This document shows, piece by piece, positions 1-64,000 of a DNA stretch of 64,000 bases (within the stretch, counting starts at the first letter, position 1; every line of letters begins with the position of its first letter). The notes below the pieces were generated by a model. It had not been told where the DNA came from and did no database searches. It saw only the letters and a list, made by a program, of their open reading frames with translations. The stretch spans positions 64,001 through 128,000 of the forward strand of contig CAXXDV010000001.1 in the NCBI GenBank assembly GCA_963674745.2. The letters run 5' to 3'. A program made the translations under genes and the position numbers. This DNA comes from Desulfosudaceae bacterium (lineage in GTDB: Bacteria; Desulfobacterota; Desulfobacteria; Desulfobacterales; Desulfosudaceae).

Positions 1-20
1 CGAAAAAGCCTGAAAAAACA

Positions 21-66
21 TTGACATATAAAATCGACTGTGTTATAAAATTTATGTTAAACATAA
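21..66 (+). promoter_or_regulatory. sigma70-type promoter with adjacent palindrome upstream of the amidase/MamK-like pair
   Basis: TTGACA (21-26), 17 nt spacer, TATAAA (44-49); inverted repeat TTATGTT-A-AACATAA at 52-66. Confidence 0.65.
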
Positions 67-242
67 TTTAGACAACCGGCAGAATGACTGCAGCTCCGCG
101 ACCTGAACCTTGCAGGTGTGGCCAAACGGCCTTAATCCAGGACAACTCGTGACAGATCCGGGTAAACTTTTTATTTTATTCTTTAATCTTTATTTAAAAA
201 TATGAACTAATTAATGATGGTAATGCGTTAAGTGGTTTTAAG

Positions 243-1313
243 ATGTTTTTCAGGCGCCAGCAAAATGTAAATGAAAAAGCGGCTATTCTTCGGGAGATCT
301 ATTACGATAACCTGAAAATGGCCGGTAAACCGATTGCGGATCCCGGCACGGCCTCGATGTGGCGGGCCTTTATAAAACCGCTTCAGACACTGGCGGTGAT
401 GCTGGTGGTGGCTTTGTTTCCCTTCTCGGAGCTTGACCCGGCACTTCATGTCAAAGAAAAGCGTTCTTTGCCCGTATTGTCTTCGTCTGTCGAGGCGGCA
501 TTTAACATAGCACAGCAAGCTGGTGCAATGCCTGCCTGGGGTTATGTGCCTCCCGACAATCCGGATTTGGCGGATTACAGTCGTTTGCTTTCGGGAAACG
601 ATAAGGTACGGTTGTCATCTCTGTTCGGACTTGGTGTTAAAACAATCGTTATCGATCCCGGCCATGGCGGCAGGGACCCCGGTGCCATAGGCGCAAGGGG
701 CACGATGGAAAAAGATATTACCCTTGATGTGGCGCTGAAACTCAAATCAAGACTGATCGGGCTGGGCCTTTACAATGTGCTGCTCACCCGTGAAAAAGAC
801 CATACCCTTTCACTGGCTGACAGGGTCCAATTTGCAAAAGACAACAAAGCGGACCTGTTTATTTCCGTTCATGTGAATTCACTTCCCAATGAACGGTTGA
901 ATATTATTGAGACTTACTATTTTGGCGCGCCGCTGAATTCGGAAACGATTCGTCTGGCAGAACAGGAAAACAAAGAATCTCATTTTTCAGTAGGAGAGCT
1001 TGACGCGATTATCCAGGATTTCGGTAACACGTTAAAGCGGCAGGAATCGGCGAAACTGGCGACCGCTATTCAGACCAGTCTCTTTAAAAATCTTAAATAC
1101 CAGGATGCCCAGGTCCTGGATTTTGGTATCAAGATGGCGCCGTTTGTCGTTTTGTCCCAGATAGAAGTACCGAGTGTTTTGGTCGAGATATCATGCATAA
1201 CAAAAGCCAGGGAGGAAAAGAAACTGGCCTCTTCCAAATACCGCTCAAAAGTGGCATCTTTTATTGAAGAAGGCATTGTCGTTTATTTGGAAACTCAGGA
1301 TTTCAAATTATAA
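243..1313 (+). CDS. N-acetylmuramoyl-L-alanine amidase (Amidase_3, AmiC-like) with N-terminal membrane anchor
   Basis: Motifs IVIDPGHGGRDPGA, EK..TL, ADLFISVHVNS, APFVVL..PSVLVE; hydrophobic stretch LAVMLVVALFPF. Confidence 0.93.
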   Translation: MFFRRQQNVNEKAAILREIYYDNLKMAGKPIADPGTASMWRAFIKPLQTLAVMLVVALFPFSELDPALHVKEKRSLPVLSSSVEAAFNIAQQAGAMPAWGYVPPDNPDLADYSRLLSGNDKVRLSSLFGLGVKTIVIDPGHGGRDPGAIGARGTMEKDITLDVALKLKSRLIGLGLYNVLLTREKDHTLSLADRVQFAKDNKADLFISVHVNSLPNERLNIIETYYFGAPLNSETIRLAEQENKESHFSVGELDAIIQDFGNTLKRQESAKLATAIQTSLFKNLKYQDAQVLDFGIKMAPFVVLSQIEVPSVLVEISCITKAREEKKLASSKYRSKVASFIEEGIVVYLETQDFKL

Positions 1314-1326
1314 GAGGAGAAAACAC

Positions 1327-2391
1327 ATGAATGAAAACAATCAGGCCCCGGACACCGCTGAAGAGACAAACGACAAGACTGAAAACACTGAGGTCCTTAA
1401 TATCGGTATTGATTTAGGTACTTCCAGAAGTGCCATATCGGCCAGCAATGGCAGCAAAATCTGGATTGAAAGCTTCGTCGGCTGGCCCAAGGACTTTATC
1501 GCGCAAAAAGTTCTGGGCAAACAAACCCTGTTCGGTGCAGAAGCGCTGGAAAACAGATTGTCACTGAAGATTTCCCGCCCCCTGGAACGGGGTGTCATCA
1601 AAGACGGTTCCGAGCACAGCAAAACGGCCGTGAAAGAGCTGGTCGGTCATTTAATCAAAATGGCTAAAAAAAGCAACAACTACACAAAAACCCGCGCCAT
1701 CGTCGGGGTACCGCCCGAATCTTTCAAGGTCAATAAAATGGCCATCAGGCAGCTTGTGGCCGATTTTGCCGACGCCATCATGGTGGTCTCCGAACCTTTC
1801 TCCGTGGCTTACGGGCTCAACGCCTTGAACAACGCCATGGTCATCGATATCGGTGCGGGAACCATGGATTTCTGTATCATGCGCGGAACAATGCCCTCTG
1901 ATGAAGAGCAAAAAACAATTCTAAACGCCGGTGATTTTATTGATCAGCAGCTTAAAACCTATTTGAGCGAACGTTACCCGAAAGCTGATTTCACGGATCA
2001 TATGGTTCGCCGTTTCAAGGAAGAGCACAGCTTTGTGGGAGAACCGGAAAAGAAAGTGATGGTGGAGATCCCCGTCGAAGGGAAGCCCACCATGCACGAT
2101 ATTACAGCTGAAATGCGCCGTTCCTGCGAAAGCATTTTACCGGGGCTGGAAGAAACCATGCTGGAAATGATTGCCGGTTTTGATCCGGAATTTCAGAAAA
2201 AGGTCCGGAACAATGTAATCCTGGCCGGCGGCGGCAGTCAGATCAAAGGTCTTCGGGAACACATTGAGGGCGTTCTCAAAGAATACGGTCCGTGCAATGT
2301 GCAAGTCATTTCCGACCCGCTTTTCGGCGGTGCCGACGGCGCCCTTGAGCTGGCCAAGGAAATGCCGGATGAATACTGGGAAAACAGTTAA
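1327..2391 (+). CDS. MamK-like bacterial actin (MreB/MamK family)
   Basis: Actin phosphate loops IGIDLGTS and VIDIGAGT, adenosine loop LAGGGSQIKG; MamK-type segments VGWPKD, VVSEPFSVAYG, GTMP..EEQ, EEHSFVG and a C-terminal ALELAKEMP.EYW. RBS GAGGAG precedes ATG 1327 (the ORF track starts 21 codons earlier). Confidence 0.85.
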   Translation: MNENNQAPDTAEETNDKTENTEVLNIGIDLGTSRSAISASNGSKIWIESFVGWPKDFIAQKVLGKQTLFGAEALENRLSLKISRPLERGVIKDGSEHSKTAVKELVGHLIKMAKKSNNYTKTRAIVGVPPESFKVNKMAIRQLVADFADAIMVVSEPFSVAYGLNALNNAMVIDIGAGTMDFCIMRGTMPSDEEQKTILNAGDFIDQQLKTYLSERYPKADFTDHMVRRFKEEHSFVGEPEKKVMVEIPVEGKPTMHDITAEMRRSCESILPGLEETMLEMIAGFDPEFQKKVRNNVILAGGGSQIKGLREHIEGVLKEYGPCNVQVISDPLFGGADGALELAKEMPDEYWENS

Positions 2392-2415
2392 AGCGCATCT
2401 GATTTTCGGTTCTTA

Positions 2416-2436
2416 AGGGGTATCTCTAAAAGTTAG
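2416..2436 (+). mobile_element. truncated end of the MITE-like element seen at 32923-33066
   Basis: GGGTATCTCTAAAAGTTAG closely matches GGGTATCTCTACAAATTAG at 32924. Confidence 0.5.
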
Positions 2437-2455
2437 ATTTGAGGGCTCGCACACA

Positions 2456-2520
2456 GGGTTCAAGGATTCAAGGGGTCGAGGGGTCAAGTGTTCGTTGCGG
2501 TTCTTGACCCCTTGGCTCCT
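2456..2520. repeat. octamer inverted-arm repeat, family B, overlapping the tilS 3' end
   Basis: GGGTTCAA GGATTCAA GGGGTCGA GGGGTCAA ... CTTGACCCCTTGGCTCC. Confidence 0.75.
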
Positions 2521-3958
2521 TCTTAAAAATCATCGCCTTCAGCACCCGGGTGGTGCCCGGCCTAACCTTGACCGGATCAGCCGTGCGGTAACCGGCCAGC
2601 CAGATGATCTGTCCCCCTGAAGCAACCACCGGGCAGGCCCGGCGTTGCTTTCGGGGGATCTTGTTATTAATAAAAAAATCTTTGACCTTCTGGTGTCCCT
2701 TCATGCCCAGAGGAACAAAGCGATCTCCGGGCTGAATGTTTCTCACTGTCAGGGGAAAAACGAGTTTTTCCAGATCGAAATAAGCGACATCCGCCCGGCT
2801 CTCTTTAACGTTTCCGACAGCTTCAGGCAAGACAACGGTAAAATCTATTCTGACGCCGATGTCCGGGATTATTAACGAATCGTTTCCTGCTCCCTGATCA
2901 AGCACGTTCCGGGAAAAAACAGGCCCGGTCCCGGTTATCCCTTCGGCCCGGTCCGAAGCCGGCCCGAAAGCCAACCGGTCTCCGTCTTTGTCCACCACAA
3001 CACCATCGGTCATCTGTATCGTAACGGATTGGTCTTTATCAAGGCACCCGACGACCGCCTCAACCCGCTCAAAGGTGATCTTTAGCAGATCGCCCTTTAA
3101 GCTCGCCAGCGCTTTTCTGATCAGCCGCCGTTGGACAGCCCGCGGCTGCGCCGTCATCAGGGGAACAGAAAGCGTCACGCGGTGGCCTTTGCCCTTCAGC
3201 AGCATCCCGGCAAAAGCATCATCAATTAATGCCTCAAGCCACTCATCTTCCGCCCGAAAAATTTCAGCCAGACGGTTCAAATTTCCGGTCAGATTCGCAT
3301 TGTAGCCCCGCTGCAAACAGGGAATAAGCTCATGACGGACACGATTCCTCAAAAAGCCCGTGTCGTCATTGGTTTCATCGACAACAAATTCCAGGCCGGC
3401 TTTTTCGACCGCTGTTTTAATCTCGGCCCGGGTCAGGTTGATCAGCGGGCGGATGATTTTGCCCTCCCGGACAGGCGGGATACCGGACAGCCCGGTCCGG
3501 CCGCTGCCGCGCAGTAACCCCATCAATACCTGCTCGGCATTGTCGTCCGCATGATGCCCGGTGGCAATCTTGTCATAGCCCTGTGCGGCAGCCGTTCTGT
3601 CAAAAAAATCATACCGCACCCGCCGGGCGGCATCTTCTATGGAAAGCCGGTGCTTTTCCGCAAAACCAGGGATGTCAACGAGTTCCGCGTGAAACGACAA
3701 CCCGTATTCACCGGCCAGTTGCCTGACAAAGGCCATGTCTCCGTCGGCAGCGCTCCCTCTTAGACCGTGATTGAGATGTGCCACGCCGAGACGGGAAAGG
3801 GATAACCGTTCGGCCAGCCGGACCAGGCACCACAGCAGGGAGACCGAATCAATCCCCCCTGAAACGGCCACCAGAACCGATTGGCCGGGAAGGATCATGT
3901 GATGATCGGCCATGGTCCGGGCGACTTTTTTCAACATATCCTGGTTAAAATCCTTCAA
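2468..3958 (-). CDS. tilS: tRNA(Ile)-lysidine synthetase
   Basis: VAVSGGIDS PP-loop, HLNHGLR, GHHADDNAEQ, RPLI, RNRVRHELIP, TilS_C domain; start could be ATG 3937. Confidence 0.96.
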   Translation of the reverse strand: MKDFNQDMLKKVARTMADHHMILPGQSVLVAVSGGIDSVSLLWCLVRLAERLSLSRLGVAHLNHGLRGSAADGDMAFVRQLAGEYGLSFHAELVDIPGFAEKHRLSIEDAARRVRYDFFDRTAAAQGYDKIATGHHADDNAEQVLMGLLRGSGRTGLSGIPPVREGKIIRPLINLTRAEIKTAVEKAGLEFVVDETNDDTGFLRNRVRHELIPCLQRGYNANLTGNLNRLAEIFRAEDEWLEALIDDAFAGMLLKGKGHRVTLSVPLMTAQPRAVQRRLIRKALASLKGDLLKITFERVEAVVGCLDKDQSVTIQMTDGVVVDKDGDRLAFGPASDRAEGITGTGPVFSRNVLDQGAGNDSLIIPDIGVRIDFTVVLPEAVGNVKESRADVAYFDLEKLVFPLTVRNIQPGDRFVPLGMKGHQKVKDFFINNKIPRKQRRACPVVASGGQIIWLAGYRTADPVKVRPGTTRVLKAMIFKKEPRGQEPQRTLDPSTP

Positions 3959-4232
3959 CCGACTGGTCCTTTTAAATTAATCCCCCCGATACTATTATTC
4001 ACATTAGCCGAAGAGATCCGAAACCATCCCTGATGTCGGTTAAAATACCACGAATATCCGGCGATATTCAAACATTCTTCGACATATATCCGGCTTCTCA
4101 CGCCACATTTGATTTTCCAGTCCCATCAGGATATAGCATTGAAAACGAACCGGCCCCTGGACTTTGGATACACGGATATGGCGAAACGTGGCCCGAAACC
4201 CGGCACTGACCTGAAACCTGACGGGAGGCACG

Positions 4233-5138
4233 ATGAAAGACAAACTCAAAGCAATGGTGATGGCCTCTTTTGCCGCTGATTCTCTGGCACTTGGGGTCCA
4301 CTGGATCTACGACCCGAGAAAAATCGTGTCGGATTTCGGCCGGGTTGAGGCCTTCCTGGCCCCGGATCCCCGGTCTTACCACAACACCAAAAGCAAGGGC
4401 GATTTTACCCATTACGGGGACCAGATGCTGGTCTTGCTGGCGTCACTGGCAGAAACCGGACGCTTTGATCTGGCCGATTTTTCACGGCGCTGGCGAAAAT
4501 TATTCGCCGGTTATAATGGATACATTGACAGTGCCACGCGCGTCACCCTGACCAACTATGAACGAGGCCGGTCACCGGAAGAAGCGGGGTCGGCCTCCGA
4601 CGACCTGGCCGGCGCCGCCCGGATCGCACCGCTGGTCTACCTTTTGAAAGATGATCCGGAAGCCCTTGCCCAAAGTGCTAAAGACCAGACACGCATGACC
4701 CACACCGACCCGGCGACGGTTGAAGCGGCTGAATATTTTGCCCTGGTCACACGGACCGTGGTCATGGGGACATCACCGGTTGACGCCATGAAGCAGGTGG
4801 CGGAAGACCGTTTTGACATCTCCCCGGTATCGGCCTGGCTGCAGAAAGGGCTGGCAACCCTGGAGCTGGACAGCGTTGACGTGGTCAACAATTTCGGCAG
4901 CAGTTGCCATACCGGCGAAATGTTTCCGGGCGTCATCCACCTGATTGCAAAACATGAAACCGATTTAAAAGAAGGCCTGGTACAATGCATGATGGCAGGC
5001 GGAGACAACGCGGCCCGGGGCGCCCTGGTCGGTATGGTGCTGGGTGCCCATCTGGGTCTGGAACACCTGCCCGGTGAGTGGCTCAATGAAATGACCGCCG
5101 GAGACAGAATAAAAGACCTGCTGAAAAAAATTTCCTGA
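4233..5138 (+). CDS. ADP-ribosylglycohydrolase family protein
   Basis: ADSLALGVHWIYD, GDFTHYGDQ, TRMTH, AGGDNAARGALVGMVLGA..G...LP.EW. Confidence 0.85.
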   Translation: MKDKLKAMVMASFAADSLALGVHWIYDPRKIVSDFGRVEAFLAPDPRSYHNTKSKGDFTHYGDQMLVLLASLAETGRFDLADFSRRWRKLFAGYNGYIDSATRVTLTNYERGRSPEEAGSASDDLAGAARIAPLVYLLKDDPEALAQSAKDQTRMTHTDPATVEAAEYFALVTRTVVMGTSPVDAMKQVAEDRFDISPVSAWLQKGLATLELDSVDVVNNFGSSCHTGEMFPGVIHLIAKHETDLKEGLVQCMMAGGDNAARGALVGMVLGAHLGLEHLPGEWLNEMTAGDRIKDLLKKIS

Positions 5139-5177
5139 CGATATATCGATTTTACACGAACCGGACAAATATTTCCC

Positions 5178-5205
5178 TTGAAACATATCAAACGGGTGTT
5201 ATAAT
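5178..5205 (+). promoter_or_regulatory. promoter of the SRP RNA
   Basis: TTGAAA (5178-5183) and extended -10 TGnTATAAT (5197-5205), 6 nt before the RNA 5' stem. Confidence 0.7.
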
Positions 5206-5211
5206 CTGGCC

Positions 5212-5465
5212 ACCTGGTTGTACTAGGCGGGGAGATAGCGGTGCCCTTTACCTGAAATCCGCTTTATGCAGGGCTGAATCCCTTTGAAGGCTAACGTACC
5301 GAAATATCGTCTGTTCTGACCGGCCGCCGTGCAACTGACGGCCGGGAACCTCGTCAGGTCCGGAAGGAAGCAGCGATAACCGGAATGGTCAGTGTCATGG
5401 ATCGATCCCGGTCATGTTACGGGCTTTTGTTTCGGTGCATGTCGACAGAGGGTGTGCAACCAGGT
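5212..5465 (+). ncRNA. ffs: signal recognition particle RNA, long bacterial form with Alu domain
   Basis: Helix 8 core GTCAGGTCCGGAAGGAAGCAGC; Alu-like 5' part GCGGGGAGATAGCGGTGCCCTTTACCTGAAATCCGC resembling Bacillus scRNA; terminal stem ACCTGGTTGTAC/GTGCAACCAGGT. Confidence 0.95.
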
Positions 5466-5599
5466 TTTTCTTTCCTCCTTTCTTGACATTATCATATTTA
5501 ACCTTATTTTTCTGATAAACCAAACATAGTGAAACTGTTTGAAAAAATTCGTTTTGTGGCCTTAATACCAAAACAGAACAATTGGAAAAGTGATTACAG

Positions 5600-6274
5600 G
5601 TGGTTGATGTGGAGAAAGAAAAAGCCGGGTTAGACAATACAGACGAAAAAAATATGGATCAGGAAATGAGTTCCACGGGGCCGGTGGAAGGCCGAAAAGC
5701 GAACAAAAAAGACAATCGCATAAAAGTTAAAGTAAAAACCGACGGCCAGCCGGAAAAAGACGTGCCGGATGATGCTGAAACAATAGAACAATTAAAAGAA
5801 GACCTGGCAGCCGTGGAAAAGGAGAAAAATGAGGCCAACGACCGGCTTTTAAGGACGGCAGCTGAGTTTGATAACTATAAAAAACGACAGGATAAACAGT
5901 GGAGTGATTTTAAAAAATACGCCAATGAATCATTGGCCAAAGACCTGTTGACCGTAGTGGACAACCTGGAGCGGGCGATTACCGCTGCTCAGGAAACGGA
6001 TGAAAAAAACAACGGTCTGGTCGAAGGCGTAAAAATGACGTTGGACGAGATCCTGAAGATACTGCAACGATACAGTGTAACCCCGATAGAATCCATCGGG
6101 AAAAAATTTGACCCCAATTTTCATCAGGCGGTTTCCACTCAGCCGGTTGAAGACGCGGAAAGCAACATCGTTCTTGAAGCGTATCAGAAAGGTTACCTTA
6201 TTCATGACCGGCTGCTGAGGCCGGCCATGGTGGTTGTGTCTGCCGCTACCAAGTCGAACGAAGCGGCGGAATAA
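5600..6274 (+). CDS. grpE: nucleotide exchange factor GrpE
   Basis: AEFDNYKKR, LLTVVDNLERA, FDPNFHQAV, QKGY..HDRLLRPAMVVV; exact start uncertain. Confidence 0.96.
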   Translation: MVDVEKEKAGLDNTDEKNMDQEMSSTGPVEGRKANKKDNRIKVKVKTDGQPEKDVPDDAETIEQLKEDLAAVEKEKNEANDRLLRTAAEFDNYKKRQDKQWSDFKKYANESLAKDLLTVVDNLERAITAAQETDEKNNGLVEGVKMTLDEILKILQRYSVTPIESIGKKFDPNFHQAVSTQPVEDAESNIVLEAYQKGYLIHDRLLRPAMVVVSAATKSNEAAE

Positions 6275-6330
6275 ACATTTTAAGTAACTGCAATAAATAA
6301 AAAAATATACAGGCAGGGAAGGAGAGCACA

Positions 6331-8253
6331 ATGGCAAAAACAATCGGAATCGATCTTGGCACCACAAACTCATGCGTGGCGGTGATGGAAAGCGGGGACG
6401 CCAAGGTAATCACCAACCCCGAAGGCGGAAGAACGACACCCTCAATAGTCGCCATTAACGAAGACGGCGAACGGCTGGTCGGGCAGGTCGCAAAAAGACA
6501 GGCTATCACCAACCCGGAACATACTGTTTTTGCTGTCAAACGACTTATCGGACGCAAATATGATTCTCCCGAGGTGCTGTACGATGTCAAGATTCTGCCC
6601 TATAAAATAGAAAAAGCGGGCAACGGTGACGTGCGTATCAATATTCGCGATAAACAGCACAGTCCGGCCGAAATATCCTCTTTTATTCTGGCGGATATCA
6701 AGCATTCGGCTGAACAATATCTGGGCGAAACAGTGACCGATGCCGTTATCACCGTACCGGCTTATTTTAATGACAGCCAGCGACAGGCCACCAAGGACGC
6801 CGGCAAAATCGCCGGGCTCAATGTCCAGCGCATCATCAACGAACCCACGGCGGCAGCGCTGGCATATGGCCTGGACAAGAAAAAAGACGAAAAGATCGCT
6901 GTCTTTGACCTTGGCGGCGGTACCTTTGATATTTCGGTCCTCGAACTGGGTGACGGGGTTTTTGAAGTCAAGTCAACCAATGGAGACACCCATCTGGGTG
7001 GTGAAGACTTTGACCTGCGGGTGGTGGACTATCTGGCCGATGAATTCAAAAAAGACCAGGGCATTGATCTGCGCAATGACAAAATGGCACTGCAGCGGTT
7101 AAAGGAAGCCGCCGAAAAAGCCAAAATGGAATTGTCCACCGCGCACCAGACAGACATCAACCTGCCCTTTATCACGGCCGATTCCAGCGGGCCCAAACAT
7201 CTCAATATTAAACTGACCCGGGCCAAACTGGAAGAGCTGGTCGGTGCTCTGCTGGACAAAATAGACAAGCCCTGCCAGACCGCATTAAAAGATTCGGGGT
7301 TTTCGGCCGGACAGATTGACGAAATCATTCTGGTCGGCGGCATGTCCCGCATGCCCGCGGTCCAGGAACGGGTTAAAAAAATCTTCGGCAAAGAACCCAA
7401 CAAGAGCGTCAATCCGGACGAAGTGGTTGCCATGGGCGCGGCCATCCAGGCCGGTGTTCTCCAGGGAGACGTCAACGATGTCCTGCTGCTGGATGTCACG
7501 CCCCTTTCCCTGGGCATTGAGACCCTGGGTGGCGTGATGACCCGGTTGATTGACAAAAACACCACCATTCCCACGAAAAAAAGCCAGGTGTTTTCAACGG
7601 CTGCCGACAACCAGCCGGCGGTTTCCATCCATGTGCTTCAGGGCGAACGGGAAATGGCCGAAGGGAACAAAACCCTGGGACGATTTGAGCTGACCGATAT
7701 TCCGCCGGCCCCCAGAGGCGTGCCCCAGATTGAAGTGGCCTTTGACATTGACGCCAACGGAATCGTCAATGTGTCCGCTAAAGACCTGGGTACCGGCAAA
7801 GAACAATCAATCAGGATTACCGCTTCCAGCGGGCTGTCAAAAGAAGAAATTGACAAACTGGTTAAAGACGCCGAAGCGCATGCCGAGGACGATAAAAAGA
7901 AAAAAGAACTGGTGGAAGCCCAGAACAATGCCGATGCCATGGTCTATCAGACGGAAAAATCCTTGAAAGACCTGGGCCAGGATAAGCTTGACGCGGAAAC
8001 CAAAGCCAATATTGAAAGCAAAATCGAAGCGTTAAAGAAGATCAAGGATAGCAACGACCTGGAAGGGATCAAGCAGGCCACCGAAGAACTGGCCCAGGCG
8101 TCCCACAAGCTGGCCGAGGCCATGTACCAGCAGGCTTCTCAGGATGGGGCCCAGCAAGCGGCCGGTGATGCCGGCGGGGCTCAAGAGCAGGCCGGCGGGG
8201 CCAAAGATGACGATGACGTCATCGACGCGGATTACGAAGCAACCGACAAATAA
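6331..8253 (+). CDS. dnaK: chaperone DnaK (Hsp70)
   Basis: [42 protein letters not shown]. Confidence 0.99.
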
Positions 8254-8270
8254 CCATAACCGTATAGTAT

Positions 8271-8311
8271 AAAAAGGCCGCCCGGGCGTTGTGCCCAGGC
8301 GGCCTTTTTTT
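8271..8311 (+). terminator. rho-independent terminator after dnaK
   Basis: AAAAAGGCCGCCCGGGC-GTTGT-GCCCAGGCGGCCTTTTTTT. Confidence 0.9.
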
Positions 8312-8461
8312 ATCAATCATTAAGGACTTCAACCGGTTACGAACTGAGAGCAACAGCAGCGGTTCTGTTAATTTGACGGAAAATTGATTGACTTTGTCAG
8401 GCAAAAGTTAGAAAAATATAAATAAACACCGTTTACAAAGCGCAACTTCTGACCGGAGATA

Positions 8462-9001
8462 TTGTTTTTGGCTAATAAAATCAGAATATTGACCAATTTC
8501 CTAATCGCCGTCTTGCTGATCGGCAATACCCTCGCCTATGGTGAAGAAACAGCTCCGCCGGTTGATGTCGAAACCCCGCCCCGGGACGCCCTGAACACAG
8601 CTGCCCCGACCGCTCCTTCCGAAAAAATAAATGTCGTTTTCAGGGTTATGCCCAGACAGGAGCAACGTAAACTCTATTTTGATATCGAGACGAATCTGCC
8701 GGACGGCATGGTTTTCATGAGTGCCATCAGAGATGAAATGGGTATTGTCCACAAAATAAGCGGCACCATGGCACGGATCCAGACGGAAATAATCAACGGT
8801 CGGATTACACTGGGACCGTTCCCCCTGGTCGACAGGCCCTTCCCGCCCGGAGAATACAAACTGTATATCAACAGCTATCCCGACGAATACCAGCCCGAAA
8901 ACGTCATCAATATTATCGGGAAAAGGGGGGCGAATCTGACCGGTCCGCACGTCATCGGCGGCCTGATCCTGTTCGGAAAAACCTTCATGATTACCGGATA
9001 G
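8462..9001 (+). CDS. hypothetical exported protein
   Basis: Signal-peptide-like N-terminus, Pro/Thr linker, beta-rich domain; GGAG before a TTG start. Confidence 0.65.
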   Translation: MFLANKIRILTNFLIAVLLIGNTLAYGEETAPPVDVETPPRDALNTAAPTAPSEKINVVFRVMPRQEQRKLYFDIETNLPDGMVFMSAIRDEMGIVHKISGTMARIQTEIINGRITLGPFPLVDRPFPPGEYKLYINSYPDEYQPENVINIIGKRGANLTGPHVIGGLILFGKTFMITG

Positions 9002-9013
9002 CAATAACCGGCC

Positions 9014-10597
9014 TTACACCTTGAAGCTTTCTTCAATTCCGGCATATTTTTTTCGCAGCTTAGGCTTTTCAATTTTCCCGGTGGGATTGCGCGGTATTTT
9101 ATCAAAAAAGAACTTGCGCGGCCGTTTGAAGCGCGGAAGCTGGGAACAGAATTCCACCAGCTCATCAACGGTGATTTCCTGTCCTTCTTTGGGTTGAATA
9201 ACAGCCGTGGCAATTTCTCCCAGTCTCAGGCTGGGGGTGCCGATAACGGCGGCATCATGAATCTTGGGGTGAGTAAACAGAAAACTCTCCACATCCACCG
9301 GATAAACATTTTCACCCCCGGTGATAATAACGTCTTTTTTCCGGTCCACCAGCCATATAAAGCCGTCTTCGTCTTCACGCGCCATATCTCCGGTCAGTAG
9401 CCAACCGTCTTTTAACACCTCATCGCTTGCAGCCGGGTTTTTGTAGTATTCTTTCATCACACCCGGCCCCCGCACCATAAGTTCACCGATTTCGCCCCTG
9501 GGGAGCGGCTTCAATGATTCATCAACAATGCAGGTTTCCCAGTCAAAACCCGGCTTTCCGATGGCACCGACCTTGTGCATATTCTCAATACCCAGGTGCA
9601 CGCAACCGGGGCCGGTGGTTTCCGTCAGCCCGTAATTGGTGTCGTAATCATGATGGGGGAATATTTTTTTCCACTCGCGGACGAGGCTGGCCGGTACCGG
9701 CTGGGCACCGATATGCATCAGCCGCCACTGATCGAGGTTGAACTTTTCAAGACGGATATCCTTGTTCTCAATGGCGAACAGGATGTCAAGGGCCCACGGC
9801 ACCAGCAGCCAGACCACGGTCACTTTTTCTTCTGAAATGGCTTCGATGATCCAGGCCGGTTCGATACCCTTCATAATAACGGCTTTTGCCCCGACAATAA
9901 AATTGCCGAACCAGTGCATCTTGGCCCCGGTATGATACAGGGGGGGAATGCAGAGAAAATTGTCCTCGTGGGTCTGTTTATGGTGATGATTCTCAACGTA
10001 ACAGGCGAATTCGAGGTTTTTATGGGTCAACAGCGTGGCTTTGGGGTCTCCGGTGGTTCCTGAAGTAAAATACAGCGCCGCATCTTCCTCGAGCGCCAGG
10101 TCAACGTTTGGCGCCAGGGGCTCAAATTCCGCCAGGATCTTTGAATAGGGCCGGCAATAGTCGGGCAACATGGCCTCATCGCCGGTGAAAATATAGGTTT
10201 TGACCGTCTTGTCCAGCCCCTCTTTGACCGTATTGACCCGCTCAACAAACTCTTCACCAAAAATCATGACACTGGCTTCAGCGGTCTTGACACATTTTAG
10301 AATTGTTTCAGCGGCAAACCGGAAATTAAGCGGCACGGCCATGGCGCCGGTGCGCAGAATACCGAAATAGATGGGCAGCCAGTCCAGACAATTGGTCATC
10401 AGCTGCACCACCCGGTCCCCCTTTTTGACGCCCGCGACGATCAGGGCCTGGGCGACCCGGTTGCTTTGTTCGTCAAACATTTCCCAGGTGATTTCGCTGC
10501 GCTTGTTTTCAGCAGGGCTGCGCTCAATAAGCGCCACCTCGGGCCCGTACATGCGGGCGTTCCTGGCCAGAATTTCCGTAATCAACATACCGTTCAC
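9014..10597 (-). CDS. acyl-CoA synthetase (AMP-binding family)
   Basis: YFTSGTTGDPKA, NYGLTET, TGDMA, DRKKDVIITGGENVYP, PRNPTGKIEK. Confidence 0.95.
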   Translation of the reverse strand: MNGMLITEILARNARMYGPEVALIERSPAENKRSEITWEMFDEQSNRVAQALIVAGVKKGDRVVQLMTNCLDWLPIYFGILRTGAMAVPLNFRFAAETILKCVKTAEASVMIFGEEFVERVNTVKEGLDKTVKTYIFTGDEAMLPDYCRPYSKILAEFEPLAPNVDLALEEDAALYFTSGTTGDPKATLLTHKNLEFACYVENHHHKQTHEDNFLCIPPLYHTGAKMHWFGNFIVGAKAVIMKGIEPAWIIEAISEEKVTVVWLLVPWALDILFAIENKDIRLEKFNLDQWRLMHIGAQPVPASLVREWKKIFPHHDYDTNYGLTETTGPGCVHLGIENMHKVGAIGKPGFDWETCIVDESLKPLPRGEIGELMVRGPGVMKEYYKNPAASDEVLKDGWLLTGDMAREDEDGFIWLVDRKKDVIITGGENVYPVDVESFLFTHPKIHDAAVIGTPSLRLGEIATAVIQPKEGQEITVDELVEFCSQLPRFKRPRKFFFDKIPRNPTGKIEKPKLRKKYAGIEESFKV

Positions 10598-10700
10598 TCC
10601 CGTTCATTTAAAGAGCATATTCTTAATAATTCATAAAAACGATTTTCTCGTCCTGTTACCTTCCGTATGTTATGCCCGTATGTGGTTTATGAAGCAACAT

Positions 10701-10823
10701 TGATTGATTTCGGGGAAAAATTCAGCAAACGCCAAAGCGTTGAAACTTCAAACTGTTTGAGGCCGACAGGCCGAGTTTTTGAAGTTTCAGCGAAGGCTTT
10801 TGCTTAAATCCCGAAAGCAATCA
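10701..10823. repeat. long imperfect hairpin, MITE/REP-like
   Basis: Nested arms TGATTG.TTTCGGG/CCCGAAA.CAATCA, AGCAAACGCC/GGCTTTTGCT, CGTTGAAACTTCAAA/TTTGAAGTTTCAGCG. Confidence 0.75.
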
Positions 10824-10849
10824 GTTGCGAATAAACCGCATACGAATGC

Positions 10850-11353
10850 TCATTCCTTCAGATGTTTGACCAGGTGTCCGGCTTCGGGAAAAATCAGGGA
10901 TCCGCAGATCAACTTACAGGCGTTTCGGCTACCGGGGATACAGAAGACGACACTTTTCCCGACAATACCCGCCGTGGCACGGGAGAGAATGGCGGCGGCA
11001 TCAATTTCTTCGAAACTGAGCTGGGCAACCACCGGACCGAAGGCGGTCAGTTCTTTTGCAAACAGGGGCCTTACCGCTTCAATGGTGACATCTTTTTCCG
11101 CCAGTCCGGTTCCACCCGTTAAAATGAGCAGTTGCGGCCGGTACATGTTAATCATCTCACACAGCGCACGCCGGATGGCACTGACATCATCAGTGACGAC
11201 CCGATGGGCCACAACCGTATGGCGCTCTTTTTCCGCCTGTTTTTTTATCCACTGACCGCTGGCGTCATTATCAATATTGCGCGTGGTTGAAACGGTCAGG
11301 ATACCGACCTTCAGCTGTGAAGGGGCCTGTTTTTTATGCTCTTTGCTGCTCAT
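10850..11353 (-). CDS. moaB: molybdenum cofactor biosynthesis protein MoaB/MogA family
   Basis: GILTVS, D.SG, LTGGTGLAEKDVTIEA, AILSRATAG, FCIPGS. Confidence 0.9.
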   Translation of the reverse strand: MSSKEHKKQAPSQLKVGILTVSTTRNIDNDASGQWIKKQAEKERHTVVAHRVVTDDVSAIRRALCEMINMYRPQLLILTGGTGLAEKDVTIEAVRPLFAKELTAFGPVVAQLSFEEIDAAAILSRATAGIVGKSVVFCIPGSRNACKLICGSLIFPEAGHLVKHLKE

Positions 11354-11365
11354 TGGCTTATATCA

Positions 11366-11908
11366 TCAACCCCGGAGGATGACCAGGTCCTGGTCATCGC
11401 ATTCACTCAGCATCACGTTAACTGTCTGGTCGCGGTTTGTCTCTACAATCTTGCCCACGTAATCGGAACTAATCGGCAACTCCCGCAGCCCCCGGTCAAC
11501 CAGCACCGCCAGTTCCACCCGGGACGGGCGTCCGAAATCCATCAAGGCATCCAGGGCCCCCCTGGTCGTTCGGCCGGTAAACAGCACGTCATCCACCAGG
11601 ACGACACGCCTGTCATCAACGGAAAAAGGGATATCCGTGGACTGTACCACGGGCTGATAACTGATCCGTGTCCAGTCATCCCGGTACAGGGTAATGTCTA
11701 TGGCGCCGGTCAACACCGGCATGCCGGCAATACCGGCAATCATGTCGGCCAGTCGCCTGGCCAGAAAAACACCACGGGTATGAATGCCGATCAGCGCCAG
11801 ATCTTTTATTGTGCCTGCGCCTCTTTCAACAATTTCCCCGGAGATCCGCTCCAGCTCGCGCCTGACTTCATCGGCATTTAATAAAACAGTTCCTTCATCT
11901 GATTGCAT
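11366..11908 (-). CDS. pyrR: PyrR bifunctional regulator / uracil phosphoribosyltransferase
   Basis: GIHTRG, DITLYRDD, VVLVDDVLFTGRT, LVDRG.RELPI..DYVG; ATG 11908 with GGAGG RBS. Confidence 0.93.
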   Translation of the reverse strand: MQSDEGTVLLNADEVRRELERISGEIVERGAGTIKDLALIGIHTRGVFLARRLADMIAGIAGMPVLTGAIDITLYRDDWTRISYQPVVQSTDIPFSVDDRRVVLVDDVLFTGRTTRGALDALMDFGRPSRVELAVLVDRGLRELPISSDYVGKIVETNRDQTVNVMLSECDDQDLVILRG

Positions 11909-11921
11909 GGGTCGCCTCCAA

Positions 11922-13835
11922 TTACGCAAAAAAATCCAGATCCTGGCGTTTGTCACGAATATGTGCCAGGAGATTGTCCAGAAATGAATCCGTTGGAACT
12001 GCCTGATGGACTTTGCCTTCCAGCGTTCTCACAGACAGCGTACCGGCTTCCTTTTCCCTGTCACCCAGGGTAATAATCAGCGGGATCTTGTCCAACTGGG
12101 CTTCCCGCACCTTTTTATTCAAGCTTTCCGAACGACTGTCGACTTCCGTCCGGATGCCCGCCTTTTCAAACTGCTCCCGGACCTGATCGGCAAACGGAAC
12201 AAGCGTGTCATTAATCGGCAGCAGAATCGCCTGTACCGGCGCCAGCCATAATGGGAATTTGCCCGCGTAGTGTTCGACCAGAATACCGAAAAACCGCTCG
12301 ACGGATCCATACACAACCCGATGAATCATCACCGGTCGCTGTTTCTGATTTTTATGATCGATATAATTTAAATCAAAACGTTCGGGCAGCGACATATCCA
12401 GCTGAATGGTGCCGCACTGCCAGGTCCGTCCGATGGCGTCCTTGATATGCACATCAATTTTAGGCCCGTAAAAAGCGCCATCGCCTTCGTTAATCTGGTA
12501 GCCCTTGCCGTATTTTTCCAGCGCACCCTGTAACCCCTGTGTCGCTTTTTCCCATTGTTCATCCGTGCCGATGGATTTTTTGGGTCTGGTGGACAGCTCC
12601 AGATGGAAGCCCAGGCCGAAGGTGCTGTAAATCCGTTCAACCAGGTTAAGAACGCCCAGTATCTCCTGCTCGATCTGATCGGGCATCATGAAGATGTGGG
12701 CATCATCCTGGTGAAAGGCCCGGACCCGGAACAGTCCGGACAAAACACCACTCAACTCATGCCGGTGAACCAGCCCGATCTCAGCCACACGCATGGGAAG
12801 GTCACGGTAGGAATACGTTTTTTCATTGTACATCAGCATGCCGCCGGGACAGTTCATGGGCTTGATCGCATACTGATTATCGTCAATCTCTGAAATATAC
12901 ATATTCTCCCGGTAGTTCTCCCAGTGACCGCTCTTCTCCCATAACGCCCGGTCCAGCATGACGGGTGTTTTGATCTCCACATATCCGGCGGCCTTGTGCT
13001 CCACCCGCCAGTAATCAAGCAATGTGTTCCACATGGTCATGCCCCGGGGATGAAAAAAAGGCATGCCGGCCGCTTCCTGGTGAAAGCTGAAAAGGCCCAG
13101 CTGGGAACCGATTTTACGATGATCCCTTTTCTTTGCCTCCTCGATCAACTGCAGGTGGGCTTTGAGTTCTTTTTTTGAAAAAAAGGCGGTACCGTAAATT
13201 CGCTGCAACTGTTCCCGCTGTTGATCCGCCCGCCAGTAGGCACCGGAAACTTTCATCAGCTTGACGGCCCCGATAAGCCCGGTATGCGGCACATGGGGTC
13301 CCCGGCAGAGATCGGAAAAATCGCCGTTGGTGTATATGGAAATCGTCTCGCCCTCAAGGCCTTCGATAATTTCTGTTTTGTATTTCTGGCCGCTGTACAT
13401 GCGTAGTGCTTCTTCACGGCTGACCTCCCGGCGGACAAAAGGCAGTTTCTGCTTGATAATGGCCTTCATTTCCGCCTCGATTTTCGAAAATACCTCTTCG
13501 GACACCGGCTCCATATCAATGTCATAATAAAAACCGTCGGCCACCACCGGCCCGATGGTCAACTCCGCGTTTTCATAAAGATGCTGAACGGCCTCGGCCA
13601 TTACATGGGCCGCACTGTGACGCATTATTTCCAGGCCTTCCGCATCCCGGGTCGTGATTAACCTGACCGAGGCATCTGTTTTGACCTGGCTGTTCAAATC
13701 GCTAAGAACGCCGTCTACCTCCATGGCGACACTGTTTCGCAACAGTCCTTCGGAAATGGAGCGGGCAATATCCTCTCCGGTAACGGCCGCATCAAAATTC
13801 AAAACACGTTCATCCGGTAATTTAATGGTTATCAA
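11922..13835 (-). CDS. thrS: threonyl-tRNA synthetase
   Basis: TGS domain, RHSAAHVMA, DLCRGPH, KPMNCP, AFYGPKID, QCGTIQLD. Confidence 0.99.
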   Translation of the reverse strand: MITIKLPDERVLNFDAAVTGEDIARSISEGLLRNSVAMEVDGVLSDLNSQVKTDASVRLITTRDAEGLEIMRHSAAHVMAEAVQHLYENAELTIGPVVADGFYYDIDMEPVSEEVFSKIEAEMKAIIKQKLPFVRREVSREEALRMYSGQKYKTEIIEGLEGETISIYTNGDFSDLCRGPHVPHTGLIGAVKLMKVSGAYWRADQQREQLQRIYGTAFFSKKELKAHLQLIEEAKKRDHRKIGSQLGLFSFHQEAAGMPFFHPRGMTMWNTLLDYWRVEHKAAGYVEIKTPVMLDRALWEKSGHWENYRENMYISEIDDNQYAIKPMNCPGGMLMYNEKTYSYRDLPMRVAEIGLVHRHELSGVLSGLFRVRAFHQDDAHIFMMPDQIEQEILGVLNLVERIYSTFGLGFHLELSTRPKKSIGTDEQWEKATQGLQGALEKYGKGYQINEGDGAFYGPKIDVHIKDAIGRTWQCGTIQLDMSLPERFDLNYIDHKNQKQRPVMIHRVVYGSVERFFGILVEHYAGKFPLWLAPVQAILLPINDTLVPFADQVREQFEKAGIRTEVDSRSESLNKKVREAQLDKIPLIITLGDREKEAGTLSVRTLEGKVHQAVPTDSFLDNLLAHIRDKRQDLDFFA

Positions 13836-14002
13836 CTGAATTTCTCCAGAAAAAAATTTGCAATTATTGAAATCATTGACATTTTATCGTGAAATGTATA
13901 ACATATTGAAAAGGTGATGATCCGGTCAAGAAAAAAATCATGGCTATTCTTTTTGCTGCAGCATACAGCCTTATATAATTAAGTGCCAGAGAAATTCAGG
14001 TT

Positions 14003-15424
14003 ATGGACAGCAAACGACTTGCATCTCTTGTTTCCCTGAGGGAAAAGGCGAAGGAAAAATTTTTCCGTTCGACCATCGCCACCAAAATGACCATCGCCTA
14101 TATCCCCCTGGCCACCATTATCATTTTGCTTTCCCTTTATACCCTGTCCAGCCTGAACGAACTGGGGGACCTGAGCAAGGATATTGTCAAAAAAAACATG
14201 GCCGCTATTGAAGCGGCTGACAGCCTGACCGATTGTCTTCTGGCCCAGGAATCTCACGGCCGCCGTTTTTTAATCATGAAAAGCACGGAGATGAAAGATT
14301 TTTTCTGGGAAAGAGACGCTGAACTCAAACGGGCCATGGACAAATTAAAAATGGTCTTCCCAGCTCAAGACACCTGGGCCATTGACCAACTGGCAGAATC
14401 TCACCAGCATTATGCCTCCGTTTACTCGGAAATTTTCGGCCTCAGCGATGAAAGCCTGAACCGGGCTGAGACACAAAGAGACGCTGAGATCAGACAATAT
14501 CTGGATGACCAGCTGGCCGGCATCAAACTGATCACCCACACCGCCAGAAAAAACCTGGCGACAAAAACCAGCATGGCCGGTACGTTCAGCGCCAAGGCCT
14601 TTCACATAACGGCCTTTCTCTCCGTTCTGGGCGTATGCATCGGTATCGGCGCAGCCTTGCTGATTACGCGCAGCGTATCCCGCTCCATCAATCAGCTTAA
14701 ACTGGCTACCGCCAAATTCTCCGAGCGGCAGTTTGACTTTGTGCCTGATGTACAGGAAAGGGATGAATTCGGCATGCTGGCCAGGTCATTTATCGCCATG
14801 GCCCAGAGACTGGCCAGGCTGGAAGTGATGGATCTGGATGCCAATCCATTGACGCGACTGCCCGGTGGAGCAGCCGTGGACAACATTCTCACCGAGCGGC
14901 TTTTAACAAAAAAACCGATCGCCTTCTGCCTTGTGGATCTTGACAACTTCAAAGCGTTCAATGATCGTTACGGATATGCCAGAGGGAACGACGTGATTCG
15001 AAAAACAGGTAAAATCATAGAAGGCGCTCTGGCAGAACACGGCACCGAAGAGTCTTTTCTGGGACATATTGGTGGCGACGACTTTGTTGTTATCCTGGCA
15101 CCGGACAGATATGTACCCGTCTGTGAAACCATTATCGAAGAATTTGACAGACAAGCCGGAGACTTTTATGATAAAGATGATCGTGAAAGAGGTTATATCA
15201 CCGCCAAAACCCGGCAGGGTGAAACCTGGGAATTTCCGATCATGACGGTATCAATTGCGGTTGTCACCAGCAATAACCGCCAGGATATCAGCAGCGTAAA
15301 AATCAGTGAATTGGCGGCTGAGATCAAGGAGCACGCCAAAACCATACCGGGCAGTCTCTACCTGGCTGACCGCAGAAGAGAGGACGACGGACAAGGGATG
15401 ATAATCAATGGCATTACCGCCTAA
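14003..15424 (+). CDS. membrane-bound HAMP-GGDEF diguanylate cyclase
   Basis: Two TM helices flanking a periplasmic domain, HAMP (DEFG.LA.SF..M), NPLTRLPG, DLDNFKAFND.YGY..G, GGDDF. Confidence 0.92.
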   Translation: MDSKRLASLVSLREKAKEKFFRSTIATKMTIAYIPLATIIILLSLYTLSSLNELGDLSKDIVKKNMAAIEAADSLTDCLLAQESHGRRFLIMKSTEMKDFFWERDAELKRAMDKLKMVFPAQDTWAIDQLAESHQHYASVYSEIFGLSDESLNRAETQRDAEIRQYLDDQLAGIKLITHTARKNLATKTSMAGTFSAKAFHITAFLSVLGVCIGIGAALLITRSVSRSINQLKLATAKFSERQFDFVPDVQERDEFGMLARSFIAMAQRLARLEVMDLDANPLTRLPGGAAVDNILTERLLTKKPIAFCLVDLDNFKAFNDRYGYARGNDVIRKTGKIIEGALAEHGTEESFLGHIGGDDFVVILAPDRYVPVCETIIEEFDRQAGDFYDKDDRERGYITAKTRQGETWEFPIMTVSIAVVTSNNRQDISSVKISELAAEIKEHAKTIPGSLYLADRRREDDGQGMIINGITA

Positions 15425-15989
15425 CCAGGGCAGAACGGGTATCATTGCAAGGGCAAGGCACCTGGCGTTCTTTGCGGTAACAGGTTCTCTCTTAAGCCTG
15501 ATTGTCTGTGTCCATATCCTTTCGGGTTGCGTCACACCAACGCCGAAACCGGCACCGGCACCGGCACCCTACCCGGAGAATATGCCGGCCGAGGTTATCG
15601 CCGATGAAATCGCCGGTACCGAAAAGGCCCTGTCAGAAATTACAGACGAACAACCCCCGGGTCAAAAGCCGGGCCTCTTTTTACGCCTGGCCATGCTGTA
15701 CGCTCATCCGGACAATCCGGACCGGAACTATTCCCGTGCCATTGATTATCTGGAACAATATATGAAGCTCGGAAAAACAGTGGATGCCGAATTCACCCTT
15801 TCACTGCTGACCCGCCTGTCAAAATGTCAGATCGTCAACAAAAAAGCCTGTGCCGAGCTGGCCGACCGCAATGAAGAAATCGAAAAAAACTTTCAGGCAC
15901 TGGCCCGGGAAAACCTTCAACTGAAACAGATGATTGAAAAGCTCAAACACCTGGACATTCAACTCGAGAAGAAAAGAAAAGCCTTTTGA
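15408..15989 (+). CDS. hypothetical lipoprotein with TPR-like and coiled-coil regions
   Basis: Lipobox ILSGC, Pro-Ala linker, C-terminal IEKLKHLDIQLEKKR; overlaps both neighbours. Confidence 0.7.
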   Translation: MALPPNQGRTGIIARARHLAFFAVTGSLLSLIVCVHILSGCVTPTPKPAPAPAPYPENMPAEVIADEIAGTEKALSEITDEQPPGQKPGLFLRLAMLYAHPDNPDRNYSRAIDYLEQYMKLGKTVDAEFTLSLLTRLSKCQIVNKKACAELADRNEEIEKNFQALARENLQLKQMIEKLKHLDIQLEKKRKAF

Positions 15990-17140
15990 CTGACCTCACT
16001 GACGCAGCCCCTTCATATCACCTGATCACCGACCGGAAATCCCTTGAAGCGATCATTCCCGAACTGATGCATGAAAATGTCGTGGCCATGGATATTGAAG
16101 CCGACTCCATGTACCATTTTGCCGAACAGGTCTGCCTGATTCAGATCGCTACCGCCAAGCGATGCCTGCTGATAGACCCCCTGGCGGTTAATGACGTTTC
16201 TTCACTCAGACCGTTGTTTCAGGAAGCGGGCATAACCAAAATTTTTCATGGCGCCAGCTACGATGTCCGCTGTCTGGCGTTGTGCTACAACATGCAAATC
16301 AACAATCTGTTCGACACTGAAATCGCCTGCCGATTTCTCGGGTTAAGCGAAACCGGGTTAAACGCGGTACTTCAACAGACGTTTGACGTGGCCCTTGATA
16401 AAAAATATCAAAAAAAAGACTGGTCCCGCAGGCCCCTTTCCGACGAGATGCTGACATACGCCGCCCGGGATGTGCTCTATCTGATTCCCCTGTGGCGTCT
16501 ATTGAAAAAACAGTTGAAAGAAAAACAGCGAATGGCCTGGGTTGAAGAAGAATTTCGTATTATAAGCACTTCGCGGCCGGCTGACGAAACAGGCCGGCCC
16601 CTGTTTTTAAAATTCAAGGGTGCCGGCCGGCTTGATCGACGAAGCCTGGCGGTACTGGAATACCTGCTGAAAAAACGCCAGGACATAGCAAGAAAAAAAG
16701 ATCTGCCCCTGTTCAAAATTTTCAATACCCAGGCAATGATCCGGTTGGCTGAAGAAAAACCAACCAGTCGAAAAGCGCTGATGAGATCGGGAATTCTTTC
16801 GGAAAAACAGATGGACATGTACGCCGAATCGATTTGTCAGGCCATACGTAAAGGCCTTGGTCTGGAAGAAAAAGACCTTCCGGTTTATCCCCGCGAAAAA
16901 AGAAAACCGTTATCCCTTAAAGCGTCTCTCCGAATTAACGCGTTGAAACAATGGCGTGAAACAGCGGCTGAAAAATTCGGCATGGACTCCGGGCTGTTAC
17001 TGTCCAATGCCGTGGCCATGAGTATCGCCCGGAAAAACCCGCAGACCATTAAACAGCTTGATGATGTTGAAGAGATAAAACAATGGCAGAAAAAAGCACT
17101 CGGGCGGGAAATTATTGAAGTCCTGAATGCTATCTCCTGA
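15986..17140 (+). CDS. rnd: ribonuclease D (3'-5' exonuclease with HRDC domains)
   Basis: DIEADS, CLIQIA, KIFHGASYD, FDTEIA, DWSRRPL, YAARDV. Confidence 0.92.
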   Translation: MTDLTDAAPSYHLITDRKSLEAIIPELMHENVVAMDIEADSMYHFAEQVCLIQIATAKRCLLIDPLAVNDVSSLRPLFQEAGITKIFHGASYDVRCLALCYNMQINNLFDTEIACRFLGLSETGLNAVLQQTFDVALDKKYQKKDWSRRPLSDEMLTYAARDVLYLIPLWRLLKKQLKEKQRMAWVEEEFRIISTSRPADETGRPLFLKFKGAGRLDRRSLAVLEYLLKKRQDIARKKDLPLFKIFNTQAMIRLAEEKPTSRKALMRSGILSEKQMDMYAESICQAIRKGLGLEEKDLPVYPREKRKPLSLKASLRINALKQWRETAAEKFGMDSGLLLSNAVAMSIARKNPQTIKQLDDVEEIKQWQKKALGREIIEVLNAIS

Positions 17141-17173
17141 TTGGTTTGCCGGCATCGGTTTTAAGCCGGATTG

Positions 17174-17360
17174 GTGTTTAAGTGGTTATGTGATTATGTG
17201 GTTAAGTTGTCGGGGTTCGAGAAAGGGGGCTGGCCCGCTCTGCGGGAGCAAGGTTCGGGGTTTGAGGGTGTAAGGTTTTAGGGTTTTAGGGTTTCAGGTG
17301 GTTAAGTGTTTAAGTGGTTATGTGATTATGTGGTTAAGTTGCCGGGGTTTGAGAGGGGGG
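17174..17360. repeat. octamer tandem array, family A (GTGDTTAW), duplicated around a hairpin core
   Basis: 49-bp block at 17174-17222 repeated at 17306-17354 with 2 mismatches; CCCGC-TCT-GCGGG core; GGTTTTAG units. Confidence 0.85.
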
Positions 17361-17406
17361 ACGGTTTTGTCGGTGAAAGCTGTTTCCCGGAAAAGGAGAC
17401 ATCGTA

Positions 17407-18012
17407 GTGGAAGAATCCGTAACCTTTGACTGCGACGGATTAACATTATCTGGTCTGCTGCACCGGGCAGACGGTGACCGGGCGGCCCTGGTCACTCACC
17501 CGCATCCCCTTTACGGGGGCAACATGTACAATTCCGTGGTGGAAACCGTCGTGCGTGCTTACCGGAAAAAAGGATACGCGACCCTGCGCTTTGATTTCCG
17601 GGGAGCCGGCAGGAGCCAGGGGAGTTACAGCGACGGCCAAAAAGAACCGGAGGATATTGCCGCGGCCATCACCTACCTGTCAAATACCGGCATCAGCCGC
17701 CTTGACCTGGCCGGCTATTCCTTCGGCGCCTGGATATGCGCACGGGGCTACGACCGGTACCCCGGCATCGAGCGGATGATCCTTGTTTCGCCACCGGTTG
17801 CGTTCATCGATTTTGACGGTATCGGTGCGCTTTCGGTCCTGGACACGGTCATCACCGGCAGCCATGACGAATTTGCCCCGCCTGAACTCATTGAAAAAAT
17901 GATGCCCGCCTGGAACCCCGGGGCACGTTTTCATGTGATCGACGGAGCGGACCATTTTTACTTCGGTTTTGACCGGGAGTTGGAGCAAACAATATCAGAA
18001 AGCATAAAATAA
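17407..18012 (+). CDS. alpha/beta hydrolase
   Basis: HPHPLYGGNM, RFDFRGAG, GYSFG nucleophile elbow, GADHF. Confidence 0.92.
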   Translation: MEESVTFDCDGLTLSGLLHRADGDRAALVTHPHPLYGGNMYNSVVETVVRAYRKKGYATLRFDFRGAGRSQGSYSDGQKEPEDIAAAITYLSNTGISRLDLAGYSFGAWICARGYDRYPGIERMILVSPPVAFIDFDGIGALSVLDTVITGSHDEFAPPELIEKMMPAWNPGARFHVIDGADHFYFGFDRELEQTISESIK

Positions 18013-18057
18013 TCTTTCAATCTTTCCCAAACCGTCGTGGCGGTTATCGTTTTAGCA

Positions 18058-18171
18058 GGGTTCCAGGATTCAAGGGGTCGAGGGGAATTGATTGCGTTTT
18101 TTATAATAGAATATAAAAAATCGCCCTACAGCAACCCCTTGACCCCTCGAATCCTTGGCCCCTTGGACCCT
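18058..18171. repeat. octamer inverted-arm repeat, family B
   Basis: GGGTTCCA GGATTCAA GGGGTCGA GGGG ... CCCCTTGACCCCTCGAATCCTTGGCCCCTTGGACCC. Confidence 0.8.
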
Positions 18172-18179
18172 ATAGAACC

Positions 18180-18749
18180 ATGCGCCAGAAAAAAATTTCC
18201 AATGTCGTCGGTTTTGACGATGCCCCGTTTGCGAGAGACTACCGTGGACCGGTAACCGTGGTCGGTGCTGTTTTCGCCGGCCTTCGTCTGGACGGTGTTT
18301 TGACCGGAACCGTGGAAAAAGACGGGGACGATGCCGCCCGTTCCCTGGCAACGCTTATTCTTGAATCAAAATTCGCAGGGCACATCCGCCTGATCATGCT
18401 CCAGGGCATCGCCCTGGGCGGATTCAACGTGGTGGATGTCCCTCAACTTCAGAAAACAACCGGCTTGCCGGTACTGGTGGTGTCCCGCGTCAGTCCGGAC
18501 ATGGCGTCAATCAAAAAAGCGTTGCTGGCCGGCATTCCTGCCGGCAATAACAAATGGTCGCTCATCGAAAACCTGGGAGACATGGAAGCGGTCAACGGCG
18601 TTTTTATCCAGCGGGCCGGTATCAGCCGGGAGGATGCCGCTTCGGTTATCGGTCGCTTCAGCATCAACAGCCGCATCCCTGAGCCCATTCGCGTCGCCCA
18701 CCTGATTGCCGGTGCCATTGCAACCGGTCAAAGCCGTGGCGCGCCGTGA
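18180..18749 (+). CDS. DUF99 family protein (endonuclease V-like fold)
   Basis: VVGFDDAPF, DGDDA, GIALGGFNVVD, IPEPIRVAHLIA. Confidence 0.88.
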   Translation: MRQKKISNVVGFDDAPFARDYRGPVTVVGAVFAGLRLDGVLTGTVEKDGDDAARSLATLILESKFAGHIRLIMLQGIALGGFNVVDVPQLQKTTGLPVLVVSRVSPDMASIKKALLAGIPAGNNKWSLIENLGDMEAVNGVFIQRAGISREDAASVIGRFSINSRIPEPIRVAHLIAGAIATGQSRGAP

Positions 18750-18769
18750 GCCTGGCATCAGATCCCCTT

Positions 18770-18893
18770 TAGAAACCGAATAATTGCGCTCCGATACGTT
18801 TTCGTGTAATATCCGGATATAATATTCTATAGAATTGTAATCGGGATAAGGCCGTTTCCAGAAAACAAATTTACGGAGCGCAAACGGTTTTAG
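18770..18893. repeat. imperfect inverted repeat, MITE-like
   Basis: AAACCG..TTGCGCTCCG..GTTTTC paired with GAAAAC..CGGAGCGCAA.CGGTTT. Confidence 0.5.
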
Positions 18894-18926
18894 ATTTATC
18901 ATTTATAATTAATTGGAGAAAGAGCC

Positions 18927-19727
18927 ATGTTTACCAGCGGCAAAGCGATACGGATGGAACGCATCATGAACAGAAACACCGGCAAAACGGTTATTGTTCC
19001 CATGGATCACGGTGTAACCGCCGGACCCATCGAAGGGCTGATTGATATGGGCCAGGCAGTTAATGCCGTGGCTGAAGGTGGCGCTGACGCGGTCATCGGT
19101 CACCTTGGTCTGCCCAAATTCGGACATCGAAGCTATGGCCGGGACGTGGGCCTGATTCTGCATCTTTCCGCGGCCAGCATGCTCTCCCCCCTGCCCAACA
19201 AGAAAGTACTCGTCAACACCGTGGAGAACGCTTTGCGCGTGGGGGCCGACGGGGTTTCCATCCACATCAATGTGGGCGATGAAAACGAAGCGGAAATGCT
19301 CAAAGATTTCGGTCGCGTCGTGGTCGACTGCATTCACTGGGGCATGCCCCTGATTGCCATGATGTATCCCCGGGGCCCTAAAATTGAAGACGAAAAAAAC
19401 GTCGAGCACGTCAAAATCGCCGCCCGCATCGGCGCGGAGATGGGCGCCGACTTTGTGAAAACCAATTATACCGGCGATCCAGAGTCCTTTGCCGAAGTGG
19501 TTGAAGGGTGCCCCGCGCCCGTTCTGATCGCCGGCGGCACCAAAGCCGGTGACCAGGAAATGTTCAACATCATTGAAGGTGCCATGAAAGCCGGTGCCAA
19601 GGGCCTGTCAATCGGCCGAAACGCTTTTCAGCATAAAAACCCGACCCTGTTTGTCAAAGCGGCCTGCGCTATTGTTCATGGCGGCAAGACCGCAGATGAA
19701 GCCATGGAAATACTTAAGAAGGGGTAA
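18927..19727 (+). CDS. DhnA-type class I aldolase (2-amino-3,7-dideoxy-D-threo-hept-6-ulosonate synthase-like)
   Basis: [29 protein letters not shown]chiff-base Lys, GRNAFQH. Confidence 0.9.
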
Positions 19728-19738
19728 AGGCGTGCTGT

Positions 19739-21583
19739 TCACTGTTCAAGTTCGGCAACCTGCCGGCCATATTCTTTTTCTTTGTCATCCAATTTCCGGG
19801 AACACGTATCCAGGTCTTCATACAACCGTTCGATTTCAGTCTGGACCTCACTGAATTCCCGGGACAAACGGGCGATGCGCTTGCCGTCTCCGGCTTCCGA
19901 GGCCTCAACCAGTTTCATGTTCAACTGACTGGATTGGGCTTCTCCGGCCGTGATCTTTTTTTCTATCTCCCCTATCTTTTTTTTAAGCGGCGTAATGTCC
20001 CGGGACTTTTGCGCCAGAATGTCGGCCCGGCGCTTGCGCATGTCCTTTTTATTGACCGTTTTTGTTTGGCCTGATTTAGACGGCTGGCTTTCACTTCCGT
20101 CGGTTTCGTCCTCCCAGCCGACGCGTTCCAGAAAATCCGTATAACCGCCTTCAAACAGACTGATGCCGTTGCTTTGGAATATCAGCAACCGGTTGGCCAG
20201 TGCGTGGAGAAACATTTCATTATGGGTAACGAGAATAACGGCGCCTTTGAAGCGTTGGATCGCATCCATAAACGCGTCACAAGAATCCATGTCAAGATGA
20301 TTGGTCGGCTCGTCCAGAAGCAGCAGATTGGCCGGGCTGGCCAGAATCTTTCCCAGAAGGACCCGGCTCTTTTCACCACCGGACAGGACACCGATCTTTT
20401 TTAAGGCATTGTCTTTTTCAAACATCATGGTGCCGCAAATATCCCTGGCCCGTTGCCGACCGCAGCCGGTACTCATCACTTCTTCCTCGATGGTCAGATT
20501 TTCGTTCAGGTGAATGGTATTGGTCTGAGCGTAATAGGCGATACGGGTATTGGAATGAAGCGACCTTTTCCCTTTATCCGGCTCAAGGTCACCGGCCAGA
20601 AGGCGCAACAGCGTGGTTTTGCCGCTGCCGTTCTTGCCAATGACACCAATGCGATCATGAGCGTTTACCGCCAGGCTCAAATCCTTGACGAGGGTCCGTT
20701 CCGGCTGATAACCGAAACAGATGCCTCCGGCCTGCAATGGATGTTTGGCTGAAAAAGGGGCATAAGAAAACGAAAAATCCAGGGATTTGGACGCCTCCAG
20801 CTGCTCGGCCTGGGCCTGCTTTTCCAGCGTCTTGATGCGGGACTGAACCATACCGGCCAGCCGGGCCTTGGCCCTGAAACGCTGAATAAAAATCTCGGTT
20901 TCCTTGCGTTTTTTTTCCTCGTTTAAACGGGTCTTCTCGTAAACCTCTTCTTCGGCCTGAATCTGGCTGTAATATTTTTGCGTGTTGCCGGCGATCTTAC
21001 GGGTCTTTTTTCGATGAATGCCAAGCGTATGGGTTATCACCTGATCCATGAACGAACGGTCATGGGTAATCAGAAGCAGTTCACCCGGCCACTGCCGCAA
21101 GTAAACCGATAACCAGCGAATGGAAACCACGTCCAGGTAGTTGGTCGGTTCGTCGAGAAGCAGCAGATTCGGTTCGGAAAGAATGGCTTTGGCCAGGTTC
21201 AGCCGGACCTGGTAGCCACCGGAGAATTCGGTCGGTGACCGGTCCATGTCACTTTTCGTAAACCCCAGCCCGGCCAGGACCTTTTCCACCAGCCAGGTAT
21301 CATGCCGGTGATATTCCACCAGACCGAGCGCCCCCTCATCAATCACCCGGTCACGGGTAAAGTTGAGGTGCTGGGTCACATAACCCACTCGATATCCCCG
21401 GGAGATGGATATCGTTCCCTGGTCATAAGCTTCTTCACCGGTAATCATGCGCAGCAGTGTGGTCTTGCCGTGACCGTTGCGGCCGACCAGCCCCACCCGC
21501 TCACCGGTATTTATATCAAAACTGATATCATCCAGCAGACAATCCGACCCGAAATATTTGGAGACATTTATCGCTTTTATCAT
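19739..21583 (-). CDS. ABC-F family ATPase
   Basis: Two ABC domains (GRNGHGKT/FSGG/LLLDEPTN and GKNGSGKT/LSGGE), no TM segments, C-terminal coiled coil. Confidence 0.95.
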   Translation of the reverse strand: MIKAINVSKYFGSDCLLDDISFDINTGERVGLVGRNGHGKTTLLRMITGEEAYDQGTISISRGYRVGYVTQHLNFTRDRVIDEGALGLVEYHRHDTWLVEKVLAGLGFTKSDMDRSPTEFSGGYQVRLNLAKAILSEPNLLLLDEPTNYLDVVSIRWLSVYLRQWPGELLLITHDRSFMDQVITHTLGIHRKKTRKIAGNTQKYYSQIQAEEEVYEKTRLNEEKKRKETEIFIQRFRAKARLAGMVQSRIKTLEKQAQAEQLEASKSLDFSFSYAPFSAKHPLQAGGICFGYQPERTLVKDLSLAVNAHDRIGVIGKNGSGKTTLLRLLAGDLEPDKGKRSLHSNTRIAYYAQTNTIHLNENLTIEEEVMSTGCGRQRARDICGTMMFEKDNALKKIGVLSGGEKSRVLLGKILASPANLLLLDEPTNHLDMDSCDAFMDAIQRFKGAVILVTHNEMFLHALANRLLIFQSNGISLFEGGYTDFLERVGWEDETDGSESQPSKSGQTKTVNKKDMRKRRADILAQKSRDITPLKKKIGEIEKKITAGEAQSSQLNMKLVEASEAGDGKRIARLSREFSEVQTEIERLYEDLDTCSRKLDDKEKEYGRQVAELEQ

Positions 21584-21621
21584 GTATTCTAAATCAACCT
21601 TCTTATATCATTCGGTAATTG

Positions 21622-22548
21622 TCAGGTTGTGCCATTGTTGAACAGGCCCGTCTTAGCGGAGACGGAGGCTTTTGCCGAAATTCGAAAGGCGCTGCAGGCC
21701 GGCGATTCCGTCCGACCTTTTCGACCGATGAGATAGAACTGTCGCGTCAGACGAACGCCCTTTATGGCCACTGATTTGACCAGCCCGGCAGATTCGGCTT
21801 CCCTGACCGCCAGGCGGGAAACAATGGAAATACCAACCTGGTGCTTTACGCCCTGGATAACCGCCTGGGTGCTGCCCAGTTCCGCCACGATATTCATTCC
21901 CCGGCTGCTCAAACCGGCTTCGGACAGTTTTTCCTCGATGGCCATCAGGGTGCCGGAGCCACGTTCACGAATGATAAACGGCTCTTTGGCCAGATCCTGT
22001 AAATCAATTTGACGGCGGCCGGCCCATTGATGGCCGTTGGGCAGAATTACCCGCAACTCGTCGTTCATAAGTTTCGTCTGAACAAGCCGTTTATCCTTGT
22101 TTCTGGCACCGACAACACCCAGTTCCAAGTTGCCCGCCAGCACCTCTCCTGTGATCTGCTGGGTGTCACCGGCTTTAAGCGAAACATAAACATCCGGATA
22201 TTCCTTAATAAAATGTCCGATCACGGCCGGCAGCAGATACCCGGCCGGAATCGTGCTCCCGCCGATGACCAGTTTACCCCGGACAACACCCTGGGTGGCC
22301 GCCAGGGCCGCTTCTGTTTCCTCATATACCGCCAGCAATCGGCCGGCATACTGATAAAGCAGCTCGCCGGCCCGGGTGGGAACCACTTTTTTTTCAAACC
22401 GGTCCAGCAACTGACAGCCGTAATGCGCTTCCACGTCCTTGATATGGCTGCTAACGGTCGGCTGGGAAAGGTGAATCTGCCGGGCCGCCCTGGAAAAGCT
22501 GCCCTGCTCGACAACCGCCCGGAATACTTTTAATCGCCATAAATCCAT
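21622..22548 (-). CDS. LysR-family regulator (CysL-like / selenium-metabolism-associated type)
   Basis: SFSRAA..IHLSQPTVS, GGSTIPAGYLLP, RERGSGT, ELGSTQAV. Confidence 0.92.
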   Translation of the reverse strand: MDLWRLKVFRAVVEQGSFSRAARQIHLSQPTVSSHIKDVEAHYGCQLLDRFEKKVVPTRAGELLYQYAGRLLAVYEETEAALAATQGVVRGKLVIGGSTIPAGYLLPAVIGHFIKEYPDVYVSLKAGDTQQITGEVLAGNLELGVVGARNKDKRLVQTKLMNDELRVILPNGHQWAGRRQIDLQDLAKEPFIIRERGSGTLMAIEEKLSEAGLSSRGMNIVAELGSTQAVIQGVKHQVGISIVSRLAVREAESAGLVKSVAIKGVRLTRQFYLIGRKGRTESPACSAFRISAKASVSAKTGLFNNGTT

Positions 22549-22627
22549 TATTCGTCTCTTTTCTTTTCACCTACGGCACCTGATATCTCCTTTTATTCCA
22601 TTATGATGGAAAAATAAAACAAAAAAA

Positions 22628-22685
22628 GGGTTCAAGGGGGTGTTGTCGTTCACTTGGCCCCTTGACTCCTCGAATCCTTGAACCC
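22628..22685. repeat. octamer inverted-arm repeat, family B
   Basis: GGGTTCAAGGGG ... TTGTCGTTCAC TTGGCCCC TTGACTCC TCGAATCC TTGAACCC. Confidence 0.78.
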
Positions 22686-22761
22686 TTTTAATGCCAATCG
22701 ATCGAAGGAAACACAATTCAATTCGTTTCTGCAACAAATTTGAGAACGGCCGAAAAAACAC

Positions 22762-22812
22762 TTGACACCGACTACTTTGTGATACATATTGTATACAAAT
22801 GTATCACAAAGT
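22762..22812 (+). promoter_or_regulatory. promoter overlapped by a 39-bp palindromic operator
   Basis: TTGACA at 22762; ACTTTGTGATACAT-A-TTGTATACAA-ATGTATCACAAAGT at 22774-22812, directly before RBS AAGGAGG. Confidence 0.8.
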
Positions 22813-22824
22813 AAGGAGGGCGTC

Positions 22825-23277
22825 ATGACCGAAGACAGAAAAAAAGAAAAGGTTCTTCACACCCGCATTACCCCTGATCTGGAAAAACAGATCAGGGAGG
22901 AAGCCAGCACACTGGGCATTTCAGTTTCCAACCTGGTGCGCAACATCCTCTCCAACACCTTTGACCTGGTCGAAAATATCGTTTCCGACAGCGCTGAGAT
23001 CACACGTTCCGCGCGCAAACGGTCGGCCCAGGCAAGCGCCGGAAAACAGTCCTATTCGACCGCTGAACCCGCGCCCGCATCCCAACAGCTGACAATTCTG
23101 GGATGGCAGGAAGCCATTTTAAATCTCAATGCGGTCTGCGATCAGTGCAACGAAATCCTGAAAAAGGGAGGCCGGGCGGCCATCGGAATAGTTGAAGGCA
23201 GCGGTCGACGCCCGACAATCTGCTTAACCTGTCTCAAGGAGATAACCCATGAAAACGAAATCACTGACAATGAATAA
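22825..23277 (+). CDS. putative ribbon-helix-helix DNA-binding protein with C-terminal CxxC..CxxC
   Basis: VLHTRITPDLEKQIREEASTLGISVSNLVRNIL (beta-helix-G.S.S-helix); CDQC and CLTC; ATG 22825 after RBS. Confidence 0.7.
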   Translation: MTEDRKKEKVLHTRITPDLEKQIREEASTLGISVSNLVRNILSNTFDLVENIVSDSAEITRSARKRSAQASAGKQSYSTAEPAPASQQLTILGWQEAILNLNAVCDQCNEILKKGGRAAIGIVEGSGRRPTICLTCLKEITHENEITDNE

Positions 23278-24826
23278 CCATTTTGAACGACCGTATGCTT
23301 TCTCATCTCCCGGGTGCGACATGTTCAACCAGACGGGACGAATGGCGGGCCGATCATTCTCCCTGGCGTTGAACATCCTGGGTAACACGGAAAAACTTGT
23401 CAGCGATATCGTCCGCGACTCTTTTGTCGTTGCCGACGAGGTTGAGGCCCTGATTACCAGCGCATGGGGCCGGGCGGCAACCCTCAACACAGCCATCCAT
23501 GCGACACCGCGCTTCACCCGCGTATTCAGCGAACTGATCCGGATCATTGCCAGCTATCGAATTCATGCGGTAAAAGCCCGCTTTTCCCCCCCGGCCCGGG
23601 CGGAACGTTCGCTTGAAAAGCTTCACCAGCGAAACGCGGCCAGAATTTACGACCTGTGCGTGGAGATGCGCGGCGGCCTGATCAAAATCGGCCAGTTTGC
23701 CTCCACCTACATGAACGTCCTGCCACCGGCTTACAGCCAATATCTGTCCCTGCTTCAGGACAGGGTGCCACCCGTTCCCTTCGAAGCCATTATCCATCGC
23801 ATCGAATCTGAATTTAATCGACCGGCAGACCAAGTCTTCGCATGGATCGATCCCGAGCCGGTCGCAGCGGCTTCCCTGGCTCAGGTCCACCGTGCCCAAT
23901 TGCCTGACGGCACAAACGTGGTCATAAAGGTCCAGATGCCGGCCATCGAGCACACGGCCGAAATCGATCTGGCGGCCTTTAAAACAGCTGCAGACATGAT
24001 GAACCATTTTTTTCCCGCCCTGGGGCTGCCTGAAATCAGCAGGGCACTGACCGACTCGGTACGAAAAGAGCTTAACTACCAGGAAGAGCTGGCCAATATC
24101 CACTATTTCAAAAGGCATATCAATTCTGACCCGCGCGTTGTCGTGCCGAAAGTCTATCCCGAAGCCTCTACCCCGCGTGTCCTGACCATGGAAAGACTGG
24201 AAGGCGAAAGGCTGAGCCCTTTTCTGGAAACCGCCTCACCAGAGCGCCGCAACCGCCTGCTGACAGTGCTTGCGGAAAGCTTCTGCAGCCAGATTGTCGG
24301 CCACGGTTTCTTCCACGCCGACCCTCATCCGGGGAATATTTTCGTGCTGTCAGACGATCGGCTGGGGCTGATCGATTTCGGCTGCGTTGAATGTTTTTCG
24401 CCTGAAATCCACGCCTTGTATACAGAAATGATAGCGGCCATTCTGACCGGCAACGCCGTTAAAACAGCACGGCTTTTCGCAGACATGGGGTTCACCGGCG
24501 AAGCCGATACCAACGACTCACTCCATGAAATGGCAACGGATTTTATTGAACTTTTGATGCTTCAACCCGGGCAAAGCCTGGCAGATGTTGACCAGGCGCA
24601 AAAACTTGCCACAGGGCTGGAACTGATCCAAAAGTACCCCTCCATCCGGGTGCCCCGGCATTTTGTCCTTCTGGGACGTGTCCTGCTCACCCTGGGGGGC
24701 ATTATGATGAGCTATAACCCGGACATCAACGTTTTCCTGCTGATGTTCAACCAGATGAGCCGAAACCGACACGAGAAGAAGGACGCCGTAATGCAGGGAC
24801 ACGGCGTGCCGTGCCCAATAGGGTGA
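23249..24826 (+). CDS. ABC1/UbiB (AarF) atypical kinase
   Basis: IKIGQ, LQDRVPP, AAASLAQVHRA, VVIKVQ, FFHADPHPGN, IDFG. Confidence 0.95.
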   Translation: MKTKSLTMNNHFERPYAFSSPGCDMFNQTGRMAGRSFSLALNILGNTEKLVSDIVRDSFVVADEVEALITSAWGRAATLNTAIHATPRFTRVFSELIRIIASYRIHAVKARFSPPARAERSLEKLHQRNAARIYDLCVEMRGGLIKIGQFASTYMNVLPPAYSQYLSLLQDRVPPVPFEAIIHRIESEFNRPADQVFAWIDPEPVAAASLAQVHRAQLPDGTNVVIKVQMPAIEHTAEIDLAAFKTAADMMNHFFPALGLPEISRALTDSVRKELNYQEELANIHYFKRHINSDPRVVVPKVYPEASTPRVLTMERLEGERLSPFLETASPERRNRLLTVLAESFCSQIVGHGFFHADPHPGNIFVLSDDRLGLIDFGCVECFSPEIHALYTEMIAAILTGNAVKTARLFADMGFTGEADTNDSLHEMATDFIELLMLQPGQSLADVDQAQKLATGLELIQKYPSIRVPRHFVLLGRVLLTLGGIMMSYNPDINVFLLMFNQMSRNRHEKKDAVMQGHGVPCPIG

Positions 24827-24971
24827 GGCCGTCAGGCTTGAACATCGAACACTGAACATTTATTCTAAAAAAAGTTGGCGCTTTTTGGGGGTGGGCGTGG
24901 AGGGCGCAGCAAGCGGCCTGCGACACAACAGAAGCGTTCGAGAGGACTTGACCGAAGGGTGAGACCTCGGG

Positions 24972-25979
24972 CTATACGCACTGCCTGGCACAGATGATAC
25001 TATCCACGTCACCCATAACGACCAGCACCATTCCAGGCTGAATCATTTCTGTCGGTGAGGGATTAAATTCCAATTCGCCGGTTTTGTCCCGCAGCCCCAG
25101 TACCAGCAGGCCGTATTTGTCCTTTAAACCGGATTCCGCCAGCGTTCGGCCAATCATTTCGGAGTCTTCGGTAATCGGAAGTTCATGAATTCGAAGACAT
25201 CGCTCTTCAGACCGTAACATTTGGTCGAGAAAATCAACCGCCACCGGTCGGATCATAACCGAAGCCATTCTCAAGGCACCGATAAAATTGGGCGAAACAA
25301 CGCTGTCGGCACCGGCTTTTATCAATTTGGGCTCGAGCATGGGATTGGCAACCCGGCTGATAATACGAAGGCTCGGGTTCAACATTCTGGCGGACATGGT
25401 CACATAAAGGGCATCCTTGTCGGAAGGAAGCGTGATCAGCAGCCCACGGGCTTTTTCAATGCCGGCGGCAACCAGATTGTCATCGTCTGTGGCGTCCCCC
25501 TTGATATACAACAGGTTATTGATGCTCTTGCAGATTTCAATCTTATTTTCATCCAGCTCTACCAGCACCACGGTATCCCCGTTTTTAACCAGTTCCATCA
25601 ACAGCGGGAACCCGGTTTCTCCGCCGCCACAGACGATATAATGGTTTCTCAGCTTTTCGATCTTCTTTTTCATTTTTTCACCCCTCAACAATCCGGACAC
25701 TTCTCCCTCAATAAACAAGGCAGCCAGGGCGCTGATGCCATAAAGGATCACCCCCAGCCCCACGGTAATCAGCAGCATGGTAAATACCTGGGCCGAGATA
25801 TTGCCGTGGATGGGAATAATTTCACCATACCCTACACTGGTCAGGGAAATAATGGTCATGTACAGGCAATCGATGAATTTCTGACTACCACCGAAAAGGA
25901 GGTAATACCCGATGCTGCCAAGCAGCACGACCAGCACAATGGTAACTAACAGGGAGTAAAATCGCCGCTTTAAATCCAT
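24972..25979 (-). CDS. 2TM potassium channel with RCK (TrkA-N/TrkA-C) domains
   Basis: Pore motif TSVGYG, IVCGGGETG, GDATDD, AGADSVVSP. Confidence 0.93.
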   Translation of the reverse strand: MDLKRRFYSLLVTIVLVVLLGSIGYYLLFGGSQKFIDCLYMTIISLTSVGYGEIIPIHGNISAQVFTMLLITVGLGVILYGISALAALFIEGEVSGLLRGEKMKKKIEKLRNHYIVCGGGETGFPLLMELVKNGDTVVLVELDENKIEICKSINNLLYIKGDATDDDNLVAAGIEKARGLLITLPSDKDALYVTMSARMLNPSLRIISRVANPMLEPKLIKAGADSVVSPNFIGALRMASVMIRPVAVDFLDQMLRSEERCLRIHELPITEDSEMIGRTLAESGLKDKYGLLVLGLRDKTGELEFNPSPTEMIQPGMVLVVMGDVDSIICARQCV

Positions 25980-26160
25980 AATCCGTTCGCCGTCAGGCTT
26001 TTAAAAAATAATCATCGTTGCTGCTGAATTATAATATTGTAGTATATCAAGCGGCTTACAGGTGTAAAGCGTTTTTATCATTACGACGATAAAAGGTGCC
26101 CCCCTCCTTTTTCTGCCCGGGTTAAATCAGTAAAAGCTTAATAGTGATAGCCATTACCAC

Positions 26161-26188
26161 TTGACAGAATGCGTCCGAATCGTATATT
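26161..26188 (+). promoter_or_regulatory. probable sigma70 promoter
   Basis: TTGACA (26161-26166), 16 nt, TATATT. Confidence 0.5.
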
Positions 26189-26237
26189 TTTTATGTTTAA
26201 AAGACGTTATCTTAAACCCATCAATTTGGAGCCCCCA

Positions 26238-26816
26238 ATGAAATTATCATCTTTATTCTGTGTGAGCTTGACGGTAATTTTCCTTCTTGGAGTTCAGTGT
26301 TCTGTTTCAGCTGAAGTATACAAGTATACGGACGCCAATGGTGAAACCCATTATACCAATGACCCGGCAAGCGTTCCCCGACAATTCCGGGATGACACCG
26401 ATGTGGACGGAGAAATCGAAAGTTACTCATATTCGGATGAAAACTATAATTCGGATGTAGCCGATGATGAAGAAGCCGATTTAGAAGAATCCGGAGACGT
26501 GGAACAGCGCCAGAGAAACAGCGGCCAAACAGCTGACCTGCAGGCCCGGCAGGAGGCTTTCGACAAAGAGTTTAAAGCGCTTGAGGAGGAGAGGGCTTTA
26601 CTGGACAAGGCCATGCGTAATGCGGACGGCCGGGATGAACTCGAGGAAGTAAACGCCAAAACCCAGGAATTTAACAACCGATACAAGGACTTTCACATGA
26701 GACGCAAGGCGTTCAAGACGGAAGTCAAAGAACACAACGAGCAGGTCCGCCAGGACATGGAAAAAAGGCTGAAAGAATATAAGGACGGAGAAACATCACA
26801 GGACGACGAACAATAA
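26238..26816 (+). CDS. DUF4124 domain exported protein with coiled coil
   Basis: Signal peptide then VYKYTDANGETHYTNDP; ATG 26238 after GGAG. Confidence 0.82.
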   Translation: MKLSSLFCVSLTVIFLLGVQCSVSAEVYKYTDANGETHYTNDPASVPRQFRDDTDVDGEIESYSYSDENYNSDVADDEEADLEESGDVEQRQRNSGQTADLQARQEAFDKEFKALEEERALLDKAMRNADGRDELEEVNAKTQEFNNRYKDFHMRRKAFKTEVKEHNEQVRQDMEKRLKEYKDGETSQDDEQ

Positions 26817-26855
26817 TCGATTAATCGTTAATCAACTTATTTCGGAGGTGCTGTC

Positions 26856-28145
26856 ATGCAGGACGATAAATATATTGAGGGTTTTACCAAAGCACTGGCC
26901 ATCGGCCGTCCGCCCAACATCCTTTCTCTGTTCCCCAATTCGAAAGCCCTGATCGTTAGCGGTAAGTTTGTCAATCGTGCCGTGGCCGCTAAACCCGGCG
27001 CCGTTACCATGGCCGCCAACGGGCGGAACTCCTTTATCATCAAAGGCGCCCTCCGCGCCGCCCAGAAAGCCAATGCCGCCATCATCATTGAAATTGCCAA
27101 GTCCGAAGGCGGCAAAAATGCTTACTGTGCGGTCAACTACTGGAATATCGCCCGACAGGTGGATGCCTTCTGCAACCAGTTACGAATCACGGTGCCGGTG
27201 GCCATCCATGCCGATCACTACGGCATAAAAAAAGCGGCAGATGTCGAAGAAGCCAAAATCGAAATCCCCACCCTGTTTGATGCCGGCATCACCTCCATTG
27301 CCGTTGACGCCTCTCACCTGCCGGATGATCAAAACCTACTGGCCAACATCGAATTAAATGACTATATCCCTGAATGGGCTGGTCTGGAAACGGAAGTGGG
27401 TGAAATCAAGGGTAAGGAAGGTATGTCAACGGCCGAAGAAGCCCTGTTCCAAATTCAGGGGCTGAACGCCCACGGCATTTTTCCCGACTGGATCGCCCTC
27501 AACAACGGCACCACCCACGGCATTGAAGCCAGTGACGCGGGCATCCAGGTTGAACTGACCAGCCGCATTCACAAAGCCATTGAACCTTACAACGTCAACG
27601 GCGCCCAGCACGGAACCTCGGGGAATAGCTCTGAAAGGCTCCGGCGTATCGCGGCGGAAACCAACACCACCAAGGCCAATGTCGCCACCGCCCTGCAGAT
27701 GATTTCCTGGGGATTGAAAGTCAATGATTACGGTAATGCCTTCCTGGATGATGACAAAAATTTTATCAAACAACCGGCCAAGGGCGTCACCGATGAAGTG
27801 TGGGCCCAAATGCGCGAGTACGCCCAGGGCAAGGGATTAAAAGCCGGCGACTACAAAAAGCTGAACCTGCCTTTTGACAATATTCTGCACGCGCAGCCGG
27901 CCGATATCCGGGAAAGAATGGTCAAAGACGTTGAAGATTTTATCTACAACATGCTGGCCGACGTGTTCAACGCCACCGACACGGCTCCCCTGACCATTGA
28001 CGCCATTCTGGCGGCCGGCTCTCATGATGCCGGCGCTAATGCTGAAAGGATCGAGAATCCCGACGACTGGACCCGGGAAAAAATCATCGAGCGCGCCGCC
28101 GGAATTCAGTCCGACAAAGGGCCGGAAGGCGATTTTGACGATTAA
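26856..28145 (+). CDS. class II fructose-bisphosphate aldolase
   Basis: IHADHY, VDASH, ETEVGEI, NGTTHG, AQHGTSG, KANVAT. Confidence 0.9.
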   Translation: MQDDKYIEGFTKALAIGRPPNILSLFPNSKALIVSGKFVNRAVAAKPGAVTMAANGRNSFIIKGALRAAQKANAAIIIEIAKSEGGKNAYCAVNYWNIARQVDAFCNQLRITVPVAIHADHYGIKKAADVEEAKIEIPTLFDAGITSIAVDASHLPDDQNLLANIELNDYIPEWAGLETEVGEIKGKEGMSTAEEALFQIQGLNAHGIFPDWIALNNGTTHGIEASDAGIQVELTSRIHKAIEPYNVNGAQHGTSGNSSERLRRIAAETNTTKANVATALQMISWGLKVNDYGNAFLDDDKNFIKQPAKGVTDEVWAQMREYAQGKGLKAGDYKKLNLPFDNILHAQPADIRERMVKDVEDFIYNMLADVFNATDTAPLTIDAILAAGSHDAGANAERIENPDDWTREKIIERAAGIQSDKGPEGDFDD

Positions 28146-28680
28146 TCACCCGGAGCAGAAAAAACAATTCTGCCATGTCTGCGGCAACCCGCTGACAGAA
28201 AAATACTGGGAAGGCAAAGTCAGACCGTTCTGCCGGCAGTGCCAGCTGCCGGTTTATGAAAATCCGGTTCCGGCATCGGCTATTGTCGTCACGGATAAAG
28301 AAATCAACCTGCTGCTGGTTAAACGAAACGTCGATCCCAAAAAAGGTTACTGGTCGCTTCCCGGCGGATTCATGGAACTGTTTGAGACCCCGGAAGACTC
28401 CGCCCTTCGGGAATTAAAAGAAGAAACCGGCTTGACAGGAGCCATCAAATCGCTGCTGGGCGTAAAGGCCAACAACAGCGACCGATACGGCACCGTTCTG
28501 ATTGTGGGGTACCTGGTCACCGACTATTCCGGGCATCTCACTCCCGGTGATGATGCCGAAGAAGTCGCTTTTTTTCACCCTGACCGCCTTCCGGAGATTG
28601 CCTTTTCCAGCCACGACCATTTTATCCGGACCGCCCTGAGTCAACTTGGCGGAATGCCAAACATCATTCCGGCCGTTTAA
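28135..28680 (+). CDS. NUDIX hydrolase with N-terminal zinc ribbon
   Basis: FCHVCG..CRQC; Nudix box [27 protein letters not shown] start at 28135 is inferred. Confidence 0.88.
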
Positions 28681-30052
28681 TATCGTACTTCTTCATACGT
28701 TTCCAGATCGTTACCCGGCTGACCCCCAGTTCACGGGCGGCCTCGGACTGGTTCCAGGCACACCGGCGAAGCATCTGAAGCAGAGCCTCCCGTTCTTCAC
28801 CGCTGCTGATATTTCCTGACGCTTTGACCACCGGCCGGCTGTTTTTTTCCGACGAGAATTTCGCGGGCAGATGCTCCAGGTCGATACCACCACCCGGGCA
28901 CAGCACAAAGGCGTAATCAATGACATTACGAAGCTCCCGTACGTTTCCGGGCCAGTCATAAGCGGTCAGCGCGTCAAGGGCTTTAGGCGTTACACCGAAT
29001 ATTTTTTTACCGCTCTCCTGTGCGGTCTGACGGATAAAATGCTGAATAATGATGGGAATATCTTCCCGATGTTCCCGAAGAGCCGGGCAGTGAAGCGGAA
29101 ACACGTTTATCCTGAAGTAAAGGTCTTCGCGAAAGTCCTCTTTCGCAACGAGTGTCTCCAGGTTTTTATTGGTGGCCGTGATGATGCGCACATCAACCGA
29201 TATGGTTTTGTGTTCTCCCACCCGTTCGATCATTTTTTCTTCCAGAACCCGCAACAGTTTCACCTGGGTAGACAAGGGTATATCTCCGACTTCATCCAGA
29301 AAAATACTGCCTTCGTGGGCCGCTTCAAAACGGCCGGTGCGGTTCCGGTCGGCACCGGTAAAGGCGCCTTTCACATGGCCGAAAAGCTCGCTTTCAAGGA
29401 GGTTGTCATTTAAAGCCGCACAGTTGACCTTGACGAACGGTTTGTCCCTGCGGGGGCCTGCTTCATGAAGGGCCCTGGCGACCAGTTCTTTGCCTGTGCC
29501 GCTCTCTCCTGATATCATCACCGGCGCGTTGGTGTTTGAAACATTTTCGATCAACTCGAACAGATTCCGCATGACCGAAGATTTTCCCATGATACCGTGA
29601 TATCCGTCATCCAGATGATAGGTTTTGCGCAGATTCTCAATTTCCTGCTGCTGCCGGATAATCTGGGATATATCCGTCAGGGTCTCGACCACCCCGATAA
29701 TTTCATTATTTTCGTCTCTCAACACCGTGCCGCTTTTAAGCACATGCATCGTGCGCCGGTCTTTATGCATCATCAGGCACTTTTTATCCCGCACCTGCCC
29801 TTTTGTAAAAAGCTTGCACCATTTTTCGCCGGGTCCTTCAGCGTAAATTTTGCACCCCGTGCAATTCAAAATCCGGCAATCCTTATGCTTAAGCTCCGCT
29901 TCAGAATAACCCGTCAATTTCTCGGCAGCCGGATTGGCGGCCAGGATTCTTCCCATGGTATCAATAACGATCAGCCCGTCTTTTACCATATCCATAATCG
30001 GCTTCCAGTACTTGCTGATATCCAGTGCTTGATCCGACATAATATTCTCCAT
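28664..30052 (-). CDS. PAS-domain sigma54-dependent activator (bEBP, Fis HTH)
   Basis: [38 protein letters not shown]-terminal HTH; Cys-rich PAS. Confidence 0.96.
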
Positions 30053-30080
30053 ATATCTGTTTAATCAGAGAAGCAACACA

Positions 30081-30109
30081 TGTTAACAGGAGTTTAACAT
30101 GTGTTAACA
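30081..30109. promoter_or_regulatory. candidate enhancer (UAS) boxes
   Basis: TGTTAACA at 30081 and 30102, GTTTAACA at 30092. Confidence 0.6.
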
Positions 30110-30239
30110 TAAAAAGCCAATATTAACGATTACAAGCGCTTATCGCCATTGCCCGGGAAGGCCTGCAGCCACCCCGAAAAGAAGGCAACCATCCGGAATA
30201 AAAAACATATCAATAAAAATCCCTTTCCGTTTTGTTGTT

Positions 30240-30254
30240 TGGCACACTCATTGC
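30240..30254 (+). promoter_or_regulatory. sigma54 (-24/-12) promoter
   Basis: TGGCAC-ACTCA-TTGC matches the consensus; divergent from the bEBP gene. Confidence 0.88.
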
Positions 30255-30320
30255 GTAAGCCTGAGAAAAAAAGCGTTCACAAATCAAATTTTTGATTATT
30301 TTAAAAACAGGGAGGGAGAG

Positions 30321-32075
30321 ATGAAACTTAACCAATCATCACACCAATTATTCATTATTCTGGCAGGTATTTTATGTTTAATATCGGCCCCCGCCATGGC
30401 ACAAAACTGCGCCTCAAAAGATTCAAATAATGGTTGTGCCGTAAAAGAACTGAAGCAGGAAATTAAAACGCTTCAGAAAAAAATTGAAGCCCTGGAGAAA
30501 AAAAGCAACTGGGCCCTGGATGACATTGATGATCTGAGTGATCGTGTCGACAAAGCCGAGATGCACACGGCGACAGACAAGCTTTCGTTTTCCGTGGACT
30601 TCAGGACCCGGGCCGACAGCATTCATTATGATGATATGAGGGCAGCCCCGGCCAGTCTGGTGGGCAAATTTTTCAGCCCCGTCCCCAGTGATCCGAATTT
30701 TCCCACCACAATGGAGGGTTTCGGGCAGTTGATGATGATGCCGGTCGAACAGATCCGGGGCATGATGGGCCTGATGCAAATGGCCGGGATGGTTCCCTCT
30801 CCCGAAAAACGCGATGCGGACAATGACATCATCTATACCAACCGGCTGCGCCTGGATATGAAGTCCCGGTTTAACAACAATTTAAGTTTCCATGGCCGCC
30901 TGGCCGCCTACAAGGTGTTCGGCGACAGCACCGGCGTCAAATTCAACCAGGGCAGCCTCGGCGATGTGACCCTTGACGGGACCACCTCCAGCCTCCCCCA
31001 CGGGGATACCCTTCACATGGAAAGGGCCTATTTCGTATACAAAAACCAGGCCGGTAAAATCCCGCTCAATTTCTCTTTAGGCCGCCGCCCCTCGACTGAC
31101 GGTGCGCCGCTGGAATACGGAAACTACAGCCTGGTCGGCGGATCACCGGCCGCCACCATTATCAACTGGCAGTTTGACGGTGCTTCTCTGACCTTTGGCC
31201 TGGAAGAGGTCACCGGTATCCCCGGGGCTTCGTTCAAGCTCTGTTATGGCGTCGGCTTTGAATCCGACTGGGGGAACAGCGCCTCTTTGAACTACTCCCA
31301 ATCGGATATTGAAGATGTTCATATGTTCGGCTTTATTTCCGACCTTTATGATGACGGCAACACCAGCCTCATGTTTAATTACGCCCATGCCTGGGACATT
31401 ACCGACGGGTTTACCGGCATCGCCGTCATGCCCTTTATCATTGCCAGGCAGGACACCAACGCGGACGGTATGGCCGAATACTACTTCTCACAGAACAGCG
31501 GCGGATTCATCAGCCGTCTTGAGCCCATGACCAACCTGGGTGACTGGGACGCGGCCACGCTTGTCTTCAAGACCAACCTGGCCAAGACCGTGGCCGATAT
31601 CGATCTGTTCCTGGCCGGGTCATGGACCCATACCGATCCGGATGAAATTTCAAAAAACCCGTTCTATGAAATGATGGGTATGGGCCTGCTGAGCTCAAAC
31701 GGCGACCTGGAGAAAAGAGACGGTTACGGCATCTATGCCGGCGCGCTTTTCCCCATGCCTAAGGATGCCCGCCTGGGACTTGAATACAACCGGGGATCGA
31801 AATACTGGTTTAACTTTACCGGCGCCGAAGATTCTCTGATCGCAAGCAAGCTGGCGGTGCGCGGTAGCGTTTATGAGGCCTATTATATCCAGCCCATCTT
31901 CGCGAAGAACTTTTTCATCAAGCTCGGCGCCCAGCTGTATGATTACAAGTACACCGGCAGCGGCAATCCGCTCGGCGCGCCGGTCAAAATTTCCGGTGCC
32001 TCGGCACTGGACGCCATTAATCCGGTTGTCGATAAAGTGTGGAACTACTATGCCTCTGCTACACTTAATTTCTAA
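30321..32075 (+). CDS. DUF3373-type outer-membrane beta-barrel protein
   Basis: Signal peptide, coiled coil, DFRTR, YTNRLRLDM, ERAYF, GRRPSTDG.P, C-terminal Phe. Confidence 0.82.
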   Translation: MKLNQSSHQLFIILAGILCLISAPAMAQNCASKDSNNGCAVKELKQEIKTLQKKIEALEKKSNWALDDIDDLSDRVDKAEMHTATDKLSFSVDFRTRADSIHYDDMRAAPASLVGKFFSPVPSDPNFPTTMEGFGQLMMMPVEQIRGMMGLMQMAGMVPSPEKRDADNDIIYTNRLRLDMKSRFNNNLSFHGRLAAYKVFGDSTGVKFNQGSLGDVTLDGTTSSLPHGDTLHMERAYFVYKNQAGKIPLNFSLGRRPSTDGAPLEYGNYSLVGGSPAATIINWQFDGASLTFGLEEVTGIPGASFKLCYGVGFESDWGNSASLNYSQSDIEDVHMFGFISDLYDDGNTSLMFNYAHAWDITDGFTGIAVMPFIIARQDTNADGMAEYYFSQNSGGFISRLEPMTNLGDWDAATLVFKTNLAKTVADIDLFLAGSWTHTDPDEISKNPFYEMMGMGLLSSNGDLEKRDGYGIYAGALFPMPKDARLGLEYNRGSKYWFNFTGAEDSLIASKLAVRGSVYEAYYIQPIFAKNFFIKLGAQLYDYKYTGSGNPLGAPVKISGASALDAINPVVDKVWNYYASATLNF

Positions 32076-32183
32076 TCAAGTGAAAAGCGTCGTCGTACTG
32101 ATAAAAGATGTTGACCAGCAGATTGAAGGGCTGCGCCTGAGCCTTCTCCAGGATGACATGGAAGTCAAAATGGAAACCGATAA

Positions 32184-32488
32184 ATGGCAGACAAGCTTGG
32201 AATTCTGGTCACAAACGACAGATACATGACATATGTGGTAAATATGACGGATGCCGCCTGTGCCAGAAAAAAGAAGGTTTCTGTTTTTTTACCGGCCGGG
32301 GGGTTAAGCTGACCCAGACCCCCCTGTTCAAAAAACTGACGACTATTGCGGAGGTGTCTGTCTGCGAGGCCAGTTTTCGGGCGCTGGGTCTTTCAGAAAC
32401 CGCCTGCGGTATGGCTTTTAACCAATTTACCTCTCCGGCGTCAAATGCGGAAATGATCAATGGCTGTGACAGGCTGGTGGTGTTTTAG
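32184..32488 (+). pseudogene. DsrE-like protein split by a frameshift in a T7 run (or an assembly indel)
   Basis: ATG 32184 reads MADKLGILVTNDRYM..KKKVSVF and then stops; one extra T at 32284-32290 joins it to FTGRGVKL..VCEAS..CDRLVVF. Confidence 0.7.
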
Positions 32489-32559
32489 CGCCCTGATATA
32501 TGTTTTTTAATTATTTTGATGTATTATAACAAACGAACCAATTGAGGGAGGGAACAATC

Positions 32560-32889
32560 ATGATCAAAAAAACATTTGCATCCATTATGGCCATCATGCT
32601 GGTGTTAAGCTTTATCGGCATCTGCCTGGCGTTTGAAGCCGGGAACGAAAGAAAAGGAAAATACCTCTTTCGCAGCAATTGCCGGACTTGTCACAAAGAC
32701 GGCGCCGGTGCCGCGGCACTGTCCCCCACCAGCAAGACACAGGCTCAGTGGGAACGGGCCTTTGAAAAATTTGAGCGCCTGGAATGTGCTAAAGAGTGGG
32801 AAAAACTTTCCGAAGCCGACAGAAACGATATTCTGACCTATCTTTTCAATCATGCCTTTGATTCACCGTCACCGGCCACCTGTGATTAA
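32560..32889 (+). CDS. periplasmic monoheme cytochrome c
   Basis: Signal peptide, CRTCH, KTQAQW, HAFDSPSPATC. Confidence 0.9.
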   Translation: MIKKTFASIMAIMLVLSFIGICLAFEAGNERKGKYLFRSNCRTCHKDGAGAAALSPTSKTQAQWERAFEKFERLECAKEWEKLSEADRNDILTYLFNHAFDSPSPATCD

Positions 32890-32922
32890 CTTTTTTAAGT
32901 CCGGCAGGACCGTTAAAAATAA

Positions 32923-33066
32923 AGGGTATCTCTACAAATTAGAATTTTGATTCGAGGTCAAGGCGTGCGAAAATTTTAACCGGAGGAATACATTGAAGTA
33001 TTTCGAGGATTAAAATTTGAGCACAACGCCGACATCGGGCCAAAAGGCAATTTTTAGAGGTGCCCT
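32923..33066. mobile_element. MITE-like element of about 144 bp
   Basis: Terminal inverted repeats AGGGTATCTCTACAAATT / AATTTTTAGAGGTGCCCT, internal AAATTTTAA..GGA..AATAC / GTATT..GA..TTAAAATTT symmetry, no ORF. Confidence 0.75.
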
Positions 33067-33086
33067 AAAGTGAAAGGACAGACGGT

Positions 33087-34703
33087 TTGATGTTCTTACC
33101 AAATAAAAAGGCGGTCGTTTTCATCGCCCTGGCCGGTCTAATGTCGCTGATGGTCTTTTCCGGATCATTTGCCGATGAAAGCGAAAAAGCGCCGGGCAGA
33201 ACCATGGCCGACCAGGCGACAAAAGGGATAGAACACTGGTCAACAACGGACCACAGTAAATTTCCGGTGCTTGATCGGGAGTTTAAATCCGGTTCTGAAA
33301 TTACACAAGCGTGCCTTTCCTGCCATACGGAAGCCGAGGAGCAGTTCCATAAGACCATTCACTGGACCTGGTTGTCACCATACGATGTTGACGGCACACT
33401 GGGCAAAGCCGGTTACTCGGTCAACAACTTCTGTGTTTCCGCCAACAAGATGGAAGACAAAGAGTGCTCCCATTGCCATGTGGGTTGGGACGGCAAGGAA
33501 GACGGGATCAACTGCCTGCTGTGCCACAGCCAGAAGGAAATCAGATGGCGGGACGAGTTCGCCGATTACCATTTTTTCATGGAGATGGGGGATCGGGAAA
33601 TCGCCGACGAAATCCAGCAGAAAATCAAGTCCGGCGCCAAGGACATCGGCCTGCCGGAACGCACCCACTGCGGCAGCTGTCACTTTTACGGCGGTGGTGG
33701 TGAAGCGGTCAAACACGGCGACCTGGACGCGTCCCTGATCAATCCCAAGAAAACACTGGACGTCCATATGGGAATCGACGGACAGAATTTCCGTTGTACC
33801 CGATGCCATACGACCAGCTTTCATCGCATTGCCGGACGGGTCTATTCCACGCCCGCCGTAACCCACCGGAAAAGCCTGGTTGAATCGGACCTGGTGCCGA
33901 AAATCATGTGCGAATCCTGCCATACGGCGACGCCCCATAAAAAAGGGCATAAAGCAAATGACCACACCGACCGGGTGGCCTGCCAGAGCTGCCATATCCC
34001 GGAATTCGCCCGTGCCCATGCCACCATGATGTGGTGGGACTGGTCAACGGCCGGGAAATTAAAAGACGGCAAGCCTTACCGGGAAAAAGGGGAATGGGAC
34101 CGGCCGACTTACAAATCGATCAAGGGTACGTTCAGGTGGGACAAGAATGTGACGCCTGAATATTACTGGTATAACGGCTCCCTGTCCACCATCACCGCCA
34201 GGGATGTGATTGACCCGACCCAGCCTGTCTGGCTGAGCAAGCCGGCCGGCAGTCGGGAAGATCCCAATGCCCGTATATTTCCTTTCAAGGTGCATCGAGG
34301 CAACACCCCTTATGACAAGGTTCATAACACCATGCTGACCATGCTCGAGTCAGAAGAAGTAAACGGTTTCTGGAAAACATTCGACTGGCAGGATTCCATG
34401 GAAAAGGGCATGAAAATAATGGATCTGCCCTACTCCGGTGAGATCGGATTTGTGAAAACCAACTATGTTTATCCGACCACTCACATGGTGGCGCCCAAGG
34501 ATAACGTGGTGGACTGCATCGAATGCCACGCGGTCAAAGGCAGCAGGCTGGCATCGCTGACCGAGTTTTATATGCCCGGCCGGGATCACTTCAAATTTTT
34601 GGACATTCTCGGCTGGCTGGGTGTTCTGGCGGCAGCGGGCGGTATTTCGCTGCATGCCACCGGCCGGTATGTGGCAGGAATCACCAGGGGAAAGGAAAAA
34701 TAA
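33087..34703 (+). CDS. octaheme c-type cytochrome, tetrathionate reductase (Otr) family
   Basis: Eight CxxCH motifs (CLSCH, CSHCH, CLLCH, CGSCH, CTRCH, CESCH, CQSCH, CIECH), NNFC, VKHGDLD, WDWSTAG, HMVAPK, C-terminal TM. Confidence 0.9.
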   Translation: MMFLPNKKAVVFIALAGLMSLMVFSGSFADESEKAPGRTMADQATKGIEHWSTTDHSKFPVLDREFKSGSEITQACLSCHTEAEEQFHKTIHWTWLSPYDVDGTLGKAGYSVNNFCVSANKMEDKECSHCHVGWDGKEDGINCLLCHSQKEIRWRDEFADYHFFMEMGDREIADEIQQKIKSGAKDIGLPERTHCGSCHFYGGGGEAVKHGDLDASLINPKKTLDVHMGIDGQNFRCTRCHTTSFHRIAGRVYSTPAVTHRKSLVESDLVPKIMCESCHTATPHKKGHKANDHTDRVACQSCHIPEFARAHATMMWWDWSTAGKLKDGKPYREKGEWDRPTYKSIKGTFRWDKNVTPEYYWYNGSLSTITARDVIDPTQPVWLSKPAGSREDPNARIFPFKVHRGNTPYDKVHNTMLTMLESEEVNGFWKTFDWQDSMEKGMKIMDLPYSGEIGFVKTNYVYPTTHMVAPKDNVVDCIECHAVKGSRLASLTEFYMPGRDHFKFLDILGWLGVLAAAGGISLHATGRYVAGITRGKEK

Positions 34704-35348
34704 ATGTCAGCCACAATGATGAAAATATACCTTTACACCCGCTATGAACGTTCCTGGCACTGGTTTCAGATGGTATTGATTGCGATTTTGCTGGTTACCG
34801 GTTTTGAAGTTCATGGCACGTTCAGCCTGCTGGGTTATGAAACGGCGGTGCGTATCCATAATGTTGTCGGTATCACCTGGCTGGTCACCTTCGCGTTTTT
34901 TGTTTTCTGGATTTTTACGACCGGAGAATGGAAACAGTATATTCCCACCACCAAAAAAGTGCTGGCCGTTGCGCTTTATTACAGCTACGGCATTTTCCGG
35001 GGCGAACCCCATCCGGTCCCCAAGCAAAAAAACGCCAAGCACAACCCCCTTCAGCGCTTGACCTATCTGGGGCTGGCAGCGGTGCTGCTTCCGGCCCAGA
35101 TGCTCACGGGTGTTTTGTACTGGACCTACAACGCCTGGGCCGGTTGGGGGATTGACGCGCTGACGCTGGGTATGGTGGCCTTTGCTCACACGGCCCTGGC
35201 CTTTGCGGTGCTGATATTTCTAATCGTTCATATCTATATGACCACCACCGGCCACACGATTTTTGCCCATATAAAAGGCATGATAACGGGCTGGGAGGAA
35301 ATCGAAGAAGGCACCCATATAGAGGACTGGGAGCACAAAACCAAATAA
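34704..35348 (+). CDS. cytochrome b/b6-domain membrane subunit (PhsC-like)
   Basis: ERSWHW, TTGEWKQY, KHNPLQRLTY, HIYMTTTG, MITGWE; four TM helices with heme His residues. Confidence 0.9.
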   Translation: MSATMMKIYLYTRYERSWHWFQMVLIAILLVTGFEVHGTFSLLGYETAVRIHNVVGITWLVTFAFFVFWIFTTGEWKQYIPTTKKVLAVALYYSYGIFRGEPHPVPKQKNAKHNPLQRLTYLGLAAVLLPAQMLTGVLYWTYNAWAGWGIDALTLGMVAFAHTALAFAVLIFLIVHIYMTTTGHTIFAHIKGMITGWEEIEEGTHIEDWEHKTK

Positions 35349-35350
35349 AA

Positions 35351-36847
35351 TTAATCCGCTTTTGAAAACTGCTCCTCAAACAGCTCGGTGCGGTCAAACG
35401 CCTGCCAGTAGTTGATTGACAGGCTGCGGATGTGGGCGAAATATTCAGGCCCCAGTCCGCCGAAACGATCAATGGCGGCACGGATATCGGCCTTGATGCG
35501 GCGGACATACTCAGGCTTGAGCACCAGGGTCAGAACGACGTCCCCTTTCTGAAATCTGGCGCCGGGGATATTGTCGCCTTCCAGGACCCTGATCGTGCCC
35601 CTTCCCAGGCTGGCCCCGGTGGATACCTGAAGGCCGTCATTCATGCAGCTCAGCGGCGGTTTCAAACCGGCCATTGAGACGACTTTTAAGGTATCAAACG
35701 GGGCATCAAGTATTTCACGGGCCCGGACGCCCATTTTGGCACCGACCAGGGAATAAATCCCCAGGTGACGATGCAGCTCGTTGGTCAGCAGGCAGGCCTT
35801 CCACTCTTCCCGGCCATATCGCGCTATGATATCGTCCACCACAGGCTCGACATCCGGCCGCATCATATCTGCGACCTCGGGAAACACCTTCAATACGACA
35901 CTCCGGCGGGGATCCAGATGGAAATCAGCCGGATTGCCCAGCAACCGGACGTAAGCGCTTTTAACGGCATCCTGATCAAATCCGGTCAATTGAAAGCACC
36001 CGGGGAATTCTTTACAGGGCGCAAAATCAAATGCCGGCATCCGGTTGACGTAAACGACCGCCATCTCATCCCATACGCGCATGTGCCCGTTTGCAATCCG
36101 CTCCCGGACTTCAGGTGTATTGTGCAGTGTTTCAAGCAGTTGGGCCGCTTTCGAATCCGTGGCACAAACCTTCGGGAAAACATCACCCAAAGCAAGGTTA
36201 CGGTTATCCGGGAGGCCAAGCGCGTAAACCGGGACACCGGACCCGAAAACCGTTTTGGCGGCCGCTTTATCCCGCGCGGTGTTCCATCCGGGTGAATCCC
36301 CTTCCGGCGCGCCGCCCGCATAAATTACCCGGTGAATCTTTTTGATTATCTCAGGCTCAATCATGATGGCCTCGGCCAGGTTGGTCATGGGGCCGAGACA
36401 GACATACAGTACCTCGGCATCCGCAGTAATAACGGTTGAAACAATCCGGTCCACGGCGGAGATGTCACCCTGGGCACAATGCGGAACCTGTTGATCCCCG
36501 CAATCCGGCCAGTTCAGCGCCTTGTTTAAAGCCCTGAAGGGCGGCCCCTCCAGAGTCAACTTTTTCCCGCCGGCCACCGGAATATTCGGGTGGTCCAGGC
36601 AACGCAGCAGCCGCTGGATGGATTGTTCGGCATCTTTTGGCGCAAGCACGCCGTCGGAGGTAACGATCAGGCGGATGTCTGCTGTCCCGGCATTCAACAG
36701 CATGGCAATAGCGCGAAGATCGTCCGCCGCCCCGTCCGTGTCGATAATCACCGGCAGGTAAACATCATGAGCCGGCACTGTCACGGGCCATAAAACAACG
36801 GCCAGTATTATTACTTTAAGCAAATTCATCAGGCGATTCACTATCAT
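35351..36847 (-). CDS. exported nucleoside-hydrolase-fold protein fused to an FmdE-like domain
   Basis: Signal peptide, IDTDGAADD, LGPMTNLA, WN...D..AA, WD; C-terminal ELHRHLG..GAKMG..SCMNDGLQVSTGASLGRG. Confidence 0.8.
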   Translation of the reverse strand: MIVNRLMNLLKVIILAVVLWPVTVPAHDVYLPVIIDTDGAADDLRAIAMLLNAGTADIRLIVTSDGVLAPKDAEQSIQRLLRCLDHPNIPVAGGKKLTLEGPPFRALNKALNWPDCGDQQVPHCAQGDISAVDRIVSTVITADAEVLYVCLGPMTNLAEAIMIEPEIIKKIHRVIYAGGAPEGDSPGWNTARDKAAAKTVFGSGVPVYALGLPDNRNLALGDVFPKVCATDSKAAQLLETLHNTPEVRERIANGHMRVWDEMAVVYVNRMPAFDFAPCKEFPGCFQLTGFDQDAVKSAYVRLLGNPADFHLDPRRSVVLKVFPEVADMMRPDVEPVVDDIIARYGREEWKACLLTNELHRHLGIYSLVGAKMGVRAREILDAPFDTLKVVSMAGLKPPLSCMNDGLQVSTGASLGRGTIRVLEGDNIPGARFQKGDVVLTLVLKPEYVRRIKADIRAAIDRFGGLGPEYFAHIRSLSINYWQAFDRTELFEEQFSKAD

Positions 36848-36862
36848 TTCCTCAACTGTATA

Positions 36863-38815
36863 TTAAAACATTAACGACACACCGGCCATACCGTTGATTC
36901 CGGGCATGGGGTATCCCGGACGATACTCATAGTCGGTGTCCGTCAGGTTCTCTCCGGCCACGAAGACCTTCCCGCTGATCCCATTCTGAGCCAGGCTGAA
37001 ATGATAACTGAGCTTGGCATTGACAACCGTATAGCTGTCCACTGTCAGCGTGTTTTCCGCCGCAGCCTTGCGTACCTGGGAGTTGACATACATTTCATCC
37101 AGGTACTGGACATCGGCGCTGAAGGTGAACTTGTTTAAAAAGCACCAGTTTAATCCCGAGCTCAACGTTGTTTCCGGTGCATAGGGAAGATCGGAAGGAT
37201 CCGAACGCAGAAAGGTGGCGCCGAAAAACAGGGCCAGGTTCTCAGCCGGGTTGATACTGACGGATGCCTCCACGCCCTTGGTCACATATTTTTCCACATT
37301 GTCATATACCGGTTTGGAGGTGATCGGTGGTGTGACAAACACATAACGGTCTTTGCCGTCATTGTAGAACCAGGTCAATTCCACGCGGGCCAGCCGGCCG
37401 AATGTCCGGGCGATGCCTGCTTCATAATGATCCATTATTTCAGGATCCAGGTCTTTCCAGCTCTCCTGGAGCATGGGGATCACCTCTTCGGAAAAAGCCA
37501 CCACATCCAGCCCGGGATAAACCACCCCGCGGGAATAACCGGCATGACAGGTCAACGCGTCAAATTGAACCAGAAGCCCTGCGTGAGGCGCGTATTTTTC
37601 ACCGAAATCCGAATTATCATAATATCGGACACCGGCCGAAGGCGTGACGGTCAGTCCGTCTTTATCGCCAATCGTATGGCTGACGGCCGCATACGGGGAA
37701 ACCATGGTAAAGTCATGACCGTCCCAGTGGTCCGTTGTTCCGTCGGAAAAATATTTCCGGTAATCTCCATCCGTGCATTCCCAGTCCAGGCCGGTAATGA
37801 TTTCCCCGCCCGCCCAGGGGGAAAAGGCTTCTCTTGACTTTACGCCGTAAAACTCAAAATCATTATACAGGTCCTCAAAAACGCCATCGGTCTCCGTCGG
37901 CTGATCCAGCCAGTCACCCTCACCGGCATTCCGATAAAACTTGATAAACCCGTCGGCACCGGCAAAGCGGTTGGTCAGCGTAAGCGTCACCAGACCGGCC
38001 GAAGTTTCATATGTCCCCTCGCGCTCTGTTGCCAGAGCCCCTTCCTGCCCCGGGTCCTCGGCGGAATTATCCGAATACAAACCCAGAAAATTGATTCCCC
38101 AGTAATCGCTCAGTTGATATCCGAACCGGCCGTATACATTACCGGTCTCTCCTTCGGAGTGGCTCCGGTGACCGTCGGAACGGTGGTAACCGCCGCTGAT
38201 AAAATAATCTGACCGCTCAAAACGTCCGCTGTTCTGCGCTTTGGCAATGGCTGTATCATAGCTGCCGGCGGCAATTTCAATGGTGGACGACACGCCTTCC
38301 GCCGTGCCGTACCGGGGAACAATATTAACGGCGGCCACGGCATTGCCGAAATTCTGGGGCTGAGGATTTTTGTACACTTCAACGGAACGGGCCATATCAA
38401 TGGCCATCAGGTCCATGAGCGGATGGTTCCAGATACTCATGTACATGGGGACACCATCGATAAAGGTTTTGATCTCGGCTCCCGGACGGCTGGACCCCAT
38501 GCCGCGAATAAACACGGCCCCGCCTTCGCCGCCGCCGAAAGAACCGACCGGGTTATAGCGAGAAATATTCACACCCGGTGTTTTCCGCAAAGCCGCCGTT
38601 ATGTCCTGGGCATTTAAATCATCAATCTGCTCTTCAGAAACCAGGGTTTTCTGGCCGGCATACCGGTCGACCAGATTGCCTTCGATAATGGGTGAGGCGA
38701 CCACATGCATATCATCCAGTTGACAGGCTTCTTCCGCCATAACCGGCCCGGCCGCCAGCAGGCAGATAAAAAACCCGGTCAGTGTTTTATTGATTATGAA
38801 ACCACGCCTTAACAT
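36863..38815 (-). CDS. TonB-dependent receptor
   Basis: Plug ALRKTPGV..IRGMG..IDGVP..VEVYK, C-terminal ENLTDTDY..GYPMPG..F. Confidence 0.93.
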   Translation of the reverse strand: MLRRGFIINKTLTGFFICLLAAGPVMAEEACQLDDMHVVASPIIEGNLVDRYAGQKTLVSEEQIDDLNAQDITAALRKTPGVNISRYNPVGSFGGGEGGAVFIRGMGSSRPGAEIKTFIDGVPMYMSIWNHPLMDLMAIDMARSVEVYKNPQPQNFGNAVAAVNIVPRYGTAEGVSSTIEIAAGSYDTAIAKAQNSGRFERSDYFISGGYHRSDGHRSHSEGETGNVYGRFGYQLSDYWGINFLGLYSDNSAEDPGQEGALATEREGTYETSAGLVTLTLTNRFAGADGFIKFYRNAGEGDWLDQPTETDGVFEDLYNDFEFYGVKSREAFSPWAGGEIITGLDWECTDGDYRKYFSDGTTDHWDGHDFTMVSPYAAVSHTIGDKDGLTVTPSAGVRYYDNSDFGEKYAPHAGLLVQFDALTCHAGYSRGVVYPGLDVVAFSEEVIPMLQESWKDLDPEIMDHYEAGIARTFGRLARVELTWFYNDGKDRYVFVTPPITSKPVYDNVEKYVTKGVEASVSINPAENLALFFGATFLRSDPSDLPYAPETTLSSGLNWCFLNKFTFSADVQYLDEMYVNSQVRKAAAENTLTVDSYTVVNAKLSYHFSLAQNGISGKVFVAGENLTDTDYEYRPGYPMPGINGMAGVSLMF

Positions 38816-38874
38816 ATTGTCCTCCTTTTAAAATGTGTCCGTTAAAGTGCGTGCCTTTTCAAGGCGGGCTTTTT

Positions 38875-38927
38875 AAAACAAAAAAGCCACAAAGGCACCG
38901 TTTTCCGGTGTTAAACCTTCATGGCTT
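38875..38927 (-). terminator. terminator hairpin within the 5' leader of the TonB receptor gene
   Basis: Minus strand AGCCATGAAGG..CACCG-GAAAA-CGGTG..CCTTTGTGGCT followed by TTTTTGTTTT, about 60 nt before the ATG. Confidence 0.7.
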
Positions 38928-39070
38928 ATTTAACAGTCCGATTTTTATAAAAAATATTTTAACGCATGAATAGACGCCAGCGTAATTTCGTATTGCGCAT
39001 ATGCTCATTTTTTTTACCAAACGGATACTTTGCCTGTCAATAAAAAAATCAGACTATGGACCAACGGTTT

Positions 39071-39910
39071 TTATTCTTTTCTGACAATAACCACATCCTG
39101 GTTTTCCAGCGCGTCCGGCCTTCCTGACCATGATCCATAGTATACAGGCGCCGAAAGCGTCAGCCCGGTTTCCCGCAGGAGCCGCTGTATCTGGGGTTCT
39201 GAAAAGGCAATGGCCCTTTCCGGTGTCCGCCCGTCAATCGTGTAACCATCCGCGAGTTTTATGTTAAAATTCTGAGACGATTGGCCGGCGGCCGTCAGGC
39301 GGTCGGTTGTTTCGTCGACAATAAAGAAATTCAGCCAGGCCCGGCCGTTCTGCTTAAGAGCCCTTCTAATTTCTGACAGGTAGTGCCGCACTTCGTTCTC
39401 CCTCATGTGGGTGAATACGGATGTGGCAAAAGCAAAATCAATACTTTCATCATCGCATGGGAACACATAATCAACGGCGGAAATGCTGCCCCGGGGATTG
39501 TATTCTTTATTATAAATATCCGCGTAAAAAAAACAAAACCGTTGATTCAGGGAGCCGATGCGCTTTCGGCACCATCCAACGGCTTTTTGAGAAATATCAA
39601 ATCCAATATAACCGCCGTCTGTATCCAGGTACCCAAGCAGTGGCACGGCCATTCGGCCCGTTCCGCAGCCGATATCCAATACCGTTTCACCCGGTTTGAG
39701 GCCGCAAATACGGACAAAATGATCAACAAACGTCTGACCGATGACTTTAAAATCTCCGCCACCGACATAATGCAGGGCCCTGGGAGGCGTCAGGCTGTCC
39801 GCGGTGCCTCGAACCCTGTCCCCGGCATCCAGCACCGCCAGCCGGATATTTCTCAGCCATCTGACCAGGGGCCGGGGAAAAGCGTTGATATACTTTTCGA
39901 ACGCAAGCAT
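39071..39910 (-). CDS. class I SAM-dependent methyltransferase
   Basis: VLDIGCGTGR, GFDIS, FATSVFTH, YLSEIRRALK..G. Confidence 0.92.
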   Translation of the reverse strand: MLAFEKYINAFPRPLVRWLRNIRLAVLDAGDRVRGTADSLTPPRALHYVGGGDFKVIGQTFVDHFVRICGLKPGETVLDIGCGTGRMAVPLLGYLDTDGGYIGFDISQKAVGWCRKRIGSLNQRFCFFYADIYNKEYNPRGSISAVDYVFPCDDESIDFAFATSVFTHMRENEVRHYLSEIRRALKQNGRAWLNFFIVDETTDRLTAAGQSSQNFNIKLADGYTIDGRTPERAIAFSEPQIQRLLRETGLTLSAPVYYGSWSGRPDALENQDVVIVRKE

Positions 39911-39973
39911 ACTGTGTTATCCTTGTTGTCGCTTTTTACGGGTCCTCAAACACGTTGATATAAGGTTGACGCT

Positions 39974-40978
39974 ATGAAACGTTTACATAAATTATTGCCG
40001 AATGCAAACGTCTTTCCTGCCCTGGCGACCGTGCTGTTTTTAACAGCCCTCTGCGCATGTAACATATTACCGGAAAAAAAGTTGTATGGCGATCCCACCC
40101 CAATACCGGAAGGGCAATCCCCGGTGGATGTGGTTCGAATTATTCAAAATGAATTCATCCAGCTGAAAAAACCGATCTTAAAAAAAATCAGGCATCACAA
40201 ACAATGGAAAAAACGCAGATTTGCGGATTCGACATACACCTACGGCCCTTTTGAGGAAGTGGTGCTGACCCGTGAAGCGTATGCTTTCTATAAAAAGCAT
40301 ACCGCCAGAGAGATATTCACCGCCGTGACCCCCCTGTTGTTTGATTCCCGTATCGGCGGAGAAGTCGCCGTCCTGCTCTCCGGCATCCCCGCAAAAAACC
40401 TGGAATCCGCCTCACGCCGCCATGCCGGCGACCTCTTGCTGGAAATGGGATATGCATCTCCGGAAAATAAGGGGGCCTGGGATATTACAAGCTATAAGGG
40501 CAGCAGCTTAATCGGTTATCCCGGAGTCTATCATGATGCTTATGAAATGCCGGTTGAAGGCACCCTGGATTACGCCATTTATTCGGTGTTAAAAGAAGAA
40601 TACAGCGTCCGCAAACATCCCAAAAAGGAATACTTTGAACCGTTTGCTGCCAAGCTTGAAGGCAAAACGTTTAAAACCCTGGATGAATTCATAAAGACAG
40701 ACATGAAGCCCCGACCGTCAGAAGAATTCGCACAATTTCTTGCCATCCATTCCGATCTTTTCTCATCAACTGTTTTGCTGGCCTCGGTGCGGAACAATTC
40801 AATCGCACTGATGTGGTCATTGGGTCTTGAAAATGAATTCTGGCCTCGCTCTATCTATGACGCCGCGTTTGATCACACGCCATTCCGGATGGATAAATTC
40901 AGACGCCAGATGCGGCAAATGGAAGACACCTTTTTACAAACAGCCGGAACACGGATTTATCAGGCTTATAAAAAATAA
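39974..40978 (+). CDS. hypothetical lipoprotein
   Basis: 334-aa ORF with lipobox LCAC; no family recognised. Confidence 0.65.
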   Translation: MKRLHKLLPNANVFPALATVLFLTALCACNILPEKKLYGDPTPIPEGQSPVDVVRIIQNEFIQLKKPILKKIRHHKQWKKRRFADSTYTYGPFEEVVLTREAYAFYKKHTAREIFTAVTPLLFDSRIGGEVAVLLSGIPAKNLESASRRHAGDLLLEMGYASPENKGAWDITSYKGSSLIGYPGVYHDAYEMPVEGTLDYAIYSVLKEEYSVRKHPKKEYFEPFAAKLEGKTFKTLDEFIKTDMKPRPSEEFAQFLAIHSDLFSSTVLLASVRNNSIALMWSLGLENEFWPRSIYDAAFDHTPFRMDKFRRQMRQMEDTFLQTAGTRIYQAYKK

Positions 40979-40980
40979 AT

Positions 40981-41117
40981 AGGGGTTCGGGGTTCAGGGT
41001 TTGCAATCCAAACCGATTTTTTCATGTAGGGGCACCCCCCTGTGGGTGCCCTTTCATCGTGCGGCCACAGGGGGCCTTCCCCCACATAATCACCTAAACA
41101 CTTAAACACTTAATCAC
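40981..41117. repeat. GTAG-REP doublet abutting a family A octamer arm
   Basis: GTAG-GGGCACCC-CCCTGT-GGGTGCCC (41026-41051), degenerate inverted partner to 41085, then ATAATCAC CTAAACAC TTAAACAC TTAATCAC. Confidence 0.75.
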
Positions 41118-41129
41118 CCAACCACGCCA

Positions 41130-41909
41130 TTACCAGTGCATGCGCTGGGGCACCCCCCTGGAATCCAAAAACTGCTTAATCCCCTCAATGGTATAGGTGC
41201 CGTAATGCACCATGGAAGCGATCAGGGCGGCATCGGCCTTGCCTTCGGTCAGGGCTTCATAAAGGTGGGCCGGTTCACCGGCACCGCCTGAGGCGATAAC
41301 CGGGATGGACACGTTTTCGGAGATCAGCCGGGTCAATTCAATATCATAACCCTGGCGCACGCCGTCGGCATCAATGGAATTTAAGCATATCTCACCCGCC
41401 CCGCGTTCCTGCCCTTCTCTGGCCCAGTTGACGGCATCAATACCCATGTATTTCCGTCCGCCGTTGATGACGATTTCAAAACCCGAGGGAATGGCGGCGC
41501 TCTTTTCCACGCGTTTGACATCCATGCCCAGCACCACGCACTGGTTCCCGAATTTCACGGCCCCTTCGGTGATGATGTCCGGGTTCTGGACCGCCGAGGA
41601 ATTGACACTTATTTTTTCCGCGCCGGCCAGCAGCGTATCCCGCATATCCTGGACCGTACGGATACCGCCGCCCACCGAAAAAGGGATAAAAATCGTTTCC
41701 GCCACCGCCCGCACCACGTCGATCATGAGATTTCTTTTTTCATGGGAAGCGGTAATATCGTAAAACACGAGTTCATCGGCACCGGCCTCATAATACATCC
41801 GGGCCATCTCGACCGGATCGCCGATATCGACATTGTTCTTGAATTTTATCCCTTTGGTTGTCCGGCCTTCCCGGACATCGAGACAGGGAATGATGCGTTT
41901 GCTCAGCAT
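41130..41909 (-). CDS. hisF: imidazole glycerol phosphate synthase cyclase subunit
   Basis: [40 protein letters not shown]. Confidence 0.97.
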
Positions 41910-42532
41910 GGCGACCACCTGCAGAAATTTTCCAGCAACCGTAACCCCTGAGGCCCGCTCTTTTCCGGGTGGAACTGTGTGGCGATGACATTGCCAAGGC
42001 CCATGACGGAGGCAAAAGAGATACCGTAATCCGTAACAGCCAGGCAGTCTTCCTCATTTTGCGGCGCCGGATAGTAGCTGTGAACAAAATAAAAACTGTC
42101 GTCCGGTTCGATCCCCTCCAGAACCGGGTGGACACCTTTTATCTGGATGGTGTTCCAGCCCATGTGGGGTATTTTCAGGGCCGTGCCATCCTGGTCTTTC
42201 ATCCCGGTGGAAAAGGGTCGGACGTCCCCTTTGACAATCCCCAGACAGGGGCAATCATTTTCATAACTGAATTCCAGAATGATCTGGGTGCCCAGGCAAA
42301 TTCCCAGCAGAGGTGTCTCACGGGAAGCGACCTGCTTGACGGCTTCTCCCAGACCGGTTTTTGTCAGTACATCCATGGCAGCACCGGCAGCGCCCACCCC
42401 GGGGAATATAACACGTTCGGCAGCCAGGATGTCGTCCGGATTTTTGGTCACCCGATTCGGTTGCCCGATATAATCCAGGGCACGGGCGACACTGGTCAGG
42501 TTGCCGGCTTCATAGTCAACAATGGCAATCAT
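41903..42532 (-). CDS. hisH: imidazole glycerol phosphate synthase glutaminase subunit
   Basis: FPGVG, GICLG, PHMGWN, YFVHSY, QFHPEKS. Confidence 0.97.
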
Positions 42533-43335
42533 CCGGTTGCCTCCTTGGCCTTGTCCCAGAGCGTGTCCAGGGTATTAAAATCCGTTCCCTCAACTGTTTC
42601 ACCTTTCTCTGCCAGTATGGATTCCATATATTTGAACCGCCTTACGAACTTATTGACCGCCTCGGTCAGGGCGACTTCCGGGTGAATCTTCAAAAACCGG
42701 GCCAGGTTGACAAAGGTAAAAAAAACATCACCGAACTCGTTTTGTATCCTGTCGGCATCATCCAGCGCGATGGCGGATTCAAGCTCCGCTGTTTCCTCTT
42801 TTACCTTGTCCATTACGCCGGTCACATCCGGCCAGTCAAACCCGACCCTGGCGGCCCGGGTCGTCAGCCGGTATGCCCGCAGCAGGGCCGGCATGCCCTT
42901 CGGGACCGTGTCCATTGTTGAAACCGGCTCTTTTCCTTCTTTTTCCTGCAGTTTGATCTGGTGCCATCTTCTTTTAACATCTTCGACGGTGTCCGCCGCT
43001 TTATCACCAAACACATGCGGATGTCGGCGGATCATTTTTTCAGCAGAGATATCGGCCGCATCGGACAGGGAAAACAAATGTCTGGATTCGTAAATGGCGG
43101 CGATAAAAAGCACCTGGAACAAAACATCTCCCAGTTCTTCACCTATTTTAACCGGGTCGTCTTCTTCAATGGCGTCGATCAGTTCGTAAACTTCCTCCAC
43201 CAGGTAGGTGGTCATGGATCGGGGGGTCTGCTTCCGATCCCAGGGACAGCCCTCATCGCCCCTTAATATAGCAATGATTGTTTTCAGCCTGTCAATGGCG
43301 GAAGGTGCCGCGTTTATTTGTTCTGACTTTTCCAA
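42529..43335 (-). CDS. mazG: nucleoside triphosphate pyrophosphohydrolase MazG
   Basis: GCPWDRKQT, EELGDVL, KMIRRHPHVF, GFDW, EFGD, KF.RRF. Confidence 0.96.
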   Translation of the reverse strand: MEKSEQINAAPSAIDRLKTIIAILRGDEGCPWDRKQTPRSMTTYLVEEVYELIDAIEEDDPVKIGEELGDVLFQVLFIAAIYESRHLFSLSDAADISAEKMIRRHPHVFGDKAADTVEDVKRRWHQIKLQEKEGKEPVSTMDTVPKGMPALLRAYRLTTRAARVGFDWPDVTGVMDKVKEETAELESAIALDDADRIQNEFGDVFFTFVNLARFLKIHPEVALTEAVNKFVRRFKYMESILAEKGETVEGTDFNTLDTLWDKAKEATG

Positions 43336-43844
43336 CTCTTCCGTACCTTGTCTATCTTCGTACCGACCTTATCCGGGAACCCGGACGAAGCAACCCCGGC
43401 CATGGCCTCGGTTGCCGTGATCACGTATCCGTATAACATGGACTGCTTCATATGCGGCGTGGCCGGATGGACAAACCGCGCAACTACAAAAAAAACAACG
43501 CCCAGCAGAAGCGCGCTCTTCAATGCGCCAAAGCCCGCACCCAGCAGACGATCCACCCAGCCCAGCATGGTCACCCCAAGGGCCCACCGGATCAGAATGG
43601 CCACCAGATGAACCGCAACCAACACACCGCAAAAAACAACCGCAAAGCCGATAACATCGGCATAAGCACTGCCGGCAATCTTTGCCGGAAACAGCCGGAC
43701 GGCCCGGGAACCGAACATCAGGGCAGCGTAGAATCCGGCCACAACGCCGATAATCGACGCCAGCTCACGGGTTAACCCTCTGAAAATGCCGCGAATCACA
43801 AAAACAGCGGTCACGACGACAATAATCATATCAATAATATTCAC
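43314..43844 (-). CDS. cvpA: CvpA family membrane protein
   Basis: D..I..RG..RGL.RE, DRLLGA.FG.LK; GTG start at 43844 is inferred. Confidence 0.9.
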   Translation of the reverse strand: MNIIDMIIVVVTAVFVIRGIFRGLTRELASIIGVVAGFYAALMFGSRAVRLFPAKIAGSAYADVIGFAVVFCGVLVAVHLVAILIRWALGVTMLGWVDRLLGAGFGALKSALLLGVVFFVVARFVHPATPHMKQSMLYGYVITATEAMAGVASSGFPDKVGTKIDKVRKSWKSQNK

Positions 43845-44018
43845 CAGCGGCCCGCCTGCATAATGAAATATCCGGATCAACACCCGGTCAACGTTTTTTT
43901 ATCATATCGAACAAAATTTGCAACACTGCTTTTTTGGTGTATAATTGATCATGTTTATGTAACGATTGGTTGTATTAAGCAAATTGCGTAATTTTCAGTG
44001 CAGTCGGTGGCTTTGAAA

Positions 44019-44042
44019 GGGTTCAAGGATTCAAGGGGTCGA
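44019..44042. repeat. family B octamer half-element just upstream of phoH
   Basis: GGGTTCAA GGATTCAA GGGGTCGA, identical to 2456-2479. Confidence 0.75.
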
Positions 44043-44058
44043 ATAAACAAGGACATAA

Positions 44059-45039
44059 ATGCACGCTCAGGCAACGGTTGAAAAACCCTTACAGATAGAC
44101 TTTTCGGATATTGATCTGGCCAGACAACTTTTTGGTGAACATGGCTCCCACCTTAAGAGAATCGGTAAGGGGCTCCGTGTTAAGATCAATGCCAGGGGTG
44201 AAACCGTTTTTATAACAGGTGACACCCTGGCCGTTGAGCTGGCCGCAAATGTGCTCCGCCAACTTTACGCCCTGCTGGAAGAAAACTACCCTGTCTATGA
44301 AACGGATATTGATCATGCCGTCAAGGCCCTTCGTGAGGACAGTAAAACCAACTTAAAAGACCTCTTTCTGGAAACCGTATACGTAACCGCCAAAAAACGG
44401 CCGATCACCCCCCGAAGCGCGAATCAGAAAGCTTATATCGAGGCCATCCGGAAGTACGATATGGTCTTCGGTATCGGACCGGCCGGAACGGGTAAAACCT
44501 ATCTGGCCATGGCCATGGCCGTGGCGGCGTTCAAGGCCAATCTGGTCAGTCGCATTATTCTGACCCGGCCGGCCGTGGAAGCCGGAGAGGCCCTGGGGTT
44601 TCTGCCCGGAGACCTGGCTGAAAAAGTGGACCCTTATCTGCGACCGCTTTATGACGCGCTTTATGAAATGATGAGTTTTGAAAAAATCGCCGCCCTGATG
44701 GACAAAAAAGCCATTGAAGTGGCGCCGTTGGCCTTTATGCGGGGACGAACGCTGAACGACTCTTTTGTTATCCTCGACGAAGCCCAGAACACCACCTCAC
44801 AGCAGATGAAAATGTTTCTCACCCGGATCGGATTCAATTCCAAGGCCGTTATTACCGGTGACATTACACAGATTGATCTGCCCGGGGGAAAGCCCTCGGG
44901 ACTGATTGAAGCCAATGAAATTCTTCAAAATATCGAAGGGTTAAAGTTTGTCTACTTTTCAAAAAAAGATGTCGTCAGACACAGCCTGGTAGAAAAAATT
45001 ATTGCCGCCTACGAAGAAAACGATCTGGACCAAAAATGA
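44059..45039 (+). CDS. phoH: PhoH family ATPase
   Basis: GPAGTGKTYLA, RPAVEAGE.LGFLPG, LAFMRGRTL, DEAQN, DVVRH. Confidence 0.96.
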   Translation: MHAQATVEKPLQIDFSDIDLARQLFGEHGSHLKRIGKGLRVKINARGETVFITGDTLAVELAANVLRQLYALLEENYPVYETDIDHAVKALREDSKTNLKDLFLETVYVTAKKRPITPRSANQKAYIEAIRKYDMVFGIGPAGTGKTYLAMAMAVAAFKANLVSRIILTRPAVEAGEALGFLPGDLAEKVDPYLRPLYDALYEMMSFEKIAALMDKKAIEVAPLAFMRGRTLNDSFVILDEAQNTTSQQMKMFLTRIGFNSKAVITGDITQIDLPGGKPSGLIEANEILQNIEGLKFVYFSKKDVVRHSLVEKIIAAYEENDLDQK

Positions 45040-45284
45040 GCAAACCCGCGGGCTGACAGCGGTCCGACAGGTTCGGCAGGGCCGGCGGGCCCTTCGCCCG
45101 AAAGAACAACTAATTGAAAAAACTAATAAATATAGGAAAATCGTTTTTTTCTTGCAAAACACCATCGGTATTTTATAAAACCATCCATGCAACTTATTAA
45201 AAAAAAATTGTTGATCATATACGACAAAACAGACAGCCAAATCATAAGTTAACCTGTTAAGGCTAACCTTTTCGTATTTCCACC

Positions 45285-47657
45285 ATGAAAAACAAATCCT
45301 TCAAGAACCGTTTTGCTTTACCCCAGGACAGTAAAACGTATAAGTGGATATTAATGGCGGCAACCGCCATCGTCTTTGCCGGAACTTTTTTTTCATCAAG
45401 CCTGCCGGATCATTTTTACGGCTATAAAGTCAATGATATCGCAAGGGAAGACATCAAGGCACCGACCGACTTCCTCATCAATGACACCATTGCCACGGAA
45501 GAAAAGCGCCGGGAGGTCACCCAGAAAACGTTGACGGTTTATGATTACAATGACCGGCTTTCCAACCAGATTAAACAACGGTTGGCCGTCAGTTTTGACA
45601 CCGCCAGAAAAGAACAGGAGGAAAAAACAGAGCCCGTCAGTACCCAAAGCGGTCCCGCCATCGGCGGAAAAGAGCAGTTTGAAAAACTGCTGGGGATTCC
45701 CGTCAGTGACGGTGCCTATACCCTTCTGGAAAAGGAGCATTTTTCCAGAACCATAGAAGCCCTCATCTACCAGATCACCTCGGAGGTACTGGATAACGGC
45801 GTGGTAGCCGATAAAGAGACACTGCTCCGGGAAAAGGATAAAGGGATCATTTTAAGCCGGGTAAGCACCGACGAAGAAGAGGTCATTTTCAACCTCAGAC
45901 GTTTTTACGGACCGGATCAGGCACAGACCATGGTCCGCATCATCGGGGATCCGTTGCTGAACAAAATGGATTATTCGGTTAAAAACCTGATCGTAGATTT
46001 CAGCCAGAGGCTTTTATCCCCCAACGTCACCCTGAATGCCAACAAAACCGAAAAAATCAAAAACGAAGCCCGGGAAAGCGTTAAACCGATATTATTTGAA
46101 GTTAAAAAAGGGGAAATGATCATCCGGGAAGGCCAGAGGATTGCCGGGCAGCACCTGTTAAAACTCGAAGAACTCGAAAATCAGGCTAAAAGCCAGGTGC
46201 CCATATTTACCACCATTGGCGCCGCGTTTCTGGGGGCGCTTGTCCTGCTGGTAATTTTTCTGCGAAACTCGGAAAGTAAACAGCGGGGGGTTCTGGCCGA
46301 CAGTAAAAATCTGCTTTTTTTCGCCACCATGCTCTGTCTTTCATTCATTGCCGCCCGTTCTTCTCTTTCCCTAGCAAAAGCCATCGCCTTTAACGCATCA
46401 TCCGGCATAACACCGGAGTCCATTTTTCTGGCAATCCCCCTGGCCACCAGCGCCATGATTGTCTGTCTCTTCATGGACATCGAGTTAACCGCGTCTTTCG
46501 CCCTCATTCTGGCCTTGTGCACCGGTGCCATTTTTGAGAACCGGTTTGCGGTGTTTGTATATTCCATCCTGAACATGACCATGGCGGCCTACTGGATGCA
46601 GCACTGCCGTGAAAGAAAGGTGTTTATCAAAGCCGGCACCAAGCTGGGCCTTTTCAACATGGCGCTGGCTTTAGCACTGAATCTGTATTTTCAAAACACG
46701 GCCCCGACACGCATCCTGATTGACTGTGCCCTGGCTTTTTCAGGCGGTCTTCTGTCAGGTGTTCTGACCGCCGGCCTGGCACCCATCATCGAGATTGTTT
46801 TTAATTACACGACCGACATCAAACTGCTGGAACTGTCCAACCTCGACCAGCCCTTGATGCGAAAGCTGATGCTGGAAGCACCCGGAACATACCATCATTC
46901 GCTGATCGTCGGTTCCATGGTGGAAGCCGCCGCATCAGAGGTCGGCGCCAATCCCTTGCTGGCCAGGGTCTGCGGTTATTATCATGATATCGGCAAGACC
47001 ACCAAACCATTTTATTTTATTGAAAACCAGAAAGACGCGAAAAACAAGCATGAAAAACTGGCACCTTCCATGTCCAGCCTGGTGCTTATTTCCCATGTCA
47101 AGGAAGGCGTTGAGATTGCCAGGGAGCACAAGCTGGGAACGCCCGTCATCGATGCCATTCAGCAACACCACGGTACCAGCCTGATCACTTACTTTTATGA
47201 AAAAGCAAAACGCTTGAAAAAAGAAGAAAACGAAAAAAACCCGGGCAAGGAAAAAGAAATCAACGTGGATGATTTCAGATACCCGGGGCCCAAACCCCAA
47301 ACCAGGGAAGCCGGGCTGGTCATGCTGGCCGACATTGTTGAAGCGGCCGCCAGAACCCTTGAATCACCTACCTCTTCCCGGCTTCAGGGGTTGATACAGG
47401 ACTTAATCAACAAGACCTTTTCAGACGGTCAGCTGAACGAATGTGAATTAACGTTGAAAGACCTTAACAGCATCGCCAGAAGCTTTAATACCATTCTCTC
47501 CGGGATATACCATCACCGAATCGAATACCCCGGCACAGCCAACGGGAAAAAGAAAAATGGCAGTACTGATAAACAACAATCAAAAAAATCATCGTCTCCC
47601 CGTGCAGAAGATACAGAAGACAGCTCAGGCCGCCTTAAACGCCTTGGGCAATCCTGA
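45285..47657 (+). CDS. 7TM-HD phosphohydrolase (PgpH-like)
   Basis: Large extracytoplasmic domain, multiple TM helices, APGTYHHS, YYHDIGK, HHGT, FRYPGPKP, MLAD. Confidence 0.92.
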   Translation: MKNKSFKNRFALPQDSKTYKWILMAATAIVFAGTFFSSSLPDHFYGYKVNDIAREDIKAPTDFLINDTIATEEKRREVTQKTLTVYDYNDRLSNQIKQRLAVSFDTARKEQEEKTEPVSTQSGPAIGGKEQFEKLLGIPVSDGAYTLLEKEHFSRTIEALIYQITSEVLDNGVVADKETLLREKDKGIILSRVSTDEEEVIFNLRRFYGPDQAQTMVRIIGDPLLNKMDYSVKNLIVDFSQRLLSPNVTLNANKTEKIKNEARESVKPILFEVKKGEMIIREGQRIAGQHLLKLEELENQAKSQVPIFTTIGAAFLGALVLLVIFLRNSESKQRGVLADSKNLLFFATMLCLSFIAARSSLSLAKAIAFNASSGITPESIFLAIPLATSAMIVCLFMDIELTASFALILALCTGAIFENRFAVFVYSILNMTMAAYWMQHCRERKVFIKAGTKLGLFNMALALALNLYFQNTAPTRILIDCALAFSGGLLSGVLTAGLAPIIEIVFNYTTDIKLLELSNLDQPLMRKLMLEAPGTYHHSLIVGSMVEAAASEVGANPLLARVCGYYHDIGKTTKPFYFIENQKDAKNKHEKLAPSMSSLVLISHVKEGVEIAREHKLGTPVIDAIQQHHGTSLITYFYEKAKRLKKEENEKNPGKEKEINVDDFRYPGPKPQTREAGLVMLADIVEAAARTLESPTSSRLQGLIQDLINKTFSDGQLNECELTLKDLNSIARSFNTILSGIYHHRIEYPGTANGKKKNGSTDKQQSKKSSSPRAEDTEDSSGRLKRLGQS

Positions 47658-47997
47658 TGCCGAGCTTTCCCTTTTGATCACCGATGATACCGAAATCGCC
47701 CGATACAACAAAACATACTTGAACCGAAACGGCCCGACCAACGTCATTGCTTTTCCCATGACCGAAGGCGAATATCCTGACATCACCCCGGGCCTTCTGG
47801 GAGACGTGGTTGTCTCGGCTGACACCGCCGCCAGAGAAGCCGAAGAAATGGACATCAGCACCGAAGAACGTTTTACACAACTGTTGATTCATGGTATTTT
47901 GCATCTTCTGGGCTACGATCACGAAACTTCCGAAATTGATGCGGCGAAAATGGAACGCAAATCGGAAGAGCTGCTCGATACTATTGGCCCCCTCTAA
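47557..47997 (+). CDS. ybeY: rRNA maturation endonuclease YbeY
   Basis: PTNVIAF, LLGDVVVS, HGILHLLGYDH. Confidence 0.95.
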   Translation: MAVLINNNQKNHRLPVQKIQKTAQAALNALGNPDAELSLLITDDTEIARYNKTYLNRNGPTNVIAFPMTEGEYPDITPGLLGDVVVSADTAAREAEEMDISTEERFTQLLIHGILHLLGYDHETSEIDAAKMERKSEELLDTIGPL

Positions 47998-48026
47998 AAT
48001 CGAATAAACTTAGGAGGATATTTGTT

Positions 48027-48746
48027 ATGGCAGGACTGGCTGTCAATGTCGATCATATTGCTACTATCAGGCAGGCCAGAGGCGTGAGCTATCCTGACCC
48101 GGCCGCCGCGGCGGTTCTGGTTGAACTGGCCGGTGCCGACGGTGTAGTGGTTCATTTACGTGGCGACCGCCGGCATATCAATGACGACGATGTCAGAAAA
48201 GTGAAGCAGGTCATCAAGACCCGGTTGATTCTGGAAATGGCCGCTACTGATGAAATGGTTGAAATGGCGCTGGAAGTAACACCCGACCTGGTGACCCTGG
48301 TGCCTGAGACCCGGGAAGAGATAACCACTGAAGGCGGACTTAACCTGTCGGCAAATATAAAGAACACCACCCGCATAGTCGATAAACTGCAGTCAAACGA
48401 CATCCGGATCAGCATTTTTATCGACCCGGACACCGAACAGATCCGTCGCGTCCGGGATACCGGCGCCTCGATAATTGAAATTCACACCGGGGCCTTTTGC
48501 GATGCCGTGAGCAAAAAAGAAAAAACCGCCCAATTTGAAAAAATCAGGGCCGCGGTAAAAGTGGCCTATGACCTTGGCCTGGGCATCAACGCCGGGCACG
48601 GTATCTGTTACAACACCATCAAATGGTTTGCCGGCATGTCGGAAATCGATGAATTCAGCATCGGCCACAGTATTGTCTCCAGAGCCGCCATGGTCGGTAT
48701 GGACAGGGCGGTCAGGGATATGCTGGCGTTAATCAAGGGGCTTTAA
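48027..48746 (+). CDS. pdxJ: pyridoxine 5'-phosphate synthase
   Basis: VNVDHIATIRQAR, HLRGDRRHI, TTEGGL, EIHTG, AGHG, IGHSI. Confidence 0.96.
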   Translation: MAGLAVNVDHIATIRQARGVSYPDPAAAAVLVELAGADGVVVHLRGDRRHINDDDVRKVKQVIKTRLILEMAATDEMVEMALEVTPDLVTLVPETREEITTEGGLNLSANIKNTTRIVDKLQSNDIRISIFIDPDTEQIRRVRDTGASIIEIHTGAFCDAVSKKEKTAQFEKIRAAVKVAYDLGLGINAGHGICYNTIKWFAGMSEIDEFSIGHSIVSRAAMVGMDRAVRDMLALIKGL

Positions 48747-48747
48747 C

Positions 48748-50316
48748 ATGTATCTTGTATCAGCCGACGAAATGCGGGAGATGGACCGGCAGACCATCGA
48801 AGATTTCGGTCTTCCCGGTCGGGTGTTAATGGAAATCGCGGGCCGGGGCGCCACCCGCTGGCTGCTGGAATGTTTTCCGGATGTGCTGGAAATGAAAACC
48901 GGCATTCTGGCGGGACGCGGCAACAACGGCGGCGACGGTTTTGTTATCGCCAGATATTTGCATCAGAAAGGCGCCCGGGTAACGATTTTTCTTTTAACCG
49001 ACGAAAAACGGGTAACGGGTGATGCTGCCGCCAACCTGGCCCTGGCCCACGCCTCAGGCATTCCGGTCATCGACCTGGCCGACGAAACCGCTTTTGCGGC
49101 CAACAGAACCGGACTGGTTCATCAGCACCTTTTTGTCGATGCCATTCTCGGTACCGGGTTAAAGTCAGATGTCAGCGGTTATTACAAAACCGTTATTGAT
49201 TTTATCAACCATTCGGACAAACCCGTCTTTTCCGTGGACATCCCCTCCGGACTTCATGCCGATACCGGTCAACCCTGCGGCGCATGCCTTCGGGCCGAGG
49301 CCACCGCGACCTTTGGTTACGCCAAAACCGGGCTGATTCTTTTTCCGGGAGCGGACCTTGCCGGTGATTTAACCGTGATTGATATCGGTATCCCTCCGTT
49401 TATCGCCGACCGGGTCGCACCCGGTAAATGGCTGTTGACCGGAGCCATGGTCTCCGGATACCTGGTCCCCCGCCGACCGGATGCCCATAAGGGGAAAACC
49501 GGTCATTTGCTGGTCGTTGCCGGCGCCCGCGGCAAAACCGGTGCCGCCGTAATGACGGCCGAATCGGCCATGAGAGCCGGTGCCGGACTGGTTACGCTGG
49601 CCCTCCCGGACGGTACACAGCCTACGGCCGCAGCCGGCTTGACGGAAGTGATGACACTGCCGGTCGGTGTTTCCGGCCAGACGATACTTGACCGAAGCTG
49701 CCTTGATCAAATTTTAACGGCTCTGGCCGGCAAAACCTGCCTGGCGCTGGGTCCCGGGATCGGCACCGACGAAGCCACCACCGAACTGGTCTATGAATTG
49801 ATTCAATCTTCACAGATCCCCCTGGTTATTGACGCTGACGGTCTGAACTGTCTGGTCGGTCACCTGGACATTCTGAAAAACAATCCCGGCCCGGTCATCC
49901 TGACGCCGCATCCGGGCGAAATGGCCAGGCTGGCCGGAATTTCAACCGCCGAAGTCCAACAGGACAGGATCGCCTGCGCCCGCAATCTGGCTGAAAGACA
50001 CGGCGTTCATGTCGTCTTAAAGGGCGCCGGAACGGTTATCGCCCACCCGGACGGAAAAATCTTCGTCAACCCTACCGGAAATCCCGGCATGGCTTCGGGC
50101 GGCATGGGTGATGTACTGACCGGTCTGATCGCCGGTTTTATCTGCCAGGGTTATGATTACGGACCGTCCGCGCATCTGGGGGTGTTCCTCCATGGCGCAG
50201 CCGCCGACCGGTTGGCTGAAAATTCCGGCATCGGTTACCTGGCATCGGAAGTCATGGCCGAAATCCCGGAGACCATGGCCGCCCTGATGACAATGGACGA
50301 TATGAATCTTGCTTAA
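48748..50316 (+). CDS. nnr: bifunctional NAD(P)HX epimerase/dehydratase
   Basis: GRGNNGGDG, DAILGTG, VDIPSG, HKG..G, IDADGL, LTPHPGE, GGMGDVLTG. Confidence 0.94.
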   Translation: MYLVSADEMREMDRQTIEDFGLPGRVLMEIAGRGATRWLLECFPDVLEMKTGILAGRGNNGGDGFVIARYLHQKGARVTIFLLTDEKRVTGDAAANLALAHASGIPVIDLADETAFAANRTGLVHQHLFVDAILGTGLKSDVSGYYKTVIDFINHSDKPVFSVDIPSGLHADTGQPCGACLRAEATATFGYAKTGLILFPGADLAGDLTVIDIGIPPFIADRVAPGKWLLTGAMVSGYLVPRRPDAHKGKTGHLLVVAGARGKTGAAVMTAESAMRAGAGLVTLALPDGTQPTAAAGLTEVMTLPVGVSGQTILDRSCLDQILTALAGKTCLALGPGIGTDEATTELVYELIQSSQIPLVIDADGLNCLVGHLDILKNNPGPVILTPHPGEMARLAGISTAEVQQDRIACARNLAERHGVHVVLKGAGTVIAHPDGKIFVNPTGNPGMASGGMGDVLTGLIAGFICQGYDYGPSAHLGVFLHGAAADRLAENSGIGYLASEVMAEIPETMAALMTMDDMNLA

Positions 50317-50366
50317 AGCCGATACGATTATTAATTATGGATCTTCTCCAATTTAGTGCCTGCGCA

Positions 50367-50452
50367 GGGCTCAAGGATTCAAGGAGCCGAGGGTTCAAGG
50401 GATTATTATTGTCGTTTACTTGACCCCTTGAGTCCTTGAATCCTTGGCCCCT
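50367..50452. repeat. octamer inverted-arm repeat, family B
   Basis: GGGCTCAA GGATTCAA GGAGCCGA GGGTTCAA ... TTGTCGTTTAC TTGACCCC TTGAGTCC TTGAATCC TTGGCCCC. Confidence 0.82.
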
Positions 50453-50513
50453 TTCAAGGCTTTTGACTAAATTAATATAAGAGGGAAACTTCTACCTGAA
50501 GTTCTATATTGTT

Positions 50514-50996
50514 ATGCATGTCTGCCTGACCACCCACACACCTGAAGAAACGCAACATTTGGGCAACATGCTTGGCAGGCATGCCGCTGAAGGTACGGTA
50601 ATCGGTTTGACAGGCGACCTGGGAAGCGGCAAAACCGCTTTCACCCAGGGCCTGGCCCGGGGAATCGGCATTATCAATGATTACGTAACCAGCCCCAGCT
50701 ACACCTTGATCAACCATTATTCAGGCCACGGGCCGGACCTTTTCCATATTGATCTATACCGGCTCACCGACAGTGCCGAAACCCGGGACCTGGGGCTGGA
50801 CGAAATCATTCACCGGAAGGGGGTAGTCGTCATCGAATGGGCTGAAAAGTTCGGCCGGCACTTCTGGCAGGAAGACCTTGAAATTCAGTTGAAAATAATC
50901 GGTGACACCGACCGGGAGATTTCCCTGACATCTTACGGGCCGAATGGTGACAACATCATGACGGCCTTACGTGCCGATTCGGATCAGCAATCATAA
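50514..50996 (+). CDS. tsaE: tRNA t6A biosynthesis ATPase TsaE
   Basis: GDLGSGKT, VTSPSY, HIDLYRL, IEW. Confidence 0.95.
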   Translation: MHVCLTTHTPEETQHLGNMLGRHAAEGTVIGLTGDLGSGKTAFTQGLARGIGIINDYVTSPSYTLINHYSGHGPDLFHIDLYRLTDSAETRDLGLDEIIHRKGVVVIEWAEKFGRHFWQEDLEIQLKIIGDTDREISLTSYGPNGDNIMTALRADSDQQS

Positions 50997-51128
50997 AAGA
51001 GTCCTTCAGCATAATAATAAATGGGCATTACTAAAAAATTCCCTTGATTTATGAAGCCATAATGCATAACAACATGTTGATATATTAATACAAGCCATTT
51101 AAAGAACAATTCGTTCTAGAGAGGGAAT

Positions 51129-52352
51129 ATGAGTTTAATCGTTCAAAAATACGGCGGCACATCGGTTGGGGATATCGACCGCATCCGAAACGTGGCCAAC
51201 CGGGTGATTAAGACGTTCAAGGCCGGCAATGACGTCGTGGTTGTACTGTCGGCCATGGCGGGCGTTACCGACAATCTGATCAATCTCGCCAACCAGGCCT
51301 CCAGTGATCCCGATCCGCGGGAGCTGGACGCGCTGATGTCCACCGGAGAGCAGACGACTGTTACCCTGATGGCCATGATGCTGTCGGACATGGGCTATAA
51401 GGCCCGCTCCCTTCTCGGCCACCAGGCCGACATTCTGACCGATTCGGCCGCCACCAAAGCACGGATCATCAGCATCGGGGCCGACAGGATCAAGCAGTTA
51501 CTGTCCGAAAAACACATCGTCCTGGTGGCCGGGTTCCAGGGCTATGACAAGGATGGCAATATCACCACTTTGGGACGGGGCGGGTCGGACACCTCCGCGG
51601 TGGCCATTGCCTCCGGCATCAACGCCGATGTCTGTGAAATCTATACGGACGTCGACGGGGTCTACACCGCCGATCCATCTGTCTGTAAAAGAGCCCGCAA
51701 GCTTTCCGCCATCTGTTACGATGAAATGCTGGAGATGGCCAGCCTGGGCGCCAAAGTCCTGCAGATCCGGTCTGTGGAATTTGCCAAAAAATACAACGTA
51801 CCCGTACACGTGAGATCATCTTTTAACGAGGAGGAAGGAACCATGGTTGTGAATGAAGAATCCGTCGGCATGGAGCGGGTGATTATCTCCGGGGTAACCT
51901 GCACCAAGGACGCCGCCCGCATCACGCTTACAAAAGTCAAAGACCAGCCGGGTATTTCTTCTAAAATATTCTCCCCCCTGGCCGAGGCCAACATCCTGGT
52001 GGATATGATTATTCAGAACACCCGGGCCAGTGGATATACCGACCTGACGTTTACGGTGCCCAGGGGCGATTTCAAACAGGCCCTGGCCCTGTCCGAAAAG
52101 ATCGCCAAAGAGATCGAAGCGGAAAAAGTGTTGAGCGCGGAAAATATTGCCAAGGTTTCCGTGATCGGCGTGGGCATGAAAAGTCATTCCGGTGTGGCTG
52201 CCACCATGTTCGCGACGCTGGCCGCGGAGAACATCAACATTCTCATGATCAGCACCTCGGAAATCCGCATTTCCTGCGTTATTGAAGAAAAATATGCCGA
52301 ACTGGCCGTGCAAGTACTGCATACCGCCTTTGGGCTGGACAGTGAAAAATGA
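51129..52352 (+). CDS. lysC: aspartate kinase
   Basis: [29 protein letters not shown], two ACT domains, STSEIRIS. Confidence 0.97.
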
Positions 52353-52481
52353 AACAGTTTTCTTCCCGGCAACTGATGTTTGTCCTGGTTGCCGGGCTTC
52401 TTATCCTTTCTCTTTCCCGTTGGGTTCATTAAAAACGGCTTTATTTCACCACGCCATTTTACTGGCCATAAAGGAGTTGAA

Positions 52482-53180
52482 ATGGGAACAGATGTACACA
52501 AATTAAAATGGTCCATGGCCCTTCTGGCCCGGCTGGTGACCTGGATCGTCAGGCTCTGGTTCGGCACCGTCCGGGTTGAGGTGGTGGATAAGGACGTTTA
52601 TGAGCAATACTTTACCAACAACCGCACCACCGGAAACGTGGTCGCCGGTGCCTGGCACCGTAACGCCATTTTTTTCTTTTACCACTTTCGAAAGCTGAAA
52701 AACTCATGTGTTCTGGTCAGCCGCAGCAAGGACGGTGACTTTACCGCCAAAATCGCTGAGATATTCGGCTATGACGTTATCCGGGGATCTTCTTCCAAAG
52801 GCGGCCGGGAAGCGCTGACGGAAATGGTGGACTATATGAGACAGGAACCGGCCAAAATTTGCGGGACCCCCATGGACGGCCCCCGTGGTCCGGCACGGAT
52901 TATGAAAAAGGGCATGCTGGTACTGGCCATGCAGACCGGCTCCTGGTTCATCCCCATGGCCTGTTCCGGTTCGCGGGTGATTACCTTTCACAAGGCCTGG
53001 GACAAAACCATCATCCCCAAACCGTTCAGCAAAATGGTTCTGACCTTCGGCACGCCCATCAGAATTCCGGAAGGGATTTCCACAGAAGAACTGGAAACCA
53101 TAAGAGCAGAAAAAGAGGCCGAATTAAACCGGATCACGGACAGGGCCGATCAGATCACCGGGTACAACCCGAAAGTTTGA
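52482..53180 (+). CDS. DUF374 / lysophospholipid acyltransferase-like protein
   Basis: WH, VSRSKDG, IRGSS.KGG, DGPRGP, WDK..IPKPF; ATG 52482 after AAGGAG. Confidence 0.87.
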   Translation: MGTDVHKLKWSMALLARLVTWIVRLWFGTVRVEVVDKDVYEQYFTNNRTTGNVVAGAWHRNAIFFFYHFRKLKNSCVLVSRSKDGDFTAKIAEIFGYDVIRGSSSKGGREALTEMVDYMRQEPAKICGTPMDGPRGPARIMKKGMLVLAMQTGSWFIPMACSGSRVITFHKAWDKTIIPKPFSKMVLTFGTPIRIPEGISTEELETIRAEKEAELNRITDRADQITGYNPKV

Positions 53181-53196
53181 TTGAAAAGCAATAAAC

Positions 53197-53232
53197 ATAA
53201 GGCCCCGGTCCTTTATCAGACCGGGGCCTTAT
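53197..53232. terminator. hairpin between convergent genes, probable bidirectional terminator
   Basis: 14-bp perfect stem ATAAGGCCCCGGTC / GACCGGGGCCTTAT. Confidence 0.8.
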
Positions 53233-53239
53233 ATCATGT

Positions 53240-56200
53240 TTATTGACCACCCCGCACCATGCGCACGTAAAAGCCCACCTCATAATCCTTATCCTGCTGA
53301 TACTGGTTGCCGCGATCAAACAATACCCGCAAGGTCATGTGCGGCCTCCAGGAAGTCCCGGTCCAATAGGCATCCAGAACGGTATCCGGGAAAAAATCAG
53401 TGTCGATGCAGGGATTATAGCTTTCATAATCGATGATGGAGATCAGTTCCTTAATCGTAGGCAGCCGCCAGTCATTATACCCTGCCAGAACAGCGTTTTC
53501 ACAGTAGTTGATGGCCCCTTCCCAGAACATGGTGTCATTGACGTCCAGAACGCCGTCATTATTAAGATCGACGGTATCGCGGGACCACATCAGCCCGGTT
53601 GTCCGGTCGCTGACCGTACCGTCACCGTTGTTTACAAAGGACGGCGATGTTTTGGGGCCGCGCACTGCCCGGACATGCCGGGTATTGTACTTGGTTTGAC
53701 AACTGGCGGGATCATGGGGGCGGCCCAGGCCGGTATAAAAATAAACCGTCCAGGCGTCGGCCGTATAACTGGCTTCGGTGGTGCCCGTCCAGTAGGTAGA
53801 GCTGAACCCTTCAGTGTAGGGGAAATAGGCAGTGTCAATAGCCGGTTGGCTTCTCCCCATGTCGGCCAGCCAGCACAGCTCTTTGACCGTGGGCATGCGC
53901 CAGTCATTGTAACCGCCGAAATTATCCGCATTCAATTGGGCCAGGAATACGTCCTCAAAGTCATACCAGCTGTACAGGTCGTCCAGGTCATGGAGGCCGC
54001 CGTCATCGGTTTTCACCTCCCAGATCAGGCCGGTAACATTGTCCCGTACCATCACCCAAACCGCAGCCGAATCCGGCAGATCGTTGCCGTTTTCATCCAG
54101 TTTGGTGAACGAAGGGGGATTGATGGTATAGCAGGGATCCTGACCGAAAAACCGTTCGCCCTCGACCGGGCAGGGATCAAGCGTATTGCCGACATCATCA
54201 TAACAGATGACATGACCGGTGTCAGGCACATTGGATGTGGCAACGCCGATGCATCCGGCAAAATCTCCGCCGGCAGCCGATTGGACTTCCCAGGCGCCGG
54301 AAAGACAGCCATCCGAAGAGAACACGGCGGAAAAAGAAAATGCAACTTCGGCTATTTCAAAGGTAAAATTGCCGTCGCAGTCTATCCGGCCGGCCCCCTG
54401 AAGGTTACCGACAACTGGAACATTAATGATCATGGAGACTAAACCCGAGCTGTCAACGGTTCCTGTTCCATTGGCTTCCCCGATAACTGATATTCCGGTA
54501 CCGGTGAAGGCCATACTGCCGTCTGCCCCGAGATCAACCATCCAGTCGCCCTGGATAGGCGTAGAGCCCCAGGCAATTCCGGAAACCGTGCCTTGATACA
54601 ACCCGGCGATATTGCCGGGAGCATCGGCCATATCGCCGTCACAGTCGTTGTCGATCCCATCCCCGCAGATTTCATCAGCGCCGGGGTTGACCGCAGCATC
54701 GTGATCGTCGCAGTCGGTATTGTCTTCCACGTAACCGGCCGGACATGTGGCGGCAACGGTGGCATCAGCCGCGTCACCATAGCCGTCGCCATCGGCGTCC
54801 CGGTACCAGGTTCCGGGCTGGCATGCCAGATCACTGCCGTCGCAGTCCTGGTCGATGCCGTCTCCACAAATCTCTGCAGCGCCGGGATGGACATCGTCGT
54901 CACTGTCATCGCAATCGGTGTTGTCTGCCACATATCCCGGAGGCCGGATGGAGAACGTGATGGAAACATCCGGGTTACCGTACCCGTCGCCGTCGGCATC
55001 ACGATACCAGGTCGGTGTTGTAACCGGGCACCGCTCATCCTCACCGTCGCAATCCTGATCAATACCGTCCCCGCAGAGATCATCGGCACCGGGATTAACA
55101 CCGGCATCCGTGTCATCGCAGTCGGTGGCGTCGCTGACATAGCCTTCGGGGCAGACAATGGCCTGCACCGAATCAGCGGCATCACCGTATCCGTCATTGT
55201 CCGCGTCCCGATAATAGGTCATGAGGAGGTCCGGTTCGGAGCAGGGAGCCATGGAGTAAAATATTTCGCCAGGCCCGGGGGTACCCCCGGGATAACCGAC
55301 CCAGGCAATCCGGCCGTTGTGCACCTGAGGGCCGTCATCCATGAAGTTATTGTGGGTCAATTGCCTGACTTCACTACCGTCCCAATAATAGATTTCCATA
55401 TCTCCGTCTACGGGGTCATCCCCCCACCAGACAATCATGCCATCATCAACAACCGGTTCTCCGTCATACCAGTCATTGTCCGTAACCCAGGTCAGCACGG
55501 GTTTACCGGCCGCGTCGAACTCGCCCTCCCAGCATACAATTTCGTAATCATTACCATCCGATTGATTCCAGGCAACAATACCGTTCCAAACGGTAGGATT
55601 GATTGAAAAACCGTGTTCATCTTCTGAACTGTCCTTCAGTTTAAAAACCGTGTTACCGTCCCAGAAATATATCCTTCTTATTGTATCTCCACCGGGAACG
55701 GTCTCCAGGCTCCCCCAGGTGATGGTTCCGTTGTACTGAGAAAGGTTATATTCGTTTTGTTCTTCCGAATTAGAAACGTTAATAATCACCGGGTCACCGT
55801 TAACATCAAAACTACCGTCCCAGTACAACACTTCAAGATTGGCCAGCCAGGCGACAGTGCCATTATATACTGAAGGTCTCCATTTCGTACCGGGTTCGTC
55901 CCACAGTGTAATAATATCGGCAGGGCTGCCGTCCGGATTGGTACTGCCACCCCAGTATTTTACAGAAATGCGACTGTTTTGATATTCCAGCCAGGCTGCG
56001 GCATCGCCATAAATTGACAGGTCTAAACCGTTGCCATAACCGTAGTTGGAAAGGACCTGTGTGCGGCCGTCACGCAAATACATCACCTGTTTCGGATACG
56101 TCCCACGAAGCCAGGCAATGGTATCGTTATAAATGGAAGGCCGCCTGGCATCAGACACCATGTCATTTGTTAGCCTGCAAACCGTCAAATGACCGGGATT

Positions 56201-57766
56201 AACATAGGAGTCGGTGTCATCACAATCCGTATTGTCGGCCACGTAACCGTCGGGGCAGTCAACAGCCTCTTTGGTGACATCGGGATTTCCGTAACCGTCC
56301 CCATCTGCATCCCGGTACCAGGTAACCATCGGGCAGGCCGGATCACTGCCGTCACAATCCTGGTCGATGCCGTCACCACAAACCTCAACGGCCCCGGGAT
56401 GGATACCGGCGTCGTTATCGTTGCAATCCCGGTTTGAACAGTAACCGTCCTGATCTGCATCGATACAGACCACGGGGCATCCTTCATCCACCGCCCCGTC
56501 ACAATCATTATCAATACCGTCGTTACAGACTTCCGTAGCGCCGGGGTTGACGGCAGCATCCGCATCATCACAGTCTACATCTGAGCAATAACCATCCTGG
56601 TCCGCATCGATGCAGACGGTACATCCCTCGTCCACCGCTCCGTCACAGTCATTGTCGATGCCGTCATCACACACTTCCTGCGAACCGGGATTAACAGCGG
56701 CATCCGTATCATCACAGTCCGTATTGTTGCCCACATATCCGGTCGGGCAGGTATCCGCCTCAACGGCATCATCGGGATAACCATACCCGTCCCCATCGGC
56801 ATCCCGGTACCAGGTGGCCAGGTTGCCATTCACCGGGCAAAGCGGCCCGCCGTTGCGGCTGGAACCGGCAATCACCTCAAAGTCACCGATAACCAGCCCG
56901 GGCCCGATCGGCACCGAGCAACTGGTATGGACCCGGGCATATTCGGCATCATTTACAAAGATATCAATCCACGGGCTTAAGGTCCCTTTCATGTCCCGAC
57001 CGATAATGGTGATCTGCCCGCCGGACGCAACCTGACCGTCAAACACCACTTCTCCTTCTTTTTGTTCGATCTTTACCAGTACCGACCCGACGCCATTGTA
57101 CTGCAGGGTCAGTTCGGAGACCTTTCCTTCGCATGGTGCGCAAATATCCAGGCCAAGGGTTGTTCGTAAATGGGTCAGTGCCTGGGTACCTGTTCGCAGC
57201 CATCGCAGCTCACAATCAGGGAATACACAATTCTCGTTGAATTCATCAAAAAGGGTTTTTAAATCTTCATAACTGGCAAAATTAAAACCGGACAGGTCAA
57301 AGGTGACCTGTCGCGTTAGCAGTTCCGATCGCACCTTTTCGCTGATCTGAATGCCGTTTTCCAAATTGCCGTCTTCATCCAGTGATTGAAGCAATCGGCA
57401 CAGGTTGATCACAGCCGGGTCGGTATCGTACAGCGCACCATCAACAAGGTCTAAGGGACTCATGAGTGATTTGGCTGTTGCCTGCCCCAGAAACAAATCG
57501 CCCAGGAAAAATTTTATGGTTTCGCCAGGTTTAAACAGGAACCCACCGTTTTCATCTGTGAGCCCGGATTGAGTCGTGGTCTGAAAGAATAACCCCTGAA
57601 CCGGACTGTCAATAAAAACGCCTTCCTGAACTGCCGCAACATTATTATCCGAAGAGCCTCCCCCATTACTGCATCCTGAAAAACAGATACAAGAAAGCAT
57701 CAATAAGAGAACCATTAACCCCGGAAAACTGAACGGCTTACTTATGATTCGAGAAAATCGTTTCAT
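53240..57766 (-). CDS. large mosaic surface lipoprotein with Cys/Asp metal-binding repeats (MopE-like), a beta-propeller-like region and two DUF1566/Lcl domains
   Basis: Lipobox FSGC; seven DCDD..VNPG..C(.DGID.DCDG) repeats; WYRDADGDGYG repeats; D..TGL.W, GYNDWR.PT.KEL, YW, VR.VRG each present twice. Confidence 0.88.
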   Translation of the reverse strand: MKRFSRIISKPFSFPGLMVLLLMLSCICFSGCSNGGGSSDNNVAAVQEGVFIDSPVQGLFFQTTTQSGLTDENGGFLFKPGETIKFFLGDLFLGQATAKSLMSPLDLVDGALYDTDPAVINLCRLLQSLDEDGNLENGIQISEKVRSELLTRQVTFDLSGFNFASYEDLKTLFDEFNENCVFPDCELRWLRTGTQALTHLRTTLGLDICAPCEGKVSELTLQYNGVGSVLVKIEQKEGEVVFDGQVASGGQITIIGRDMKGTLSPWIDIFVNDAEYARVHTSCSVPIGPGLVIGDFEVIAGSSRNGGPLCPVNGNLATWYRDADGDGYGYPDDAVEADTCPTGYVGNNTDCDDTDAAVNPGSQEVCDDGIDNDCDGAVDEGCTVCIDADQDGYCSDVDCDDADAAVNPGATEVCNDGIDNDCDGAVDEGCPVVCIDADQDGYCSNRDCNDNDAGIHPGAVEVCGDGIDQDCDGSDPACPMVTWYRDADGDGYGNPDVTKEAVDCPDGYVADNTDCDDTDSYVNPGHLTVCRLTNDMVSDARRPSIYNDTIAWLRGTYPKQVMYLRDGRTQVLSNYGYGNGLDLSIYGDAAAWLEYQNSRISVKYWGGSTNPDGSPADIITLWDEPGTKWRPSVYNGTVAWLANLEVLYWDGSFDVNGDPVIINVSNSEEQNEYNLSQYNGTITWGSLETVPGGDTIRRIYFWDGNTVFKLKDSSEDEHGFSINPTVWNGIVAWNQSDGNDYEIVCWEGEFDAAGKPVLTWVTDNDWYDGEPVVDDGMIVWWGDDPVDGDMEIYYWDGSEVRQLTHNNFMDDGPQVHNGRIAWVGYPGGTPGPGEIFYSMAPCSEPDLLMTYYRDADNDGYGDAADSVQAIVCPEGYVSDATDCDDTDAGVNPGADDLCGDGIDQDCDGEDERCPVTTPTWYRDADGDGYGNPDVSITFSIRPPGYVADNTDCDDSDDDVHPGAAEICGDGIDQDCDGSDLACQPGTWYRDADGDGYGDAADATVAATCPAGYVEDNTDCDDHDAAVNPGADEICGDGIDNDCDGDMADAPGNIAGLYQGTVSGIAWGSTPIQGDWMVDLGADGSMAFTGTGISVIGEANGTGTVDSSGLVSMIINVPVVGNLQGAGRIDCDGNFTFEIAEVAFSFSAVFSSDGCLSGAWEVQSAAGGDFAGCIGVATSNVPDTGHVICYDDVGNTLDPCPVEGERFFGQDPCYTINPPSFTKLDENGNDLPDSAAVWVMVRDNVTGLIWEVKTDDGGLHDLDDLYSWYDFEDVFLAQLNADNFGGYNDWRMPTVKELCWLADMGRSQPAIDTAYFPYTEGFSSTYWTGTTEASYTADAWTVYFYTGLGRPHDPASCQTKYNTRHVRAVRGPKTSPSFVNNGDGTVSDRTTGLMWSRDTVDLNNDGVLDVNDTMFWEGAINYCENAVLAGYNDWRLPTIKELISIIDYESYNPCIDTDFFPDTVLDAYWTGTSWRPHMTLRVLFDRGNQYQQDKDYEVGFYVRMVRGGQ

Positions 57767-57914
57767 GGCTGCCTCCTTTTTTTGACTGTTGAGACAACTC
57801 TGCTGAGATTGAGGTATTGACTTTTGTTATCTAGAAAAAAGATATGAAAGAGTTGACAATAAAACTTTTCACTGCCAACATTAATCGCAATGAGAAGACA
57901 TCAATATTTTAAAC

Positions 57915-57930
57915 AGCAAAAACCATGCCC
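57915..57930 (-). promoter_or_regulatory. probable sigma54 promoter for the large lipoprotein
   Basis: Minus strand GGGCATGGTTTTTGCT = GG-N10-GC; palindrome-like GACAAAATTTGTC about 140 bp further upstream. Confidence 0.55.
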
Positions 57931-58199
57931 GCCATCTCATCCGCCCCCCCCAAATCAAAAAAAATTATAATATCAAAATAATACAACGCGACCAATCGCC
58001 CCATCCGGGGCTTTTCATGATTATAAACATTGTATTTTTGACGCGATTCAGTCAACTCGCTGACAAAATTTGTCGCTCATTAATGGGTTAAGCAGGCGGC
58101 CTGACAGCTGCGATCCGATGCATCCGTTCCGACAAATAATAATTGTTTCATAGCAAACGATAAGTTATTATAATTCAAATTTTTAGGAGATGAATACCC

Positions 58200-59456
58200 A
58201 TGCCCATGTCAGACGCGTTTAAAGAACGGCTTTTCCCGAACGTGGAAAAAATTGCCGATCACTTCGGCACGCCTTTTCATATTTATGATGAAGCCGGTAT
58301 CCGTGAAACCGGTCAGGCGGTTGTGTCCGCGTTCTCAAAGATAGAAGGGTTCCGGGAATTTTTCGCGGTCAAAGCACTGCCCAATCCGACCATAATGGAA
58401 ATCATGCGGTCCATGGGGTTCGGTTTTGATTGCAGCTCCACCCCCGAACTGGTGCTTTCCCGGAAGATCGGAGCCGGCCCGGATGACATCATATTTACTT
58501 CAAACAATACCTCAACAGAAGAGTTTGAAGCCGCCCGGGCTGACGGCGGCTGCATCCTCAATCTGGATGACATATCTCTGATCGAGAAGGTGCCTGAGTT
58601 GCCGGAATTGATCTGCTTCCGATACAATCCCGGCCAACGGCGTACGGGCAACGATATCATCGGCAACCCGGTGGAAGCCAAGTACGGTCTTACCCACGAC
58701 CAGATGATCACCGCTTATCAGAACGTGTATGACAGGGGTGTCAGACGGTTCGGCCTGCACGCCATGATCGCCTCCAATGAGCTGAACTACACCTATATGG
58801 TCACTACCGCCAGAATGCTGCTGGAACTGGCCGAAGACATTTCACGGGATTTACCCATCCGGTTTGAGTTCATCAACATCGGGGGCGGGTTCGGCATTCC
58901 CTATCGGCCCGAGGACGAACCCCTCGATATCATGACCATGGGCGCGGATATCTGTGCCGCTTTTTACCGTTTTTCCCAGGACAACGGTTACGCGCCCAAA
59001 CTGTTTATCGAAAGCGGCCGTTACATGACCGGGCCGCACGGCGCGCTGGTCACAAGAGTGATCAACCACAAGCAGATTTACCGGAAATATGTCGGTGTTG
59101 ATGCCAGCATGTCCGCCCTGATGCGTCCCGGCATTTACGGTGCTCACCATGAGATAAGCGTGCCCGGGAAAACCGGGGGCAACCTGGAGCGGGTGGATGT
59201 GGTCGGCGCCCTGTGTGAAAACATCGACAAGTTCGCCATCCAGCGCCTGTTACCGGAAACCGCGGAAGGGGACCTGATGGTGATCCATGACACCGGCGCC
59301 CACGGCATTGCTATGGGGTTTAACTATAACGGCCGGCTGAGGCCCAAAGAGCTGCTTTTGCGCCAGGACGGCCGTGTCGAATTAATCCGCCGGGCGGAAA
59401 CCATGGACGACTATTTCTCAACGCTCCATTTTGAAGAGGATGTTTTAGGGTTTTAA
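58200..59456 (+). CDS. lysA: diaminopimelate decarboxylase
   Basis: GTPFHIYDE, FAVKALPNP (PLP Lys), NIGGGFG, ESGRY, GALCEN.D, GAHG..MGFNYN. Confidence 0.93.
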   Translation: MPMSDAFKERLFPNVEKIADHFGTPFHIYDEAGIRETGQAVVSAFSKIEGFREFFAVKALPNPTIMEIMRSMGFGFDCSSTPELVLSRKIGAGPDDIIFTSNNTSTEEFEAARADGGCILNLDDISLIEKVPELPELICFRYNPGQRRTGNDIIGNPVEAKYGLTHDQMITAYQNVYDRGVRRFGLHAMIASNELNYTYMVTTARMLLELAEDISRDLPIRFEFINIGGGFGIPYRPEDEPLDIMTMGADICAAFYRFSQDNGYAPKLFIESGRYMTGPHGALVTRVINHKQIYRKYVGVDASMSALMRPGIYGAHHEISVPGKTGGNLERVDVVGALCENIDKFAIQRLLPETAEGDLMVIHDTGAHGIAMGFNYNGRLRPKELLLRQDGRVELIRRAETMDDYFSTLHFEEDVLGF

Positions 59457-59815
59457 GGTTTTAAAGTTTTAGGTTTTAAAGTATTTGAGTGTTACGCTTT
59501 AGGTTTTAAGCATAAGGTGGTTAAGTGGTTATGTGATTAAGTGATTAAGTGTTTAGGTGGTCGAGGTTTGAGAAAGGGAGATGGCCCGCTTTGCGGGTGC
59601 AAGGTTCATGGTTTGAGGGGTGCTAGGTGGTTAAGTGATTCGATGAAAATGGTGAAGATAGAACTTAAGCCCTTAACCACATAAACACTTAAACACCTAA
59701 ACACAAAAAACTTAATGTCTGGGAACTTCCCGGAAGGCCGAAGCCTTCCGCTACATAAAACGTAGAGCCTAACACCTCAAACCTTAACCACATAAACACT
59801 TAAACACATAACCAC
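59442..59815. repeat. family A composite element: GT-rich left arrays, hairpin core, CA-rich right arrays and a GTAG-REP
   Basis: GGTTTTAR and GTGDTTAW units; core GGTTTGAGAAAGGG..GGCCCGCTTTGCGGG.GCAAGGTTC shared with 17214-17257; CGGAAGGC-CGAA-GCCTTCCG-CTAC at 59731-59754. Confidence 0.85.
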
Positions 59816-59887
59816 AAATTTTTTAACGACGATCAGGCCATATTAAGAACGACTATATTTTAACGTCATTTTTATCGCAAGCGCCCT

Positions 59888-61261
59888 ATGAAACCCGTTG
59901 TTGTCATCACCGGCCGGCCCAATGTGGGCAAATCCACCATCTTTAACCGTCTGACCCGGTCAAGGGACGCTATTGTCGATGACATGCCGGGGGTAACCCG
60001 GGACCGCCATTACGGCGACGCGGAATGGAACGGCCTGGCCTTTACCATCGTCGACACGGGCGGCTTCATGACCGGCGACCCGGATGATATCGTAACGCAA
60101 GTGAACTTTCAGATCCGCCAGGCCCTTGACCACGCTGACGCCATCCTGCTGGTGATGGACGGGAAAAACGGTGTTTCGCCTTATGACCGTGAGATATTGA
60201 CCGTTCTCCAGGATTCGCCCTGCCCGGTTTTCTACCTGATCAACAAAATCGACGGCGAAGAAAAAGAGACCGAATGTTTTGAATTTTACAGCCTGGGCAT
60301 AGACCAATTATATCCCGTATCCGCCGCCCATGGTTACGGCATCAATACCTTTATGGATGATTTAACGGCTGTTTTGCCCGAACCGGAGCCGGAGGATGAG
60401 GAAGAAAGGATTAAAGTCGCGGTAGTCGGCAAACCCAATGTCGGCAAGTCGACCCTGATCAACAAAATCCTCGGCGAAGAGCGCCTGATTGTCAGTGATA
60501 TTCCCGGAACCACCCGTGACAGCCTGGACACGGTCTGCGAAAGAAACGGACGGTCATATCTATTAATAGACACGGCCGGCTTACGGAAAAAAAGCCGGGT
60601 CGAGGAAAAAATTGAAAAATTTTCCGCTTTAAAAACATTACGAAGCCTGGACCGGTGCGATGTGGCCCTCATTCTCGTTGATGCCGCCGATGAAGTATCC
60701 CAGCAGGACATCACCATCGCCGGATATGCCTTCGAACATCGTTGCGGCTGTATTTTTGTGGTCAACAAATGGGATCTTGCCAAACAGGAAGGGAAAAAGG
60801 CAAAGGACTATGTGGATGAGATCCGGGACCAGGCCAAATTTTTAGGTTTTGCGCCGGTCATGAATGTTTCCGCAAAAACCGGCTGGCATGTAAACAAACT
60901 TTTTGACCATATTGACGAAGTATATAATCAATATTCCGTTCAAATCAAAACCGGGAAGTTGAATTCCATTATCAGAAAAGCGGTGGAGCGAAACCTGCCG
61001 CCCTATCATAAGAACAACCGGCTGAAATTCAATTACGCCACCCAGATATCAACCAAACCGCCGACATTCATATGTTTTGTTAATTTCCCCAAGGGCATCC
61101 ATTTTTCCTATGAACGATACCTGGTCAACGAAATCAGAAAAGAGACCGGCCTTGACAAAACCCCGTTGCGACTCTTTTTCCGGGAAAAAACCGGCCGGAT
61201 TGATTATTCCAGCCGGAAAAAACGCCCGGCAAAACGGAGGAAACGGGGGCACGACAAGTGA
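59888..61261 (+). CDS. der: ribosome biogenesis GTPase Der (EngA)
   Basis: Two GTPase domains (GRPNVGKS/PGVTRD/DTGG/NKID and GKPNVGKS/PGTTRD/DTAG/NKWD), KH-like C-terminus. Confidence 0.98.
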   Translation: MKPVVVITGRPNVGKSTIFNRLTRSRDAIVDDMPGVTRDRHYGDAEWNGLAFTIVDTGGFMTGDPDDIVTQVNFQIRQALDHADAILLVMDGKNGVSPYDREILTVLQDSPCPVFYLINKIDGEEKETECFEFYSLGIDQLYPVSAAHGYGINTFMDDLTAVLPEPEPEDEEERIKVAVVGKPNVGKSTLINKILGEERLIVSDIPGTTRDSLDTVCERNGRSYLLIDTAGLRKKSRVEEKIEKFSALKTLRSLDRCDVALILVDAADEVSQQDITIAGYAFEHRCGCIFVVNKWDLAKQEGKKAKDYVDEIRDQAKFLGFAPVMNVSAKTGWHVNKLFDHIDEVYNQYSVQIKTGKLNSIIRKAVERNLPPYHKNNRLKFNYATQISTKPPTFICFVNFPKGIHFSYERYLVNEIRKETGLDKTPLRLFFREKTGRIDYSSRKKRPAKRRKRGHDK

Positions 61262-61699
61262 TTAAGTGATTAAGTGATTAAGTGATTAAGTGATTATGTG
61301 ATTATGTGTTTAAGTGTTTAAGTGATTAAGTGGTTAAGTGGTTAAGTGGTTAAGTGGTCGGGGTTTGAGGAAAGGAGGTGCCTTTTACTTCGTCATCCGG
61401 ACGAGCAAACTGTGTCGTAATTCGTTATCCAGCCAAGTGGATATTTCTTTAACGGGTGCCACGGGCCAACCGAAGGTTGCCCGTGTTTAAGGGCGACCAG
61501 CCGGTCGCCCCTACAGGGTGAGCTGGGATGACGGGTTGTGGGACAGGCCGAAGCCTTCCGCTACATAAACAATAGACGTTAAAGCCCATAACCACATAAA
61601 CCCATAAACACATAACCACATAATCACATAATCACATAATCACATAACCACTTAATCACTTAATCACTTAAACACTTAAACACTTAATCACTTAATCAC
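61258..61699. repeat. family A composite element: 12 octamers, 234-bp core with REP hairpins, 14 inverted octamers
   Basis: (GTGDTTAW)12 at 61258-61353; 14 inverted units (13 WTAAHCAC, one ATAAACCC) at 61588-61699; hairpins at 61460-61485, 61491-61514, 61545-61564. Confidence 0.93.
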
Positions 61700-61742
61700 A
61701 TCTAACTTTAAACCCTATACAGACCGCAGCACTGGAATATCC

Positions 61743-63131
61743 ATGACCGAATTGTTCGATCATATACATCCCGATTCAACCGGCCGGCCACTGGCCGACA
61801 GGATGAGGCCCAATACACTTGAAGCCCTGGCCGGGCAGGCCCATATCACCAACCCGGGCTCCCTTTTCAGAGCGGCCCTGGAAACAGACGCGCTTTTTTC
61901 CATGATCCTCTGGGGTCCGCCGGGATGCGGTAAGACCACCCTGGCCAACATCATCGCCAACATGACCGGTGCGGTATTCGTCCAGTTATCCGCGGTGCTT
62001 TCAGGGGTCAAAGATATTCGAACCGTTATTGAGGCGGCCAGGGAAAGGCGCGACCGGTTCGGCAAAAAAACCATCCTTTTTGTGGACGAAGTGCATCGTT
62101 TCAACAAGGCCCAGCAGGACGCCTTCCTGCCGCACGTTGAAAGCGGCCTGGTCACGCTGATAGGCGCTACCACCGAGAACCCCTCTTTTGAGGTCATTCC
62201 GGCCCTGATGTCCAGATGCCGGTTGGTCACCATGAACCCGGTGGGTGATGAAGCGATGGAAGCCGTGCTGCAAAGGGCGCTGACGGACACTGACAACGGG
62301 CTGGGTGAAATGGGGCTGTCCCTGTCGGATGAGGCCATGACGCATATCATCCGCATGGCTGACGGTGATGTCCGCACGGCCTTGAACAGCCTGGAAGCGG
62401 CGGCCTTATTGCGCGGCTCAGGAGAGGCCCCCGAAGACATCTCCCTTGAACAGGTGGAGGCGGCACTGGACAAAAAAGCCATGCTGTATGACAAGTCCGG
62501 CGAAGAACATTTCAACCTTATTTCGGCCGTGCATAAAAGCCTGCGGGGAAGTGATCCCGACGCGGCGGCATACTGGGTGGAGCGGATGCTCGGCGCGGGT
62601 GAGGATCCATTTTATATTCTCCGCCGGATGGTAAGGTTCGCTTCCGAAGATATCGGCAATGCCGATCCGGCGGCACTCGGTGTCACCCTGGATGCCATGG
62701 AGGCCTACCGCTTTCTCGGTTCCCCCGAAGGGGAGCTGGCCATTATTCAGGCCGCGGTCTATCTGGCCACCGCCCCTAAAAGCAACAGTCTTTACGTGAC
62801 CAGCAACACCGTCAAAGGCATCATTAAAAAAACGGGTTACCTGCCGGTACCCAAGCATATCCGGAACGCACCCACCCGGCTGATGAAAGAGATCGGCTAT
62901 GGCAAAGATTATAAATACGCCCATAACTATAAAGGCGCTTTTGCCCCCCAGGACCATTTACCGGAAAAACTGTGGGACAGGATTTTTTATCACCCCACGG
63001 ACCGGGGCTATGAAAAAACGATCAAGTCCAGGCTTGACAGGTGGCGGGTTCTCAAGAGAGAATACCGGGAGAAAAATCGGACACGCCAACGTGAGGGCTC
63101 CGATAAAGACCATTCGGAGAACGACTTTTGA
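61743..63131 (+). CDS. rarA: replication-associated recombination protein A (RarA/MgsA)
   Basis: PLADRMRP, WGPPGCGKTT, DEVHRFNKAQQD, GATTENPSF, KSLRGSDPDAA, SEDIGNADP. Confidence 0.97.
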   Translation: MTELFDHIHPDSTGRPLADRMRPNTLEALAGQAHITNPGSLFRAALETDALFSMILWGPPGCGKTTLANIIANMTGAVFVQLSAVLSGVKDIRTVIEAARERRDRFGKKTILFVDEVHRFNKAQQDAFLPHVESGLVTLIGATTENPSFEVIPALMSRCRLVTMNPVGDEAMEAVLQRALTDTDNGLGEMGLSLSDEAMTHIIRMADGDVRTALNSLEAAALLRGSGEAPEDISLEQVEAALDKKAMLYDKSGEEHFNLISAVHKSLRGSDPDAAAYWVERMLGAGEDPFYILRRMVRFASEDIGNADPAALGVTLDAMEAYRFLGSPEGELAIIQAAVYLATAPKSNSLYVTSNTVKGIIKKTGYLPVPKHIRNAPTRLMKEIGYGKDYKYAHNYKGAFAPQDHLPEKLWDRIFYHPTDRGYEKTIKSRLDRWRVLKREYREKNRTRQREGSDKDHSENDF

Positions 63132-63874
63132 TTGAAACCATCAATTTAAAAAAACAATACGGTACGTTCGAGGCGGTCAAGGATATTTCACTGACCGTTT
63201 CGCCGGGAGAAATATACGGTTTTATCGGGCCCAATGGTGCCGGGAAAACCACCACCATCAGCATCATGGGCGGCATCCTGGCACCCGGTTCCGGTACTGT
63301 ACGCATTTGCGGCATCGATATGACGGATGAACCGGAAGCGGCCAAGCGCAAAATCGGATTTATCCCCGATCGGCCCTATCTCTATGAAAAGCTGACAGCC
63401 ATTGAGTTTTTAAAATTTACCGCTGACTTATATCACATGAAGACACCCTTTGCGGATAAAGCCGAAGGCCTGCTGGACCTTTTTTCCCTTAAACCCTGGG
63501 GGCATCATTTGATTGAGTCTTTCTCTCACGGTATGAAACAACGCCTTATCATGGTCGGCGCGCTGCTGCACGATCCTGAGGTGCTGATAATTGACGAGCC
63601 CATGGTGGGGCTTGACCCCAGCGGACAGAAGATGGTCAAAGGGTTGTTCCGTGACCTGGCCGACAAAGGCGCGACAATTTTCATGTCGACCCATACCCTT
63701 TCTGTGGCCCAGGAAGTGTGTGACCGGGTAGGGGTTATTCATGAAGGCAAATTAATCGCAACAGGTACCACCGAAGACTTACAACTCCAGACCGGCGCCG
63801 CCCAATCTGACTTGGAGGAAGTATTTTTCAGGCTGACCCGGGAAGCTGAAGCGCCGGCTGCGCAACACCTGTAA
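63128..63874 (+). CDS. ABC transporter ATP-binding protein (ABC-2 type)
   Basis: GPNGAGKTT, FSHGMKQR, IIDEPMVGLDP, STH. Confidence 0.93.
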   Translation: MIETINLKKQYGTFEAVKDISLTVSPGEIYGFIGPNGAGKTTTISIMGGILAPGSGTVRICGIDMTDEPEAAKRKIGFIPDRPYLYEKLTAIEFLKFTADLYHMKTPFADKAEGLLDLFSLKPWGHHLIESFSHGMKQRLIMVGALLHDPEVLIIDEPMVGLDPSGQKMVKGLFRDLADKGATIFMSTHTLSVAQEVCDRVGVIHEGKLIATGTTEDLQLQTGAAQSDLEEVFFRLTREAEAPAAQHL

Positions 63875-63887
63875 GGAGGCATCCAAC

Positions 63888-64000
63888 ATGGAAAAAATTT
63901 TAAATAAAATCAATTGGCTGGGGCACGACACGTTCCGCATCGACGGATCGAAAACCGTCTATTTTGATCCCTATCAGATTAAAACAGACAAGCCCGCGGA
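63888..64000 (+). CDS. metallo-beta-lactamase-fold hydrolase, N-terminal fragment cut by the window edge
   Basis: AGGAGG then MEKILNKINWLGHDTFRIDGSKTVYFDPYQIKTDKPA (WLGH..F, DPY). Confidence 0.75.
   Translation, partial: MEKILNKINWLGHDTFRIDGSKTVYFDPYQIKTDKPA

Follow-up and report, generated by a model that had tools for sequence, protein, structure and literature searches.

A MamK-family actin encoded with a predicted membrane-anchored peptidoglycan amidase in a Desulfosudaceae genome

Known bacterial actins guide the synthesis of the cell wall (MreB), cell division (FtsA), the handling of plasmids (ParM) and that of magnetosomes (MamK). Near the start of the 64,000-nucleotide stretch of a Desulfosudaceae genome analysed here (the window), a gene for a MamK-like actin directly follows a gene for a peptidoglycan amidase, which raises the question of what an actin of this type does beside a wall-cutting enzyme. 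It might be a magnetosome gene that has moved, or one half of a module of its own, and in the latter case the two proteins could be connected in several ways. The features of the locus are:

149..177, + strand: weak sigma-70-like promoter match, uncertain (9/12 consensus positions)
243..1313, + strand: bitopic Amidase_3 N-acetylmuramoyl-L-alanine amidase, 356 aa (Pfam PF01520, Foldseek)
273..323, + strand: conserved helix motif in the cytoplasmic N-terminus of the amidase, residues 11-27, EKAAILREIYYDNLKMA (alignment, profile, AF2)
354..416, + strand: predicted transmembrane helix, residues 38-58, preceded by a basic stretch (AF2 helix 38-58)
423..629, + strand: predicted disordered periplasmic linker, residues 61-129 (pLDDT <50, little conservation)
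645..1277, + strand: catalytic domain (Amidase_3), residues 135-345, including an insertion of the AmiA/B/C type at ~230-277 (Pfam, alignment, AF2, Foldseek)
1314..1319, + strand: ribosome-binding site of the actin gene, GAGGAG, abutting the amidase stop, 7 nt before the ATG
1327..2391, + strand: MamK-family actin-like ATPase, 354 aa, amidase-linked clade (NF040964, MamK 5jyg, tree)
2468..3958, - strand: tilS, with PP-loop and TilS_C domains

The initial annotation had placed the actin 13 bp past the amidase stop with a ribosome-binding site of its own and with tilS converging from the other side, and this layout was borne out: the amidase ends with TAA at 1311-1313, the actin ATG stands at 1327 after a spacing of 13 nt, and tilS runs towards it on the opposite strand. 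In relatives, a GGAG lies inside the amidase gene at its 3' end or adjoins it, and the two genes overlap or are separated by 0-15 nt. The shared upstream promoter that had also been proposed was not confirmed, as the single 9/12 match belongs to a class of sites no commoner upstream of the amidase than in shuffled sequence (4 vs 2.9 +/- 1.6); a terminator scan of the region likewise found nothing above shuffles. In RNA libraries of two studies, contigs span the junction of amidase and actin (X2 record 11, 1225-1439; X3 record 17, 1280-1549), although such contigs may contain DNA and do not prove a single transcript. They cover small shares (0.06-0.09) of the stretch, so that uncovered parts are uninformative, and their depth is no guide to expression rank. 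Amidase and actin probably form a two-gene operon.

On the NCBIfam MamK model NF040964 the actin scores 415 bits over residues 24-353, narrowly passing the cut-off of 400, and among proteins of solved structure MamK is its best relative (5jyg, E 2.4e-79, residues 24-352), followed by BeeR (8r2n, E 2.9e-39); MreB 1jce matches at E 5e-13. The phosphate 1, phosphate 2 and adenosine motifs and the catalytic Glu align to MamK 5jyg, and 16 members of the clade show no variation in D29-S33 (DLGTS), D174-T179 (DIGAGT), L299-S304 (LAGGGS) or the VVSEPF residue E156. The segments first read as MamK-type, VGWPKD, VVSEPFSVAYG, GTMPSDEEQ, SFVG and ALELAKEMPDEYW, do align to MamK and are absent from the genome's own MreB (C1:1968962). 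Scores on the MreB models are far below their cut-offs (78.6 bits vs 293 for PRK13927; 64.7 vs 365.75 for TIGR00904). Judged from these matches, it is a member of the NF040964 MamK family. It starts with an acidic N-terminal extension of ~23 residues. Only three positions (G94, V102, F182) separate the amidase-linked actins from other MamK-family proteins, and therefore no clear partner-binding surface emerges.

Family membership raised the possibility of a relocated magnetosome mamK, in which case the host would be magnetotactic, the actin would align magnetosomes and the amidase would be an incidental neighbour. The NF040964 score favours this, as does the existence, in the same order, of genuinely magnetotactic genomes whose MamK is encoded in a mam cluster. 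Yet the MamK proteins of those Desulfobacterales score 460-507 bits on the same model and form a separate clade, and the genome, which is 99.96% complete, holds no MamB, MamE or MamP above cut-off. When the ORFs of two real magnetosome clusters were compared with it, only generic HtrA, CDF and FeoB paralogues were found, and these are scattered. A weak MamI-like match (C3:2191327-2191524, 29.6 bits vs a cut-off of 80) could be taken as the trace of a magnetosome island, but it is a small two-helix ORF amid Bat-operon and housekeeping genes and was rejected as such. The model NF040962, tried as a Mam model, proved to describe an unrelated family, near_HgcAB. No mam genes were read from the translations of the 12 kb to the left of the window, which carry BipA/TypA (divergent), LarB/LarC-like and metabolic proteins. 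Moreover, the amidase accompanies the actin in all 29 members of its clade, the cultured Desulfosarcina cetonica included. From its gene content the host organism is not magnetotactic, and the actin, in a genome without magnetosome genes and outside the magnetosome MamK clade (SH-aLRT 100), does not qualify as a functional magnetosome MamK. A relocated mamK is thus scarcely credible, and genome searches and tree together lead us to reject it.

The pairing itself is not chance. An amidase gene lies directly upstream on the same strand in 29/29 distinct full-length actins at least 49% identical to the window actin (P0001), whereas Amidase_3 occurs anywhere in the locus in 0/39 assessable MamK-family loci below 49% identity; distinct full-length MamK-family genes were counted. 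The synteny that the initial annotation had singled out for checking is therefore conserved within the clade and confined to it. Amidase and actin are the only conserved genes around the locus. Their pairwise distances correlate with r 0.96, a value reached by none of 2000 permutations, and the amidase-linked actins form one clade (24 rows, SH-aLRT 100) in trees that were both quick searches with SH-aLRT only and an unresolved backbone. Amidase and actin are co-inherited, with a single-clade origin. This clade stands apart from Desulfobacterales magnetosome MamK, from a probable Bbp clade and from BeeR-like proteins. None of the 18 long MamK-family proteins with N-terminal extensions that were scanned contains an amidase domain, so no fusion was found.

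The pair recurs across several phyla, with Desulfosarcina cetonica JCM 12296, Desulfatitalea, Desulfobacter, Desulfocapsa, Defluviicoccus and Bacteroidota MAGs among its named hosts and a Nitrospira MAG added by cluster membership. Of the genomes sampled, 4/201 for the order and 3/401 for the phylum carry amidase-linked copies, and two genomes of the same family are without one; such rarity and patchiness fit an accessory, not a core, role. Of the ORFs that come right after the actin, 22 were listed and 15 scanned, and three of those scanned encode SPOR-domain proteins.

Three MamK-like systems invite comparison. MamK of Magnetospirillum magneticum AMB-1 (5jyg, 5ljv, 5ljw) is the closest solved relative and belongs to the same NCBIfam family, sharing the nucleotide-binding motifs and a C-terminal ...PxxYW; unlike it, the window actin comes from a genome without magnetosome genes, sits in a separate clade with a lower model score and has an amidase as its obligatory partner, which magnetosome MamK does not. 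Bbp ("big bacteria protein") is described by Geelhoed et al. 2023 (PMC10580974) as a MamK-like actin of non-magnetotactic Desulfobacterota and other bacteria that occurs alongside MreB, and in this respect the window actin, from a host of the same kind, is similar. As given there, the Bbp operon joins bbp to a hypothetical and a Kelch-like gene and includes no amidase, whereas the window actin has the amidase as its context and lies outside the putative Bbp clade (L012, L014, L015, L016, L018, P0158), a clade labelled from the host list in that article, not from a named Bbp sequence, which is 38-40% identical to P0001, separate, and has no amidase nearby. BeeR is a three-stranded tubular actin of Verrucomicrobiota, a MamK relative with a disordered N-terminal extension (PMC11929497; 8r2n); the window actin resembles it as a MamK relative with such an extension in non-magnetotactic bacteria, but scores 201.5 bits against the equivalog cut-off of 530 on the BeeR model NF053558 and falls in a separate clade. 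No amidase was found in the BeeR-like loci L089, L090 and L092; a fourth, L091, offers only 199 nt of upstream sequence. Our literature search found no published account of an amidase paired with a MamK-family actin.

Turning to the partner, the ORF at 243-1313 matches Pfam Amidase_3 with E 2.9e-47 (161.4 bits vs a cut-off of 27), and its best Foldseek matches are E. coli AmiA (8c2o), AmiB (8c0j) and AmiC (4bin). On profile and fold it is an Amidase_3 enzyme of the AmiA/B/C type, although well below equivalog status for AmiA, AmiB and AmiC (116, 95 and 96 bits vs NCBIfam cut-offs of 400, 532 and 700). H141, E156, H210 and E315, which, following the AmiB and AmiC structures, we take to be the zinc ligands and the catalytic Glu, are invariant across 16 aligned partners, and therefore amidase activity appears to be under selection. 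This speaks against a reading in which the amidase is mainly the anchor that fixes the filament to the membrane and wall while some other cytoplasmic structure is the cargo. That reading can draw on the actin itself, in which no membrane-targeting sequence was noticed and whose N-terminal extension is acidic, and on MamK-family filaments, which position cargo in magnetotactic bacteria (PMC11929497). The locus has no third conserved gene, though, the tail motif of the amidase recurs on no other protein of the genome, and the third gene, where there is one, encodes a SPOR protein, a sign of wall chemistry. We regard an anchoring role as very unlikely.

A Pfam scan found no AMIN domain in the window amidase, and therefore other means of targeting would be needed; the genome has a separate 662-aa amidase paralogue with this domain. 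Every full-length partner amidase has the same architecture, namely a short, conserved cytoplasmic helix and a single membrane helix, then a disordered linker that leads to an AmiA/B/C-like catalytic domain; the zinc ligands are intact and AMIN is absent. A hydrophobic stretch is present at the position of the membrane helix in 16/16 aligned partners, and the enzyme is predicted to be a type II membrane protein, with the N-terminus in the cytoplasm and the catalytic domain in the periplasm.

It is the predicted cytoplasmic tail that might link the enzyme to the actin. Among partner amidases it follows the consensus …AILRGIYxDNLRI…, in which L16 and N23 are invariant and I15 is nearly so in the 16-partner alignment, while other tail positions vary, as do the membrane helix and the linker. 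A profile built on the motif recovers held-out partner amidases and, searched against the whole genome, the window ORF alone (E 2.3e-15; next best 0.18). Next to MamK-family actins that have no linked amidase, the profile gave no match with E up to 1 in the loci analysed, whose flanks span only 1.5-10 kb. A deep subclade has a variant form, and the motif is kept even in a frameshifted Defluviicoccus copy of the amidase. In a word-based search with residues 1-62, a small sample of nine candidates gave four matches, all of them Amidase_3. The AF2 model places a helix at residues 7-26 with a confidence of only ~56-60.

The hydrophobic segment could also be a cleavable export signal instead of an anchor, and if so, the mature amidase would no longer be tethered. 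Amidase and actin might also be linked in function without touching: they would be co-inherited as an operon and take part in a common process, for instance the separation of cells in aggregates, and the motif would help the amidase to be exported or inserted into the membrane, say as the n-region of a long signal peptide. Several partners do have RR immediately before the hydrophobic segment, as in a Tat signal, E. coli AmiA and AmiC are Tat substrates, and the tail-actin contact is one that we deduce. Yet the window protein has a single R at this place and its closest relatives likewise lack the twin arginine; the motif is specific to the amidase lineage and is kept across phyla while the signal-like region around it drifts; and 29/29 adjacency with overlapping or near-abutting genes is typical of subunits acting together. 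An association without binding seems improbable to us.

Direct precedent for a tail-bound hydrolase comes from the bactofilin BacA of Hyphomonas neptunium and Rhodospirillum rubrum, which, according to PMC10945521, binds LmdC, a bitopic M23 peptidase, at the N-terminal tail that LmdC has in the cytoplasm, and is encoded with it in an lmdC-bacA operon, that is, with the hydrolase gene before the cytoskeletal gene as in our locus. The polymer here would be an actin-fold ATPase, whereas BacA is a nucleotide-independent bactofilin; the enzyme is an Amidase_3 and not an M23 peptidase, and the tail is a predicted helix where that of LmdC is a beta-hairpin, with binding demonstrated there and conjectured here. 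By analogy, the best reading of our locus is that the filament would hold or position the amidase through its tail, as BacA does with LmdC.

We thus favour, as the probable role of the pair, a cytoskeleton-guided cell-wall hydrolase, in which an actin filament positions the membrane-anchored amidase. The actin, an ATP-dependent filament former from a distinct MamK subfamily, would polymerise beneath the membrane and bind the cytoplasmic helix of the amidase, and the filament would set where, and perhaps when, the periplasmic domain strips peptides from glycan strands; in some lineages, the SPOR-domain protein encoded just downstream may bind the resulting denuded glycan. Polymerisation, membrane topology, tail-to-filament binding and the cellular site of action are what we infer in this scheme. 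The stand-alone module of a MamK-type filament and a membrane-anchored hydrolase that the initial annotation had suggested is supported by synteny, co-divergence, the tail motif and a genome free of magnetosome genes.

Position need not be what the actin controls. FtsEX, a cytoplasmic ATPase, relieves the autoinhibition of AmiA and AmiB through EnvC, and the actin could likewise be a switch whose ATP-driven assembly relieves amidase autoinhibition through the membrane helix, with location secondary. The catalytic domain, closest to the autoinhibited AmiA, AmiB and AmiC, shares with the E. coli septal enzymes (FtsEX-EnvC-AmiA/AmiB and the AMIN-domain AmiB/AmiC) a regulatory insertion, at ~230-277 with invariant E242, N243 and E268, and the tight coupling of the two genes is in keeping with such control. 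The conserved two-gene unit is unlike the septal systems in including no LytM-type activator and in having a membrane anchor and cytoplasmic tail instead of AMIN. With a disordered linker of ~70 residues between membrane helix and catalytic domain, which has zero conserved columns in the partner alignment, it is difficult to envisage how a mechanical signal would pass through the membrane. We consider a switch unlikely and retain guidance by the filament as the favoured role. Control of a hydrolase by an actin homologue is known from Bacillus subtilis, where MreBH governs the site of action of LytE; LytE, an NlpC/P60 enzyme, is secreted, its gene does not lie with mreBH and no cytoplasmic tail is involved, unlike the gene-linked, tailed amidase of the window.

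More tentatively, and with slightly less than even confidence, the pair may represent a third actin-based control of peptidoglycan beside MreB and FtsA, in which the filament captures a short WH2-like amphipathic tail helix and so fixes, from within the cell, where glycan strands outside are denuded, SPOR proteins read the denudation mark in some lineages and the self-contained two-gene cassette moves between phyla. For genome interpretation, neither a "MamK family" annotation nor mamK as a marker gene is a sign of magnetotaxis, whether in Desulfobacterota, Bacteroidota, Acidobacteriota-type or other genomes. As one of the hosts, Desulfosarcina cetonica JCM 12296, is kept in a culture collection, the hypothesis can be tested at the bench. 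If true, a filament of the MamK type devoted to an enzyme that cuts the wall would be a new job for the actin family, and the pair would offer a simple, transferable two-gene system to study how the cytoplasm controls the site of peptidoglycan hydrolysis.

Two open reading frames lie on one strand within the first 2.4 kb of the window, and these and their flanks comprise the following features:

149-177, + strand: weak match to a sigma-70-like site
243-1313, + strand: P0002, Amidase_3 N-acetylmuramoyl-L-alanine amidase, 356 aa (PF01520, E 2.9e-47)
1314-1319, + strand: GAGGAG, between the P0002 stop and the P0001 ATG
1327-2391, + strand: P0001, MamK-family actin, 354 aa (NCBIfam MamK NF040964, 415 bits, cut-off 400)
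right of P0001, - strand: tilS, convergent, right border of the pair (PP-loop and TilS_C domains)

The TAA stop of P0002 finishes at 1313 and the ATG of P0001 stands at 1327, leaving a gap of 13 nt. P0001 falls below the cut-offs of the BeeR model (201.5 bits, cut-off 530) and the MreB model (78.6 bits, cut-off 293), and its closest solved structure is MamK 5jyg (E 2.4e-79), with BeeR 8r2n (E 2.9e-39) and MreB 1jce (E 5.2e-13) as further solved relatives. A divergent gene, read from its translation as a BipA/TypA-like GTPase, lies just beyond the left edge of the window. The initial annotation had both genes sharing an upstream promoter, which we could not establish, as the sigma-70-like site at 149-177 is weak and such sites are not in excess over shuffles in this region.

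MamK-family loci were collected from 201 genomes of the same order, named genome contigs, 401 genomes of the phylum and metagenome contigs, dropping near-identical copies and retaining full-length matches. A same-strand Amidase_3 gene lies directly upstream of all 29 actins with at least 49% identity to P0001 (29/29, the window's own counted), whereas of the 45 actins below 49%, the 39 preceded by 700 nt or more of sequence have no amidase anywhere in their loci (0/39). Two loci with the contig edge too near (L072, L085) were left out, as was the partial actin of L083 from the full-length count, its amidase being present; L031 does not differ from L033, L023 hardly differs from L024, and the L030 amidase is cut by the contig end. 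Two quick IQ-TREE trees (LG+C20, SH-aLRT only, rooted on the genome's own MreB; 108 and 85 rows) agree in uniting every amidase-linked actin, P0001 among them, in one clade with a support of 100 (24 rows in the second tree), outside the separate clade of Desulfobacterales magnetosome MamK (support 100). The claim of a stand-alone module combining a MamK-type filament with a membrane-anchored wall hydrolase is thus supported by both adjacency and phylogeny, and we regard these actins as a subfamily of their own within the MamK family, marked out by a bitopic amidase partner.

In the relatives, amidase and actin are spaced by 0-15 nt or overlap, and the GGAG of the actin sits inside or beside the amidase gene's 3' end; apart from these two, no gene is conserved around the pair across the relatives' loci. 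Amidase catalytic domains and actins show correlated pairwise distances (r 0.96, reached by 0 of 2000 permutations), indicating co-inheritance of the two genes. Among the named hosts are Desulfosudaceae, Desulfosarcina cetonica JCM 12296, Desulfatitalea, Desulfobacter, Desulfocapsa, Defluviicoccus and Bacteroidota MAGs, and Nitrospira and Acidobacteriota names also occur among sequence-cluster members. The module is rare and patchy: amidase-linked copies were present in 4 of 201 genomes sampled from the order and in 3 of 401 from the phylum. Two same-family genomes lack it, and the copy of a same-genus genome belongs to another sub-branch than that of the window. In the second tree, a deep sub-branch of the clade comprises L071, L072, L078 and P0123, the last with an Acidobacteriota name.

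Two individual loci deserve separate mention. On the Defluviicoccus sp. SSA4 chromosome (L029) the amidase is split across three reading frames next to an intact actin, through frameshifts that reflect either pseudogene formation or errors of long-read sequencing. One 17-kb stretch with the pair (L031/L033) occurs twice, in opposite orientation and with 0 differences, on the Bacteroidota MAG contig JAJCYR010000091.1, either as a real inverted duplication or as an assembly artefact.

The build of the partner amidase was derived from an alignment of 16 partners and an AF2 model of P0002 (mean pLDDT 65):

residues 7-26: predicted cytoplasmic tail helix
residues 38-58: predicted membrane helix, after a basic stretch
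residues 61-129: unconserved linker of low model confidence
residues 134-355: catalytic domain

The catalytic domain carries an AmiA/B/C-type insertion, has E. coli AmiA, AmiB and AmiC as best Foldseek matches, and keeps H141, E156, H210 and E315 invariant across the 16 partners; we take these, after solved amidases, to be the zinc ligands and catalytic Glu. The tail helix holds the motif K-x-A-I-L-R/K-x-I/V-Y-x-D/E-N-L/R-R/K-I, with L16 and N23 invariant, and a profile of it finds partners outside its training set (L009, L024, L045, L046, L065-L070, L083); a variant that is still recognisable, ...VLREAVAENLDVI..., occurs in the deep sub-branch. Across the whole genome this profile matches the P0002 frame alone (E 2.3e-15, next match 0.18). 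Near MamK-family actins that have no linked amidase, it gave no match at E up to 1 in the collected loci, whose flanks span 1.5-10 kb. A signal-peptide role of the tail motif would be one alternative to filament binding. The genome encodes further amidases, a 662-aa AMIN and Amidase_3 protein and a 238-aa Amidase_3 protein, so P0002, predicted to be bitopic and lacking an AMIN domain, is an extra paralogue that needs other means of targeting.

SPOR domains bind glycan strands that amidases have stripped of peptides. Among 15 scanned of the 22 same-strand ORFs 3' of the actin in relatives, three encode SPOR-domain proteins (L066, L068, L078), those of L066 and L068 also carrying a receiver domain, which ties the module to amidase products in some lineages; in the window, no third gene accompanies the pair. 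In three metatranscriptome libraries from two studies, contigs 90-99% identical contain parts of both genes, and two of them bridge the junction (1225-1439 and 1280-1549). This lends weak support to co-transcription in close relatives, as RNA libraries can hold DNA and contigs are no proof of a single transcript.

Between the actin and tilS stops, a short G-rich repeat of CAAGGGGT-like octamers occupies 2454-2492. With up to 2 mismatches, CAAGGGGTCGAGGGGTCAAG occurs 78 times in the genome versus 0 for the reversed control, and many unrelated RNA-library contigs match 2454-2492 alone, with unlike flanks; the repeat is probably a REP-like element dispersed among intergenic regions.

The initial annotation had also offered a relocated mamK in a magnetotactic sulfate reducer. 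The genome (5.55 Mb, three contigs, 99.96% complete), in which the window is G000:C1:64001-128000, holds one MamK-family gene and one MreB, gives nothing above cut-off with the MamB, MamE and MamP models, and shows no mam genes, read from translations, over 12 kb beyond the left window edge. As references, two genuine magnetosome clusters (L038, L039) were taken from other genomes of this order; in them MamK scores 507 or 483 bits beside MamM/B-like, MamN-like, MamE-like and MamP-like genes, with FeoB in L039 only. Searching all their ORFs against the genome matched only generic HtrA, CDF and FeoB paralogues dispersed across contigs, and the cluster-specific ORFs had no match anywhere. This argues against relocation; the organism is not magnetotactic. 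Separately, the MamI model, which had matches in 0 of 14 control genomes, gave a sub-threshold match (29.6 bits, cut-off 80) outside the window at G000:C3:2191327-2191524 (-), a 71-aa two-helix ORF; its neighbours are the Bat operon, NamZ and RNase H, with no magnetosome genes beside it.

Further MamK-family groups are separate in the trees, whose backbones give no sister relations between clades: one taken as Bbp (an inferred label; support 100), BeeR-like proteins (95-98), actins with long N-terminal extensions (98-99) and a clade that includes an FtsZ-MamK fusion, P0171 (96-98). The extensions (P0125-P0148) span 190-900 residues with no Pfam domain; P0162 and P0172, in a different clade, are longer proteins with shorter unnamed extensions. 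A tandem MamK-family pair (L011/L042, G078:C23), from a same-order genome of 3.3 Mb, groups with the fusion clade, and tandem genes likewise occur in G414, G470 and G519. In family f108 (same phylum, small genomes of 2.3-2.7 Mb), 7 of 8 sampled genomes have a MamK-family match: six (G219, G260, G296, G328, G359, G446; L049-L054) with a full-length frame of 338-340 aa, about 47-48% identical to P0001 and with no amidase nearby, and a seventh (G473, L060) with a broken frame.

The nucleotide-binding motifs and the VVSEPF glutamate are invariant in an alignment of clade members. The actin would polymerise beneath the membrane and grip the amidase via its cytoplasmic helix, and the filament-held amidase would then set the site of peptidoglycan cleavage. 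Alternatively, the actin could act as an activation switch for the amidase, or the amidase could be an anchor for a filament serving other cargo; a filament-tethered hydrolase is the best-supported reading. Experimental precedent for a polymer tethering a bitopic wall hydrolase exists in the lmdC-bacA operon, where the cytoplasmic N-terminal tail (residues 1-38) of the M23 peptidase LmdC binds the bactofilin BacA via a conserved motif with a KD of about 15 uM (PMC10945521); tail binding is shown there and predicted here. BeeR is described as a Verrucomicrobiota relative of MamK (PMC11929497). Bbp, a MamK-like actin, comes from large bacteria that are not magnetotactic; unlike the pair here, its operon joins bbp to a hypothetical and a Kelch-like gene, with no amidase (PMC10580974). 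Full-text searches, outside subscription journals and bioRxiv supplements, turned up no paper on a MamK-family actin paired with an amidase. The pair is an undescribed, horizontally mobile two-gene module and, as a putative filament-tethered hydrolase, extends the known principle by which a bitopic wall hydrolase is held by a cytoskeletal polymer.
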